Of a stretch of 64,000 bases of DNA, positions 1-64,000 are shown piece after piece; the first letter of the stretch is position 1; each line of letters starts with the position of its first letter. Under the pieces are notes generated by a model that saw only the letters and a list, made by a program, of their open reading frames with translations, was not told where the DNA came from and made no database searches. This stretch comes from Nitrospirota bacterium (lineage in GTDB: Bacteria > Nitrospirota > UBA9217). The position numbers and the translations under genes were made by a program. The stretch spans positions 96,001 through 160,000 of the forward strand of contig CAVUHW010000034.1 in the NCBI GenBank assembly GCA_963741205.1, read 5' to 3'.

Positions 1-1035
1 ATGGGGTATGATCCCCGGCGGTATTACAGCGGCCGGTCGCCGCTCGAGGCCGCGAGTATCGGAGTGGAACTCGGCCCCAGCGATGTCGCATTTCGGTGCA
101 ATCTCGTGACGCTGCGTATCTCGGGCGGCAAATCCGGGGGTGCGCACCACAAGGCGATCATGGAGGACTTCAGCGCCGGCCATATCTCTACCCAGGAGGC
201 GCACCTGCTGATTGAGGAGATCGACAGCAAACTCGGCAGCGACCGGATCCGTTTTTATCCCGGCGTGAGTTACCGTCACCTCATGGTTTGGAAAGGCGGG
301 AAGGACCGGATGGAATGCACCCCCCCGCACGATATCCAGGATAAGGATATCCAGGACTATCTCCCGCGCGGCGAAGGCGATGAGACCATCAATGCCCTCA
401 TGGAATCGTCGCTGGAGTTTCTCGCAGGCCATCCGGTGAACAGGAAGCGGCAGGAAGCCGGCAAGCGCGTGGCGAACAGCATCTGGCTCTGGGGCCAGGG
501 AAGGCGTCCGCAAATGCCGACCTTCCGGGAGAAGTATGGTCTCGAAGGGGCCATGATCTCTGCCGTGGACCTCACGAAGGGCATCGGCATCTACGCGGGT
601 TTCGAAGTTGTCGACGTGCCCGGCGCGACAGGATGGCTCGACACCAATTACGTGGGCAAGGCGGAGCATGCGCTTTGGGCCCTCAAGACCAAGGACATCG
701 CTTATGTTCATGTCGAGGCGCCCGATGAGGCGGGTCATACCGGCGACCTCAAGAACAAGATCAAGGCGATAGAGGATTTTGACGAGTTCATCGTCGGCAA
801 TATTATTCACGGTATGAAGCAGTTCGATGAGTACCGTATCCTGGCTCTTCCGGATCACCCGACCCCGATAGAGATCAGGACGCATTCGAACGAACCGGTG
901 CCCTTCGTGATCTACGATAACAGGAAAGAGCGCACGGGTGAGCCGGTGACCTACGACGAGAAAATTGCTGAACGCAAGGACGCCCTGATGTTCACCGAGG
1001 GGCATACCTTGATGGATTATTTTTTGAAGGGATAA
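1..1035 (+). CDS. apgM: Cofactor-independent phosphoglycerate mutase (ApgM type), 5' end outside window
   Basis: GYDP..YYSGRSPLEAA, DVAFRCNL, HVEAPDEAGH and DHPTP metal-binding motifs; precedes aspartate kinase. Confidence 0.88.
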   Translation: MGYDPRRYYSGRSPLEAASIGVELGPSDVAFRCNLVTLRISGGKSGGAHHKAIMEDFSAGHISTQEAHLLIEEIDSKLGSDRIRFYPGVSYRHLMVWKGGKDRMECTPPHDIQDKDIQDYLPRGEGDETINALMESSLEFLAGHPVNRKRQEAGKRVANSIWLWGQGRRPQMPTFREKYGLEGAMISAVDLTKGIGIYAGFEVVDVPGATGWLDTNYVGKAEHALWALKTKDIAYVHVEAPDEAGHTGDLKNKIKAIEDFDEFIVGNIIHGMKQFDEYRILALPDHPTPIEIRTHSNEPVPFVIYDNRKERTGEPVTYDEKIAERKDALMFTEGHTLMDYFLKG

Positions 1036-1040
1036 ATAAT

Positions 1041-1112
1041 TTACCACGAAGGCACCAAGTCACCAAGTAAGTCTTAAGATTTTCCTAGTGTCTTCGTGTC
1101 TTTGTGGTGAAA
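1041..1112. repeat. Intergenic inverted element built from 8-9-nt units (CACGAAG/CACCAAG ... CTTCGTG/CTTTGTG)
   Basis: accacgaaggcaccaagtcaccaag ... ctagtgtcttcgtgtctttgtggt read directly. Confidence 0.7.
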
Positions 1113-1125
1113 ACGGAGGAAGTAA

Positions 1126-2346
1126 GTGCTGATTGTCCAGAAATACGGCGGCACATCCGTCGGAAACCCCGAGCGGATCAAGAATGTGGCGAGGCGCGTT
1201 GTCCGAACCCGGGAAGAAGGCCATGATGTCGTGGTGGTCGTTTCGGCCATGAGCGGCGAGACCGACAAACTTATTAATCTTGCCAGCCAGGTGAGCGAGA
1301 ATCCCGATCCCCGGGAGATGGACATGCTCGTCTCCACGGGAGAACGCGTGACCATCGCGCTTCTGGCCATGGCGATCCAGGCTTTGGGTTACCAGGCGCA
1401 GTCCTTCACCGGAAGGCAGGCCGGCATCATCTCCGACAGCGTCCATACCAAGGCGCGGATCGAAAAGATCACCGGCGAGCGGGTGAGGTGCGCCCTCAAG
1501 GAAGGCAAAATCGCCGTCGTGGCGGGTTTCCAGGGTATCACGGAAACGTCGGACGATGTCACGACGCTCGGGCGCGGAGGATCGGACCTTTCTGCCGTGG
1601 CGGTCGCCGCCGCGCTCAAGGCGGACCTCTGCGACATCTACACGGACGTGGACGGAGTCTATACCACGGACCCGAACATGGTGCCGCAGGCGAGGAAACT
1701 CGACAAGATATCCTATGACGAGATGCTCGAACTGGCGAGTCTCGGGGCCAAGGTGCTGCAGACTCGTTCCGTCGAGTTCGCGAAAAAATACAACGTTCCG
1801 GTGAGGGTTCTCTCGAGCTTCAACGACAATCCGGGGACCCTCGTGACCAAGGAGGATTCTGATATGGAGAAGGTAGTGGTGTCCGGCGTGGCGTACGACA
1901 AGAACCAGGTGAAGGTGACCATCCAGGGGGTGCCGGACAAGCCGGGCGTGGCTGCCAGGATATTCAACACCATTTCGGACAACAATATCGTGGTGGACAT
2001 GATCATCCAGAACATCGGCGAAGGAGGCCTCACGGACATGTCGTTTACGGTCCCGAGGACGGATTCCAAGAAGATCCTGGAGGTCATGAAGAAGGTCGTG
2101 GCCGAGATCGGGGCCAAGAACGTAAATGTCAAGGAAGACATTGCGAAGATCTCGATCGTCGGAGTCGGTATGCGCTCGCACTCGGGCGTGGCCGCGAAGA
2201 TGTTCTCCGCACTGGCCAAGGAAGGCATCAATATCATGATGATCAGTACGTCTGAGATCAAGATATCCTGCGTGATCGATGCTAAATACACCGAACTCGC
2301 AGTCCGGGTGCTCCACGACTCGTTCGAGATGGATAAGGCGGCGTAG
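1126..2346 (+). CDS. lysC: Aspartate kinase
   Basis: [26 protein letters not shown], two ACT domains; RBS ggagg. Confidence 0.97.
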
Positions 2347-2349
2347 GTC

Positions 2350-2421
2350 CGGCAAAGTGCATGGAGCAAAGCGCATAGCGTAAGATGCGAAACCCCATGC
2401 GCTTTGCGCTATGCGCCATGC
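2350..2421. repeat. Heptamer inverted-repeat element (GCAAAGC/GCATAGC ... GCTTTGC/GCTATGC)
   Basis: gcaaagtgcatggagcaaagcgcatagcg ... catgcgctttgcgctatgcgccatgc; half copy at about 8561-8588. Confidence 0.7.
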
Positions 2422-2431
2422 CACGTATATT

Positions 2432-4099
2432 ATGAAACCAACAGTCCAAATCTACGACACCACTCTCCGTGACGGGGCCCAGGCGGAGGACGTGAACTTC
2501 TCGGTCGAGGACAAGATCCGCATTGCGCGTAAACTCGACCAGTTCGGCGTCCACTATATCGAGGGCGGCTGGCCGGGTTCCAACCCCCGCGACGTCGAGT
2601 TCTTCAAGGAAATGCGCCGTGTCAAGCTGACGAGGGCGAGGCTTTCAGCCTTCGGGTCGACCCGCCGCGCCGGGCTCAAGGTCTCACATGATCCCAGTAT
2701 GAAAGCCTTGGCTGCCTCGGGCGCGCCTGTTGCGACCATCTTCGGGAAATCATGGGACTTGCACGTGCATAAGGCGCTCAAGACAAGCCTCGAGGAAAAT
2801 CTCAATATGATTTCCGACTCGGTGTCGTTCCTGAAAAAACATATGGACGAGGTCGTTTATGACGCCGAACATTTTTTCGACGGGTACAAGGCCAACCCTG
2901 ATTATGCGATCCTTACCCTCCTCGCAGCGGAAAATGCCGGCGCCGACTGCCTGGTGCTGTGCGACACCAACGGAGGAGTCTTGACGCATGAAATCGAAGA
3001 AATCGTCAAGCAGGTCAAGACGCGGATCCGTACCCCATTCGGGATCCATGCTCATAACGACGCCGAACTTGCCGTAGCGAACTCGCTTGCCGCGATAAGG
3101 ATGGGCGCCGTGCAGGTCCATGGCACGGTGAACGGCTACGGTGAGCGGTGCGGGAACGCCAACCTCTGCTCCATCATCCCGGCCCTGAAGCTCAAAATGG
3201 GGGTCGATTGCGTCTCCGACAATAGTCTTTCGAAGCTGCGGGACCTGTCCCGCTTCGTGGATGAACTCGCAAACCTGCCGCACCGCAAGCGGCAGCCCTA
3301 TATCGGCGACAGCGCATTCGCCCATAAAGGAGGCGTGCACGTGGACGCCATTGCAAAGAGTTCCCTGACTTATGAGCACATCGCCCCGGAACTCGTGGGG
3401 AACAGACGGCGCATCCTGGTGTCCGACATGGCGGGAAAGAGCAACATCCTTCAGAAGGCGGTGGAACTGGGCATCCCGCTCACGAAGGACAGTCCCGAAC
3501 TCGCCGAGATACTCAAAAAGGTCAAAGAGCTGGAGAACGAGGGATATGAATTCGAGGGCGCCGAGGGGTCGCTCGAACTCCTCATGCTCCGCGCAGGCCA
3601 CAACTACGAGTCGGTGTTCACCATGTTCGACCGGATCGATTACCGCATCTTAACGGAGAAGCGAAAGGTAGATCCGCATCCGGTGAGCGAGGCGACCGTT
3701 ACGGTGGAGGTCGGCGGCGACATCGAGCATACGGCCGCATGGGGCAACGGCCCTGTGAACGCGCTGGACAAGGCCCTCCGCAAGGTGCTTCCCGGATATT
3801 TCCCGGGGAGGGGGCTGGAAAACGTCCGGCTGATCGACTACAAGGTCCGGGTGCTGACCGCGTCAGAGGGAACGGCCGCCCGGGTGCGCGTGCTGATCGA
3901 ATCGGGGGACGGCAAGAACAAGTGGGGCACGGTCGGTGTGTCCGAGAACGTGATCGAGGCGAGCTGGCAGGCGCTGGTGGACAGCATTGAATACAAGCTG
4001 TTGAGGACGAAGAAGAAAGTAATATGGAGCAAGGCAACCGTGTTGCCGTCTCCTGACGCCGACGCGGTCGGCTCGGTCCAAAGTGAGGCAATACTATGA
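2432..4099 (+). CDS. cimA: Citramalate synthase
   Basis: YDTTLRDGAQ, EGGWPGSNP, YDAEHFFDG, HAHND, GERCGNANL, LeuA-type regulatory domain. Confidence 0.93.
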   Translation: MKPTVQIYDTTLRDGAQAEDVNFSVEDKIRIARKLDQFGVHYIEGGWPGSNPRDVEFFKEMRRVKLTRARLSAFGSTRRAGLKVSHDPSMKALAASGAPVATIFGKSWDLHVHKALKTSLEENLNMISDSVSFLKKHMDEVVYDAEHFFDGYKANPDYAILTLLAAENAGADCLVLCDTNGGVLTHEIEEIVKQVKTRIRTPFGIHAHNDAELAVANSLAAIRMGAVQVHGTVNGYGERCGNANLCSIIPALKLKMGVDCVSDNSLSKLRDLSRFVDELANLPHRKRQPYIGDSAFAHKGGVHVDAIAKSSLTYEHIAPELVGNRRRILVSDMAGKSNILQKAVELGIPLTKDSPELAEILKKVKELENEGYEFEGAEGSLELLMLRAGHNYESVFTMFDRIDYRILTEKRKVDPHPVSEATVTVEVGGDIEHTAAWGNGPVNALDKALRKVLPGYFPGRGLENVRLIDYKVRVLTASEGTAARVRVLIESGDGKNKWGTVGVSENVIEASWQALVDSIEYKLLRTKKKVIWSKATVLPSPDADAVGSVQSEAIL

Positions 4100-4524
4100 T
4101 CGAAGAAGAAGGCATCGTAGCCGAGATCGAAGGGAACATTGCCAAGGTGGCTATTGTTAAAAAGAGCGCCTGCGAGCAGTGCTCGGCTTCCGGCGTCTGT
4201 CATCCGGGCGACCAGGAGTATCTGGAGGCCGCGAATCCCTTGAACGCCGAGAAGGGCCAGAAGGTAAAAGTGGCTATTGCGCCTCAACTGTACCTGAAAG
4301 CGTCGATCATTCTGTACGGCATCCCCATGGTTGCTCTCATCTCGGGCGCGATTATAGCCAAGAACATAGCAGTGCACTATGTCGGTGAGGAAAATTCCGA
4401 CCTCTGGGCATTCATTGCCGGCATGGCGTTCACTTTTATTTCCTTTTTGTTCATACGGTCATATAATAAGAAAGTTGAAAAGACCCACAAGTATAAACCG
4501 GTGATCGTCGAGATTCTTTCCTGA
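4096..4524 (+). CDS. RseC/MucC family membrane protein
   Basis: MIEEEGIV..SACEQC...C, NPLNA..G..V, two TM helices. Confidence 0.85.
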   Translation: MIEEEGIVAEIEGNIAKVAIVKKSACEQCSASGVCHPGDQEYLEAANPLNAEKGQKVKVAIAPQLYLKASIILYGIPMVALISGAIIAKNIAVHYVGEENSDLWAFIAGMAFTFISFLFIRSYNKKVEKTHKYKPVIVEILS

Positions 4525-4556
4525 GACATGACAAACACAAAACGGTGAGGCGCAGC

Positions 4557-4823
4557 ATGAGATTGATTAAAAAACCCGACGAAGCGAGAAGACTTGCACG
4601 GACGATCCTCTCGGACATCCTGCTGTACAACCAGGCAAAGGTGAAGGAGGGGATCGAGCAGGACAGTCTTTTCGATGTCCTGACGGAAGAGCTTGCGGAG
4701 GGCCGAAAATATTATGAAACCATGGTGGACGAAGAGCTCCGCCGCGAGAACAATTTTTTCAACGAAGCCGTTGTGGACGTCCTGATAAAGCAGGGAGGCA
4801 AAATCAAGTCGGAAATCTGGTAA
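4557..4823 (+). CDS. RomX-like small protein (MglA GEF-complex subunit homolog)
   Basis: 88 aa; ARRLARTILSDILLYN..KV..GIEQD.LF..L.EEL.EGR..Y and NFF..A..D.L...G.IKS.IW match the myxobacterial RomX pattern as I recall it. Confidence 0.65.
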   Translation: MRLIKKPDEARRLARTILSDILLYNQAKVKEGIEQDSLFDVLTEELAEGRKYYETMVDEELRRENNFFNEAVVDVLIKQGGKIKSEIW

Positions 4824-4865
4824 GGTCATAAGATACAACATTCGGTCACTCAAAAGGAGCGTCTT

Positions 4866-6981
4866 ATGAAAAGCACTGATGTCAAGGAAGTCCGCAACAT
4901 CGCCATTCTGTCACACGGGGCGGCGGGAAAGACCTCGCTCGCCGACGCCATGGTCTATGCCGGGGGGGCCGTCGATCTCCTGGGGAGTGTCGATAACGGC
5001 ACTTCGGTTTTCATGCATGAACCCGAGGAAATGGCGAGAAAGATCACCATCACCTCTTCGCTCGGCTTCGCGGACTGGAAGGACGTACGGATCAACATCA
5101 TAGATACTCCGGGTTACATCAACTTTCTCGAAGAGACCAAAGGCGTCCTCCGCGCCGTCGATGGCGCCATTATCATCGTATCCGCCCTTTCCGGCGTCAA
5201 GGCCGAAACCGAGAAAATATACAAATTCGCCTGCGACTACGAGATCTCCCGCATCGCTTTCATCAGCAAGCTCGACAAAGAACGCGCCGATTTCTTCCGC
5301 GCCGTAGGCGACATGGAAAAGTATTTCTGCAAGGGCGCCCTCATCCTTCAGCTCCCCATCGGGCGGGAGGAGAGTTTCCGCGGCGTCATCGACCTCATCA
5401 CGATGAAGGCGCTCTACTTCGCCCAGGACGGCAGCGGCAAAGCGGAGGAACAAGAGATCCCCGGCACCATGAAGGACGACGCGGCCGCCTATCGCAAGAA
5501 ACTCGTGGAGCAGATCGCGGAAACGGAAGACAGCCTGCTCGAAAAATATCTTGATAAGGGCGATCTCTCGCAGGAGGACCTGATCGCGGGGCTCAAACAC
5601 GGCACGCTGGTCGGCGGGCTCCTGCCGGTCCTCTGCGGCTCCCCCGTCAAGAACATGGGGGTCCGGCAGCTCATGGACGCGGTGGTTTCCTGCCTGCCTT
5701 CGCCGGCGGAACGGGCGGGCATCGTGGCCATCAAGGGCAAGGACCTGAAGACCGGCCAGGAGCTCGTGCGCAAGCCCAGCCCCGACGAGCCGCTCGCCGC
5801 GCTCGTGTTCAAGACCGTCATTGACCCTTTTGCCGGGAAAGCTCTCGATGGTCAGGGTCTACTCGGGGACGCTCAAGGCCGACTCAACCGCCTATAATTC
5901 CACCCGGCAGACCAGGGAAAAAATCGGCACCCTGTTTCTGGTGGAAGGCAAGAAGCAGGTGTCCGTACCGGCGCTCTCCGCGGGCCAGATCGGCGCCGTG
6001 GCAAAGCTCAAGGAGACACAGACCGGCGATACGTTGTGCGCCGAGCAGCAGCCGATCGTCATCGATTTTGCGAAATTCGCGGACCCGGTGATGTCTTACG
6101 CCGTCACTCCCAAGTCCCGGGGGGACGAGGACAAGGTGAGCATCGGCCTTCACAAGCTTCTCGAGGAAGACCCTACCCTGAAGTTCACCTATGACGATCA
6201 GACGAAGGAAATGGTGCTTTCCGGGATGGGGCAGGTCCACCTCGAAGTGACGCTCGAGAAGCTCAAAAGGAAATTCGGCGCGGACGTGACGATGAAGACC
6301 CCCAAGGTCCCCTACAAGGAAACCATCAGGACCAAGGCGAGCGCGCAGGGCAAGTACAAGAAACAGACGGGCGGCCACGGCCAGTACGGCGACGCCTGGC
6401 TCGAGATCGAGCCCCTGCCGCGAGGGACCGGATTCGAATTCGTGGATAATATCGTGGGCGGAGTGGTCCCGCGGCAGTACATTCCCGCCGTGGAAAAAGG
6501 CGTTATCGAGGCCATGCACGAGGGCATCCTCGCGGGGTATCCCGTCGTGGACATCAGGGTCTCGCTGTATGACGGCTCCTACCACGCGGTGGACTCCTCC
6601 GAAATGGCGTTCAAGGTCGCGGCAAGCATGGCCTTCAAGAAGGCTGTGGAAGCGGCCAAGCCGGTCCTGCTCGAACCGATCATGAGCGTCGAGGTCGTGG
6701 CCCCCGATGATGCGCTCGGCGCCGTGATCGGCGATCTCAACTCGCGCCGCGGCAAGGTGCAGGGCGTCGTCCCCCAGGCAAACGGCCAGGCGATCAAGGC
6801 CCTGGTGCCCATGTCCGAGATGCTTACCTACGCGCCTACGCTCAACTCCCTGACGAGCGGGCGGGCGATGTACACGATGGAATTTTACAGCTATGAAGAC
6901 GTCCCGAGCCACCTGGCGCAGAAGATCACCCAGGAGCGGGCCGCGCAGCACGGCGGGGCTCACAATCAGAAGGAAAAATAA
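4866..6981 (+). CDS. fusA: Elongation factor G paralog (EF-G2 type), split by one indel near 5838
   Basis: RNIAILSHGAAGKT, DTPG, GMGQVHLE, KKQTGGHGQYG, DGSYHAVDSSE across ORFs 4866-5897 and 5821-6981. Confidence 0.93.
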
Positions 6982-7014
6982 TCAAAGTCATCCATCGATC
7001 AGGCGGCCTTTCTT

Positions 7015-7207
7015 TCGTCATTCCCGCCTGCGCCCAGCGCCTACGAGTGCGACAGCGCGAGTGCAGGGTGAATGCTTGAATCGGGAATCCAGAGATTTAA
7101 AAGACGCGCCCTGCACTCATGCTGCCGCACACCTTGTATTCGCGACGCAGCACTATAAACGTTGGGTGCGGGCTGGGTCCCCGATAGAGACATTCGGGGA
7201 CGACGAA
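7015..7207. repeat. REP-like double-hairpin element (GTCATTCCCG..CGGGAATCCAG / CTGGGTCCCCG..CGGGGACGAC) with a 44-bp insert
   Basis: Arms are near-identical, in inverted orientation, to 32851-32932. Confidence 0.8.
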
Positions 7208-7237
7208 CGAAAGATGCCTTAAGAGAAAGAAAAATTC

Positions 7238-8494
7238 ATGTATAGAAAAGACACCCTTTCCAACGGGATCCGGGTCGTGTCCGAAACCCTTCCGAAATCG
7301 CGCTCCGTGTCCATCGGCGTGTGGGTGAAGGTCGGTTCGCGGCATGAAGCGCCCGAGATCGGCGGCATATCGCATTTCATCGAGCACATGTTCTTCAAGG
7401 GGACGGGCAAACGGTCAGCCAAGGACATCGCCATCGAGATGGACTCCATCGGCGGCGAAATGAATGCGTTCACCTCGCAGGAGACGACCACGTATTACGC
7501 CAAGGTCGTCGACGAGCACCTTCCCGTGGTCATCGAGATCCTTGCGGATATCCTTCTCGGCGCAAAGTTTGATCCCGCCGAGATGGAAAAGGAGCGCAAA
7601 GTCATCCTCGAAGAGATCAAGGGTGTCGAGGATACGCCCGATGACTACATCCACGAACTCTTTACGAACACAGTCTGGCCCGACAATTCCCTCGGCCGTC
7701 CCATCCTGGGGACCCGGGAGACCATCAAGGCGCTCAAACACGATGACATCGTTTCCTACATCGACAACTATTACCACCCAAAAGAGATCGTGATATCGGT
7801 CGCGGGGAATTTCGAGCATGCGCGGCTGATCGAACTCCTGGACGGGCATTTCGGAAAACTGGCGCGGAACGGCACCGCCAAAAAAGAGGCGACCCCAGCC
7901 TTCACCCGCGCCGTCAGCGTCAAGAAAAAGCAGCTCGAACAGGTTCAGCTCTGCCTTGGCTGCAAGGGGCTGTATTACACGCACGATGAGCGGTTCGTGA
8001 TTTCAGCCCTCAATACGGTGCTCGGAAACAGCATGAGCTCCCGCTTGTTCCAGGAGATCCGGGAACAGAACGCCCTCGCTTATTCGATCTATTCCTACGT
8101 CACGTCTTACCGCGATACCGGGCTCCTCACGGTATATGCGGGAACAGGTCCGGCAAACGCGCTCGAGGTCGTCAGGCTCGTGGTCAAGGAAATGAAAAAG
8201 ATCAAGGAGGAGGGGATCACGGCCGCGGAGGAACTCCGGGTGAAGAACCAGATCAAGGGAAGCTTGATCCTCTCGCTCGAGAGCAGCAACAGCCACATGA
8301 GCAGGCTCGCCCGGCAGGAGATCTATTTCGGTAAATACCTGTCCATGGACGATATCATCAAGGGCGTTGAAAAGGTCACCGCGGAGCATGTGCAGCGGCT
8401 TGCGCAGCAGCTCTTTACCCGCGACAACATTGCCCTCACGATCCTGGGGCCGCTCGGCAGGGCCGATGTGCCCGATTCGGCTTTGGAGATTTGA
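7238..8494 (+). CDS. M16 family zinc peptidase
   Basis: HFIEH inverted zinc motif, GGEMNAFT, SSRLFQEIRE..LAY. Confidence 0.95.
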   Translation: MYRKDTLSNGIRVVSETLPKSRSVSIGVWVKVGSRHEAPEIGGISHFIEHMFFKGTGKRSAKDIAIEMDSIGGEMNAFTSQETTTYYAKVVDEHLPVVIEILADILLGAKFDPAEMEKERKVILEEIKGVEDTPDDYIHELFTNTVWPDNSLGRPILGTRETIKALKHDDIVSYIDNYYHPKEIVISVAGNFEHARLIELLDGHFGKLARNGTAKKEATPAFTRAVSVKKKQLEQVQLCLGCKGLYYTHDERFVISALNTVLGNSMSSRLFQEIREQNALAYSIYSYVTSYRDTGLLTVYAGTGPANALEVVRLVVKEMKKIKEEGITAAEELRVKNQIKGSLILSLESSNSHMSRLARQEIYFGKYLSMDDIIKGVEKVTAEHVQRLAQQLFTRDNIALTILGPLGRADVPDSALEI

Positions 8495-8601
8495 ATCACG
8501 GATGAACACGAGCGCATCATTGTCAAGATCGCATGTATGCGCAGGATAGTATACCAGCAACTCTACGCTATGCGCTTTGCTCTATGCGAATATTACAGAA
8601 C

Positions 8602-9054
8602 ATGCCCCAACATCTTGTCGTCCATATAAACCGGCTGCCGAATTCCGAAGGGCTGCCGCTTCCCCATTACCAGACCGAGCACGCCGCGGGAGTCGATCTG
8701 TACGCGGCAGTGCAGGGGGACACCGTCATCGCAGCGGGGCAATGGTCGCTTATTCCCACCGGCATCTCCCTGGCGATTCCGGAAGGGTACGAAGGCCAGG
8801 TCCGGCCCCGGAGCGGGCTCGCGCTCAAACACGGCATCGGCATGCTGAACGGCCCCGGCACCATTGACGCGGACTACCGGGGAGAGATCGGGATCATCCT
8901 GTTCAATTTCAGCAACGAGCCCTTCACGGTGCGCCGCGGCGACCGCATCGCGCAGATGGTGTTCGCGAAACTCGAAAAGGCGAGGTTTGAGAGCGTGGCG
9001 TCGTTGTCCGAGACCGTGCGGGGCCCCGGGGGGTTCGGGCATACGGGGATATGA
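8602..9054 (+). CDS. dut: dUTP diphosphatase
   Basis: [38 protein letters not shown]. Confidence 0.96.
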
Positions 9055-9232
9055 TAAGACAAACACGAATAGGTTGCCGACACTGCTTTAATCATACTGG
9101 GGCAGGCTTGCGAAGAAATGCTTATCGCAATGACAGTAAGGAGTTTTTCAGTAACCCGTTATCCAGATGAGCTTGGAATTTATTCTGGCGTTTGCTGTTT
9201 ATAATTTGGAATTTGATCGGAGAAAGGAACCT

Positions 9233-10558
9233 ATGCGCCGGTTGCGAAAAATCATCATCATCACATTGCTTATGGCTGCATCAGCTAAATTTGCCTTCAG
9301 CCAGCCGCTGAACGTCACCGAAAAGATCCTCCCGAACGGACTCAAGGTGCTGCTCATGGAGGAGCACAAGGCGCCGGTGGTGACGTTCCAGATCTGGTAC
9401 AAGGTCGGATCGCGCAACGAATGCCTCGGCAAGACAGGACTGTCCCACATGCTGGAACACATGATGTTCAAGGGGACGAAAAAGCATGGTCCCAAGACTT
9501 TCTCCCAGACGGTCCAGCGTAACGGCGGCAATGACAATGCTTTTACCTCCCACGATTACACGGCCTATTTTGAGAGCTTTGCGGCGGACCGTATCGGGAT
9601 ATCGCTTGACCTCGAGTCGGACCGCATGCAGGACCTGTTGATAGACCCCAAGGAGTTCGCCTCCGAACGCGACGTGGTGAAGGAAGAGCGCCGCATGCGG
9701 TATGAGGATGACCCGGTCAATACCCTGGAGGAGCAGATGATGACCGTTGCCTTCAGCGCCCATCCCTATCAGTGGCCCGTGATCGGGTGGATGGCGGATA
9801 TCAGCAATTTCACCCGGGACGACCTGTACCACCATTACCGCACCTACTATGTGCCGAACAACGCGACGATCGTCGCGGTCGGCGATTTCAATACAAAGAC
9901 GCTGTTAGCCGGGATCGAGAAATCATTCGGCTCGATACCGCGAGGCCCTGATGTGCCAAAGGTCGACGCTGTCGAGCCGAAACATCTCGGCGAGCGGCGG
10001 GTCATCGTCCATAAAGAGGCGGAATTGCCCGCGGTCTTTGCGGGGTTCAATGCGCCGACCCTGAAGCACGCAGACTCCTATTCTCTCGATGTCTTGCAGG
10101 GAATTCTTTCCTCCGGGAAAAGCTCCCGACTCTACCGCTCCCTGGTTTATGAAAAACAGATTGCCCTCTATGCAGGGGGCGATTACGACAACATATCCAC
10201 GGACCCGAACCTGTTCTATGTCTACGCAGGCGTGATGCCCGGGAAAACTCCCGAAGAGGTTGAAGCTGCGCTGCTCGCGGAGATCGACAGGTTCAAGGCC
10301 GAACCGGTGACCGACGACGAACTTCTGAAGGCCAAAAACCAGATCGAGTCCACCTTCATCATGGGACGTGACTCGAACTTCAACCAGGCGATGCAGATCG
10401 GCCAGTTCGAAAGCGTCGCCAGCTGGAAACTACTCGAAACGTATGTGGACAAGATCCGGGCCGTGACGAAGGAAGACATCATGCGCGTGGCAAAGGAATA
10501 TTTTTCGGGAGACAACAGGACGGTAGGGATCCTTCTACCGGTGAAGAATGTAAAATGA
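9233..10558 (+). CDS. Secreted M16B peptidase, catalytic subunit
   Basis: Signal peptide; HMLEH motif; NAFTS.DYT. Confidence 0.93.
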   Translation: MRRLRKIIIITLLMAASAKFAFSQPLNVTEKILPNGLKVLLMEEHKAPVVTFQIWYKVGSRNECLGKTGLSHMLEHMMFKGTKKHGPKTFSQTVQRNGGNDNAFTSHDYTAYFESFAADRIGISLDLESDRMQDLLIDPKEFASERDVVKEERRMRYEDDPVNTLEEQMMTVAFSAHPYQWPVIGWMADISNFTRDDLYHHYRTYYVPNNATIVAVGDFNTKTLLAGIEKSFGSIPRGPDVPKVDAVEPKHLGERRVIVHKEAELPAVFAGFNAPTLKHADSYSLDVLQGILSSGKSSRLYRSLVYEKQIALYAGGDYDNISTDPNLFYVYAGVMPGKTPEEVEAALLAEIDRFKAEPVTDDELLKAKNQIESTFIMGRDSNFNQAMQIGQFESVASWKLLETYVDKIRAVTKEDIMRVAKEYFSGDNRTVGILLPVKNVK

Positions 10559-10593
10559 GGGATTGGAAAATTAAAATGACGAGGCAGAAGAAA

Positions 10594-11934
10594 ATGAAAA
10601 TCAGCAGATATCTCCTTTCCGTGGTTCTTGCGGTTGTTTTCCTGTCTCTCCCCGGCACGCCTGCCTTTTGCGCCGAGCCGCTGGGCAAACGCATCCTGCT
10701 CGAAAACGGCATGGTCCTGCTGCTCGCCGAAAAGCACGATATCCCCATGGTCACGGTGAACATGGCGATAACGGCGGGAAGCACCGCGGAACCGGCGGAC
10801 AAGCCTGGCCTTGCGACGCTGACGGCGTCGCTGCTCACCCAGGGGACGGCGAAACGGTCCGCGCAGCAAATAAGCCGCGAGATCGATTTCATCGGCGGCT
10901 CACTTTCGACGTCAGGCGGCGACGATTTTGCGTCAGCGTCCCTCCGCGTGCTGAAGAAGGATATTCGGACGGGGTTCGACCTGCTCTCGGATGTGCTCAT
11001 GAACCCGGCCTTCGATCAGAAGGAGATCGACCGCAAGATCAAGGAAACGCTGGCGGAGATCCGGCGTCAGCTGGAAGAGCCGGGAAACGTGGCCCGCAAC
11101 GCCTTTGATAAGGCCGTCTTCGGGGCCGGCCCCTACGGCAGGACGAACGACGATGTGGCTGCCTATCTCCCAAAGCTCGCGCGCCAGGACGTCCTCGCCT
11201 TTTACGCTGCCAGCTACAGTCCGAACCATGCGATCATTTCCGTGGTGGGAGATGTCACGGAGAAGGAAATTATCTCACTGCTGAAAGAGTACTTTCAATC
11301 GTGGCGGAAGAAGGAACAACCGCTTCCCCCGTACATAGAGCCGCCGGTCATCGAGAAGACGACGGTCCGGAAGATCGATAAGCGAATCACCCAGGCCAAC
11401 ATAGATATGGGCAATGTAGGCATTAGCCGCGAGAACCCTGATTTTTACGCCTGCACGATCATGAACTACATCCTGGGCGGCGGGGGTTTCACCTCGCGTC
11501 TTATGGACAATATCAGGGACAATAAAGGGCTGGCCTACGACGTACACAGCGGATTTTCACCCCAGAAACAGCCCGGGGCGTTCACGATCACGATCCAGAC
11601 GAAGAACGAGTCCGCAAGCGAGGTGATCGCGGAGACGCTCAAGGAGATCCGCCGGGTACAGTCGGACCTGGTTACGGAACAGGAGCTTTCCGACGCAAAG
11701 GCTTACCTAACCGGGAGTTTCCCGCTGCGCATGGACACCTCGGCCAAGATCGCAGGCATGCTGACGTCGATCGAGATCTACAACCTTGGTCTTGAGTATC
11801 CGCAGAAGTATCCGGCCCTGATCAACGCCGTAACCCGTGAAGACGTCCAGCGGGTGGCGAAAAAATATCTCCACCCCGATCAGATGGTGATCGTCGTTGT
11901 CGCTGACCAGGAAAAGGCGAAACTGAAATACTGA
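10594..11934 (+). CDS. M16B peptidase non-catalytic subunit
   Basis: Signal peptide; lacks HxxEH; NYILGGGGFTSRL..IR..KGLAY. Confidence 0.92.
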   Translation: MKISRYLLSVVLAVVFLSLPGTPAFCAEPLGKRILLENGMVLLLAEKHDIPMVTVNMAITAGSTAEPADKPGLATLTASLLTQGTAKRSAQQISREIDFIGGSLSTSGGDDFASASLRVLKKDIRTGFDLLSDVLMNPAFDQKEIDRKIKETLAEIRRQLEEPGNVARNAFDKAVFGAGPYGRTNDDVAAYLPKLARQDVLAFYAASYSPNHAIISVVGDVTEKEIISLLKEYFQSWRKKEQPLPPYIEPPVIEKTTVRKIDKRITQANIDMGNVGISRENPDFYACTIMNYILGGGGFTSRLMDNIRDNKGLAYDVHSGFSPQKQPGAFTITIQTKNESASEVIAETLKEIRRVQSDLVTEQELSDAKAYLTGSFPLRMDTSAKIAGMLTSIEIYNLGLEYPQKYPALINAVTREDVQRVAKKYLHPDQMVIVVVADQEKAKLKY

Positions 11935-11945
11935 GAATCGGAAGA

Positions 11946-12058
11946 CACGGATGTGAGCAGCATGGTGACAGATGTCAGTTCAAGATGATAACTGGGAACT
12001 CTTGCATATTCGTCAATCTCACATGCCTGCTTCTGTCATCTTGGTCATCCGTGGTTCT
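11946..12058. repeat. Degenerate CACGGAT...ATCCGTG inverted element
   Basis: acacggatg ... gtcatccgtggtt; same family as 16219-16307. Confidence 0.5.
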
Positions 12059-12070
12059 AATTATATCCTT

Positions 12071-13882
12071 ATGTCTTCAATTATCAAAATACTCCCCGAC
12101 CATATCGTGAACAAGATCGCCGCCGGCGAGGTGGTAGAGCGGCCCGCGGCCGTGGTCAAGGAACTGGTTGAAAATTCCATCGACGCGGGCGCCAGTGAGA
12201 TTATCATCGAAATTGAGCAGGCCGGCAGTCGGCTCATCCGTGTTACTGACAACGGCAGTGGTATGACCAAGGTGGATGCGCAGATCGCCTTTCTCCGACA
12301 TGCGACAAGCAAGATACGAAGCGACGAAGACCTCGATGCCGTAAAAACCATGGGATTCCGCGGTGAGGCTCTCTCAAGTATCGCCTCGGTGTCACAGGTC
12401 AGGCTTCTGACCGCCGTGCGCGGCTCGGCATCGGGCGTCCTCATCGAAATAGAGGCCGGAGCGGTAAAATCCACTTCCGAGGCGGCTGCGCCGGAGGGGA
12501 CGTCGGTCGAGGTGGCCCATATTTTTTACAATACCCCCGCGCGTCTCAAGTTCCTGAAAAGTCCCGGCACCGAATTTTCTCATATCGTGACCGCGGTGTC
12601 ACGCCTGGCCATGCCGCATCCTTCCACACGGTTCAGGCTCACCCACAACAAGAAGATCACGCTTGACCTGCCGGAGTCGACGAGCATCAAAGACCGGGCC
12701 TTTCAGATCTATGGCGGCGACCTCGCGGAAAATGTCATGACCTTTTCCGGAGGGCGGGGCGGCGTCCATATCCACGGTCTCATCGGGCGTCCGACATACA
12801 GTCGCGCGGACCGCACCTATCAGGATTTTTATGTGAATCGTCGCGCGGTGAAAAACACCTCGCTGACTCACGCATTGTACGCAGCCTATGGCGATATGCT
12901 CATGCGGGACCGCCATCCGGTCGGTTTCATTTTCATCGAGATCGATCCCGCATTCGTGGACGTCAACGTGCATCCCGCGAAGGCGGAAGTGCGCTTTCGC
13001 AACCAGTCACAGATCCATGATATAGTCCGTGAAGTCATCAGGGAGGGACTCCGTTTGCAGGGCATGCCGGTCGGCGCGGCCCCGCAGGCTCGGGTGGACG
13101 CCGCAGAACGAGTGAAGGAGGCTATGACAGAGTACCTGAATGCGCAGCCGCACGAGGTCAGAGGCCCCTTCGAAAGGAAAGCACCTCCGTTGCTCGGGCG
13201 CCGCAAGAGCGATTTCAAGGCGCAGGGGCAGCGGACGGAGGCTGATACGTCGATCCGCACGGAGACTTTCGGCGAGTTCCCGCAGCAATACGCGCTTGTC
13301 CCCGAGCACGATCTCGTCCCCATCGCCCAGATCCACGACTCCTTCATTATCGCCCAGTCGAAGGAGGGGATGGCGATCATCGATCAGCACGCCGCGCACG
13401 AACGGGTGTTGTTCGAGAAGTTGCAGGACGAGTTCGGCGCGGGCTTGATGCCTATTCAGAACCTTCTGGTGCCGGTCCAGGTGGAACTCGGCCCCGCACA
13501 AAGCGGCATTTTATCGGAGTACCTGTTCGAACTGCACAAAACAGGGTTGATCGTGGATGACTTCGGTGGCGGAACATTCATGATCAAAGCAGTGCCGTCC
13601 CTCGTGGTCGGCGCCGACTACAAGAAGCTGCTTCTCGATATCCTCGATGAAGTGAGTGCCCACGGCCTGAGCGGCGGCATGGAAAAGCTCCGGGACGATA
13701 TCCTGAGCGTCATGGCCTGCCATCCCGCGATCAAAGTCCATCGTCAACTCGACCGGGAAGAGATGGAGTCGCTTCTCCACGACCTCTTCGCGTGCCGCAT
13801 GCCCCACACCTGCCCGCACGGCAGACCGACGGTGGCACGGCTTCCCCTGGATGAGATCAGGAGGATGTTTAAGAGGACGTAG
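12071..13882 (+). CDS. mutL: DNA mismatch repair endonuclease MutL
   Basis: IAAGEVVERP, GFRGEAL, DVNVHP.K.EV, DQHAAHER, CPHGRP. Confidence 0.98.
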   Translation: MSSIIKILPDHIVNKIAAGEVVERPAAVVKELVENSIDAGASEIIIEIEQAGSRLIRVTDNGSGMTKVDAQIAFLRHATSKIRSDEDLDAVKTMGFRGEALSSIASVSQVRLLTAVRGSASGVLIEIEAGAVKSTSEAAAPEGTSVEVAHIFYNTPARLKFLKSPGTEFSHIVTAVSRLAMPHPSTRFRLTHNKKITLDLPESTSIKDRAFQIYGGDLAENVMTFSGGRGGVHIHGLIGRPTYSRADRTYQDFYVNRRAVKNTSLTHALYAAYGDMLMRDRHPVGFIFIEIDPAFVDVNVHPAKAEVRFRNQSQIHDIVREVIREGLRLQGMPVGAAPQARVDAAERVKEAMTEYLNAQPHEVRGPFERKAPPLLGRRKSDFKAQGQRTEADTSIRTETFGEFPQQYALVPEHDLVPIAQIHDSFIIAQSKEGMAIIDQHAAHERVLFEKLQDEFGAGLMPIQNLLVPVQVELGPAQSGILSEYLFELHKTGLIVDDFGGGTFMIKAVPSLVVGADYKKLLLDILDEVSAHGLSGGMEKLRDDILSVMACHPAIKVHRQLDREEMESLLHDLFACRMPHTCPHGRPTVARLPLDEIRRMFKRT

Positions 13883-13936
13883 TTTGCGTGGGCTGGCCCC
13901 GATCTGATCGGGACGTTCTTTTCATCGTATACGATC

Positions 13937-14884
13937 ATGTCTTCCGAAAAGCCCATCCTCATCATCGCCGGTCCCACGGCCGCCGGCAAAACTGACGCGT
14001 CGCTTCTTCTCGCCCGGCAGCTCGGCGCGGAGATCGTCTCCGCCGACTCCATGCAGATCTATCGAGGCATGGATATCGGCACCGCAAAGCCCTCGCCGGA
14101 ACAGCGCAAGCTCATCTATCACCATATGATCGACATCGTGGAACCGGACCAGCCCTACAGCGTAGGCGACTATCTGCGGGACGCACGGGCCGCGATCGAC
14201 GGGATTCTTTCCTCGGGCGGCGTCCCTCTCGTGGTCGGCGGGACCGGGCTTTATATCCGGGCGCTGACGCGGGGACTGTTCCACGGCCCGCCGGCGGACC
14301 TCGATCTGCGCGAACGCCTGCTCCGTCGTGAGGCAGAAGGGCAGTCCGGAACGCTCTATGCCGACCTCGTCAAGGTGGACCCGGAAGCCGCGATTAAGAT
14401 CCATCCCAACGACCTGCGGCGCACGGTCAGGGCGCTCGAGGTGTACTATCTTCGGGACAGGAAACTGTCGGAGTTCCAGCGCGAACACGCGTTTGGCGAC
14501 AGGCCTTACCGGTTCACGCTGCTTTTTCTCGTCAGGAGCCGTGACGAACTGTACCGCCGCATTGAAAAGCGTGTTGACCAGATGATCGACAGCGGTCTCG
14601 AAGCAGAGGTCAGGGCGCTCTTCGACCGGGGTTACCCCATGGATCTGGCGTCGATGCGGGGTCTGGGGTATAAACAGTTCATCGAATACTTTCTCGGAAG
14701 GTCGACCCGGGATGAGGCCGTTGCCCTCTTGAAGCGCGATACGAAGCGGTTTGCCAAGCGGCAATTCACGTGGTTCCGGCGTGAGCCGGAAGCGGTGTGG
14801 GTGGACATCACCGGGCTCGAACGCGCAGAGGATATTTTGGAAAAAATAAAGAAATACGTTGAAATTACAAATAAGTTAGTATAA
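13937..14884 (+). CDS. miaA: tRNA dimethylallyltransferase
   Basis: GPTAAGKT, DSMQIYRGMDIGTAK, VGGTGLY, AKRQFTWF. Confidence 0.98.
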   Translation: MSSEKPILIIAGPTAAGKTDASLLLARQLGAEIVSADSMQIYRGMDIGTAKPSPEQRKLIYHHMIDIVEPDQPYSVGDYLRDARAAIDGILSSGGVPLVVGGTGLYIRALTRGLFHGPPADLDLRERLLRREAEGQSGTLYADLVKVDPEAAIKIHPNDLRRTVRALEVYYLRDRKLSEFQREHAFGDRPYRFTLLFLVRSRDELYRRIEKRVDQMIDSGLEAEVRALFDRGYPMDLASMRGLGYKQFIEYFLGRSTRDEAVALLKRDTKRFAKRQFTWFRREPEAVWVDITGLERAEDILEKIKKYVEITNKLV

Positions 14885-14887
14885 GAT
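14859..14887 (+). promoter_or_regulatory. Putative sigma70 promoter for hfq
   Basis: TTGAAA-17 nt-TAAGAT. Confidence 0.5.
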
Positions 14888-14956
14888 GACACAAAAATAT
14901 TGTGTCGCGAGCCGCCATCAGCGAGCGCTGTTCATGACGGCTTCACGGAGGGATGG

Positions 14957-15223
14957 ATGGGCAAGTCGCAGGTGAATCTGCAGGACATTTTTTTGAACCA
15001 GATGCGCAAGGAAAAGATCCCGGTGACCATGTACCTGGTGAACGGCGCTCGGCTCACGGGGACAATCAAGGGGTTCGACAACTTCGTGATCCTGTTAAAG
15101 CAGGAAAACCAGCAGCTTGTGTACAAGCATGCCATCTCCACCATAATCCCGGAAAAACCCGTTGAACTTCTGGAAACCATCGAATCGAAAAAGTCAGAGC
15201 AGGAGCAGGCGGCGCAGGCCTGA
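14957..15223 (+). CDS. hfq: RNA chaperone Hfq
   Basis: [31 protein letters not shown]; follows miaA. Confidence 0.98.
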
Positions 15224-15323
15224 ACAATTGAGGATTCCGGAATAAAAGTCCGCGGCACAATCAGAATCATCGGCTATGCACTCTTGGAATCTGCGTCCCC
15301 TCTTTACGAAGGAATTATTCGGC

Positions 15324-16214
15324 ATGGCAAAGCGCAGTGCAAAGTCTGAAGCAATAACCATCGGCGTCATCGGCGGCAGCGGCTTGTACGAAATAGAAGG
15401 GCTGTCGCAGGTGAAAAAAGTGAAAGTCGCTACACCCTTCGGCAGACCCTCGGACGACTTCATCATCGGAACGCTCTTCAACAAGCGGGTGGCCTTTTTG
15501 CCCCGTCACGGCCGTGGGCACCGCGTTATGCCGAGCGATATCAACTACCGTGCGAACATCTTCGGCATGAAGAAGCTCGGCGTTGAGCGGATCATCTCGG
15601 TCTCCGCCGTGGGAAGCATGAGGGAAGAGATCAGGCCCGGCGACATCGTGATCCCGGACCAGTTCTACGACCACACGAAACACCGCCGGAGCACCTTTTT
15701 CGGCGACGGCATTGTTGCCCACGTCGGCATGGCAGACCCGGTCTGCGCCGACCTCGGCAAAATCCTGTTCGATGCGGGGAAGAGGGCAGGGGCCGCGGTT
15801 CGCCGCGGCGGCACCTACTTCTGCATGGAGGGGCCGCAGTTTTCGACGCGCGCCGAGTCGCTTACCTACCGCACATGGAATGTCGACGTCATCGGGATGA
15901 CGAACGCAACCGAGGCCAGGCTCGCCCGGGAGGCTGAGATCTGCTACAGCACCATTGCCCTGGCCACGGACTATGACTGCTGGCACCACAGCGAGGAAGA
16001 CGTGACCGTCGAGGCAGTCCTTGCCGTGATGAAGAAAAACATCGAAACATCCAAAACCATGATCCGCGAAGCCGTCGGGATGCTCCCCCCCTTGCGGAGC
16101 TGCGCCTGTGGAGAGGCGCTCCGGAACACGATCATGACCCCGGAAAAACTGATCCCGGCGAAGACGAGGAAGGACCTCGCGCCGATCATCGGGAAGTACA
16201 TGCAGAAAAAGTGA
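15324..16214 (+). CDS. mtnP: S-methyl-5'-thioadenosine phosphorylase
   Basis: IGGSGLY, PRHGRGH, EGPQFSTRAES, TDYDCW. Confidence 0.95.
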   Translation: MAKRSAKSEAITIGVIGGSGLYEIEGLSQVKKVKVATPFGRPSDDFIIGTLFNKRVAFLPRHGRGHRVMPSDINYRANIFGMKKLGVERIISVSAVGSMREEIRPGDIVIPDQFYDHTKHRRSTFFGDGIVAHVGMADPVCADLGKILFDAGKRAGAAVRRGGTYFCMEGPQFSTRAESLTYRTWNVDVIGMTNATEARLAREAEICYSTIALATDYDCWHHSEEDVTVEAVLAVMKKNIETSKTMIREAVGMLPPLRSCACGEALRNTIMTPEKLIPAKTRKDLAPIIGKYMQKK

Positions 16215-16218
16215 CGGG

Positions 16219-16307
16219 ATTTTTAACCACGGATTAACACGGTTCAAGGCGAATACAAACCATCAAGCGTTCCTTTTTTTCATCCGTGTTCATCCGTGGT
16301 TAAAAAT
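16219..16307. repeat. Nonamer inverted element with 16-bp perfect terminal IR
   Basis: atttttaaccacggat ... atccgtggttaaaaat with internal CACGG/CCGTG units. Confidence 0.8.
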
Positions 16308-16328
16308 ATTTCGTTTGGAGGGTTTTTT

Positions 16329-17238
16329 GTGAGTTTGCTCGTTGTCGGTACGGTTGCGCTTGATTCGGTAAAAACACCTTTCGGAACTGTCGATAACGCC
16401 CTCGGCGGTTCAGCCACGTATTTTTCCACTTCTGCCAGTTATTTCACCGATGTCAGGCTCGTAGCCGTCATCGGCGAAGACTTCCCCAAGGAACATATAC
16501 AATTTCTCAAGAGCAAGGACATCGACACGCGCGGACTCGAGGTTCAGAAAGGTGAGACCTTCCGTTGGAAAGGCGAGTACGGCTATGATTTGAACGAGGC
16601 TCACACCCTCGCCACGCACCTGAATGTTCTTGCGACGTTCAAACCGACGATTGTCGAACGACTACCGGGACTCTGACGTCGTATTTCTTGCGAACGTGGA
16701 CCCCGAGATCCAGTTCGATGTGCTGAAGCAGGTCAAGAAACCCAAGCTGGTGGCCTGCGACACGATGAACTACTGGATCGAAAGCAAGCTCGATGCGCTC
16801 AAACGCACGCTGGGGGAAGTGGACCTCTTGACCATCAACGAAGCGGAGATCCGGCAGCTTGCCGGCGAGTCGAGCCTGGTGAAGGCTGCCAAGCGCGTCC
16901 AGGCCATGGGGCCGAAGACGATCGTGGTCAAGCAGGGGAGCTACGGGGCGCTCATGTTCAACGGCCACAGCGTGTTCAGCGCCCCTGCGTATCCGCTCGA
17001 ATCGGTATTCGACCCGACAGGCGCCGGCGATACCTTCGCGGGCGGCTTTATGGGGTTCCTGGCGAGCACGATGAATTTTACAGAAGACAGCATGCGGAAG
17101 GCCGTCATCTTCGGCAGCGTCATGGCCTCTCTGAACGTGGAGGCATTCAGCCTCGACCGTCTCAGGAGCCTCGATTACCGGGAAATTGAAGGCAGGTACC
17201 GCGAGTTCAAGAAACTCACGCATTTTGAAGATATATAA
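16329..17238 (+). CDS. PfkB family carbohydrate/nucleoside kinase, split by an indel near 16655
   Basis: LGGSATY, DTMNYWI, DPTGAGDTFAGG. Confidence 0.9.
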
Positions 17239-17349
17239 GGGAACAACAAATATCCGATTATCGAATGAATCATGAAAATTCCAAACGTTTTGGCATTGGG
17301 TTTCGAGATTTGAATATTTGATGGAACTTGTGATTTGCATTGATTAGAT

Positions 17350-18543
17350 ATGTTTACTCTTGATCAAGTCATAACGGGCCCGAAACTCAGCGAGAAAAAC
17401 CTCGTAAAGGTCTTTTTTTCCATGAACAATCATCCGGTGGCAACGCCTGAAATGATGCTTGAGGAAGCGCGCAGTTACGTTTTGTTTTGCGGAGAGTCTG
17501 ATGGAAAGGTTTCCGCGTATATCGGGATTTATTTCCTTCTGACAGGCCGCAGACTGTTTTATGCCCATTCATCCAATCCCTTCCCCTCGGGAGAAATGAG
17601 CTCTGTTGAAGATGAGGCGTTGTGTTTTGTGGAAGGGCTCGGCGCGCTCATCGATCAGATAGACATCGCGAATCTGTCCGCGAAAGAGAAGAGCCGCTGG
17701 ATAGAGGAACAGGATATTTTCTCCCTTCAGGCCCGCCCCGAGAAGTCTCCCGAAACACCGGCCCCGGAACCGGCGGAAACGGAAGCTGTGCGGAAGGAGC
17801 CGGAGGAATTACAACCGTCTCCCGCAGTCCCGGAAGCCGCACCGCGACCGCAGAGGCCGCCTGTGCAAGCGGCGCCGCAAGCGGAAGCGGAGCGTCCCGC
17901 CGCAGAAGCCGCGCCGGCAGCGCTGCAAGCGCAACCAATACTACAAACGCAAACAGCGCCTCAACCGGTATTGCAAGCGCAACCACAGCAAGTCCCGGAA
18001 ACGCAAGCAGCGCCTCAGCCAGTGCCGCAAGCGCAACCGGCGCCACAGGCGCAGCCGGCGCAGGAGGCACTCCAGGCGGACGCGTTTCCGCAAGCTGCCC
18101 TGACAGCGCCGGAACCGCCAGCTCCAACGGTAGAGGAGGCGCTGACCGAGCGAGAGGATGAGTCAACATCCAGGCCCTCCGCGCCTCAACCGGCTGTCGT
18201 GCAGGAAGAGGCATTTGAGGATCATGCAGTCCCTGTCCCTGCAGACGTTTCCGAACCCAAGGATTCGCCGCAGGCGCCGCAGACTGAAGAAGGGCTGCCC
18301 CCGCAGGACAGCCCCGTTCCCGCGGCGGACAGATCGCACCAAAAGCCGCCGGCCCGCGCTTCCGGATCCAAGGCGCCCTCATTCGGTGCATCCTCGACGG
18401 GCAAGCAGGACATCATGCGAAAAGCAATGAAAGCAGCCATCGTCAGGCCGTCGAAACCAGCAATAAAAAAAGAGGCAGAGGCCGGCACCGGCGTCGTACG
18501 CAGGGACCGGGAGGCCCTTGCGCGTCTGCTCACATCGTTTTGA
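17350..18543 (+). CDS. RomY-like protein with long Pro/Ala/Gln linker
   Basis: N-domain (MFTLD..S.N...VA.P...A.SYV..IY..EAL.FVEGLG..ID) plus C-terminal LARLLTSF helix resemble myxobacterial RomY as I recall it; internal QAQP/APQPV repeats at about 17925-18060. Confidence 0.6.
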   Translation: MFTLDQVITGPKLSEKNLVKVFFSMNNHPVATPEMMLEEARSYVLFCGESDGKVSAYIGIYFLLTGRRLFYAHSSNPFPSGEMSSVEDEALCFVEGLGALIDQIDIANLSAKEKSRWIEEQDIFSLQARPEKSPETPAPEPAETEAVRKEPEELQPSPAVPEAAPRPQRPPVQAAPQAEAERPAAEAAPAALQAQPILQTQTAPQPVLQAQPQQVPETQAAPQPVPQAQPAPQAQPAQEALQADAFPQAALTAPEPPAPTVEEALTEREDESTSRPSAPQPAVVQEEAFEDHAVPVPADVSEPKDSPQAPQTEEGLPPQDSPVPAADRSHQKPPARASGSKAPSFGASSTGKQDIMRKAMKAAIVRPSKPAIKKEAEAGTGVVRRDREALARLLTSF

Positions 18544-18550
18544 AAGAGGT

Positions 18551-19297
18551 ATGACAATGAGAACCCTGGCAGTAATCATGCTCCTGGCTCTTACCGGGTG
18601 TGCTTCGACCGGCAACACCATCGATAAATCAAAAATGGCGGAAGGCTATTCCCAGAAGGGGCAAGCCTATTTTCTGGATAAAAATTACGAGCTCGCCGCG
18701 GTTGAATTCAACCGTTCCATTCAGACAGACAGCTCGAACAAGTTGTCCTACTATTATCTCGGGGTGATTAGTGATTTACAGGGCAAATCGGAAGATGCAA
18801 TAAAATATTATAAGAAAGCCATCAGCCTGGATAGTGATTTTTCGGAGGCTTACAACGCTCTCGGCGCGGTCTATTCAAAACAAAAGAAATGGAACGATGC
18901 AATTAAAAATTATAATAAAGCGCTGGAAAACAAGCTCTATACCACTCCCCATGTCCCGTATCTGAACATGGGGCGCGTCTATATGGCGCAGAAGGATTAC
19001 ACCAAGGCCGTTGAGGCCTATCGTGATGCAAAGAGGTACGTCAGTCTCGATGTTATCAGCTACGAACTGGGCCAGGCGCTCTTTGAGGCGGGCAGGACCA
19101 AAGAGGCGATCGAGGAGTTCCAGGAGGGAGTCAACCTTGCGCCGCAAAACGCGAGCATGCGCTACGCGCTGGCGCTGGCGTTCTTGAAGGAAGGCAACAA
19201 GAAGTCCGCCGTGGAAGAGTTCAAGAAAGCCGCCGAACTTGCCCCCAAGAGCGAACTCGCCCAAAAGGCCAATGATTATCTGAGAATTCTGAGGTGA
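18551..19297 (+). CDS. TPR lipoprotein, Tgl/PilF-like pilotin
   Basis: Lipobox LTGC, TPRs, LENKLYTTP motif; upstream of rodZ. Confidence 0.75.
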   Translation: MTMRTLAVIMLLALTGCASTGNTIDKSKMAEGYSQKGQAYFLDKNYELAAVEFNRSIQTDSSNKLSYYYLGVISDLQGKSEDAIKYYKKAISLDSDFSEAYNALGAVYSKQKKWNDAIKNYNKALENKLYTTPHVPYLNMGRVYMAQKDYTKAVEAYRDAKRYVSLDVISYELGQALFEAGRTKEAIEEFQEGVNLAPQNASMRYALALAFLKEGNKKSAVEEFKKAAELAPKSELAQKANDYLRILR

Positions 19298-19300
19298 TGG

Positions 19301-20218
19301 ATGGGGACATTAGGACGATATCTGCACGATGCACGGGTAGCGCGGGGAATTGATTTGCGCGAAGCCGCTCAGCAGACCCGTATCAGCTTACAGTACCTCA
19401 GGGCTCTTGAAGAGGAAGATTTCAAAAAGCTGCCCGGCGATGTGTTCGTCAAGGGGTTTCTCAAGAACTACGGAAAGTATTTGCGCCTCGACGAAGCGGA
19501 GCTCATGAAACAATACAGCGAGTTGTTACAAAAGCCCTCTCCCGTCGGCGTCGCGAGTCAGGACAAACAAGCGGCCGAAGCGGAAAAGCCTAGCCGGTCC
19601 TCGAAAATCCCGATTGAACCCTTTATCTGGGGCGCCGGTATCGTCATCATCCTCATTGTCTTTCTGCTCATCGCGCTGCCGGCTCGTCACCCAAAGGAAA
19701 CCCGCAAGGCGGCGGAATCGCCCCCTGCCCCTGCGGCCGGTCCCGAACTCTTTTCCGCCGCCGTACCGAGCACGCCGGAGAAGCTTTATCTTGAGGTGTT
19801 CGCCCTCGACAACACCTGGGTTCTGGTCCGAACCGATGCGAGTCCGCAAAAGAAGGCGATTCTGAAAAAAGGCGAGAGTCTCATCTGGAGCGCGGACCAG
19901 CGTTTTCTGTTGAGCTATGGCAGCGCAGGGGCCGTCAGACTGCTGCTCAACGGGCAGGAACTTACCGTAGACGAACCGAAAAACGCCGTCGTAAGGGACC
20001 TGACCGTCACAGCGGCGGGTATCGTAAACCGCAAGACCCCGGGGGAAAAGCCAAAGACGGTGAATCCCAAGCGCCAACACACAGAGGCGGTGCTGACGCA
20101 GCCGTCTCCTTCCGCGGTATCGCAACAGACCACATCGGTCCGTGCCCCCCAACGGCCGCAGTCGCCACCCCCGTTGCCTCCAGCGCCTGGGAAAATGCCG
20201 AAGAGGCCAGCGCAATAA
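19301..20218 (+). CDS. rodZ: RodZ-like protein (HTH, TM, periplasmic domain)
   Basis: LGRYLHDAR..RGI.L..T.I...YL.ALEE.DF..LPG.VFVKGFLKNY..YL.LD. Confidence 0.85.
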   Translation: MGTLGRYLHDARVARGIDLREAAQQTRISLQYLRALEEEDFKKLPGDVFVKGFLKNYGKYLRLDEAELMKQYSELLQKPSPVGVASQDKQAAEAEKPSRSSKIPIEPFIWGAGIVIILIVFLLIALPARHPKETRKAAESPPAPAAGPELFSAAVPSTPEKLYLEVFALDNTWVLVRTDASPQKKAILKKGESLIWSADQRFLLSYGSAGAVRLLLNGQELTVDEPKNAVVRDLTVTAAGIVNRKTPGEKPKTVNPKRQHTEAVLTQPSPSAVSQQTTSVRAPQRPQSPPPLPPAPGKMPKRPAQ

Positions 20219-20312
20219 CTCTCTCTATCACCGCCCGCCTCTCTTGTCGCCGCTTTTTTTGCGGGGATTCCGCTCGCTCCCAAGCCTGTGCGATAGGCGA
20301 AGCCGGCTGATT

Positions 20313-20753
20313 CTATCCGGCGTCTCCCGTAATCTCCATTCTCCGGACATGAGTACCTCTCCAATAGATCCTTGCGCAGGTTGGACACCGCAGAAACGCG
20401 TCGTGGGTTTCAAACACATGATTCGGCACGAGGTCCCTCACGTCCTGCTGAGGAGCGGGGACAAGCGGCACATTGCAGAGAGAACATCGCGTGAGGGGAG
20501 CAGTCTTTCCGGGAAAAGCCGTCAGGACCTCGTCAACCTGTTTCCTGACGAGGTCGTTTTTGAGGAAGAGGTTGTTTTTTGCGAGGGGTCGGGCCGCCAG
20601 GGCGGTGTCCCGCGTAAGGATCACGCGGTCCTGCTGGAGAGACAGCCTGATGATCTCATTGTCATCCAGCCCCGGGTCGTAGAGCACGTCCCATCCAAGA
20701 AGCCGCAGCCGCTTCGCAAGCCTGCCCAGCATGACATCGGCGATGAATTTCAT
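20313..20753 (-). CDS. Mut7-C RNase domain protein
   Basis: FIADVMLGRLAKRLRLLG.D, LTRD, RC..CN...CP.C.RIYW.G.H. Confidence 0.92.
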   Translation of the reverse strand: MKFIADVMLGRLAKRLRLLGWDVLYDPGLDDNEIIRLSLQQDRVILTRDTALAARPLAKNNLFLKNDLVRKQVDEVLTAFPGKTAPLTRCSLCNVPLVPAPQQDVRDLVPNHVFETHDAFLRCPTCARIYWRGTHVRRMEITGDAG

Positions 20754-20770
20754 AAACTGAAAAACTTTTA

Positions 20771-20889
20771 GCCACAGAGATCACAGAGAACACAGAGAAA
20801 AGCAGGTCTGCCGGTTTAAAACCAAAATCCTTTTTTGTTTACTTCTCTGTGCCCTCTGTGTCCTATCTTTACGAACCTTCACTTGTGGC
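20771..20889. repeat. Nonamer inverted element (CACAGAG x3 ... CTCTGTG)
   Basis: gccacagagatcacagagaacacagag ... ctctgtgccctctgtg ... tgtggc. Confidence 0.8.
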
Positions 20890-20893
20890 AAAA

Positions 20894-23330
20894 TTATTCG
20901 AATCTTCTCAGCCGCAGCGAATTCGACACCACGCTCACGGAGCTGAAGGCCATGGCGGCCGAGGCGAACATGGGGTTCAGCAGAATCTTGAAGAAGGGGT
21001 AGAGCGCTCCCGCGGCAACGGGAATGCCGATGATATTGTAGAAAAAGGCCCAGAAAAGGTTCATCCTGATGGTCTTCATCGTCCTGCGGGAGAGCCTCAT
21101 CGCCGCCGCGACCATGCGGAGGTCGTCCTTGATCAGCGTAACGTCCGACGCCTCTATGGCCACATCGGTGCCCGTGCCGATGGCGATTCCCACATCGGCC
21201 TGGGTCAGCGCAGGCGCATCGTTGATGCCGTCGCCCACCATGGCCACGACCCTGCCTTCGGCCTGGAGTTTCTTCACGATTTCCATCTTGTCCTGCGGAA
21301 GGACCTCTGACAGCACGCGGGAGATCCCGAGCTCTTTGGCTATGGCCTGCGCAGTGCGGCGGTTGTCTCCGGTGAGCATGACTACTTCGAGCCCGAGTGC
21401 CCGCAGTTCCTTCACCGCCTCCTTGGAGTGCTCCTTCGGCGTGTCGGCCACCGCGATGATGCCGGCCGCGCTGCTCCCGATCGCCACGAACATGGGCGTC
21501 TTGCCATCTGACGAGAGTTCTTCGGCAGGCGGTGTGGAACGCCCCGAAATCGATCTTCCGGTCGTTCATCAGGCGCTCATTCCCGAGGATGATCTCTTTG
21601 CCGTGAAGCATTGCCCTGACGCCGTGACCGGGAAGGGCCTCGAACTCGTCGGCTTGTTCGAGAATAATGCCCTTCGCTATGGCGGCGCGCACGATCGCCT
21701 CGCCGAGCGGATGCTCGGAGCCCTTTTCCGCGGCGCCGGCGTAGATCAGGATCGTCCGTTCGCTCAGACCATCCCGGATCACATCGGTGACCTCGGGTTT
21801 CCCGCGGGTGAGCGTTCCGGTCTTGTCAAGGACGATGGTGTCGATCTTCTGCGCCCGCTCCAGGCTTTCCGCGTTCTTGAACAGGATGCCTTGTTCCGCG
21901 CCCTTGCCGGTCCCGACCATGATGGCCGTGGGCGTTGCGAGGCCCATGGCGCAGGGGCAGGCGATGATCAGAACGGCGATGAAGTTGACGAGCGCGAAGG
22001 TAAATTTCGTCTCCGCCGGACCGAAGACATACCATATCGCGAACGTGATGACCCCGATGCTGATGACGACGGGCACGAAGATGCTCGAGATGTAGTCCGC
22101 GAGCCGCTGGATGGGGGCCTTGGACCCCTGGGCCTCCTGGACCATGCGGATGATCTGGGCGAGCATGGTGTCCTTGCCGACCTTGGTGGCCTCGAAGGTG
22201 AATGCCCCGGTCTTGTTGATCGTGGCCCCGATGACCGTGTCCCCGATCTTCTTGTCCACGGGCAGGCTCTCGCCGGTGAGCATGGATTCGTCGATCGATG
22301 AATAGCCGTTCCTGATGACGCCGTCCACGGGTATCTTTTCCCCGGGCCGGACCACGATGAGGTCGCCCGTTTCCACCTCTTCGATGGGGATGTCCTGCTC
22401 CGCGCCTTCCCGTATCACGCGTGCCGTTCGCGGCTGGAGGCCCATGAGCTTCTTGATGGCCTCGCCCGCCCGCGTCTTGGCCCGGGCCTCGAGATATTTC
22501 CCGAAGAGGATCAGGGTGATGATGATCGCCGAGGTGTCAAAGTACGCGCCGCCGTGGCTGCCGTAATGCCCCAGGAGCGACGGGAAGAAGGTGACGACCG
22601 TACTGTACCCGTAGGCCGCGGACGTGCCGACCACCACGAGGGTGTTCATGTTCGTGCTGCCGTGCTTGATCGAGGCCCAGGCATTCTGGTAGAAGTGACG
22701 GCCCGCCCAGAACTGGACCGGCGTCGTAAGAAGGAACAGGATGAACCACATGGTCCGGCGGGGGACGACGGCGATAACGGGGACCATGTCCTGCAAACTG
22801 CCGATAAGAATAAGGGCCGAGAGGACCGCGCTGGTTATGAGCTTGTTCCGAAGCTCCCGGAGCTCCCGTTCCCGCGCTTCCTTCTCGATGTCGAGGGCCG
22901 AGCGGCCTTCAGCCTGCTGAAGGACCCGGAACCCCGATTTCTCGATGGTCCTTCTGATGTCCCTGAGGCCGATCTGGCCGGGGATGTATTCCAGCTCGAC
23001 GGTCTCGGCCCCGGCGTTCACCGCGACGTTCAGCACGCCGTCGATCGAGGACACGATGCCTTCCAGCTCCCGCACCCGCGAGGCATCAAGATCGATGATC
23101 GGGATGGAGACCTTTTCCGTGACCGCCTGATAGCCGAGTTCTTTGATGCTGGAGATGAATTTGTCCAGTCCCACCGCGGCGGGATCGAATTCGACAACGG
23201 CCTTCTCGTTGGCGTAATTCACGTTTGCGCTCTTCACGCCCACGAGCTTCGAGATGTCCTTCTGGATCGCAGCGGCACAGTTTACGCAGGTCATGCCTTT
23301 GACCGGGATGACGGCTTTCTTGGTGTCCAT
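20894..23330 (-). CDS. copA: Cu(I)-exporting P1B ATPase, split by an indel near 21530
   Basis: [41 protein letters not shown]. Confidence 0.95.
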
Positions 23331-23336
23331 AGGCGT

Positions 23337-23365
23337 ATTGTACCACGAAGGGTTGAAGGTGAAAA
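23337..23365 (-). promoter_or_regulatory. Putative copA promoter (leaderless spacing)
   Basis: TTTTCA-17-TACAAT with extended TG, 6 nt before ATG 23330. Confidence 0.5.
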
Positions 23366-23528
23366 GAAGGAAACAATTGGAGAGGCCGGGGAACAAACAG
23401 CGTTTCACGCCGGAGAATAAAGGCAACCTACGGGACTAATTTGCCGTTTAGAGGTAAACTTGTCACCAAAGGGTGGTTCCAATGACCCCTGTCCGGACCG
23501 TCGTAACCTCTACAGAAAGGAGACCTCT

Positions 23529-24400
23529 ATGCGATCATTTATGCGCTTATTTTCCCTGATACTGGTAATCGGCCTTGCGCTTCCGGGATGCAGTGGCGAT
23601 GAAGATAAAACCAACGCCGAAACGATCAACGTAAGTATTCACTTCCGCACGCATAACCTTGCCCGCAACGGATCTGTACAACTCTCCGTGGAAAAGGAAG
23701 CCGCCGATGGGACTGTCAAGGGTGAGGCAGACCTGTCAGGGAGCGCCGACGCATTCGGCGATTATATCCCGACCATGTATGTCAATTATAATCTCAACGA
23801 CCGCAACGACAAAATCAATATTCACCAAAACTACACACTCTCCCCATACCTTGGCGGAACGATCGGCAAGGTACTTCGGTACTTACCTACGATGACCTGG
23901 AACCGTATAACGGGAGGTCCCTGACACTGGATCTGGAATACCAGGATCCCACGGTGCAGAACCTATGGCAGGCGTGGTATGATCAACGTGACCTCATGAC
24001 CTACTGCTTCGACCTGCCCTATTATTATCTGCTGGGTCACGCACCCCCGGTCGATGAAAATGAGGCTGTCACGCGGCAGAAGGTCGCAGATGCTCTAAGT
24101 CAGCAAGGGTACACGCGCAGCCTGGCAGGCCAGCTTACTTCCAGCCTTTATGTTCAGGACGGCGACATCATTCTATTTGGCACTACTGCGGAACCCGATC
24201 CGGTTACAGCGCCGCATTTTGCGGTCGTTGCCGATGGAAAGATCTGGGGCGTCTTCCACTGGACCCAGGGCGGCGACTTCGACGGTCCGCGCGATCCGGG
24301 GTTCTTCCTCAACCGGCCCCCGATCGAAAATCCCTACACGGGAGCGGTTACGGATCCTCTCGTTCCGTTTCTGTATTATGCGATTTACAGCAAACAATAG
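23529..24400 (+). CDS. Hypothetical lipoprotein, probably one gene split near 23900-23950
   Basis: Lipobox LPGC; second ORF lacks its own RBS; C...GDIILF...HFAVV pattern. Confidence 0.55.
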
Positions 24401-24472
24401 TTGAGTTGGAAAGGGTTTGGGGCAGCGGAAAATAATGCGTTGTTCATCACGCGCAAACGGCAGAGAAAAAAT

Positions 24473-24901
24473 ATGAAAGATACCTTGAAACCTGGGATTG
24501 AATCAGAGTTTACATTTCGTATCGTTGAATCGAAGACCGTTCCTGCTCTGTATCCTGAATCGACGGAATTTCAGGAAATGCCGAGGGTATTCGCAACGGG
24601 TTTCATGGTGGGGTTTCTCGAGTGGGCTTGCATCAAGGCCATCAACCCTTATCTCGACTGGCCTCGCGAACAGACGGTCGGCACGCATATCGACGTAAGT
24701 CATACGGCTGCGACGCCGGCAGGCTTTGAAGTGACCGCGAAAGTAAAGCTCGTAGAGGTCGACGGACGGCGGCTGTTGTTCGAGGTAGAGGCGCGCGACG
24801 AAGTAGAGCTGATCTCAAAGGGAAAACACGAACGGTATATCATCGCGAAAGATAAATTTGATTCGAAAATGAATGAGAAAATCGCGAAGAAGCGCGCTTA
24901 A
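24473..24901 (+). CDS. Fluoroacetyl-CoA thioesterase (FlK)-like hot-dog thioesterase
   Basis: VFATGFMVGFLEWAC, TVGT.I.VSH.AATP. Confidence 0.9.
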   Translation: MKDTLKPGIESEFTFRIVESKTVPALYPESTEFQEMPRVFATGFMVGFLEWACIKAINPYLDWPREQTVGTHIDVSHTAATPAGFEVTAKVKLVEVDGRRLLFEVEARDEVELISKGKHERYIIAKDKFDSKMNEKIAKKRA

Positions 24902-25009
24902 GCAGAACATCACCTCTAGCTGATTATCCGGGCAGTTCCTCAAAATGCTGTAAGTTAAATTCCCCCTTACATTAACTTAACTCCACGCAGAATTAAGCCC
25001 GTCGCAATT

Positions 25010-26104
25010 TCACTTCTTCCGGTAGAAGGGGAGTTCTACTGTCTTTGCCGCAATCTCTTTGTCCCGGATCTCGATCTCTATTTCCTGGCCCGGCTGGGCG
25101 TAGCGGCTGAAGACATAGCCCAGGCCGATGCCTTTGCGCAGGTGTAGCGACTGTCCGCCGCTCGTCACCATGCCGATCTCCCGGTTTTCCGAGTAGATGC
25201 TGCCGCCGCTCTTGGGTACGCCCTTGTCCAGCAAGACAAAGCCCGCTAATTTTTGCTTCGGTCCTTCGTCCTTGATTTTCAGCAGGGCGTCCTTGCCGAT
25301 GAAGTCCTTCTTAAAATCGACGAACGATGCAAGGCCCGCTTCGATGGGCGTTCGGGTCTCGTCGATGTCATTTCCGTACATCACGAAGCCCATTTCAAGG
25401 CGCAAAATGTCCCTTGCCGCGAAACCGCAGGGCAGGATGCCGGCATCGCTTCCCGCGTTCAGGAGCGCGTCCCACAACTCTTGGGCGCGATCCGCGGGTA
25501 CGATGATCTCATAGCCGTGCTCGCCGGTATAGCCGCTCCGGGACACGAGCGCTGCAATGTCCGCAAGCTTCAGCTCCCGGACCATTCTGGACTTGAGCTT
25601 CTTAAAGTGACGGCCCGCGGCGTTTTCGAGGATACGTGATGAGTGAGGTCCCTGAAGCGCCAGGTGGGCGGTCGCCTGAGTCCTGTCGACGATCTGAACG
25701 TCTGCGGCTGCATGCTGATTGAGCCAGTTCACGACCTTGTCGGTGTTGATGGCGTTCGTGGAAATCAGGTAGCGAACGCCTGTCGTTTCCGCCCCGGGCA
25801 GCCGGAAGAAGAAGGCGTCATCAAGGACGCCCCCGGCTTGATTGCAGAGGAACCCGTACTGAGACGAGCCTTCCGACATCTTCAACACGTTGCGGGTAAC
25901 GGTCTCCTGGAGCAGCGCCGCAGCGCCCGTGCCGGACACTTCGATCCTGCCGAGATAGCTGATGTCGAACAGGCCGGCGGCCGAGCGCACAGCGCGATAT
26001 TCGTCCTGCACATCGGAGAACTGGAGCGGGATCTGCCATCCCTGGAAGTCCATCATCCTGGCTTTGCTCAGTTCATGTTTCGGGTGGAGAACGGTTTGTT
26101 TCAT
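25010..26104 (-). CDS. gcvT: Glycine cleavage T aminomethyltransferase
   Basis: F.GW..P.QF, AGLFDIS, ALQGP, SRSGYTGE.GYE, ARDILRLE. Confidence 0.93.
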   Translation of the reverse strand: MKQTVLHPKHELSKARMMDFQGWQIPLQFSDVQDEYRAVRSAAGLFDISYLGRIEVSGTGAAALLQETVTRNVLKMSEGSSQYGFLCNQAGGVLDDAFFFRLPGAETTGVRYLISTNAINTDKVVNWLNQHAAADVQIVDRTQATAHLALQGPHSSRILENAAGRHFKKLKSRMVRELKLADIAALVSRSGYTGEHGYEIIVPADRAQELWDALLNAGSDAGILPCGFAARDILRLEMGFVMYGNDIDETRTPIEAGLASFVDFKKDFIGKDALLKIKDEGPKQKLAGFVLLDKGVPKSGGSIYSENREIGMVTSGGQSLHLRKGIGLGYVFSRYAQPGQEIEIEIRDKEIAAKTVELPFYRKK

Positions 26105-26134
26105 GAAACCCTCTAAGTCATCTATCTATTTCCG

Positions 26135-26219
26135 GTCATCCCTGGATGGCTCCCTCGGGGACCAATATGTTCGCCGTCAAGTGAGAAACCGTATTCCTGC
26201 TTAACCTTTCGGGAATGAC
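26135..26219. repeat. Degenerate REP-like element
   Basis: gtcatccctg..cggggacca ... attcctg..cgggaatgac. Confidence 0.55.
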
Positions 26220-26240
26220 ACGATTCTCGCGCGTTGTCCG

Positions 26241-27302
26241 CTATTTTATTCTGAATTTATCAGGATCGGTCGAGACGTCGGCAAGCTTGTGGATGTCCTT
26301 CGGATGGAACGCTCCCTTTTCGGTAATGATGGCGGTGATGTAACGGGCCGGCGTAACGTCAAACGCAGGGTTCGCCGTCTTCACCCCGTCGGGAGCGATC
26401 TGGACCTTGCCGAACACATGGGTGATCTCGCGCGAATCGCGCTCTTCGATGGGGATCTCGGCGCCTGATTCCAGGCTGAAATCGATCGTCGACAGAGGGG
26501 CCGCCACATAGAAGGGAATGCCGTGCTCCTTGCAGAGGACCGCGAGGCCGTAGGTGCCGATCTTGTTCGCGACGTCACCATTTCTCGCAATGCGGTCGGC
26601 GCCTACGATGGCAAGGTCTACCATATCGTGGAACATGAAGTAACCAGCCATGTTGTCGGTAATGAGCGTGCAGGGGATCTTCTCCTGCATGAGCTCCCAC
26701 GCAGTCAGGCGCGCGCCCTGGAGCACGGGACGGGTCTCGTCGACGTACACGTGGATCTTTTTCCCGGCTTCAACCGCGGCCCGCATTACGCCTTCCGCCG
26801 TCCCGTAGCCGGCGGTGGCGATGGAGCCGGCGTTGCAGTGGGTGATGAGGTTGTCGTCATCAGCGATAAATGCCGCTCCATAGGCCCCCATCTTTTTGTT
26901 CGTCGCGATGTCTTCCTCGATCATGCGCTGGGATTCGTCAACCAGCATTTCTCTGATTGAGTTGAGGTCTTTATCTTTATTGGCCTGCACGAATGTCTTT
27001 ATCCGTTCGATGGCCCAGAAAAGGTTGACCGCCGTCGGCCTCGTCGCGGCCATGTGCGCGCAGATTTCCTCGAACTTCGGCCAGAATTCATCGAAACTGC
27101 CGGCCGTGATCTGCCGGGCGCCCAGAGCAAGGCCCATGGCCGCTGAAACGCCGATTGCCGGCGCGCCCCTCACCCACAGTTCTTTAATGCCCCTGGCAAC
27201 GGTCTGGTAGTCTTTGCAGTCATTGTAAACGATCTCCAGTGGGAGTTTCGTCTGGTCCAGCATGCGTACGATGCCGTCTTTCCATTCCACGGTGGGGATC
27301 AT
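26241..27302 (-). CDS. mtnA: Methylthioribose-1-phosphate isomerase
   Basis: [46 protein letters not shown]. Confidence 0.97.
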
Positions 27303-27351
27303 GCACGGTCTCCTTTTTTACTGATGATACAGGTCGTTGCGGTTACAACTT

Positions 27352-27380
27352 AATATAAAGGAAGAGCCGGTGATTGTCAA
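27352..27380 (-). promoter_or_regulatory. Sigma70 promoter of mtnA
   Basis: TTGACA-17 nt-TATATT on the minus strand. Confidence 0.7.
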
Positions 27381-27555
27381 AATAAATGTGCAGTTTCTGC
27401 GGAGCGGCCCGGCTTATGAATATGCGGAAGCATCTCATCGAAAGAAGAGTGGGAAAACAGGGTGAAAGCGACGAAAGGCATGATGATGAACAGCCCAACA
27501 GGCCGAAAGGTAAGGGCGGTCGTTGTTGCCGGCTTTTTCAGATTGCCGGAGAAGT

Positions 27556-28465
27556 TTATCGGAATTGCTGGACCGCAAGGGTCCCGCTCCGGCCGTCGAC
27601 GACGCCGGGAAGGAGATCGCATACGGGAATGGTCTCGGGCTGCTTCAGCAGATCAACCGCCCACTCGTCCAGTCTGGCCGTGCGGACCTGGCGTGGTCCG
27701 AGAAGCTGCAGGAATGCGCGAAAGAGCGAAAGCTTTTTCATCCCTTCGATCTCCGCGTGGATCGTAAGCACGTTCAGCGCATTCGGTTCCAGCCGTGACA
27801 CATAATATTCGGGCAGGCCTTCCTCGGGATACTCGGGCCGTCCGAGCAGTTCATCAAGCGTCGGAAGCGTGGTCGGGACCTGCAGGGTCTTGAACGTGAC
27901 ACCGTCTACTCGGGGAAAGAACGGATAAGTCCCGCGGCTGTCGCTTCCATAGAGAAGTCCGGCATCATCATAGGCCGCCAGACTGAAGCCATTAGCCTGC
28001 CATCCCGCCGAGCCCGCTGTCTTTGCAGCGGATCCGAATATCCGCTCGAACTCTTTCCGCGCCTTGCCGAATTCCTCGTACACTTCATCTCTGCCCATCT
28101 TTGCAAGGCCGTCCTGCCAGCGAATGTGGTCGTAGCAGTGGATGCCCGCTTCATGGCCTTTGTCCCGCGCCAGCCTCATCACCCCTTCGTTCCTGCGGCC
28201 CACATGCGGGCCCGGCAGGAGAACGCCGTTCAAGAGCGTGCGGATGCCGTAGGTTGAGACGACGCTGGTGCGGCTTACCTTGCCGAGGAAACCCGGCCGG
28301 AAGATGCGTTTGATCGCCCGGCCCGTATTGTCCGGGCCGAGGGAGAAGAGGAAGGTCGACCTTGATGTCGAACTCATCGAAGAGGGCAAGGAGGTTGGGC
28401 ACGCCGATGCGCGTGCCCCGGTCGGTGTCGACGTCTACTTTGATGGCGAGAAGGGGTGAGGTCAT
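27556..28465 (-). CDS. arnD: Undecaprenyl-P-L-Ara4FN deformylase, split by an indel near 28360
   Basis: KVDVDT.RGTR.GVP, FSLGPDNTGRA, H..DH..WQD, PTTLPT.DE, T.HAE.EG. Confidence 0.88.
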
Positions 28466-28477
28466 GAGATGAGTCTC

Positions 28478-28560
28478 AGGATTCAGGAGTGCATGATTCA
28501 TATGCATGATATGCAATGTTTCTACTCCGTGCATCCTGAATCCGGTATCGTGATATCCGT
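28478..28560. repeat. Heptamer-type inverted element (CAGGATT ... ATCCTGA)
   Basis: caggattcagga ... catcctgaatccggtatc. Confidence 0.45.
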
Positions 28561-28563
28561 TTC

Positions 28564-29604
28564 CTATACGTCCAATTCCTTCGACGGCCGACCCAGGTGG
28601 TAATCGAGCGTCTTCCGGAGCGCGGTTTGGAAGTCCGTCTTCGGCTTCCAGCCAAGATGCTTTTTCGCATTCCTGATGGAAGGCACGCGCGTAAGGATGT
28701 CCTGGTACCCTTCGCCGTAATACTTTTTTGACTGGACGTTCACGAGCTTCACCCTGTTCGCAAGCTGCGCGTATTTCGGATAGGTCTTGATCAGGGCGAT
28801 CAGCGTCTCCGCCAGCTCGCGGATTGACATGTCGTTTGAGGGATTCCCGATATTAAAAATGCGTCCGTCGGCCGCGTTGTCTTTATTCTCGATGATGCGG
28901 ATGAGCGCGTCAATGCCGTCGTCGATGTAGGTGAAGCTCCTGCGCTGGGCCCCGCCGTCCACGAGCTGGATGTTCTTGCCGCGCAAGATGTTGCCGATGA
29001 ACTGGGTAAGTACTCGCGAGCTGCCTTCCTTGGGCTCCAGAATATTGTCGAGCTTCGGCCCGATCCAGTTGAAGGGGCGGAAGAGCGTGTACTTGAGCCC
29101 GTCCTTCATGCCGTACCCGTGGATAACGCGGTCCATGAGCTGCTTGGAACAGGAATAGATCCAGCGCTGCTTGTTGATCGGACCGAGCACGAGGTTCGAA
29201 GTCTCCTCGTCAAATTCCCCGTCCGCGCACATCCCGTAGACTTCCGAGGTGGACGGGAAGAGGACCCGCTTTTTGTAGCGCACGCACTTCCTGACGATGT
29301 CGAGGTTGGCCTCGAAATCGAGCTCGAACACGCGGATCGGGTCAGTGACGTAGGTAGCCGGCGTGGCAATGGCCACGAGGGGGATCACCACATCGCATTT
29401 CTTGACATGATACTCGATGTATTCTTTATTAATCGTGATGTCGCCCTCAACGAAATGAAAACGTTCGTGCCCCAGGCACTGGTCCAGCTTGTCCGCAGCC
29501 ATGTCCATGCCGTAGACTTCCCAGTCCTTGTTCTTCAGGATGTATTCGGTCAGACTGTTTCCGATGAAGCCGTTCACGCCGAGGATCAGGATCTTGAGAC
29601 TCAT
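28564..29604 (-). CDS. arnA: UDP-glucuronate oxidase/decarboxylase (stand-alone ArnA C-terminal domain)
   Basis: ILGVNGFIG, VFELDFE.NL, PSTSEVYG, RWIYSCSKQ, RPFNW.GP. Confidence 0.92.
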   Translation of the reverse strand: MSLKILILGVNGFIGNSLTEYILKNKDWEVYGMDMAADKLDQCLGHERFHFVEGDITINKEYIEYHVKKCDVVIPLVAIATPATYVTDPIRVFELDFEANLDIVRKCVRYKKRVLFPSTSEVYGMCADGEFDEETSNLVLGPINKQRWIYSCSKQLMDRVIHGYGMKDGLKYTLFRPFNWIGPKLDNILEPKEGSSRVLTQFIGNILRGKNIQLVDGGAQRRSFTYIDDGIDALIRIIENKDNAADGRIFNIGNPSNDMSIRELAETLIALIKTYPKYAQLANRVKLVNVQSKKYYGEGYQDILTRVPSIRNAKKHLGWKPKTDFQTALRKTLDYHLGRPSKELDV

Positions 29605-29694
29605 GATGTTCTCCGTTTTTTTGGACCAAGGCAACCGCGTTGCCGTGCCTTCCGTCCCGCCATCTGGGGACTCGGTCCATATTAAGTCAAAAGC

Positions 29695-29776
29695 CGTCAT
29701 TCCCGCTTGTCGGGAATCATGTTGCCACATAACAACTGAAAAGAGACTGGATTCCCGGACAAGCGCGGGAATGACG
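29695..29776. repeat. REP-like double-hairpin element
   Basis: cgtcattcccgcttgtcgggaatc ... gattcccggacaagcgcgggaatgacg. Confidence 0.8.
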
Positions 29777-29792
29777 TCGAAGGAGAAAACGC

Positions 29793-30699
29793 TTAGGAAT
29801 TTCCCAGCATCTGTCCGATCTTCAGTTCCCGCGATTCATCCTCGTCTTCCCACTCCCAATTCACGATCTCCAGATTGCCGCTCCCCGCGGCCACGATGAG
29901 CGGATCCGTTGAGAGCACCTGTCCCGGAGCGCCGCCTTTGCCGGGAACGGGCTTCGCCCACCAGATAAACAGTTTCTTTCCATCCGCGAACGGTGAACGC
30001 TCCGGGATAGGGATTGGTGACGGCACGGACGAGATTATAGATCTGATCGGCGCTTTGTGTCCAGTCAATACGGCCGTCCTCGGGTTTTCTACCGCCGAAG
30101 GTGGTCGCCTGCGACTCGTCCTGACTGCGCCGGGGGGCCGTCCCCGCTGTCAGGGAATCGAGCTGTCTTTCGAGCACAAGGCGGGCGGCCTTGACGCATT
30201 TCCCGAACACGTCACGGGCCGTGTCTTCAGGACCGATGGGCACACGCTCCTGGTCCACGATGTCGCCGGCATCAGCGCGCTTTACCATGTGATGAAGCGT
30301 CACGCCGGTCTCTTTTTCTCCCTGCAGCACCGCCCAGTTGATCGGCACGCGGCCCCGGTATTTGGGGAGGAGCGAGCCGTGCATATTGAACGCGCCCAGG
30401 CGAGGGATCTGCAGGATTTCCTCCCTGATCATGCTCCGGAAGTAGAAGGAAAAGATCAGGTCAGGCCCCCACGAGCGTATTCGATCGATCCAGTCCGGCG
30501 TATTCACGCTCTCGGGCGAATGAACGGGGATGCCGTACTTCTCCGCGAGGCCGGCCACTGACCGGAACCAGATCTCTTCGTCCGGATTGTCCTTGTGGGT
30601 GATGACGGCGAGGACGTACTCATCGTTCTGAATGAGGGCGTCCAGGCATTCATACCCCATGTCATGGTACGCAAATACGAGAATAGCGGGTTTAGTCAT
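29793..30699 (-). CDS. UDP-L-Ara4N formyltransferase (stand-alone ArnA N-terminal domain), indel near 29995
   Basis: VFAYH.MG, FSFYFR, N.HGSLLPKYRGR.P.NW, ADAGDI. Confidence 0.9.
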
Positions 30700-31633
30700 T
30701 GATGTTTTCGTAGACCTCACGGATCACGAACCGCGGTCTTCTCCTCACTTCCTTATAGATTCGGCCGATGTATTCGCCGATGATGCCCAGTCCCATGATT
30801 CCGACGCCCACGAGAAAATAGAGTATCGCGAAGAGGGTGAACACCCCTTCGGCCTCGGGACCGACCACAAGCCGCCGGATGAACAGGTATGCTACGAACA
30901 GCGTCGCGAGGATCGACACGACCATGCCGAAGACCGTGAAGACCTGGAGAGGCACCACGGAGAATCCGGTCATGAGGTCGAAGTTCAGCCTGACCAGGTC
31001 GTAGAGCCGGTACTTGGACTCGCCCGCCTGACGAGCCGCATGCTCTACTTCCACTTCCGCAGGACTTGCCGCGAAGCTGTAGGCAAGGGCCGGGATAAAG
31101 GTCGAGGTCTCACCGCTCGCGACGATGCTTTCCACGATGTTCTTCCGGTAGGCCCGGAGCATGCAGCCCTGGTCCTTCATGCGGATGTTGGTGATCTTCG
31201 CCCGGATGCCGTTGATGACCTTCGAGGCGTATTTCCGGAAGAAGGTGTCCTGCCGTTTCCTGCGGTAACCGCCGACCACATCGTGGCCCTCTTCAACGGC
31301 CGTGAGCAGTTTGGGGATTTCCTCAGGCGGGTTTTGGAGATCGGCGTCCAGGGTCACGATCACCTCGCCGCGCGCCCGTTCGAAAGCAGCCATGATGGCC
31401 ATGTGCTGGCCGAAGTTCCCGTTGAAGTCGATGACGCGCACCTGCTTCGGGCGGCGCATGTGAAATTCGCGCAGCATCGCGCCGGAACGGTCCCGGCTTC
31501 CGTCATTGGTAAACAGGATCTCGAAGGGCTTGCCCGTCTGGTCCATCACAGAGGTCAGGCGGGTGAAGAGGGCCTCGAGATTCTCCTGTTCGTTGTAGAC
31601 CGGGATGACGACGCTTATGTAAGGTTTCGCCAT
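30692..31633 (-). CDS. arnC: Undecaprenyl-phosphate L-Ara4FN transferase
   Basis: VIPVYNE, NFGQH.A, DADLQNPPEE, two C-terminal TMs, GEYIGRIY. Confidence 0.9.
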   Translation of the reverse strand: MAKPYISVVIPVYNEQENLEALFTRLTSVMDQTGKPFEILFTNDGSRDRSGAMLREFHMRRPKQVRVIDFNGNFGQHMAIMAAFERARGEVIVTLDADLQNPPEEIPKLLTAVEEGHDVVGGYRRKRQDTFFRKYASKVINGIRAKITNIRMKDQGCMLRAYRKNIVESIVASGETSTFIPALAYSFAASPAEVEVEHAARQAGESKYRLYDLVRLNFDLMTGFSVVPLQVFTVFGMVVSILATLFVAYLFIRRLVVGPEAEGVFTLFAILYFLVGVGIMGLGIIGEYIGRIYKEVRRRPRFVIREVYENIND

Positions 31634-31635
31634 GG

Positions 31636-32807
31636 TCATTTCCTCCCGAACAGATCGGCCATTGCAGCGACCACCCGGTCCTGGTCCGCGTCGGTCATCG
31701 CGGGGAAGAGCGGCAGACTCACGATGCGGTCGGAAATGGCCTCCGCGTTCGGGAAATCGCCGCGCTTGAAGCCGAACTGTTCGCGGTAATAGGGGTAGAG
31801 GTGTACGGCGCGGTAGTGAAGGCCCGTTCCGATGCCGCGCTCCTTCATGCCCTGCATGAAGGCGTCGCGGTCCATCTTCGCCGCTTCCGGATTGATGAGC
31901 GGCGTGTAGAGGTGCCAGGCATGGAGGTGACTGTATGCCGGGGTCGCGGTCAGGGTCCACTGGGGCCATTCCCGAAGCAGCCGGTGATACCGGGCGGCAA
32001 TTTCGGTCCTCCGCCTGATAAACCCGTCCAAGGCTTTGAGCTGGTGCAGGCCCAGGGCGGCCTGGATGTCCATCATGTTGTATTTATATCCCGGGGCGAT
32101 GATCTCGTAATGCTGGCTCCCTTTTTTACCGAACCGGTTCCATGCCTCGCGGTCCATGCCGTGAAAACGGAGCAGCGCGACATCGGAGGCGAGCTTCTCG
32201 TCCCGCGCAGCAACGCACCCGCCTTCGCCGGTGGTCATGTTCTTGTTGGGGTGGAAGCTGAAGACCTGGATGTCTCCGAAGCTGCCGATGCGCCTTCCCT
32301 TGTATTCCGTTCCGATGGCATGGGCGGCATCTTCGATGACCCTGAGGTTGTGTCTTTTCGCGATATCATAGAGCGGGTCGAGGTCAACAGGAAGGCCCGC
32401 GAAGTGCACCGGCATGATGGCGCGGGTGCGTTTCGTGACAGCCTTCTCGATCCTGGTCACATCCATATTATACGTACCGGGCTCGACATCGACGCAGACA
32501 GGTTTCCCGCCGGCAAGCACGATGGTGTTCAGCGTGGCCGCAAAGGTCATGGGCGTGGTGATCACCTCGTCACCGGGCTTGAGCTTTAAGCGCCGTGAGC
32601 ACGAGGTGCAGCCCCGCGGTCGCGGACGTCAGGGCGAGCACATGCGGCGCTCCGAGATAGGCCTTCAGGTCCTCCTCGAACTGCTTGACGCGGGGGCCGG
32701 TGGTGATCCAGCCGGACTTGAGGCAAGCCACTACCTCGTCGATGGCCTCCTGGCTTATGGAAGGCCGGGAGAAGGGGAGAAATTCTTCATTTGGGATTAT
32801 TTGACAT
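31636..32807 (-). CDS. arnB: UDP-4-amino-4-deoxy-L-arabinose aminotransferase, indels near the 5' end
   Basis: FLPFSRP, SGWITTGP, IEDAAHA, FSFHPNKNMTTGEGG. Confidence 0.9.
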
Positions 32808-32850
32808 GGTTATCCTTTATAAACAATCGCAGCTGCTAAGGCATTTAAAG

Positions 32851-32967
32851 TTCGTCGTCCCCGAATGACCCTATCGGAGACCCAGCATCTTCAAAGTCTC
32901 TGGATTCCCGATTAAAGCATTCGGGACTGACGTGAAAAATGAGTCCTGCGCGCATTCGGGAATGACG
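32851..32967. repeat. REP-like element plus an extra half arm
   Basis: tcgtcgtccccgaatg..cggagacccag, ctggattcccg..cgggactgacg, cattcgggaatgacg. Confidence 0.8.
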
Positions 32968-32987
32968 TATGACCTTTCGAAGATTGA

Positions 32988-33356
32988 TCAGCTCTTCGTC
33001 ACGAAATACACTCCCACGCAGATGATCAAGATCCCCGTGATGCGCATCAGCGAGAGGTTCTCCTGGAACAGGTAGTAACCGGCCACGGCATTCACTATGT
33101 ACCCCACGGAGAGCAGGGGGTAGGCGTAGCTTACTTCAACCCGTGACAGGACCAGAAGCCAGACCGCTACGCTCACTACATAGCAGGTAAGGCCGCCGAG
33201 GATGAAGATGTTTCCCGCGACCTGGACCGTGATCGGGATGATATTGGCCCAGACGAACTCGAAGTGGCCGATGCGGCGCATGCCTTCCTTCAGGAAGAGC
33301 TGGGCCGCCGCGTTCAGCATCACGCCCAACAGAATCAGGGGAAGGTAGCTCATCAT
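32988..33356 (-). CDS. SMR/EamA-type L-Ara4N-undecaprenyl flippase subunit (ArnE/F-like)
   Basis: 4 TM; NAAAQLFLK, LSRVEVSYAYPLLS; within arn operon. Confidence 0.82.
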   Translation of the reverse strand: MMSYLPLILLGVMLNAAAQLFLKEGMRRIGHFEFVWANIIPITVQVAGNIFILGGLTCYVVSVAVWLLVLSRVEVSYAYPLLSVGYIVNAVAGYYLFQENLSLMRITGILIICVGVYFVTKS

Positions 33357-35032
33357 TTGACCTCTCTATTGACCAGCAGAATATTCCGCCGGCTCCGCGC
33401 GACCGGGTAGAGCGGGAGATGGTTGTCCGACCGGAGCAGGGCATCATAGGTCCCGAGCTCCGTCAGCAGGTAAATCGTCGCCGGTCCTTGCCAGCGCCGC
33501 CAGAACGTCGCCCCGTCGGTCATCCACTGGCGGGTGTCCTCCACCTGTGTACCGAAGTCGAGTTCGCCCCCCCAGTCCACCACGGTGATGCGCCTCTCGA
33601 GGTACACCGGCAGGTCCTGATAATACTCCTGATAGCTTGCCACCTCGTCGCCCGGTTTGAGAAGGGGCTTGAGCGTCTGCGCCAGGCCTTTTACGGACTT
33701 GAAATCGACGCGGGGCGCAGCTGCGTTCATGACGGCAAGAAAGACCGCCGCTGCCGCAACGATTGCGATAAAGGCCGGTTGAAAGCCCCGGTAACGCGCC
33801 AGGGCCCAGGCGATCGCGGCCCCCGCGGCGAGGATGAACGCGATGGCGTAGATGAAGGGGCCGAGGGCCGCCGTCAGTTCCTGGGGAACTACGAAGGGAG
33901 CTGCGATAAACGCCCCTGCCAGCAGGAGCGACGAGGCAAGGTAAACATGATAACCCGCCCTGACCCCGGGAAAATCCCGGCTCTCCCAGGCGTCGGAAAG
34001 ATAACGGCCGATCAGGAGCGCAAGGGGCGGGAATACCGGCAGGATATAGGGCACCAACTTCGAACTGGAGACAGAGAAAAAGAAAAATACCAGCCCTGCC
34101 CAGAGGATGAGAAAGAGCGCGTCGCGATGTTCATGCCGTTCCTTCCAGGAAGCAGGCAGGCTGTGCCTGACCGCCTGGACAAGAAAGGCGCTCCAGGGAA
34201 ACAGGCCCAGGAGCACGACGGGTATAAAGAACCACACCGGCTGATACCGGCTGTGCATTTTCGTCAGATAGCGGAGAAAATGCTCCCGGATAAAGTAAAA
34301 ATTGAAAAACTCCGGGTTGGCCCGTTGGACCAGGATATGCCACGGCGCGGCGATGAGCAGGAAAAGCGCAATCCCTGCGGGCAGCTCCATGTTCAGAAGC
34401 ATGCGCCATTCTCCCAGCAGGATGATCCACGCACCGATGACCATGCCGGGAATGAGAATGCCGATGAGGCCCTTGGTCAGGACCGCGAGGGCGGCAAAGC
34501 CGTAGAAGCTCCACAGGGAGAGCCTGCGCTTCCAGCCCGGCGCCTCGCGCACGCCGACGAGGAAGGCGAGCAGCGACGCGCTCAGCAGGACCGAGACGGG
34601 CATATCGAGAATGATCGCCCGGCCGAGGCCGTAATACAAGAGGCTGGTTGCCAGGACGGAGGCGGCAATGAGCCCGCTCCGGCGCCCGAAGAGGCGCGAA
34701 CCCGCCCAGGCGACCGCCAGACAGCCGAAGGTCGCGAAGATCACCGGCCAGAGGCGCAGCGTGAATTCATCAAGCCCGAAGAGCCTGATGGAAAAGGCTT
34801 CGAGCCAGTAGAACAGGACCGGTTTCTCGAAGTACTTAACGCCGTTTAAACGCGGGGTGACGTAATTGCCGGTTGCCGCCATCTCCCGCGGGATCTCGAC
34901 ATAGCGCCCTTCGTCAGGCACGGAGAGCGGGCGGTTCCCGAGCATGAAGCAGAAGAAGACGCCGATCAGGACGGTCAGTGCAAGCATTTCTCGCGGGGCA
35001 GATCGGCCGGTTTGTCTGGAATCGGAATTCAT
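33353..35032 (-). CDS. arnT: Lipid A L-Ara4N transferase (GT83)
   Basis: PDEGRY.EI.REM, YFEKP.L.YW, LTKG, SKL.PYILP. Confidence 0.92.
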   Translation of the reverse strand: MNSDSRQTGRSAPREMLALTVLIGVFFCFMLGNRPLSVPDEGRYVEIPREMAATGNYVTPRLNGVKYFEKPVLFYWLEAFSIRLFGLDEFTLRLWPVIFATFGCLAVAWAGSRLFGRRSGLIAASVLATSLLYYGLGRAIILDMPVSVLLSASLLAFLVGVREAPGWKRRLSLWSFYGFAALAVLTKGLIGILIPGMVIGAWIILLGEWRMLLNMELPAGIALFLLIAAPWHILVQRANPEFFNFYFIREHFLRYLTKMHSRYQPVWFFIPVVLLGLFPWSAFLVQAVRHSLPASWKERHEHRDALFLILWAGLVFFFFSVSSSKLVPYILPVFPPLALLIGRYLSDAWESRDFPGVRAGYHVYLASSLLLAGAFIAAPFVVPQELTAALGPFIYAIAFILAAGAAIAWALARYRGFQPAFIAIVAAAAVFLAVMNAAAPRVDFKSVKGLAQTLKPLLKPGDEVASYQEYYQDLPVYLERRITVVDWGGELDFGTQVEDTRQWMTDGATFWRRWQGPATIYLLTELGTYDALLRSDNHLPLYPVARSRRNILLVNREVK

Positions 35033-35376
35033 GATAGTCTTTCCGCGGCTAAGGTCCGGGAACATGTCTGAGCGAAAAATCCGTCGATATTTTCCGCTCA
35101 CTTCTAGTCGCAACAGTGCCGCGGTATTCACGCCAGGCCGAAGGCCCGAAAAAAAGAAGATTGTACATCGCGGCGGTGCGGTTTGTCAAACGATTTGTGT
35201 CCGGGCTCAAAGGCTTATTGGCCGTTTATCGCTCTCTCTGTACGGCCCGCTGCAATTTCGGCCAGGGTGCCGGGCCCCTTTGCGGTTTTCATGCTGCCCC
35301 GGGAAGTTCAAATTTATGATATAGTTTTGTCGAAAAAGGTTTTGTTTCAGGACAAAACGAGAGTCGGGAGAAAACC

Positions 35377-35946
35377 ATGAACGATGTCATTGAAGCCATT
35401 AAAAAAAGACGCTCCGTCAGGGCATATGAGGCGAAGCAGATACCCCGCGACCTCCTGAACGCCGTCATCGAGGCGGGGAACGAAGCGCCGTCGGCGATGA
35501 ACAGCCAACCCTGGAGATTCGTTGTCGTAGAGGATCAAGACGCGAAAAAAAAGCTGCTTGCCGCCGCCCTGCCGAAGGCAAAAAAGATCACCGAACAGGT
35601 GAAGGACATTGATCCGGAACGGTATGAAGCGATCAAGAAGCGTTACGCCGAAATGCCGGACCCCGTGTACTACTCCGCTCCCACGATCGTGTTCGTAATC
35701 GGAAACGGCATGTATGCCGGACATTCCTGCCCGCTGGCCTGCGAGAACATGATGCTCGCGGCCCATTCCCTGGGGTTGGGAAGCTGCTGGGTCGGCTTCG
35801 GCTCAATGGTGACTGATGATCCGGAGGTGCGAAGACTTCTTGAATTGCATGATGGAGACTCCCTCTATGGACCGATCCTTCTCGGATACCCGAAGGCACA
35901 TCTCCCGCGGCCCCCCAAGAAGGACCCGAGGGTGAAGTGGGTATGA
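35377..35946 (+). CDS. Nitroreductase family protein
   Basis: RRSVRAY, APSAMNSQPWRF, NMMLAA..LGLGSCW. Confidence 0.93.
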   Translation: MNDVIEAIKKRRSVRAYEAKQIPRDLLNAVIEAGNEAPSAMNSQPWRFVVVEDQDAKKKLLAAALPKAKKITEQVKDIDPERYEAIKKRYAEMPDPVYYSAPTIVFVIGNGMYAGHSCPLACENMMLAAHSLGLGSCWVGFGSMVTDDPEVRRLLELHDGDSLYGPILLGYPKAHLPRPPKKDPRVKWV

Positions 35947-36003
35947 TCATTCCTTGAGGTGCCGGCAGATGAACGGAAAAAATACTTCTGAAAGAGGGCC
36001 ATT

Positions 36004-37524
36004 ATGCGAGTCAAACTTTATTTCCTCTCCGCTTTAGCTGTCGTCGCGTTGTCCTCGTCATTGAGCCGCGCCGATAATAGTGGCTTCGAGATTTCAAACA
36101 TCCAGATGAGCCCTGCCACGGAAAGCTGCATCGCCTGCCATATCCTTTTTACGCCCGGGATCGTTCATGACTGGATGTCGAGCAGGCACTCGAAAACGAG
36201 CCCGGCCTTTGCCTTAAAAAAGCCGGCACTGGAGAGGCGGATTTCGGCAGATACGGTATCCGAAGAACTCTCCGGATATGCAGTGGGATGCTTTGAGTGT
36301 CACAGCCGGAATCCCAGAAAGCATAAGGACAATTTCGATCACATGGGGCACAAAATCAATGTCGTGGTAAGCCCCGAAGACTGCAAGACCTGTCATCCCG
36401 TGGAAGTCGAGCAGTTTGCCGGCAGCAAGAAGGCACACGCGGTAAAAAACCTGATGGCGAACCCGATCTACCACGCAATGGTGAAAGAGATTACCGGCGT
36501 TAAAAAACTGGTGAAAGGCAGCATCGTGACGGAAAAACCATCGGATAAAACGCTGCACGAGAGCTGCCTCGGATGTCACGGGACGAAGGTGGAAGTGAAG
36601 GGAATGAAGAACTTGGCCGTCCAGATGGGCGAGATCACGGTGCCGAACCTTACGAACTGGCCGAATCAGGGCGTGGGCAGGGAAAATCCGGATGGAAGCA
36701 CAGGCGCCTGCACGGCCTGCCACCCGAGACACGGTTTCCTGATCGAGGTAGCCCGGCAGCCTTATACATGCGCACAATGTCATCTCGAACCCGATGTACC
36801 CGCCTGGGACGTATACAAAGAAAGCAAGCACGGTAACCTTTTTTTCTCGATGAACAGGGAATGGGACCTGACCCTGGTGCCGTGGACCGTGGGCAAGGAT
36901 TTCAAGGCGCCCACCTGCGCGGCATGCCACAACAGCCTCCTTGTCTCTCCTTCCGGCGCTCTGATAGCGGAGCGCACGCATGACTTCGGCTCGCGGCTCT
37001 GGGTCAGGCTCTTCGGCCTTATTTACAGCCATGCCCAGCCTCGATCCGGAAATACCAGCGTGATCAGGAACAAGGACGGGCTGCCGCTTCCGACGACGTT
37101 TATGGGAGCACCTGCTGCTGAATTTCTGATCGACAGGGAGGAACAGGATAGGAGGATGCGCGGCATGAAGTCCCTGTGCAACGGATGCCACGGCATGGAC
37201 TGGATCAACGGGCATTTCGCAAAGTTTGAGAGCACAATCGCCGAGACCGATGCGATGACGCGGACGGCGACGGACCTCATGACCTCCGCATGGGACCGGG
37301 GCGTCGAAGACCGGAACAACCCCTTCGACGAGCCGGTCGAGCAGCGGTGGATGAAGCAATGGCTGTTCTACGCGAACTCCGTGCGCTACGCTTCGGCCAT
37401 GACCGGAGCGCCTGATTATACTGCCTTCAAGAATGGCTGGTGGGAGATGACGAGCAATCTCGCGGACATGAAGGAGATGATCGATCTCAAGGCAACAATG
37501 AAAAAGACAGGGCCGCCCCATTGA
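36004..37524 (+). CDS. Octaheme cytochrome c, hydroxylamine oxidoreductase-fold family
   Basis: Signal peptide; 8 CxxCH; WPNQGVGR.NPDGS.G.C..CH.RH.F and ESKHG motifs. Confidence 0.88.
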   Translation: MRVKLYFLSALAVVALSSSLSRADNSGFEISNIQMSPATESCIACHILFTPGIVHDWMSSRHSKTSPAFALKKPALERRISADTVSEELSGYAVGCFECHSRNPRKHKDNFDHMGHKINVVVSPEDCKTCHPVEVEQFAGSKKAHAVKNLMANPIYHAMVKEITGVKKLVKGSIVTEKPSDKTLHESCLGCHGTKVEVKGMKNLAVQMGEITVPNLTNWPNQGVGRENPDGSTGACTACHPRHGFLIEVARQPYTCAQCHLEPDVPAWDVYKESKHGNLFFSMNREWDLTLVPWTVGKDFKAPTCAACHNSLLVSPSGALIAERTHDFGSRLWVRLFGLIYSHAQPRSGNTSVIRNKDGLPLPTTFMGAPAAEFLIDREEQDRRMRGMKSLCNGCHGMDWINGHFAKFESTIAETDAMTRTATDLMTSAWDRGVEDRNNPFDEPVEQRWMKQWLFYANSVRYASAMTGAPDYTAFKNGWWEMTSNLADMKEMIDLKATMKKTGPPH

Positions 37525-37916
37525 TGTTTAAGATTCTGAATGAAAATATTTCTGAACGTTGAACGTTGATCTTTGCACGGTCATTCGATCTTCTGATCCT
37601 CTCATCGGACCAGAGCAGCGACATTTAATTTTGTCGACATCCACGTAGCCAGGCATGCATGTCTCGTCGTCCGATCCAAATTCCATGAAGGTCCGGCCCT
37701 GGCAATGTCGGGGAAATCTGGAATTATAGTCCCCCCCTTGAAGTCAAAACTGAGTTATAATTGATTTATCTGCACAAAATTAAGTTAATCCCGCTGAAAA
37801 CCAGAGAAGATCAAAGCCATCACGATTATATTTCAGAGGAATATCGCACCGGGGACCACGGTCCGTGACAAACGGCGCGTCAAAATCAGCCTGGATCATT
37901 CGCGGAGGCTTTCATC

Positions 37917-38262
37917 ATGCCGGAGATAGAGTTTGAAGGACGAAAAATAGCTATAGATCAAGACGGTTTTCTGGTCAGCCTCGAAGACTGGACGGAATCA
38001 GTTGCACGCATTCTTGCTATTCGGGAAGGCATCGATGAGCTGTCGGAGGACCAGCTCGACATTTTGAAGTTTCATGAGGACCTATTACCGCAAACATCAG
38101 TTCTTCCCGATCGTGCGTTATGTGTGCAAGAATGTCCATCAGCCCGTTAATTGCGTTACGGAAAAATTTATCGATCCGGTCAAGGCCTGGAAGATTGCCG
38201 GCCTGCCGAACCCCGGAGAGGAAGTTAACATGTTCAGATCCTGGGAGCCGCTCGGGTATTAA
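37917..38262 (+). CDS. TusE/DsrC family protein, split by an indel near 38072
   Basis: D.DGFL....DWTE.VA..LA..EGI..L....F.R.YY ... KIAGLP.P; no C-terminal Cys. Confidence 0.82.
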
Positions 38263-38294
38263 AGAACGTCGTGTTGAGGAAAAGGGGGAAAGTT

Positions 38295-40562
38295 ATGCTC
38301 GTACGGAGCGACTTTTTTGCGCTGATCGTTTTAGCGGGTTTCGTATGGGGATGCAGCAGCCCCAACAGCAACGCCCCGGTCTTCGATTCATCCGGGAAGC
38401 ACGCCGCCAATTGGATTGTTGATCACCGGGCGTCTTATGTGGGCAACCCGAGTTCGTGCCAGGAGTGTCACGGCAGCGACCTCAAGGGAGGGATATCGCA
38501 GGTCAGTTGTTTCAGTTCAGATTTCAACGGACAAAACTGCCATGCCAGCGGACCTTCCATCGATCCATCCGGGAAGCACCCCGCGAATTGGATCGTCGAT
38601 CACCGGGCGGCTTTCGTGAGCAACCGGAGACGTGTGCTATGAGTGTCACGGCAGCGATCTGCAGGGGGGGATCTCGCAGGTGAGTTGTTTCAGCCCGGAG
38701 TTTAATGGTCAGGCATGCCATGCCAACGGACCCTGCCGGACACCCCGCTGGGTGGAGAGACCCCGCCCTGCACGGCGCTGATGCCAAATCGCAGCCCGGG
38801 GCCGAGAGCGGCTTTACCAGTTGCCAGAGCTGTCACGGGGCCGACTTTAACGGCGGCTTAACTGGAGTGAGCTGTTTTACCGCAGGCAGGGCCACCGGCC
38901 CGTGCCACGTGACGAACGGCATCCCTGTGGGAGCGCCCCATTCACCCATTCCCTGGAGGACCTATCCGGCTCCGACCCACACTGATACCGTTGATGATGC
39001 GGACGGGTTAAACGCCGCAGTCTGCGCCCTTTGCCATACGCAGGGGGCCAACCTGAGGACCCCGATCATCACCACCTACAACACCGGGTAAACCCGGCTG
39101 TTTCAACAGCACTCTCTGCCATGGCCAGATGGGCCATCCGGCCGGCTGGGCGGATCCGAACAACCACGGCCAGGCAGCCAAGTCCAACCTGACGTACTGC
39201 CAGCAGTGCCATTCGGACAACCCCTTCGGAGGGCCGGGGAGCAACCCGCGTTTCAATGTTCAGCTCGGCAGGCTCGTTGATGCCGCCCTTGGGAATACCG
39301 GATGTGAGGTCTGCCATGCGCCGTTGGCGGCCCATCCCCGGATCATTCAGATCCCCGTCTCCTTCGGCACGATAACAACGCTCAATCCCATCGGCACCCC
39401 GTGGTATCTCCACTGCAAGGCCAGCCCCTCCGGCTTTGACGCCTGCAACCGCTGCCACGGCGCGAACCTGGACGGCGTCGGGGGTGTGACGGGGGCCACA
39501 GGCTGCACGTTCTGCCACCGGAGCGGACTGCCGACCACCTTGAAGAACTGCACCTCCTGTCATGTGTCGCCGCCCAACGGAGCTGTCTATCCCAACAAGG
39601 CGTCCGCCCACGCGAAACACAGCACCCTCAATGTGGCGGACATCTGCGGCCAATGCCACAACGGACTCGGCTCGGTCACCCTCGACCATTTTTCACGAGC
39701 GAAGAACCATACGACGAGCGTACAGGCGGGGGCGGTCCTGTTCGGCGCGTTCGCGCAAACCAACGGGGTGAGCCCCGTCTTACAACGAGACGACCCAGCA
39801 GTGCACCAATACCTACTGTCACGGCGCAACGCTCTCCGGAGGCGCGAACAAGTCGCCCATCTGGAGCGACGCGAACTATCTGACGGCGGCAGGCTGCGGC
39901 ACCTGCCACGGCTTCCCGCCGCCCAATGCCGCCCATGCCGGTTTCACGTCGAGCACGGTCTGCAAAAATTGCCACACGCATGTCAATGCCACCAACACTG
40001 GCTTCGACGATCCCACGAAGCACGTGAACGGCGCAATCGACGTCACGGGCGGAGCGTGCCGCATGCCTTCCCGAATCCCGGCTCGGTCCACGCAACGGCA
40101 GCCGGGACAGCCCCCTTCTCCGGCTGCGTCACATCAGCGGTTGCCATACGAACGGCATCGCCAACAGGGGTGTATCCCGTTGCCGCGGGCACGCCGCCTG
40201 ATTGCCGGGCATGCCACATCAAGCTCGCTCCCGGCAACAGTTGCGGATCGTGCCACGGCATCGCCAGTACCAACGCGCTGACAGCCGGACGGCCGAACGG
40301 CTCTTCATTCCCGGATGTTGCGGGGCGCCATGCGTAGGTCAGACCATAGCTTTGCCTGCACACTTCTGTCACGGATCAAACGGCACAGGCAATGACACCC
40401 ATGGCCCGAGCAACAGGACCGCCCATGGACGATGCCAATGTCGTCATCCAGTTCACCGGAGAAGCGGCTGGCATGACCTATACCCGCAACGTACTTGGAA
40501 ACGGTCATGGCACCTGCAGCGGAAGCTGCCATAATAAAACTCACAGCGGATTAACGTGGTAA
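38295..40562 (+). CDS. Large multiheme lipoprotein cytochrome c (about 21-22 heme motifs, CxxxxCH/CxxCH type), multiply frameshifted
   Basis: Lipobox VWGC; about 14-15 CxxCH plus CX9CH x3, CX5CH, CX4CH and CX3CH across frames. Confidence 0.8.
38383..38735 (+). repeat. Tandem 177-bp (59-aa) diheme module duplication inside the cytochrome
   Basis: D.SGKH.ANWIVDHRA..V.N...C.ECHGSDL.GGISQVSCFS..FNGQ.CHA.GP occurs twice. Confidence 0.85.
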
Positions 40563-40830
40563 GGCTGCCGGCCGATCAGAAGAGAGGAGCGCACTCAATT
40601 GTTTAAGCACTTATAAAATCAAGCTCACTGATTGAACTGGACTGTATGGAGTCAAACATCAGGATAGAATGGAGGACGCGCACCATCCTCGGCGCATCAT
40701 GTTGACTCATTATGCAGGAAATAACGCTGCGGAACTCGATCAAGAACACAACAACTAAAAATTTTTATTTCACGAGAAGTAAGTCACATGATTTTAGCGG
40801 TTTGAGTGCGGGAAACAAGATGCTCTCGAT

Positions 40831-40859
40831 TTGACAGCCTCCCTCCCGGTTGCTATCAT
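40831..40859 (+). promoter_or_regulatory. Sigma70 promoter
   Basis: TTGACA-17-TATCAT with extended TG. Confidence 0.75.
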
Positions 40860-40904
40860 TAAAACCAAAATCCCGACCAATTTATTTTTTTTGGAGGTGT
40901 CGTC

Positions 40905-42139
40905 ATGAAAAGCACGAGAGTACTTTTAGTGGGTCCTTGTTTGTGCGTTGTTACTGATCAGTGCGGCAGCGATACTGTATTCCTGCAGCGGTGGCGGAGG
41001 CGGCGGGGAGGAGCGCGAACTCAGGCACGGTTGCGGTCTACGCCACCGGAGATACTACCCTGAATTCGCTGGTTACCTCGACAACGGGAACAGGCGACAC
41101 CGCCCTGAATACGGATTTGACTTCCACGGCCACCGGAACGAACCTCGATACAGGCGGCACCTCGACGGCCGAGGATAACGGGAACAACGGCAATTCCCTT
41201 ACCTCGCGGATGACGGTAACGATCACGAGCATCGAGCTTGTCAACAAAGGCACCGGAACGAGCTGTCCAGTGCTCACCCCGAAGATCCGATATCCCTGAG
41301 CATCGCGGATCTTTCGAACATAATGCATCTTATCACCGAGGCAGATTGTCCCGCAACGTCTTACAACAGGATCCACATCGAATTCGGGAAAAATTTTCTT
41401 GTGGAGGACAAAGAGGGGAATGAGTCATTCTGCTCCCTAACGTCCTATAAAGGGCAGGGCAACCAACCCAACGTCCTCCAGTGCAACGGAGAGGTATGTA
41501 CCCTGGACATCAACGGCGCGGTGAATGTCCTGGCGAATCAGAAAAACAACGTGTCCCTGAACTTCAACCTGAAAGAGTTCATGGTGAAAGGGTTCGGAAA
41601 TCCGGAGACGTGCACGGTGACCGTAAAGACGTCGCCAATCTGCGGATCGCAGGGGTCGCAGGGAGAGATTCAAGGCCAGCCCGAAAGCATCACGGGGCTG
41701 GTTTCGCACCTGTCTTCTTCAACTTCAACGCAGACCTTCGATTTGACGAAGGGCCACAAGACGTTCACCGTCCTGTATTCAGAAATTACATCGAGTCAGC
41801 AGCCCGGCATCTATGACCTGCTGAAGACGCGCGCAGGACGAAGGGCTCCTGGTGAATGTCCTCTCATCCAGTCTTGAGCACGAAGAGCGGCATCATCACG
41901 CGTCCGCCGTCTTTATGAAAGTCGAAGGCGTTGTTTCGAATCTCGATGCCGCGAAAGGAACCTGCACGATCACCTACAGGGCGGCGGGACGATCGACATT
42001 GTTTATCAGGACTCCGCCAATGACGGCATGCTCAAGGACGGCGCCTGGGTCCCAGTCAGGATCACGGGGTACGACGGTCGATCGATACATCGCATCCTGG
42101 GTCGGGACGGGGAGCGAGGGAAGCGGCACCGATAATTGA
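40905..42139 (+). CDS. DUF4382-like lipoprotein, multiply frameshifted
   Basis: RBS ggagg; lipobox LYSC plus Gly run; GTVAVYAT.D, VTITSIEL, L.FNL. Confidence 0.6.
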
Positions 42140-42266
42140 CATGCGCAGGGGGGCAAACGTTCTCATCAACACCTCGTTTGCCCCCCTGCGGAATATTCCG
42201 GATACGGCTCTGGTACCGGTTTTCACTTGCATTTTGCCTCTCGCAGTCCTGTGCGGCAATGATCTC

Positions 42267-42669
42267 ATGGCCTCCATCCTCATCAAGAGTTTCGGCGTCT
42301 GGCTCCTTATTCTCCTTGCCGCCATTGGCAACGGCGTTTTTCGCGACCTCGTCATGACCCCGAAACTGGGCGACCCAGTGGCACGGGCAATCAGCTGCTT
42401 CACGCTGTCACTCCTCATCGTACTCATCACATGGGTTTTTATCACCAGGCTTGGCATCTTCCGTCAAAAGCCAGTTATGGTCTGTGGGCTGGTTCTGGCT
42501 CGCGCTTACCCTTGCCTTCGAGTTCCTCTTCGGGCATTATGTCGGCGGCAAATCGTGGATGGCTCTCCTCGAGGACTACAATATCGTGGAAGGCAGGCTT
42601 TGGGTCCTGGTGCTCGTGACAACCTTATTAGCACCTCCATTGGCCGGGCGATTGAGAAAGATCGAATGA
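42267..42669 (+). CDS. Conserved hypothetical membrane protein, split by an indel near 42460
   Basis: W...AI.NG.FR ... W..LT.AFEF.FGHY..GKSW..L..DYN...GR.W. Confidence 0.7.
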
Positions 42670-42762
42670 GAAGGCGTGAAGCCCGCCCTTCCGCAAAGCT
42701 TTCACGGACCATGCTATAATAAGCATGCGACAACACTTGAGACACCTTCGAGGAAAGACGTC

Positions 42763-43212
42763 ATGCGATACGCAAGGTATGTGATTGTAGTGCTCCTCCT
42801 GGTCCTATCCGCCTCATACCAGGCCTATGGTCAGGAGGCTAGGCAATCCGGGAAGCCGGCAGATCCGGCGCCTACGGAAAAGCTTTTCACGGCGACCATT
42901 GGGCCTGACGGCATTCAACACGTCGAGATCGTGGGCGGCGAGTATTACTTCGAACCGAATCATATCGTCGTGAAGGTCAATACCCCCGTCGAGCTGAAGG
43001 TGAAGAAAGCGGGCTTCGTGCCACATAAAATCATCGTCAAGGCGCCGGAAGCGGGCATCGATTTCAAGGTCGACCTCGTCAGTGATTGGAAGACCATTTC
43101 CTTTACGCCCACGAAGACCGGAACATATGAAATGATATGCGACAGGAAACTCCTCTGGTTCAAGAGTCATAAGGACCGCGGGATGGTAGGCACTATCGAG
43201 GTGGTAGAGTAG
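42763..43212 (+). CDS. Periplasmic cupredoxin
   Basis: Signal peptide; H..C..H..M ligands (PH, YEMICD, SHKDRGM.G.I.V). Confidence 0.85.
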   Translation: MRYARYVIVVLLLVLSASYQAYGQEARQSGKPADPAPTEKLFTATIGPDGIQHVEIVGGEYYFEPNHIVVKVNTPVELKVKKAGFVPHKIIVKAPEAGIDFKVDLVSDWKTISFTPTKTGTYEMICDRKLLWFKSHKDRGMVGTIEVVE

Positions 43213-43217
43213 GACGT

Positions 43218-43661
43218 ATGCAATATCCCTTAATCGGCAGACAGTTGTTGTTGAATCTCAGGCTGGTGCACGCCTTCTATAACAGCTGCATCATGCTGTT
43301 TTTTTTCTACCACGGCTGGCTCGGATTCACGATCAGGCGCGCGCGAAGGGCAAAGGCCCCGCTTCCGTTCTTGTCGATCAAGCGGCACCGGAAGACGGGA
43401 CCGGTCGTTGCCGCCTTGGGCATTACCGGATTTTTCATAGGTTTCACACTCGTTATGCTCCATACGGGGAAGGTACTCGAATATCCTCCTCATTTTTTCA
43501 CAGGCCTCATTATCGTCATGCTGCTCATGACGACGTGGACGATCTCCCGGAAGATCAAGGGTCCCGATTCTCCCTACCGCACTCCTCATTTTGCCGTGGG
43601 CATAGCCATTCTGTGTTTCTACGTCGTCGAAGCGATCCTCGGTCTCGGGGTATTGTTCTAA
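43218..43661 (+). CDS. DUF4079-like 4-TM His-containing membrane protein
   Basis: Four TM segments each with a His (LVH, RH, PH, PH). Confidence 0.6.
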   Translation: MQYPLIGRQLLLNLRLVHAFYNSCIMLFFFYHGWLGFTIRRARRAKAPLPFLSIKRHRKTGPVVAALGITGFFIGFTLVMLHTGKVLEYPPHFFTGLIIVMLLMTTWTISRKIKGPDSPYRTPHFAVGIAILCFYVVEAILGLGVLF

Positions 43662-43764
43662 CAGTGCGTGCGTCCATCGGCCTCTTCACAACGCAGCCTT
43701 GTAAACACTGCCTTCGGTGCCCTCCCGGGGCGTGCGTCTTCCCGCAATCTATCCGCATTAACAA

Positions 43765-43793
43765 TTGACTTCCCCCTCGCACCTTGCTAATAT
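43765..43793 (+). promoter_or_regulatory. Sigma70 promoter of the pilM-secretin operon (leaderless spacing)
   Basis: TTGACT-17-TAATAT with extended TG, 6 nt before ATG 43800. Confidence 0.65.
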
Positions 43794-43799
43794 GTTACG

Positions 43800-44748
43800 A
43801 TGTTTCAATTTCTTGCGAGGAACCCCTCCCTGGGGATCGAGATAACCGCTTCGGCGGTGCGGCTGGCGGCGGTAACCGTCAGGGGTTCGGGCATCTCCGT
43901 GGAGTATCACGAAGTACGGCGGACCTGCCGTCAGGGACGGTATGCGGGGGCTACGCTTCGCCGAACATCCGCGATGCAAGCGGTCTTGCCGACGTTCTGC
44001 GGGATTGTCTCTCCGGCGCTCCCCGCCCTTACCGCCGGGCGGCGCTTGCTCTGCCCGACGGTGTATTTCGCGTCCAGACGCTCGAGTTCGACGAACTGCC
44101 GGCAAAGCCGGCGGACCGGGAGCGGCTGATCCGATGGCGGCTCGAAAAGGCCGCGGCCTTTGACCTGTCCGACACCGTCCTGCGTTACCAGGTCCTGAAG
44201 CGCCAGGGAAGCGGTTATACGGTGCTTGCCTGCGTGGCCAAGCAGTCCGTGATCGCGCAGTATGAAGTCGCTGCTCATGGAACTGGGACTCGAGCCCTGG
44301 AGCGTGGGGATATCGTCCTTTCATGTCCTGAACCTCTATTCACCCGTCATCAGGAAAAAATCCCCGGTCTTTGCCATCGCCCACCTGATGGAAGATTCCT
44401 TCACGACCATCGTCACGGAGGCGGAGGGAACAAGGTTTTACCGGTACAAGGAAGTGAAGCGGGCCGGCGCCGTCGAGCTCAAGGCCAGGTTCATGCGCGA
44501 GATCGAGGATTCGCTCCATTTTTATTCGCACATGGACCGCACGCAGACATCGGAGGTGCAGCATCTCTATCTCAGCGGCGAATCGGCCCTGCTGTACGAC
44601 CTCTGCGAAGGGCTCAGCACCGTCCACCTCGCTCAACGTCGAGGTCCTTTCGCCCGCCGACGTCATCACCCAGACCGGCCAGGGGGGGACCGCCTCGGCC
44701 TGGCTCGTGGTCATGGCGGCGGCGCTCGGCGCCGGGAGCGCATTATGA
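43800..44748 (+). CDS. PilM/GspL-like cytoplasmic alignment protein, frameshifted
   Basis: SLGIEIT...VRL, ALPD..FRV....FDELP, IRWRL.K, SLHFY, LYLSG. Confidence 0.7.
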
Positions 44749-45293
44749 TATCGATCAATTTTGCGAGCAGGAACTACCGGCTGTCGACTCGCGTTCGTTC
44801 AGGCGCTCGCCGCCGGGAGCGTCATTCTCGCGTTCATTGCGGCCGTGATGATTGGAAAGGCGGCCTCCCTTCGCGCGGACATTTCCTCGATGCAGAAGAA
44901 GCTGAAGGAGGCGGAGGCGGCCGACGCAGCAGGTGAAGCCCGCGCTCATGGAGCGTGAACGTCTGGTGAAAGACCTGAACGCCATGTCGGGCCTCATGGA
45001 TGCGCGAAAGTTTTCCTGGACGCGGCTCCTCTCGAGCATCGAGTCCGTCGTCCCGGTGGGCGTGGCCCTTCAGAAAGTCCAATACAGCCCCCAGGACCAC
45101 TCGCTGGCCATGGACGGCACGGCGCAGTCCCCGGAGTCGCTCCGCAACCTGGTGGTGGGGCTCGAAAAATCGTCTTCGTTCACGGACCCGTTTCTCAAAC
45201 ACCAGACACTGGAAAAGGGGAGTATTTCATTCAATGTGGTTGCAGTTTATCATGAACATAAAGACGCCGGCATGGTTCAAAGGAAAAAGATAA
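44745..45293 (+). CDS. PilN-like protein, frameshifted
   Basis: INFASRNY, TM, coiled coil, FSWTRLL..IE...P.GV, G.A.S, LE.S..F. Confidence 0.72.
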
Positions 45294-45782
45294 AAGGCTC
45301 CGCACGGCGGCGCTCGTCTTTCGCGGTCTTTCTCGTCGCTTGATCTGTTCCTGTACGGCGTTTTCGTCGCGCCTTCCGTCGCGTGGCTCGCCACATGGGA
45401 GGCCAAGTACGGAGAGCTGAGAAGGCGGCATGCCGAGGCGATCCTGTTCAAGAACCAGAAATCCTCGTTCGCCGGGATCATGGCCGGGATCCCCGCGCAG
45501 AAAGACATGCCGCTCCTGGTCAAGGACCTGGTGCAGACGGCCCGGCGGCTGAACCTGTCCGTGTCGTCGGTCAAATACGACATCCCCAAACGGGCAAGCG
45601 GCGAGCTCGCCATGCTGACCTTCTCCTTTCCGGCTGAGGGGAGGTACGCCGATCTCAAGCGGTTCGTCTACGAAGTGGAGACGTCGGACCGGCTCGTCGG
45701 CATACAGGAGATGAAGATGGATTCGGACCAGGGCAAGGTGAAGATGGAAATGAAGCTCCTGACCTATATCAAGGGGCAGTGA
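45252..45782 (+). CDS. PilO-like protein, frameshifted
   Basis: TM then IP..KD.P.L..DL...A, F.F..EG.Y..LKRF.YE.E.S.RL. Confidence 0.72.
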
Positions 45783-46435
45783 GCGCCATGATGAAACTGG
45801 GGCCGGAACAAGAGAAAAAGGCGCTTGCCGTGCTGTCCGCGGTCCTTGCGCTCCTGATCGTCTACCGCGTCGCGACGTCGGAGAAGCCGAAGACGGCGCC
45901 GCTGGCTTACCCCCGCGGCTCCGTCGCGCGGTCCCCGGTGCGGGAGGGGCTGCTGGCCGCTTCTCCGGCGCCGATCCCCTGAACGTGATCCTCGTCAAGC
46001 GGCAGGAGAAGTTCCCGGGTGTTTCGCGCGACATTTTCAGGATGGAAAATCCCGGCGCCCAGGCCGAAACCGCAGCCGGCAGCCGGTCGTTCTACGCCTC
46101 CGCCGCCTCCTCCTGCGCCGCCGGAGCAGACGCCGCTGAAGCGGATCGCCGCGGAGGCCGCGCGGGCGGACCTTTCGAAGTTCCGTTTTCTGGGATACCT
46201 GACCAGCAAGGACAATACCTTGTTCCTGTCGAAGGACGGGGAGCTCTTTATCGTGAAGAGCGGGGACAAGCTGCTCGCGAGTTACCAGGTGAAGGAGGCG
46301 GGCAAGGACTATGTGGTCCTGCTCGACACGGCTACGCACGTCGAGGTGCGCGTAGAACTATCGGGCGGCGAACCGCAGCCGGCATCGCCGGCAGCCCGGT
46401 ATGCCGCCGCGGTACCGATGAAGGACGGAGTTTGA
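45779..46435 (+). CDS. PilP/GspC-like protein, frameshifted
   Basis: TM, RDIF, Pro-rich linker, FRFLGYL...FLS..GELFIVK.GD. Confidence 0.65.
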
Positions 46436-46556
46436 GGGATGAGGCACGAAGGACGAGAGATGAGGGACGAAGGACGCGAAAGCTTTTTCGTCTATCGTCC
46501 TAGCGAGCAAACGAACGATCGTCCATCGTCCGTCGTGCAGTTCCGTCGTCCTTCGT
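46434..46556. repeat. Heptamer inverted element (GGACGAA/GGATGAG ... TCGTCC)
   Basis: gagggatgaggcacgaaggacgagagatgagggacgaaggacg ... tcgtctatcgtcc ... tcgtccatcgtccgtcgt. Confidence 0.75.
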
Positions 46557-46576
46557 TTCAACAAGGGAGGAAGTAG

Positions 46577-48941
46577 ATGATGAAAAGGATCGTGCACCAG
46601 CTCATGGCAGTCATGCTGTCTGCGGTGCTTCTGAGCTGCGCGGGCTCCCAGGCGTTCCAGCGGGGCGAGAAGTACGCCCAGCACGGCGAGTGGGACCTTG
46701 CGGTGAAGGAATACCGCGAGGCCAACAAGCGCGACCCCCACAACATCGAGTACCGTTCCGCGCTGCTCCGGGCGGAGGAAACCGCGGCGAACGAACACTA
46801 CAAAAAGGCCCGCAACTTCCTGAAGGAACGCAAGCTCGACCAGGCCATCGTCGAACTCCAGCAGGCCATCTACCTGAACCCCACCAACGCGGCGATCCAG
46901 AGCGCGCTCAGGTCGGTCCTTGACATGAAACAGGCCGAGGAGCACTACCGCGCGTCGCTCACCTTCGTGGAGCTCAACCGGCTCGGCGAGGCCATCAACG
47001 AACTGATGCAGGCCGTCAATCTGGACCCCGAGAACGTCAAGTACCAGGACGCCCTGGACAAGCTCCAGAAGAAGAAGACCGAGATCGAGCCGGAAGACGC
47101 ACTCTCGCTGGTTTCGGACAAGCCCATAACGCTCAACTTCAAGAACACGAACATCAAGGACGTTTTCGAGTTCCTCGCCAAGCTCTCCGGCATCAACATC
47201 CTTTTCGACGAGGAGGTGAAGGCCCAGCCCGTGACCGTCTTCGTCAAGGACGTGTCGTTCCAGTACGCGCTGAACCTGCTCCTCTCCACGAACAAGCTCT
47301 TCATGAAGAAGATCAGCGCGGACACCATCATCATCATCCCCAAGAGCAAGGCCAAGACCGACCAGTACCAGGACCTGATGGTCAAGACCTTCTATATCAA
47401 CAATGCGAAGTCGAAGGAAATCGTCAACCTGGTCCGCTCCATGCTCGACGTCAAGCGGGTGTATGTGAACGAAATGCTGAACTCCATCACCATCCGCGAA
47501 ACGCCGGAAAAGATGAAGCTGGTCGAGAAGATCATCGCGGCGAACGACCTCAAGGAGGCGGAGGTCATCCTCGATGTCGAGATCCTCGAGATCTCGCGGA
47601 CGAACGCGCTGAAGTACGGCTGGAATTTCCAGCCCGGCCTGTACCGCAACCGCATCGATTCAGCCGACGACCACCTCCACCACCGTGAACGCTAACGCCG
47701 GGCATTGCCCTGAGCGAACTCAGGAACCTGACGAGCAACAACGTCATTCATATCGCTCCCGAGCCTGGTGCGTGACCCTCATCAAGCAGGATTCGGACGC
47801 CCAGACCCTGGCAAATCCCCGGGTGCGCGTTCTGAACAATAAACAGGCAAAATTCCATATCGGAGACAAAATACCGGTCCAGACCTCGACCATCCAGTCC
47901 ACGGTGGTCGGCCAGGTAACGTCGAATTTTGAGTATAAAGACGTCGGCATCAAGCTCAACATCGAGCCGACCATCCACCTCAATAACACGGTGACGCTCA
48001 AGCTCGCATGGAAATCAGCACCCTGGGAGACCAGCTGGACTTGGGCAACGGCCAGAAGCCGTTCAGGTTTGGCACGAGGAACACGGAAACACTCATCAAC
48101 CTCCGCGACGGAGAGACGGTAATCATCGGCGGCCTGATCAAGGACGAGGAGCGCAAGACACGGAACAAGATACCCCTCCTCGGAGACATCCCGATCCTGG
48201 GCAAGCTCTTCTCCGCGGCCGACGACGGAACGATCAAGACCGACATCCTCATGTCGATTACGCCAAACATCGTCCGGAACATGGAACTGCCGGACAAGGA
48301 CACGCAGGCTTTCTGGTCCGGCACCGAAGAAAACTTCGACACGAAACCGCTCTTCGTTACAGCCGGCAAAAGCACGAAGGCTGCGGAAAAACCGCTCGAC
48401 AAGACGGCGGTTCTGGAATCGATGGCAAAGCGGGAAGCGGCGCCGTCCCGGCAGGCGCAGAAGCGGCAAAGCAGCCGCCGGCGCCGACGACCGCGGCGGC
48501 CGCGCAGCCGGCCGCGGAAGGTACGTCCGTACTTCTGGAATTGAAGCCTCCCGAAAACGCTGTCACAGGTCGGACAGGAATCGCGGTTCGATATCTCTGC
48601 GGGAAGCGTCAAAGACCTTTACGGAGTGATCATGACGCTCAGCTATGATCCCAAGATCGTGGAATTCAAGACCGCCGGCGAAGGGACGCTCCTCAAAAAG
48701 GACGGTCAGCAGACTTCGTTCCTGTTCTCGAACAATATCAAGGCGGGGACCGTGGACATCTACATGACCCGCATCGGCGACGTGGGCGGGGTGGGCGGCT
48801 CCGGGAGCTCTGTGCACGGTTGTGTTCCAGGGCAAGTCGGGCGGGACGAGCGAACTGGCCCTGAAGAGCGTCAAGCTCACGAATTTCAATCGCGAGCAGA
48901 TCAAGACGGACGCCAGGGGCGCCAAGGTGGTTGTGAAGTAA
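46577..48941 (+). CDS. Lipoprotein secretin (GspD/PilQ family) with N-terminal TPRs and C-terminal cohesin-like domain, frameshifted
   Basis: Lipobox LLSC; SGINILFD; LANPRVRV.N..A.F.IG.KIP; DVGIKL..P; DGET.IIGGLI; IPLLGDIP.LG.LF; LSYDP..VE....EG..L. Confidence 0.9.
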
Positions 48942-48946
48942 TTCAC

Positions 48947-49491
48947 ATGCGGAATTCCCCCGATAAAATCGTTCGAGGGCAGGCTCCATTCGGAATGCGG
49001 AATAGTGGTGTGAAGCGGGATCACGCTCGATCGAACTGCTCGTGGTGATCTCCATCGTGGCAATCCTGGCCACGGCGGCGATGCCGCTGTCGCGCATGAC
49101 AATGCAGAGAACGAAGGAGATCGAGCTCAGGAACGACCTCAGGACCCTGCGGACGGCAATCGACGCGTTCAAAAAGGATTGCGAAAACAAAAAACTCTCG
49201 ACCTTTGAAGGCTACTGCAAGACCGAGCAGAACAACTACCCCGACACTCTTGAACAGTTGACGGAGCCGCTGAAGATGAGCGGCGCGGTGGACAAGACCG
49301 TCAAGTATCTCCGCAGGATCCCGCGGGACCCAATGACGGCGCCGGAGTCGGCCGACAAACCGAACAACTGGGGACTTCGCTCCTACAGCGATCCGCCGGA
49401 TTCCACGCAGTGGGGCGGGGGCAATGTGTACGACGTCTATTCGAAGAGCGATAAGATAGGCCTTGACGGATCGAAGTACAGCACGTGGTAG
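48947..49491 (+). CDS. Type II secretion pseudopilin (GspG-like), indel in the N-methylation motif
   Basis: G|ITLIELLVVISIVAILA; YP.TLE.L; YLRRIP.DPMT; YDVYS.S....DGS.Y..W. Confidence 0.85.
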
Positions 49492-49503
49492 AACAGTGAT
49501 TAC

Positions 49504-49686
49504 AATGCGGAATGCGGAATGAATAAACAGTATGCATAGCGGCTGAGGTTGATAGAATGGTATGGCAGGTGGCAGAGAACAAGAGCGAGGAGATACTGCG
49601 AAATAGAGAACGGGTCCGGAATCAGAAGACCGAGCGAATTCCGAAGGTCTTTCACTCCGCATATCCGCAATCCGCAATCCGCAATC
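49504..49686. repeat. Heptamer inverted element (AATGCGG)n ... (ATCCGCA)n
   Basis: aatgcggaatgcggaatg ... ctccgcatatccgcaatccgcaatccgcaatc. Confidence 0.8.
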
Positions 49687-50066
49687 GAAAGGCTTTACCC
49701 TCATCGAACTCATGATCGTGATCTCGATCATGGGAATCCTCATCGCGATCGCCGCGCCGAACCTCAAAGTGTCCATTATCAGGGCGCGCGAGGCCGTGCT
49801 CAGGGAAGACCTGTTCCAGATGCGCGAAGCCATCGACCAGTACTATGCTGACAACGGCAAATTCCCCCCGACGCTCAAGGACCTGATCAATGCCCAGGAT
49901 CGGACGAGAAGCTACCTGCGCGACATCCCCAAAGACCCCTTTACGGGCGCAGACGACTGGATCACAGTGGCGCCGGAAGGAACGGACGCGGAAGGCGGCG
50001 TCTTCGACGTGCACAGCGCGAGCCCGCTTCTTGGCCGTGGACGGCACTGCGTACAATACCTGGTGA
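49549..50066 (+). CDS. Second GspG-like pseudopilin (start uncertain, frameshifted)
   Basis: KG|FTLIELMIVISIMGIL; REAVL.EDL..MR.AIDQY..D.G.FP; YLR.IP.DPFT; DGT.Y..W. Confidence 0.85.
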
Positions 50067-51045
50067 TTGTTCCCCACGCCCTACTTCGTCGCAAAAAACG
50101 AACGTTTCCCGGGGATGACCATCAGCTCCGGTTTGTGAAGTATATTATTTATCATGGTAACCCGGCCACCCGGTTTTTTCTCCCCTGTTGCGTAAACTGA
50201 CCAAAATTATAGATATCCTTCAGTGGCATAGTAATTGAAATGTGCTTTGCTTATAAAAAGAAGGCAGGACGGCAGTCTGTCTGGATTACTAGCGAGCTAT
50301 TCAGGTTCGTTCCTACTGGAGGCTCAAAACAGCGGCAAGACAAAACTATATATGAGCACCGGCTGATGCTTGGCACAAAGTCGGTCGATCTGGGCGAACT
50401 TAAGTTCAAAGCTCATGATGAGTACGAGGTTCCGGCGGCTATCACCATTTCCCGGGAGTCCGAGAAATGGTATGTCTCCTTCTCCTATGAGAAGCAAGGC
50501 GCGGTTTTAAGCGAGCAGGAACTTCTCGAGCTTTACGGCGGCATGTCAACAGAGAGTCTTAATACCGTTACCTTGGGAATGGACCGAGGGGTTGATAATC
50601 CCGCTGGCAACGAGCGACGGATTTATGTATGACTTCTCCGGCATACAAAAGGAGCGTCTGGCAAAAAAGGATGCCGGAAGAAGAGATATCAGAGCAAATG
50701 GCAAGCGGATCAGTGACCGCCCGCATAAGCAAGCTGCAGCGAAATCAGCCGGTGCCAGGCTTATGCTGCCAATGTGAGGCATGATTTCGCGCATAAGGCC
50801 AGCCGCAGCTCGCGGATTCACCCGCGGAGGTGTTCGTCTTCGAGGACCGCAAGGTCAAGAACATGACCAGAGTGCCAAAACCTAGGAAGTCAGCCGGCGG
50901 GACATCCTATAATGCCCCTGTCAAGTACAAGTTCAGCACACTGATCTTTCAACACGATGGCAAACGGCACTTAAGCAGGGCGTAGTTCGCCATATAACCC
51001 GCGATGGGCATTCGTGCTTTTCTTCGACGATTCTCTCACTGAAGC

Positions 51046-51240
51046 GAACTTGCTCTCTCAGCGTTATATTATCCGGCGTGCCGTTGCCGCCAAGCATCCC
51101 TTATCCAGATTCCAAGTTCTATGAGAGGCCCTGCATTGTCCCGCACGAGGTCATTTGCCTCAACGTATTGTCTCGGGCTCTCTACGTCGAAATATAATTT
51201 TCAGGGCTTCTTGCTCGGAAAACGCACGAGCAGGAAGCCC
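51046..51240 (-). ncRNA. Predicted bridge RNA (5' hairpin, target-binding loop, donor-binding loop)
   Basis: Hairpin 51204-51240; loop 51123-51183 carries ACGTAT and GTCCCGC matching the target flanks; loop 51046-51119 carries CATCC and GTTATAT matching the element ends. Confidence 0.82.
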
Positions 51241-51264
51241 GTATTTGAGTCCTCTCGATCTAGC

Positions 51265-52555
51265 CTATGCCTTGCTATCCCCCTGGTTGAGGTATTTGGG
51301 GTCGTACGGCTCCTTCTTTTTCATCAGGGTCCAGGCAATGATCAGAAGCTTCGCTGCAAGTTTCACCCGCATCTTGGTGCCGATCCCTTTCTCCCGCTCC
51401 CGTCCCCGGATCTTGTTCGTGTGGTAAATGATAAACTCTTTGTTGTTGAGCGAGCAGATGATCGCCGCCGGATATAGTGCATAGCGAAGATCGCCTTTCC
51501 CATGTTTGGAGATCACGGCGTGGCGCTCTGTGACGTCTTCCCGCTTCGGCTCGCGCATAGGTCGAAGCCGGCCATCTTCAAGACCTGTTTGCCGGCCGTA
51601 AAGCGCTTGGGGTCTCCAATGGCGGCGAGGACCTTGGCTGACACATCCGGACCAAACCCCGGGATCGTGAGAAGGAACGAGTACTCCGGAAACTTCAGGC
51701 AGATGTCCACGATCTTGTCTTCAAGGTTCTTCATCGTCTCTCGGACGCGATGGAGAGCCGCCACCATGATCTGTGCCTCCACGGACACTGCTTCTCCGAC
51801 GATACAGCCTATGGACTGCTTGGCAGCCCGCCATATCTGCGTAAGCCGACCTGCTGAGGCAAACTCACCTTGCCGGGCGAGACGGTCCGGCAGAATTCAT
51901 CGTACTCCATGACCGAGATCAGCGAAGGGTCCAGACAGCGGCTTACCACGTTCAGACTCGCCACTGACCCGAAGTGCTGGTCCATCTCCGGGAAGTACTG
52001 GGCCAAAAGCTGATTGCGGATGCGGACCCGAAGGCCGTGCTCCTCCTTCTTGAGCCGTTTCTTTAAGGACAACAGGCCCCGCAGGGACCGAAGATCCTCT
52101 CCCGGGCAGTCGTAGTACAGGCATTTCCCTTGGGCTATCAGGTCGGCGACATTGGCGGAATCCTTCGTGTCGTGCTTATCCCACCGGCCGTCCAGAAGCT
52201 CCCGGTTCTTTGACGTGGCCGCCGCAGATACCAGAACCACCAAGTGCCCCCCCTTGATAAGATACTCTCCCAAGGGCTTGTGGTAGTTGGCCGTGGGCTC
52301 CAAGCCGAAGACCACCTTCCGGTGGCCGTGCTGCACCTTGAGGGCGTCCGTCTGGATCAAAAGCTTCTGAAAGCCCTCATAGGTATTGTCAAAGAACATT
52401 CCTTTGTGCAGCGTCTTGCCGGCGGCCGTGCCGAAGAAAGCGTTGTGCCGTTCCTTGGCGATGTCCAGGCCGATAATCAAATACTCCGTTGAACCTCGAA
52501 TCTCCTTTTGGAATCGACAAAACTGCTCGCGTCTGCTATCATTGAAATCATTCAC
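51265..52555 (-). CDS. IS110 DEDD recombinase (about 430 aa, two or more indels)
   Basis: GLDIAK..H, LEPTANY, KHD.KDS..VA; Tnp20 domain LLTIPGFG, AG......SG, ISK.G...LRYALY, A.KL; GTG start after AGGAGG. Confidence 0.93.
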
Positions 52556-52616
52556 AGAAACCTCCTGCCTCAAGAATTTAGTTCCCGCATGAACTTATTC
52601 TTAGCAGGAGGTTTCT
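52556..52616 (-). promoter_or_regulatory. Hairpin sequestering the recombinase RBS
   Basis: 13-bp perfect IR agaaacctcctgc/gcaggaggtttct plus inner aagaat/attctt and agttc/gaact. Confidence 0.7.
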
Positions 52617-52873
52617 ATTTTGGATAGATTGAAAAAGAACTTCCTCTATGATTTACTGGGGAAGATCAACCTCATGCTCTATCCATATATAACGTATATC
52701 CCGAACGGATCAAAGGCCAAGGCCGGTCTCAACAAGTCCATAATTGAAGTGATGCGGAATATCGCGTGGCGACGGATGCTATTAAACCTCTTCCTATCGA
52801 GAGTGTCTCATTCCATTGACGGACTCCGCATATCGGAGAGGGGCGGAGATTATCCATTTCGGGAGGGAATCAT

Positions 52874-54502
52874 ATGATGTTCAGAAGGCATCTTGCCTGG
52901 GTTTTGGTTTTACTGGCTGTAGCAGCGTTGCAGGCGTGCGGAAATAACTCGAGTTCATCGGAAAGCGGGACAACTTCTCAGACAGGCGTCGTAGCAATAA
53001 AACTTACGGACGCGCCGGGAGATTTCGATCATGTGTATATTACGGTGAAGGACATCTGGTTCCATACGAGCGACGCGGCCGATCCGCGTACGGGAGCCTG
53101 GCTCAAGTATCCGCTCACGCAACCCGTCATCGTTGATCTCCTGGCTCTCTCGAGCGGGAACATGCAGTCCCTCTGGAACAACATCCAGCTCCCGGCAGGC
53201 ACGTACCGGCAGATCAGACTGTTTTTGGAACCTACCAATCCGACCGCCGTCAACCCCGCCCCGACAGGCCACACGTATTTCAACGAGGTTGTCATCGGTT
53301 CAACGACCTCTCCCCTGTATATACCGGACGCCGACCACGGCATCATGCTGACCGGCGCGTTCGGCGTGACGGCCGGAGGCACGCTCAATCTTGCCATTGA
53401 CCTCGACGCCGGCCACGACATCGTGGAATTCCACGAAGGAACGGACTTCGTCTTAAAACCGAGGCTCAACTACTTCGACCTTGACCATGTGGGCGCCATT
53501 ATCGGCAAGCTCTCCACCGGCGGATCACTAACGGCCCCCCGTTTCGTGATCAAGGCCGAGCGTCTCTCCACGGAGAAGGAAATGGAAGACGCCGGCGCGG
53601 TGAGCCCTTTCCATGTGGTGAGACGCTGGACTGTTCCCAGGGCCGACGGTACGTTTATTCTCTATCCCGTATCGACGCTGGTCACCAGCACGTGGGATGT
53701 CGTGATCCGGGGCTTGAACACGGAGACCATGATCATTAAAGGGGTGCCGGTCACAAAAGGCACGACCACGGCGAACGGCACGGACCTCGCCGTCATCAGC
53801 ACGACTCCGACGAGTACCAATGACTACGCGGTCGACGGAACGATCCAGTCGCCCACGGGCGCATGGGTGCAGTTCTACCAAACCCTTCCGGGGGCCGGGG
53901 AGTACCCCTATGAGATCCGGTTCCGCCATTTCAATCCGCTCACGGGAGGTTTCAGGAACTTCCCATTGAACAACGATCAGATCCAGGTGGCGAATTTCGT
54001 GAGCAGCGGGGCAACACTTACGTTCACGCCGGAGACCCCTGCCGGCGGCGCCGGCAATTATGGCGCCGTGGCCGACGCAATTCTGTTCAAACACAGCGAC
54101 CCCATACCGGTCACTTCATCGACGACGACCGTCGCGTTCACAACGCCGCTTCAGGTGGTGTCTCCCTATAAGGGAAACAGCGTGACCGGCACGATCACCA
54201 TGAACAATCCGTTAAGGATGAACAATAAGATGGACAGGGGCCGGCTCTTCGCGGTGCACGGCGGAATGATCGTCAATGCCGTCGATGTCAGCAGTCAGAT
54301 GACGGGGACGACCACCAATGCATACAGCATCGATCTGCCCGGCGGCGATGCGGCAACACCGCTTCCCGGCGCCTTCTACGGGATCGATGCGGTCGGTTGG
54401 TCCTCGACGAGCCCCCTGTTCAAGGCGATAGCGATTCCTCAGATCGTGGATGTCCGCACAGGGAACGATATTGCCACGGTGGATATGCTGCCGCTCTGGT
54501 AG
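52874..54502 (+). CDS. DUF4382-type lipoprotein
   Basis: Lipobox LQAC; IKLTDAP.DFDHVYITV; VDLL.L; LPAGTY.QIRL; L.ID.DA..; LKPRL. Confidence 0.8.
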   Translation: MMFRRHLAWVLVLLAVAALQACGNNSSSSESGTTSQTGVVAIKLTDAPGDFDHVYITVKDIWFHTSDAADPRTGAWLKYPLTQPVIVDLLALSSGNMQSLWNNIQLPAGTYRQIRLFLEPTNPTAVNPAPTGHTYFNEVVIGSTTSPLYIPDADHGIMLTGAFGVTAGGTLNLAIDLDAGHDIVEFHEGTDFVLKPRLNYFDLDHVGAIIGKLSTGGSLTAPRFVIKAERLSTEKEMEDAGAVSPFHVVRRWTVPRADGTFILYPVSTLVTSTWDVVIRGLNTETMIIKGVPVTKGTTTANGTDLAVISTTPTSTNDYAVDGTIQSPTGAWVQFYQTLPGAGEYPYEIRFRHFNPLTGGFRNFPLNNDQIQVANFVSSGATLTFTPETPAGGAGNYGAVADAILFKHSDPIPVTSSTTTVAFTTPLQVVSPYKGNSVTGTITMNNPLRMNNKMDRGRLFAVHGGMIVNAVDVSSQMTGTTTNAYSIDLPGGDAATPLPGAFYGIDAVGWSSTSPLFKAIAIPQIVDVRTGNDIATVDMLPLW

Positions 54503-54521
54503 ACGGAGCTCGTTCTCCTCG

Positions 54522-54557
54522 AAAAGGCCTTCCCGCTCCCGGAAGGCCTTTTTCTTT
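54522..54557 (+). terminator. Rho-independent terminator (possibly bidirectional)
   Basis: aaaaggccttcc-cgctccc-ggaaggcctttt followed by T-rich tract. Confidence 0.8.
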
Positions 54558-54600
54558 ACGCGCGGACGACGGCGTCTTCATTCCTCGCAGGAAAAAAAGC

Positions 54601-54629
54601 TTGCAACCTCCCGGCAAAATCAGTAATAT
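54601..54629 (+). promoter_or_regulatory. Putative promoter of DUF502-glmU-glmS (leaderless spacing)
   Basis: TTGCAA-17-TAATAT, 7 nt before GTG 54637. Confidence 0.6.
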
Positions 54630-54636
54630 TACAAAC

Positions 54637-55266
54637 GTGAAAAAAATCAGGGTTTTTTTTAAAAAATATTTTATCACCGGCCTGCTCGTCCTCCTGCCGA
54701 TCTGGGCTACGTACTATGTTCTGACCGCGCTTCTAGGCGTGATCGACGGCATCCTGGCAGACCTTCCCGCGCAGTTTTTCGGACACCGGATTCCCGGCAT
54801 GGGCATCATCACCCTGATCCTCTTCGTAGTGTTCGTCGGCATGCTCTCCGCCAACTATCTCGGAAGCCGGATCGTCAAGACGAGCGACGAGCTGTTGCAG
54901 AGGGTCCCGCTCGTGCGCGGCGTTTACTTCACCGTCAAGCAGGTCATGGAGACCTTCTCCATGAAGCACCAGTTTCACGGCGTGGCCCTGGTCGAGTATC
55001 CGCGGAAGGGCTGTTACAGCGTCGGTTTCATGACCGGCGAGATGCAGGGAAGCACTGTCGGCATGTCCGGCAAGTTCGTGACGGTCTTCGTTCCTACTAC
55101 GCCGAATCCTACGGCGGGGTTCCTCCTCATTCTGCCCGAGGCGGAGGTGTCCAAGCTCGGTATATCGGTGGAAGAGGGGATGAAATTCATCATATCGCTG
55201 GGCCTGGTTCCCTTAAGCGAGTTCCAGGCGAACAAATTGAAACAAACGGCGCAGGAGGTGCGGTAA
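54637..55266 (+). CDS. DUF502 membrane protein
   Basis: YFITGLLVLLP, P.VR.VY..VKQ, VEYPR.G, FVPTTPNPT.GF, EE.MK.IIS.G. Confidence 0.9.
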   Translation: MKKIRVFFKKYFITGLLVLLPIWATYYVLTALLGVIDGILADLPAQFFGHRIPGMGIITLILFVVFVGMLSANYLGSRIVKTSDELLQRVPLVRGVYFTVKQVMETFSMKHQFHGVALVEYPRKGCYSVGFMTGEMQGSTVGMSGKFVTVFVPTTPNPTAGFLLILPEAEVSKLGISVEEGMKFIISLGLVPLSEFQANKLKQTAQEVR

Positions 55267-56656
55267 GTGAGACCGACGGTCGTTATTCTCGCGGCCGGTC
55301 TCGGCACGCGGATGAAATCCGGGATTGCCAAGGCCCTCCATCCGCTCGCGGGAATGCCGCTCATCCGTCACGTCCTGAACACCGTGGCGGACCTCGACCC
55401 TGAGAAGACCATCCTCGTTCTGGGGCACCAGGCTGACAAAGTGAGGAACGCGGTCGGCAATTACGGCGTCGAGATCGTGCTTCAGGCCGAACAGCTCGGT
55501 ACGGGACACGCTGTTCTGCAGGCGAGAGAGGCTTTCTCCGGCGCGTCCGGTCCGGTCATGATCCTGTGCGCCGATACGCCGCTTCTTACGGGCGAAACAC
55601 TCAGGGCGGTCATGGAACTCCACCGGAAGTCCCGCGCCGCGGTTACGCTCATCACCGCCCGAGCTTGCGAACCCCTTCGGGTACGGGAGGGTCGTGCGCG
55701 CCGGGGCCGGGGTATCGCGCGTGGTGGAAGAGAAAGACGCGACCGCCGCGCAGAAGAAAATCAAAGAGGTGAACGCGGGGATTTACTGTTTTGACCCGAA
55801 GTTTCTGCTTGCATCCCTTGACCTGCTCGGCAAAGACAATGCGCAAGGCGAGTACTACCTGCCCGACATGATCGAACTCGCAAAAAAGAAAAAACGGACC
55901 GTGGCCGCGCTGGTGTGCGGCGATCCGGAAGAGGTCATGGGCGTGAATTCACGCAACGACCTCTCACGGGCCGAAGCGGTCATACGCCGGCGGACCAACG
56001 GGCGCTGGATGGCCGAGGGTGTGACCATGTTTGACCCTGAAACCACCTTTGTGGGAACCGAGGTTTCGCTGGGTCGCGATGTTGTACTTTATCCCAACGT
56101 CCGGATCGAAGGAAAATCGAAGCTCGGCGACGCCTGCGTGATCTATCCCGGCTCGCGGATCATAGACAGCATAATCGCGGGCACCGTGACCGTGAAGGAC
56201 TGCTCGGTCATCGAGGAAAGCGACATTGCGGCCGGTGCGACGGTCGGGCCCTTCGCGCACCTGCGGCCGGGCTCGGTCATCGGCGAAAGGGCGAAGATCG
56301 GGAACTTTGTCGAGGTAAAGAAATCGGAGATCGGAGCGGGGAGCAAGGCCAACCACCTCTCCTATATCGGTGACGCAACGATCGGCAGGGACGTGAATAT
56401 CGGCGCCGGTGTCATTACCTGCAATTACGACGGATACGAAAAGCACCGCACCGTGATCGAGGACGGCGTGTTCGTGGGCAGCGATGCGCAGCTCGTTGCA
56501 CCCGTTACGATCGGCAAGGGCGCGCTTGTCGCCGCGGGCGCCACGATCACCCGCAATGTCCCGGCGGATGCCCTTGCCATCAGCCGCGTGCCGCAGGTAA
56601 TCCGCGAGGGGTTCGCGAGCCGCCGGAGAAGATTGAAGCAGAAAAGCAAAAAATAA
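55267..56656 (+). CDS. glmU: Bifunctional GlmU, split by an indel near 55660
   Basis: ILAAGLGTRMKS, QLGTGHA, EYYL.D, GPFAHLRP, GNFVEVK, HLSYIGD, NYDG. Confidence 0.96.
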
Positions 56657-56776
56657 TTGGAACAATTGTACAAATTGCGAAAATTAGGCATCAATGTGCA
56701 GCGAACATTGAAGGAAGTTGGAATTGCCATTTCCAATTTGAAATAGTTGCAAATTTACAATTTCCAATTTGAAATG
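56657..56776. repeat. AT-rich heptamer element (AAATTG/CAATTT units)
   Basis: caaattgcgaaaattagg ... atttccaatttgaaat ... tttacaatttccaatttgaaat. Confidence 0.55.
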
Positions 56777-56790
56777 GAGCGTAGCGACTT

Positions 56791-58620
<1,830 letters not shown>

Positions 58621-58628
58621 CAATTTAC

Positions 58629-58927
58629 GTTCTTCAGGGAATAAAGAGATAGCAAAAGCCACGCTTTAACGAAAGAATGGTTGACGAAGCTTCCTTATCT
58701 CGATATGAACAAAGAAATTCATCTTGCTGCGGCATCACTGTACCGCTCACAACGGGCAAAGGGAATAACAGTACATCCGCATACACCTCGATAGCAGCAC
58801 TTGCGACCCTCAATAACATTCCGCTTTATACTAAAGACGATCACTTCCACATTATCGCAAAACATACTAAACTCGATCTCTATTCAAAAAACATCAATTA
58901 AATCGACAAGCATTTACAGGCATGATC
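58629..58927 (+). pseudogene. Duplicated 3' fragment of vapC (direct repeat of 59529-59827)
   Basis: About 299 bp with about 16 substitutions and 2 indels by manual alignment; exact 900-bp offset. Confidence 0.9.
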
Positions 58928-59116
58928 AAAGACTTGAAGAAGTCCATAGCGCATTCCACCCTTGCTAGGGCGAAGGATCGGGAGTGAAAAGGGACTGTTG
59001 AATTTGTTCCGGAAAATGAGCCAAATTGATTGCCCTTCAGTATTTAGTGTTGTATTCTCTGTCGATTCTTCGTTGTAGTAGAACATTCCCTCGATATACT
59101 CTCGGACTGCTTCAAG

Positions 59117-59161
59117 TGATATCAAAATACTATTGAAATGATATCATCTTTATGATAAAGT
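59117..59161 (+). promoter_or_regulatory. vapBC promoter with two palindromic operators
   Basis: TTGAAA(59133)-17-TAAAGT; TGATATCA at 59117 and 59139. Confidence 0.6.
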
Positions 59162-59203
59162 AATAATCTGGTTAATGGGCTATAGATGACAAGGAGGCTG
59201 ATT

Positions 59204-59413
59204 ATGTCACGTACAGTAATAGACATTCAAGATGATCTTCTGCGAAAAGCGCAGAAGATGACGGGTATTAGCAAGAAAGTGGATATCGTCAACTATGCTC
59301 TTAAGCGACTTCTCGAACAAAAGGAGTTTGAACAGGTTCTGGAGTTGAGGGGGAAGGTGAAATGGGAAGGCAACCTTGATGAGATGAGAAAGGACCGTCG
59401 TGGTTCTCATTGA
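59204..59413 (+). CDS. vapB: VapB antitoxin (RHH)
   Basis: RT.IDI.DDLL..A....G...K...VN.AL; L.GKV.WEGNLD.MR. Confidence 0.9.
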   Translation: MSRTVIDIQDDLLRKAQKMTGISKKVDIVNYALKRLLEQKEFEQVLELRGKVKWEGNLDEMRKDRRGSH

Positions 59414-59801
59414 CACTTCCATATGGATTGATTTTTTCCAGAATCCGGTATCACCGCAAGCCGCAGAGCTAGAAGACCTCATCAGGGAGCATAATCGGGC
59501 TGTTCTCTGCGGTATTATTCTCCAAGAGGTTCTCCAGGGAATAAGAGATAACAAAAGCCACGCTGTAACGAAAGAACGGTTGACGAAGCTTCCTTATCTC
59601 GATATGAGCAAAGAAATTCATCTTGCTGCGGCATCACTGTACCGCTCACTGCGGGCAAAGGGAATAACAGTACCATCCGCATACACCTCGATAGCAGCAC
59701 TTGCGATTCTCAATAATATTCCGCTTTATACTAAAGACGATCATTTCCACATTATCGCAAAACATACTAAACTCGATCTTTATTCAAAAAACATCAATTA
59801 A
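59400..59801 (+). CDS. vapC: VapC PIN-domain toxin
   Basis: LIDTS.WID, QEVLQG, AA.LY..LR.KG.T, L.T.D.HF; overlaps vapB. Confidence 0.9.
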   Translation: MVLIDTSIWIDFFQNPVSPQAAELEDLIREHNRAVLCGIILQEVLQGIRDNKSHAVTKERLTKLPYLDMSKEIHLAAASLYRSLRAKGITVPSAYTSIAALAILNNIPLYTKDDHFHIIAKHTKLDLYSKNIN

Positions 59802-59953
59802 ATCGACTAACACTTACAGGTATGATCTTTGAACAAAGTGTTGAAAAACGAGAGGCGGGATAGGAGTATATTCCTCTCGCAAAATCTGAGGGTCAGGTCC
59901 ATACACATCGCCCACTTGACGATATTCGCACGGCTGTCGGTATGCAAGTGCAC

Positions 59954-60418
59954 TTATTCCAGAGGTTTGGAAAACACGTAATCGGAGTCTTTGGCCGCCA
60001 TGTGGCAGGCGAAACAGGCGGTCTTTTCGTCCTTCTTTATGAACCTCCCGTCAGGGGAGAAGACAGCAAATATCCAGCCGCCTGTTTCTTTCGCAGACAG
60101 GTCCTTCCTCATATAGGAATAGCGCAGCATCTTCCCCTCGGTCATGCCGACTATAGGAGATGTCACGACCTCGTACACCTTGCCCACGATGATCGTGCCC
60201 TCGGGGTAGGGGGCCCCCGTCTTGAACGCCGCCAGCCCTTTTTTGTTCATATAGTAATGGAAAAACCCGAAGAGCGGGCTGTTCTTATCGGGGATGACGA
60301 GGGAACCGGTGTATGCATACGAATCCAAGTCCCTGGGCAGCGCTTCCTCGCCGGCCCACACGGTGATCGCCGACGCCAAAATAGACAATACTATGACAAC
60401 ACTTGCCATCTTTTTCAT
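59954..60418 (-). CDS. Cytochrome P460/c'-beta family protein
   Basis: Signal peptide; FH.YY.N..G, YPEGT, M.K....TGGW.F, CFACH, DYVF. Confidence 0.82.
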   Translation of the reverse strand: MKKMASVVIVLSILASAITVWAGEEALPRDLDSYAYTGSLVIPDKNSPLFGFFHYYMNKKGLAAFKTGAPYPEGTIIVGKVYEVVTSPIVGMTEGKMLRYSYMRKDLSAKETGGWIFAVFSPDGRFIKKDEKTACFACHMAAKDSDYVFSKPLE

Positions 60419-60666
60419 GCTGTTCCTCCCGGTCGTGATGATGTTTATTAAGAGTTTACCCTATAAAATTGGAAAAGCAACCTTGGACTGTGGTGTGTAG
60501 GAACATCTGAGGGGCCAGGTCCGTACTGTTGGACTGGTATTTAAAACCGGCGTAAGACCATCGAATGCTTGAATATGAATTGCCCGCCTCTATAGTGCAG
60601 GCTAAAGACTGGGGCTACGCTCGCGGAGACCTCCTGCCTGAAGCATGACATCCTCCAAAACTAATC

Positions 60667-60695
60667 TTGCAATTTACGTGGTTGTTCTGTAAAAT
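60667..60695 (+). promoter_or_regulatory. Putative pcrA promoter
   Basis: TTGCAA-17-TAAAAT. Confidence 0.6.
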
Positions 60696-60726
60696 ACGCA
60701 ATCTGCAAGGGCTATTTTGATATTCC

Positions 60727-62973
60727 ATGGACTATTTTGAACAATTAAATCCCCCCCAGCGCGAAGCCGTGCTGTACGGCGACGGTCCGCTTTTGATCCT
60801 TGCGGGCGCGGGCAGCGGGAAGACCCGCGTGATCACCTGCAGGATCGCGCACCTGATACGCGAGCGGGGGGTCGACCCCGGCAACGTTCTGGCGGTGACC
60901 TTTACGAACAAGGCCGCGAATGAAATGAGGGAGCGGCTCGAGCGGATGCTCGATATGTCCCTCGGACGCGGCATCGGGTACGGCGGGCTCTGGATCAGTA
61001 CGTTCCACTCGGCCTGCGTCAGGATACTCAGGCAGCATATCGACAAGCTCGGATACAAGCGCTCGTTCGTGATCTACGACGAGACGGACCGCTCGTCGCT
61101 TGTGAAGGCCTGCGTTGCGGACCTGCGGATCGACGCCGAACGGTACCAGCCCCGGGCGATTGCGGCGAAAATCAGCGCGCTCAAGAACAACCTGACCGGC
61201 GCCGAAGAGTTCGTGAAAACGAGCTCCCCCTTCGGTTTCGATGAGGCGGTCGGCCGCGTCTATTCCCTGTACGAGGAGAAGCTCAGGGAATCGGACGGGC
61301 TCGATTTCGACGATCTGCTGATGCTCACGGTGCGGCTCTTCGAGCGGCATCAGGACGTGCTCGCGTATTATCAGGGCATGTTCCACCACATTTTGATCGA
61401 CGAGTATCAGGATACGAACCGCGCCCAGTACCGGCTCGTGCGGCTTCTTACGATGAAGAGGCAGAACCTCTGCGTCGTGGGAGACGACGACCAGAGCATC
61501 TACAAATTCCGCGGGGCGGACATCTCGAACATCCTGAACTTTGAAAAGGACTATCCCGCGGCCAAAGTCATCAAGCTTGAGCAGAACTACCGTTCGACGC
61601 AAAACATCCTGGGTGCCGCGGGGGCGGTGGTCGCGCGAAACCTCGGAAGAAAACCCAAGGAACTCTGGACCGAAAGACGCGGCGGCGACAAGATCGCGTG
61701 CTACAAGGCCGTTGATGAGAAAGATGAGGCGCGCTACATCTCCCGGTGCATCCAGAAGGAAGTGGACGAGGGCAGGAGCCTCAGGCAGATCGCGGTGCTC
61801 TATCGCACCAACGCACAGTCCCGCGCGCTGGAAGACGCGCTCCGGAACTGGGGAACGCCGTACCGCATCTTCGGAGGCCTGCGGTTCTATGACCGCAAGG
61901 AGATCAAGGACGTCATCGCGTATCTCCGGGTGCTGCAGAACCCTTCGGATATCGTGAGCCTGCGCAGGATCATCAACGTGCCGGCGCGCGGCATCGGCGA
62001 CACGACAATCGACAAACTGGAGACGGCAGCGGCCCGGGCCGGCGCCGGACTCTATCAGATCGCGATGAATCCGGAGAATGCCGACATCGCGACCGGCGCC
62101 AGAAAAAAACTCCGGGACTTCACGGGCATGATGGAGCGGCTGCGGGCCGATCTCGGGAAAACCGAAATCACCGAGCTGGTCCGCCGCGTGATCCATGAAT
62201 CAGGATACGGACAAGCGCTTGAGCAGGAAAAGAACGTGGAAGCCCGGATCCGGCTCGAAAATCTGAACGAGCTTCTGACCGCAACCGAGGATTTTCAGGA
62301 ACAGAACCGGGACGCATCGCTGGCCGCGTTTTTGGACCAGGTTGCGCTCATTACGGACTCGGAGCAGCAGATCTCGGCTGAAGGCAGGAGGGGCAGCTCC
62401 GACACGGTTACGTTAATGACGCTTCATAACGCCAAGGGGCTCGAGTTCTCGGTGGTCTTCATGGCCGGTATGGAGGAAGGCCTCTTCCCGCATTCCCGGT
62501 CCGCGGAGAGCGAGGAAGAACTCGAAGAGGAGCGCAGGCTCTGCTACGTGGGCATTACGCGGGCCAAGGAACGGCTCGTCATCACCCACGCGGCTGAACG
62601 CCGGCTTTATGGATACCCCCAGGCGAACCTTGTCTCCCGGTTCGTGCAGGAGATCCCGGATGAGGCGATGGAGCACGTCGGGGCGGATCGAGCGACGGCG
62701 TATTCCTTTCAGGACCGGGCAACCTGGGAAAGGACGACATTCGGCGCGGACCGGAAAGGGATACCGGAACTTCACAGCGCAGCCCCTCAGACGGCGAAGT
62801 CCGGTCCCGCTGACCGGTACTATAAGGGCGCCGTGGTGCGCCATGCGAAGTTCGGACTCGGCACCGTGCAGCGTTCCGAAGGGTCGGGTGATGACCGCAA
62901 ACTCAGCGTAAGTTTTCCGGGTCACGGCGTCAAGACGCTCGCGGTGAAGTATGCAAACCTGGAAGTGATTTAA
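60727..62973 (+). CDS. pcrA: PcrA/UvrD DNA helicase
   Basis: AGAGSGKT, TFTNKAA, DEYQDTN, VGDDDQSIY, EQNYRS, H.AKGLEF, EERRL.YV.ITRA, C-terminal Tudor. Confidence 0.96.
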   Translation: MDYFEQLNPPQREAVLYGDGPLLILAGAGSGKTRVITCRIAHLIRERGVDPGNVLAVTFTNKAANEMRERLERMLDMSLGRGIGYGGLWISTFHSACVRILRQHIDKLGYKRSFVIYDETDRSSLVKACVADLRIDAERYQPRAIAAKISALKNNLTGAEEFVKTSSPFGFDEAVGRVYSLYEEKLRESDGLDFDDLLMLTVRLFERHQDVLAYYQGMFHHILIDEYQDTNRAQYRLVRLLTMKRQNLCVVGDDDQSIYKFRGADISNILNFEKDYPAAKVIKLEQNYRSTQNILGAAGAVVARNLGRKPKELWTERRGGDKIACYKAVDEKDEARYISRCIQKEVDEGRSLRQIAVLYRTNAQSRALEDALRNWGTPYRIFGGLRFYDRKEIKDVIAYLRVLQNPSDIVSLRRIINVPARGIGDTTIDKLETAAARAGAGLYQIAMNPENADIATGARKKLRDFTGMMERLRADLGKTEITELVRRVIHESGYGQALEQEKNVEARIRLENLNELLTATEDFQEQNRDASLAAFLDQVALITDSEQQISAEGRRGSSDTVTLMTLHNAKGLEFSVVFMAGMEEGLFPHSRSAESEEELEEERRLCYVGITRAKERLVITHAAERRLYGYPQANLVSRFVQEIPDEAMEHVGADRATAYSFQDRATWERTTFGADRKGIPELHSAAPQTAKSGPADRYYKGAVVRHAKFGLGTVQRSEGSGDDRKLSVSFPGHGVKTLAVKYANLEVI

Positions 62974-63009
62974 AGCCAGGAATCAGTAATCAGGAAACGA
63001 GAATAACGA

Positions 63010-63297
63010 ATGAAAATCACGAGACAGGAAGTAGAACATGTTGCGAAGCTCGCCAGGCTGGAACTGTCGGACCAGGAAAAGGAAAAGCTGACCGATCAGC
63101 TCTCGAACATCCTCACCTATGTTGAAAAGCTGAACGAGCTCGACACCAAAGGAGTGGAACCCACCGCCCACGTGCTGGACATCAACAACGTCATGCGGAG
63201 CGACGTGCCGGAGGAGAGCCTGACGCAGGAACGCGCCCTGGCCAATGCCCCGGAAAAGGCCGCGGGTCATTACAAAGTGCCGAAGATCATAGAATAA
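63010..63297 (+). CDS. gatC: Asp/Glu-tRNA amidotransferase subunit C
   Basis: HVAKLARL, L..LDT.GVEPT.H, NAP....YKVPKI. Confidence 0.96.
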   Translation: MKITRQEVEHVAKLARLELSDQEKEKLTDQLSNILTYVEKLNELDTKGVEPTAHVLDINNVMRSDVPEESLTQERALANAPEKAAGHYKVPKIIE

Positions 63298-63312
63298 GGC
63301 AGATATGGACCG

Positions 63313-63400
63313 GCCGATTCCGGCATGATCGGCGTGAATCCAGGAAGTATAATCTCAACCGATCATGAACCTGGATCCCGATAGCAGCATCGGAATGACG
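63313..63400. repeat. Degenerate REP-like element
   Basis: attccgg..gaatccagg ... cctggatcccga..tcggaatgacg. Confidence 0.6.
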
Positions 63401-63432
63401 AAACAGTTCCAGCATCCAAAAAAGGATAATTC

Positions 63433-63786
63433 ATGTTTAGACTGATGCTGCGATCGAAAATACACCGCGCGACCGTGACGGACGCGAACCTCGAGTACGA
63501 GGGAAGCCTGACCGTCGATCCCGTGCTCCTTGAGGCGGCGAGCATTCTGCCCTATGAGCAGGTTCATGTGTCGAACCTGAACAACGGAGAGCGGTTCGAG
63601 ACCTACGTCATTCCCGGCAAACGCGGTTCGGGCGAAATGGTGCTGAACGGTCCCACCGCACGGCGGGGCGTCAAGTCGGACAAGATCATCGTTTTCTGCT
63701 ACGAATATTTCAATGAAGAAGAGCTCAAGACCTTTAAGCCCAAGATAGTTCTCGTGGATGAAAACAACCGGGTGAAGGAGAAATAA
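63433..63786 (+). CDS. panD: Aspartate 1-decarboxylase
   Basis: [27 protein letters not shown]. Confidence 0.96.
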
Positions 63787-64000
63787 TGGAGTTCTCTCAG
63801 TTGACGATTCATGAACTGCATGACATGCTGAAAAAGGGCGAGACCACGTCGGAAGCCGTAACCGAGTCGGTCCTCGGCAGAATCAGGGCCGTGGACGGGA
63901 AGGTCAAGGCGTATATCACCGTGACGGAGGACATCGCCCGGGCGCAGGCGAAAGAAGCTGACAGGCGGATCAGGGCCGGAGATACATCGTCGCCGCTTCT
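63786..64000 (+). CDS. gatA: Amidotransferase subunit A, partial (runs off window)
   Basis: [41 protein letters not shown]; translationally coupled (TAATG). Confidence 0.88.
   Translation, partial: MEFSQLTIHELHDMLKKGETTSEAVTESVLGRIRAVDGKVKAYITVTEDIARAQAKEADRRIRAGDTSSPL

Follow-up and report, generated by a model that had tools for sequence, protein, structure and literature searches.

The locus described here raises the question of whether an insert splitting a tnpB gene in a Nitrospirota genome is a transposon guided by its own RNA and, if so, to which branch of the IS110 family it belongs. The window (the whole 64,000-nt stretch of DNA that was analysed) holds the insert on the minus strand at positions 50904-52691, and the evidence makes it very probable that it is an IS110 family insertion sequence encoding a bridge recombinase of ~430 aa, followed downstream by a bridge RNA of ~170 nt. 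Seventeen paralogous tnpB copies in the same genome are uninterrupted and read through ...ATATAC-GT-CCCGCC... at the empty site, and 14 of them contain the exact 11-mer ATAC-GT-CCCGC. The BLAST matches of the left and right flanks to these 17 paralogues overlapped by exactly 2 nt. The boundaries of the element and its 2-nt GT core were thus fixed by uninterrupted sites of the same genome. A first-pass annotation, made from the sequence alone, had placed the junctions at GCGGG-AC and AC-GTAT; the plus strand indeed reads GCGGGAC at 50897-50903 and ACGTAT at 52692-52697, and the GT core and target proposed at the same time (ATAC-GT-CCCGC) were borne out by the empty sites and the 2-nt overlap. 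Judged by the 17 empty sites, the insertion was site-specific: the core dinucleotide stands at either junction, and the target is not duplicated beyond it. In silico removal of the element left one open frame across the joint, in agreement with the earlier claim that excision restores the tnpB frame. The relatives of the element (81-85% DNA identity) have the same ends. The coordinates of all features are collected in Table 1.

Table 1. Features of the element, its RNA and its insertion site (positions in the window).
Feature	Position	Strand	Basis or detail
Host tnpB fragment, left part	50248..50903	+	One copy of a repeat found at ~18 other places, 90-93% identity
Right target CCCGC (GCGGG on +)	50897..50901	-	Complementary to loop 51144-51140
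Core dinucleotide GT (AC on +), right junction	50902..50903	-	Once in empty sites, both sides of the element here
IS element, IS110 family	50904..52691	-	1788 bp; 17 uninterrupted paralogous sites
TTGACA, putative -35 half (promoter only when ends joined)	50919..50924	-	Sequence
Conserved bridge RNA region, ~170 nt (predicted RNA)	51009..51198	-	Covariance-model R1 match, 186.8 bits
Outer stem P1 closing both arms	51024..51190	-	51190-51185 with 51029-51024; six pairs
Donor-binding arm	51046..51119	-	Stem gaacttg 51119-51113 with caagttc 51052-51046; inner hairpin
Target-binding arm	51123..51182	-	Stem 51182-51175 with 51131-51123; inner hairpin
Hairpin after the stop codon, outside the conserved RNA	51204..51240	-	MFE and centroid folds
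Recombinase gene: DEDD RuvC-like domain and Tnp domain with Ser-Gly	51265..52555	-	ORF pieces, Pfam
Left-end hairpin CCUCCUG / CAGGAGG (ribosome-binding site), just 5' of the start codon	52554..52618	-	ViennaRNA fold
TATATA at left end, putative -10 half	52686..52691	-	TGT would precede it in the circle (extended -10)
Core dinucleotide GT (AC on +), left junction	52692..52693	-	Once in empty sites, both sides of the element here
Left target ATAC (GTAT on +)	52694..52697	-	Equals loop positions 51168-51165
Host tnpB fragment, right part	52694..52748	+	Paralogue similarity stops at 52748

The insertion point is in a conserved part of tnpB, a multi-copy gene of which this locus carries a fragment. 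Pfam assigned no family at E ≤ 1 to the five short pieces of the interrupted gene, and its identity was therefore taken from the intact paralogue L010 (631-2109, minus strand), whose 492-aa product carries PF07282, PF01385 and PF12323. The host copy is itself both truncated and frameshifted. In the other tnpB copies, fourteen perfect 11-mer targets stand unoccupied, so there is no sign of a recent spread of the element. The genome holds one full copy, a copy cut by a contig end (L002) and a 328-nt remnant. The L002 copy has an internal TAG and its contig ends inside the target loop; its missing tail was sought across the whole genome and was not found, and its right target is predicted to be GT-CTCCAC. 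One contig of the public run X1 joins 50901 to 52692 (depth 34.6), and it most likely derives from the empty tnpB paralogues and not from excision.

The protein family was established by profile, sequence and fold comparisons. The ORF pieces of the window matched PF01548 (E = 1.5e-19) and PF02371 (E = 2.3e-11), both of which are present in the intact 430-aa homologue L005, and the NCBIfam model NF033542 ('IS110 family RNA-guided transposase') was matched at 153.4 bits against a cut-off of 140. The only sequence matches in the PDB were IS621 (E = 1.7e-13) and ISCro4 (2.4e-11). Foldseek ranks 1-10 were likewise all IS621 or ISCro4 chains (E from 6e-12 to 8e-11, TM on target 0.53-0.57), with a query model of mediocre confidence (pLDDT 63.5). 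The earlier reading of the gene as a ~430-aa IS110 recombinase was upheld by these matches. In the HMMER alignment, the IS621 residues D11, E60, D102, D105 and S241, named in PMC11208158, stand opposite D31, E86, D129, D132 and S338 (S338-G339); the latter five are invariant in 6/6 aligned homologues and are all kept in the ORF pieces of the window. The best 120 of ~5,000 homologues are 378-442 aa long, mostly 430, and the nearest plasmid-borne relatives are 'IS110 family transposases' of 27-29% identity without IS names. Alignment with the ATG of L005 suggests GTG 52555 as the start codon.

Compared with L002, L005 and L007, the gene has two 1-nt deletions, near 51851 and 51517, which spread it over three reading frames in this assembly. 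The element might thus be of the bridge-RNA kind and this particular copy a dead relic, with real frameshifts and a guide-target match that records a past insertion only. The split of the gene relative to three homologues would fit such a history, as would the decayed state of the host tnpB copy, the presence of only one full copy beside the cut copy with its TAG and the remnant, and the fourteen empty targets. Against it, contigs of the public runs carry the missing bases at full depth (an extra base at 51850 in X1, X2 and X4, and at 51515 in X1 and X4), the X1 contig has a further base at 51039, where relatives carry one too, and the catalytic residues are all retained in the gene pieces. 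With these bases present in short-read contigs, both frameshifts may have arisen in the assembly as erroneous single-base deletions, and an intact version exists in those samples. We regard a dead relic as unlikely, although it keeps a substantial share of the probability. The 'indel-corrected' recombinase of the first-pass annotation stands in part, as the correction may be unnecessary where these contigs already have both bases.

The RNA region lies at 51198-51009, beyond the stop codon at 51265 and thus downstream of the recombinase gene, as had been claimed. In an alignment of 18 sequences, 34 pairs were assigned to six helices, and 97.7% of the cells were paired, versus 33-49% with slid partners. 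Eight pairs change on both sides, and the covariation score was reached by 0/500 shuffles. The compensatory changes are spread over four helices; they include A-U to G-C at one pair of the outer stem P1 in 7/18 sequences, and changes at three stem pairs of the donor arm. The covariance model R1 found the RNA in 95/100 sources (Nitrospirota genomes and metagenomes, the survey leaving out L104, L121, L122, L015, L024, L026, L031, L033, L035, L036 and L040), and the five misses were contigs ending within 10 nt of the gene. R1 matched in full at one place only, whether the window or the whole genome was searched. The target arm contains the left guide with the core, AUACGU (51168-51163), and the right guide GCGGGAC (51144-51138), followed by the handshake base A 51137. 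The donor arm contains the left guide GGAUG (51099-51095) and the right guide AUAUAAC (51069-51063), followed by the handshake base G 51062. Three domains had been proposed for this region. The target and donor loops, each with an inner hairpin, stood in their strings and coordinates (51119-51046 for the donor loop), and the stems of both are backed by covariation. The first domain, the hairpin at 51240-51204, did not stand as a conserved one, being absent in L005, L006 and L009 and lying outside R1, and the outer closing stem had been missed.

When the 361-nt right end (50904-51264) was folded as a single sequence, the first hairpin appeared in both the MFE and the centroid structure, but the fold as a whole was not significant (z = -1.06; 15/100 shuffles fold at least as well). 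A search of Rfam with 49500-54000 on both strands gave no match at E ≤ 1. These two results would suit a right end that acts as a protein-binding DNA site or a 3' UTR and specifies no guide RNA, the flank matches being due to chance or carried over. Conservation of a DNA site does not predict compensatory changes in four helices, the nearest solved protein relatives use exactly such an RNA, and guides and flanks change together in many lineages, as described below. A right end without guide RNA is therefore considered highly improbable.

The claim that the loop guides covary with the flanking targets was evaluated on 93 non-redundant rows (n = 76 for the right side, n = 66 for the left) with 20,000 permutations. 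The right guides, over the six positions past the core, scored 4.11 matches to their own flanks versus 2.77 after permutation (maximum 3.18), and the left guides scored 4.50 versus 2.88 (maximum 3.41); 0/20,000 permutations reached the match on either side, which bears the claim out, although such counts overstate independence because related elements share guides and targets by descent. With one row per distinct guide, the values were 4.19 versus 2.01 for 26 right guides and 4.27 versus 2.43 for 41 left guides (0/20,000 each). Among elements with a right guide not starting GTCC, 14/18 match their own flank at six or more of eight positions. The guides lie 140-290 nt inside the element and so could not have been copied from the flank at insertion.

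The matching was uneven along the target. Right-target positions +1 to +3 are strongly matched family-wide (0.97, 0.93 and 0.91), and positions +4 to +6 in 0.54, 0.42 and 0.33; because of this weak matching, the agreement of the window at +4 and +5 (GC) may be partly luck. The left target is fully matched from -4 to -1 in only 38/66 elements. The window alone among these 66 has the left guide ATAC, which matches its own flank at 4/4 positions. There were exceptions: L108 has a right guide identical to that of the window, yet lies at a GTCCCT site, L019, L029 and L037 fit poorly on their readable sides, and the left guides of L028 and L067 do not fit their flanks. The left-flank call was wrong for L068 and possibly for L100, and both were scored as misses. 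In a subclade comprising L018, L019, L029, L037, L054, L057 and L060, the left guide seems to be one base out of register, and some of its members have a GA core. With their left guides kept in the common register, these elements were counted as poor matches.

The remaining guide positions also followed the element ends and the core. The core reads GT jointly in the left guide, the right guide and the donor guide of 83/89 relatives. In 74/78 elements, the left donor guide agrees with the right end at the third-from-last position (G, T or C), and 4/78 are exceptions; the pairs of donor guide and end were GGAT/AGGAT (48), GTAT/AGTAT (13) and GCAT/AGCAT (3), and GGATT occurred with the longer end AGGATT in ten. 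The base after each right guide had been read as extending the pairing to the post-exchange junctions. In line with this handshake pairing, the base that follows the right donor guide is identical to target position -1 in 58/66 elements and to the last base of the left guide in 81/89. All four guide strings occurred together in 2/200,000 mononucleotide shuffles of the right end of the window, in a test that required neither their order nor their loop position.

The left end of the element is short (~137 nt). Its CCTCCTG/CAGGAGG pair also occurs in the left ends of relatives, and the hairpin over the ribosome-binding site presumably has a function. Between TTGACA and TATATA, 15 nt of the right end and the GT core would add up to a gap of 17 nt in a circle. 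The corresponding spacer in relatives is 17 nt in 68/78 cases, 18 in 8 and 16 in 2. The end pattern required the -35-like hexamer, so its presence in 78/78 called ends is circular and the spacing alone is informative; the pattern gave no call in 4/82 loci with enough sequence. From this arrangement, the TTGACA-N17-TATATA junction may work as a promoter.

By analogy with the solved systems, the following mechanism is proposed, in which the RNA would be transcribed and processed and this copy may be active. Besides a RuvC-like DEDD domain and a Tnp domain that bears the catalytic Ser, the recombinase has a coiled coil, and the outer stem closes the two arms of the RNA. The element would excise as a circle that brings the right end, GT and the left end together (...TATAGGAT-GT-TATATAT...), and the joined ends would create the promoter. 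The donor loop guides would read these joined ends, GGAU(G) serving the right end and AUAUAAC serving GT with the left end. The left target guide would pair with the bottom strand, since it has the same sequence as ATAC with the GT core, and the right target guide GCGGGAC would pair with the top strand GT-CCCGC. Within the recombinase-RNA complex, the circle junction would be paired to one loop and the target to the other, strand exchange then taking place at the GT core. The two handshake bases would pair only after exchange.

The position of the RNA raised the question of group membership. In the seekRNA preprint (bioRxiv 10.1101/2024.04.26.591405), as far as its available text goes, IS1111 transposases are 330-350 aa long, those of the narrow IS110 group 315-455 aa, and some IS110-family members have a downstream non-coding region, the RNA of which is not described there. 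The element could be an IS1111 member whose right end encodes a seekRNA, like that of ISEc11, ISPa11 and IS4321. Its RNA lies downstream of the recombinase gene, and a long right end with a short left end is the IS1111 layout (PMC11208160, and the available part of the seekRNA preprint). IS1111 subterminal repeats are, however, 7-17 bp long (PMC11208160), and a scripted comparison of the terminal 80 nt at each end, in the window element and in four relatives, detected no inverted repeat of 8 nt or more, as the earlier remark on missing clear subterminal repeats had it. The best inverted 7-mers common to the two ends vary in both sequence and place from the window to its relatives, and nothing longer than a short TATA...TATA symmetry surrounds the joined ends. 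The recombinase (430 aa versus 330-350 aa) and the guide order also argue against this assignment, as the bottom-strand match precedes the top-strand match, which is the order of ISEc21 and the reverse of that in all IS1111 members tested. Membership of the IS1111 group is accordingly judged improbable. In its repeats (none or very short), its enzyme length (within 315-455 aa) and its guide order, the element fits the narrow IS110 group; it departs from that group's upstream, left-end RNA, as its guides are in the right end. The 'IS110/IS1111 architecture' of the first-pass annotation therefore held as to the bridge-RNA kind, and can be restricted to IS110-type features combined with a 3' position of the RNA.

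IS621 and ISCro4 (PDB 8wt6, 9t56; PMC11208160, PMC11208158) resemble the element in the DEDD and Ser recombinase, in the target loop lying 5' of the donor loop, with the left guide on the 5' side and the right guide on the 3' side, in the 2-nt core common to target and donor, in the one handshake base after each right guide, and in the lack of long subterminal repeats; they share the circle-junction promoter too, which here is read from sequence only. They differ in having the RNA upstream in the left end and a CT core instead of GT, and relative to them the guides described here are shorter in effect, with ~4 + 2 + 3 bp strongly matched. Their enzyme is also shorter (326 versus 430 aa, ~18-20% identical), and the IS621 RNA has a 5' stem-loop and a linker, whereas here an outer stem closes two arms.

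According to the available text of the seekRNA preprint, ISEc21 of the IS110 family is alike in the bottom-strand match followed by a top-strand match, in a target inside the coding sequence of another transposon (an IS3-family transposase there, tnpB codons here) and in the natural re-aiming of its relatives (ISMch6 there, many lineages here), and it differs in its upstream non-coding region and 358-aa transposase. The IS1111 group (ISEc11, ISPa11, ISKpn4, IS4321/IS5075) shares the downstream RNA, the long right end and site-specific insertion into repeated or mobile DNA; its long subterminal inverted repeats, shorter transposases and reversed guide order have no counterpart here. ISPpu9 of Pseudomonas putida (PMC12288879), another member of the IS110 group, resembles the element in encoding a small RNA downstream of its transposase, in a structured 5' UTR, which in ISPpu9 limits translation, and in having the core dinucleotide at both ends. 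Its downstream Ssr9 RNA is dispensable for transposition and is not a bridge RNA, in contrast to the guide-bearing downstream RNA here, and no hybrid promoter arises in ISPpu9 circles.

The literature has described RNA-guided recombination by IS110 elements since 2024, and the finding therefore opens no new category. A literature search for bridge RNA in Nitrospirota gave nothing related, and no IS110 insertion into tnpB was found in the literature, judged by titles and abstract openings. Tentatively, and at somewhat less than an even chance, we propose that the element represents a clade of long (~430 aa) IS110-type bridge recombinases that has yet to be described and is common in Nitrospirota as well as in metagenomes from sediment and soil; the clade may already be included in Supplementary Table 5 of PMC11208160 or in the extended data of the seekRNA paper on IS110-family members with a downstream non-coding region. 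If the proposal is true, four features would distinguish the clade: a bridge RNA moved to the 3' end with the IS110 guide order retained; an outer stem that makes the RNA a three-way junction; a GT core with a compact target of ~4 + 2 + 3 bp; and frequent re-aiming by nature, with at least 26 right guides and at least 41 left guides in the sample. Its members would often aim at other mobile elements. As the target is a conserved TnpB coding stretch, one RNA-guided element would home into the gene of another, and the tnpB insertion is a further case in which one transposon provides the landing site of another. Among the candidates for compact recombinases with a GT core are intact orthologues such as L005. 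The ~90 related elements form a natural reprogramming series that allows loops to be compared directly with insertion sites, and the guide positions that matter in the clade are the core, ~4 left, three right, one handshake and a single variable donor base. Whether the RNA lies 5' or 3' is a trait separable from the order of the guides, which bears on the divergence of IS110 and IS1111.

On the plus strand the last base of GCGGGAC is 50903 and the first base of ACGTAT is 52692, and every string and coordinate reported in the first-pass annotation was present in the sequence. The intervening element of 1788 bp begins on the minus strand with TATATATGG... and finishes with ...CATTATAGGAT, its flanks being ...GGGATATAC-GT and GT-CCCGCCGG.... 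A BLAST search of both flanks against the genome indicated that they are part of a repeat with approximately 18 other copies (90-93% identity), and the site was readable without interruption in 17 copies. In these, the left-flank and right-flank matches share exactly 2 nt, ATACGTCCCGC is found exactly at the site in 14 of the 17, and the GT core occurs once, versus twice around the element. The empty paralogous sites thus fix the ends and the GT core without recourse to an RNA model, both being where the annotation had placed them. The repeated sequence is a family of tnpB genes, and an intact paralogue (L010, 492 aa) carries PF07282, PF01385 and PF12323. The window copy is truncated, and Pfam gave no match for five short pieces of it. 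Removal of the element in silico leaves the frame continuous over the joint, as proposed, although a frameshift is present upstream. Sixteen exact copies of the 11-mer target were counted in the genome (2.0 expected), of which 14 are in tnpB paralogues, all empty. Approximately 26 loci of this genome match one TnpB protein (contigs C4, C15, C17, C18, C20, C26, C28, C30, C34, C43 and C47), some open across the full 492 aa and others frameshifted, and approximately 18 tnpB loci share 90-93% DNA identity with the fragment at 50248-50903.

Coordinates of the element and associated features in the window
Feature	Position	Strand
IS110-family element	50904-52691	minus
tnpB copy, truncated piece	50248-50903 plus 52694-52748	
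RNA outer stem	51190-51185 with 51029-51024	minus
RNA first arm (stem and inner hairpin)	51182-51123	minus
RNA second arm (two stems and inner hairpin)	51119-51046	minus
Left-end hairpin	52554-52618	minus

The recombinase gene of the window copy consists of three ORF pieces (PF01548 in the first, PF02371 in the second, no Pfam domain in the third) and is one base short near 51851 and near 51517 in comparison to the related loci L002, L005 and L007. The L005 gene is intact, carries both domains and scores 153.4 bits against NCBIfam NF033542, 'IS110 family RNA-guided transposase' (cut-off 140); its 430 aa agree with the length predicted earlier. The only PDB sequence matches were IS621 (E = 1.7e-13) and ISCro4 (2.4e-11). 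Foldseek, run with a predicted model of modest quality (pLDDT 63.5), returned IS621 and ISCro4 chains as the ten best hits, then Nop5-family proteins. The residues aligned with IS621 D11, E60, D102, D105 and S241, named in PMC11208158, were invariant in six homologues and kept in the window's pieces. At Foldseek ranks 12-30, below the bridge recombinases, the predicted model matched Nop5/Nop56/Nop58 box C/D proteins, in agreement with the IS110 transposase-Nop5 link proposed in bioRxiv 10.1101/2024.06.21.599552.

Contigs of public DNA runs contained, at full depth, an extra base relative to the window at 51850 (X1, X2, X4), 51515 (X1, X4) and 51039 (X1). The first two positions are the frameshift sites, and at 51039 relatives too have a base. 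An intact version therefore exists in those samples. The window assembly may carry single-base deletions; alternatively, the run contigs, which show further differences from the window sequence, may represent a close variant. Given the possible deletion errors, 'pseudogenes' elsewhere in the genome should be read with care. Further one-base-extra positions were seen at 50673 and 50806. A second genomic copy (L002, 85% identical) is located at CAAC-GT and has the left guide CAACGU; it is truncated where its contig stops, and an internal TAG interrupts the gene. A 328-nt left-end remnant of a related element (L003, C30:13575-13902, 75% identity, flank ...CTTCA-GT) lies directly against a diguanylate-cyclase-like gene.

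Sequences following the stop codon were aligned for the window and 17 relatives (54-92% protein identity to L005), and RNAalifold and pair counts supported six helices across the 18 sequences. Paired cells amounted to 97.7%, versus 33-49% with partners slid by 1-3 columns; eight pairs showed changes on both sides, and none of 500 shuffles reached the covariation score. With regard to the three-domain RNA described previously, the pair count upheld the two arms, but the outer stem had been missed, and the first hairpin (51240-51204) folds but is not found in L005, L006 or L009 and is not part of the conserved model. The single-sequence fold of the right end was no better than shuffles (z = -1.06), and Rfam gave no match for the RNA region. 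A search for an own minus-strand promoter found none; we infer that the RNA would be co-transcribed with the recombinase gene and then processed. Relatives were obtained from a genome collection scan (5 loci), a phylum search of 401 genomes (26 matched at E <= 1e-40, including 21 of the 63 in the window's own family) and metagenomes (the best 80 of 522). Of 100 sources, 95 yielded the RNA with the covariance model R1, the five misses being contigs that stop no more than 10 nt from the gene. In the genome that carries the window, the model identified a single full RNA, that of the window.

Guide columns were taken from the model alignment, and element ends were called by conserved end motifs with no reference to the guides, giving 93 non-redundant rows with a right flank for 76 and a left flank for 66. 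Right guides matched their own flanks at 4.11 of the six positions beyond the core (permuted 2.77, maximum 3.18), and left guides gave 4.50 matches (permuted 2.88, maximum 3.41). The covariation of loop guides and flanks that had been put forward as a check was thus observed beyond all 20,000 permutations on both sides. With one element per distinct guide, the values were 4.19 versus 2.01 (right, 26 guides) and 4.27 versus 2.43 (left, 41 guides). Match rates were 0.97, 0.93, 0.91, 0.54, 0.42 and 0.33 for +1 to +6 and 0.52, 0.42, 0.68, 0.52, 0.86, 0.76, 0.83 and 0.85 for -8 to -1, which indicates a strongly read target of approximately 4 + 2 + 3 bp. L062 (CGTTC-GT-GCTTTA), L052 (GGTTTA-GT-TCTTCA), L025 (ATTGC-GT-TTACA) and L063 (GT-GTCCAA) were clearly re-aimed, and of the 18 elements with a right guide that starts with something other than GTCC, 14 matched their flank at six or more of eight positions. 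The proposed left target ATAC is the window's flank and fits its left guide, unique among 66 elements. Regarding the right target CCCGC, the first three positions are strongly read, but the GC match may be fortuitous, since L108 has the same right guide and sits at GTCCCT. Misfits comprised L019, L029 and L037 on their readable sides, and L028 and L067 in their left guides. Some of these belong to a subclade that seems to be displaced by one base and in some cases has a GA core.

L046, L047, L098 and L021 carry the right-target segment again immediately downstream (for example, GTCCCCTAAATA twice), and in L116 a second left end starts approximately 30 nt past the first element; such arrangements, L093 included, resemble insertions in tandem or nested within one another, or else footprints. 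Among L076, L088, L090, L093 and L113, and also L016, L047 and L091, elements from different samples have a common left flank ...TTTTGGAACCAAC-GT that extends far beyond the guide, and their right flanks differ; another set has the common site ...TTCGGACAC[ACT]AC-GT-CCCCAA[AT]G. These shared sites may represent the termini of other DNA that is repeated or mobile. A small ORF adjoining the L016 right end (2882-3466, minus strand; HTH_Tnp_1 19.2 bits, below the cut-off of 24.1) hints that L016 is located in an IS3-like element.

The left donor guide tracked the right end (GGAT/AGGAT in 48 elements, GTAT/AGTAT in 13, GGATT/AGGATT in 10), with exceptions in 4 of 78. A GCAT guide was paired with an AGCAT end in three of three elements, whose ends were inspected only after the guide had been read. 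Left ends show little variation (TATATAT in 52 of 66), so the covariation seen for the donor guides is that of the left one. The base following the right donor guide, proposed as a handshake base, agreed with target position -1 in 58 of 66 elements and, in 81 of 89, with the base that closes the left guide; it corresponds to the handshake position defined for IS621 (PMC11208158). The invariant A after the right target guide and T as the final right-end base are handshake-consistent, adding no information. Across the joined ends, TTGACA (50924-50919) would lie 17 nt from TATATA (52691-52686), which would be immediately preceded by TGT. In 78 relatives the spacer was 17 nt in 68, 18 in 8 and 16 in 2; since a -35-like hexamer was built into the end pattern, the spacing alone counts as evidence for a junction promoter, a type described for the family. 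In a conserved left-end hairpin, also present in relatives, the anti-Shine-Dalgarno CCUCCUG pairs with CAGGAGG before the recombinase start codon and is probably a brake on translation.

The mechanism was established by the bridge RNA (PMC11208160) and seekRNA (bioRxiv 10.1101/2024.04.26.591405) papers. For most IS110-group elements both locate the RNA upstream, and for IS1111 downstream. The window element resembles IS1111 in its downstream RNA, in the right end as first annotated, but differs from the IS1111 described there in lacking long subterminal repeats (no clear ones had been seen earlier), a 330-350-aa transposase and a top-strand match placed first. It resembles ISEc21 in guide order and in targeting codons of another transposon's gene, according to the seekRNA paper, which also describes natural re-aiming (ISMch6) and notes a downstream non-coding region in some IS110-family members, so that the arrangement is on record in general terms. 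A literature search of main texts found no paper on such Nitrospirota elements or on IS110 insertion into tnpB. Expression of the predicted bridge RNA and activity of the window copy are putative. Recombinase family, RNA covariation and guide-target covariation support the original reading of an IS110 bridge-RNA element; it is an addition to this known kind, or at most a little-described subgroup.
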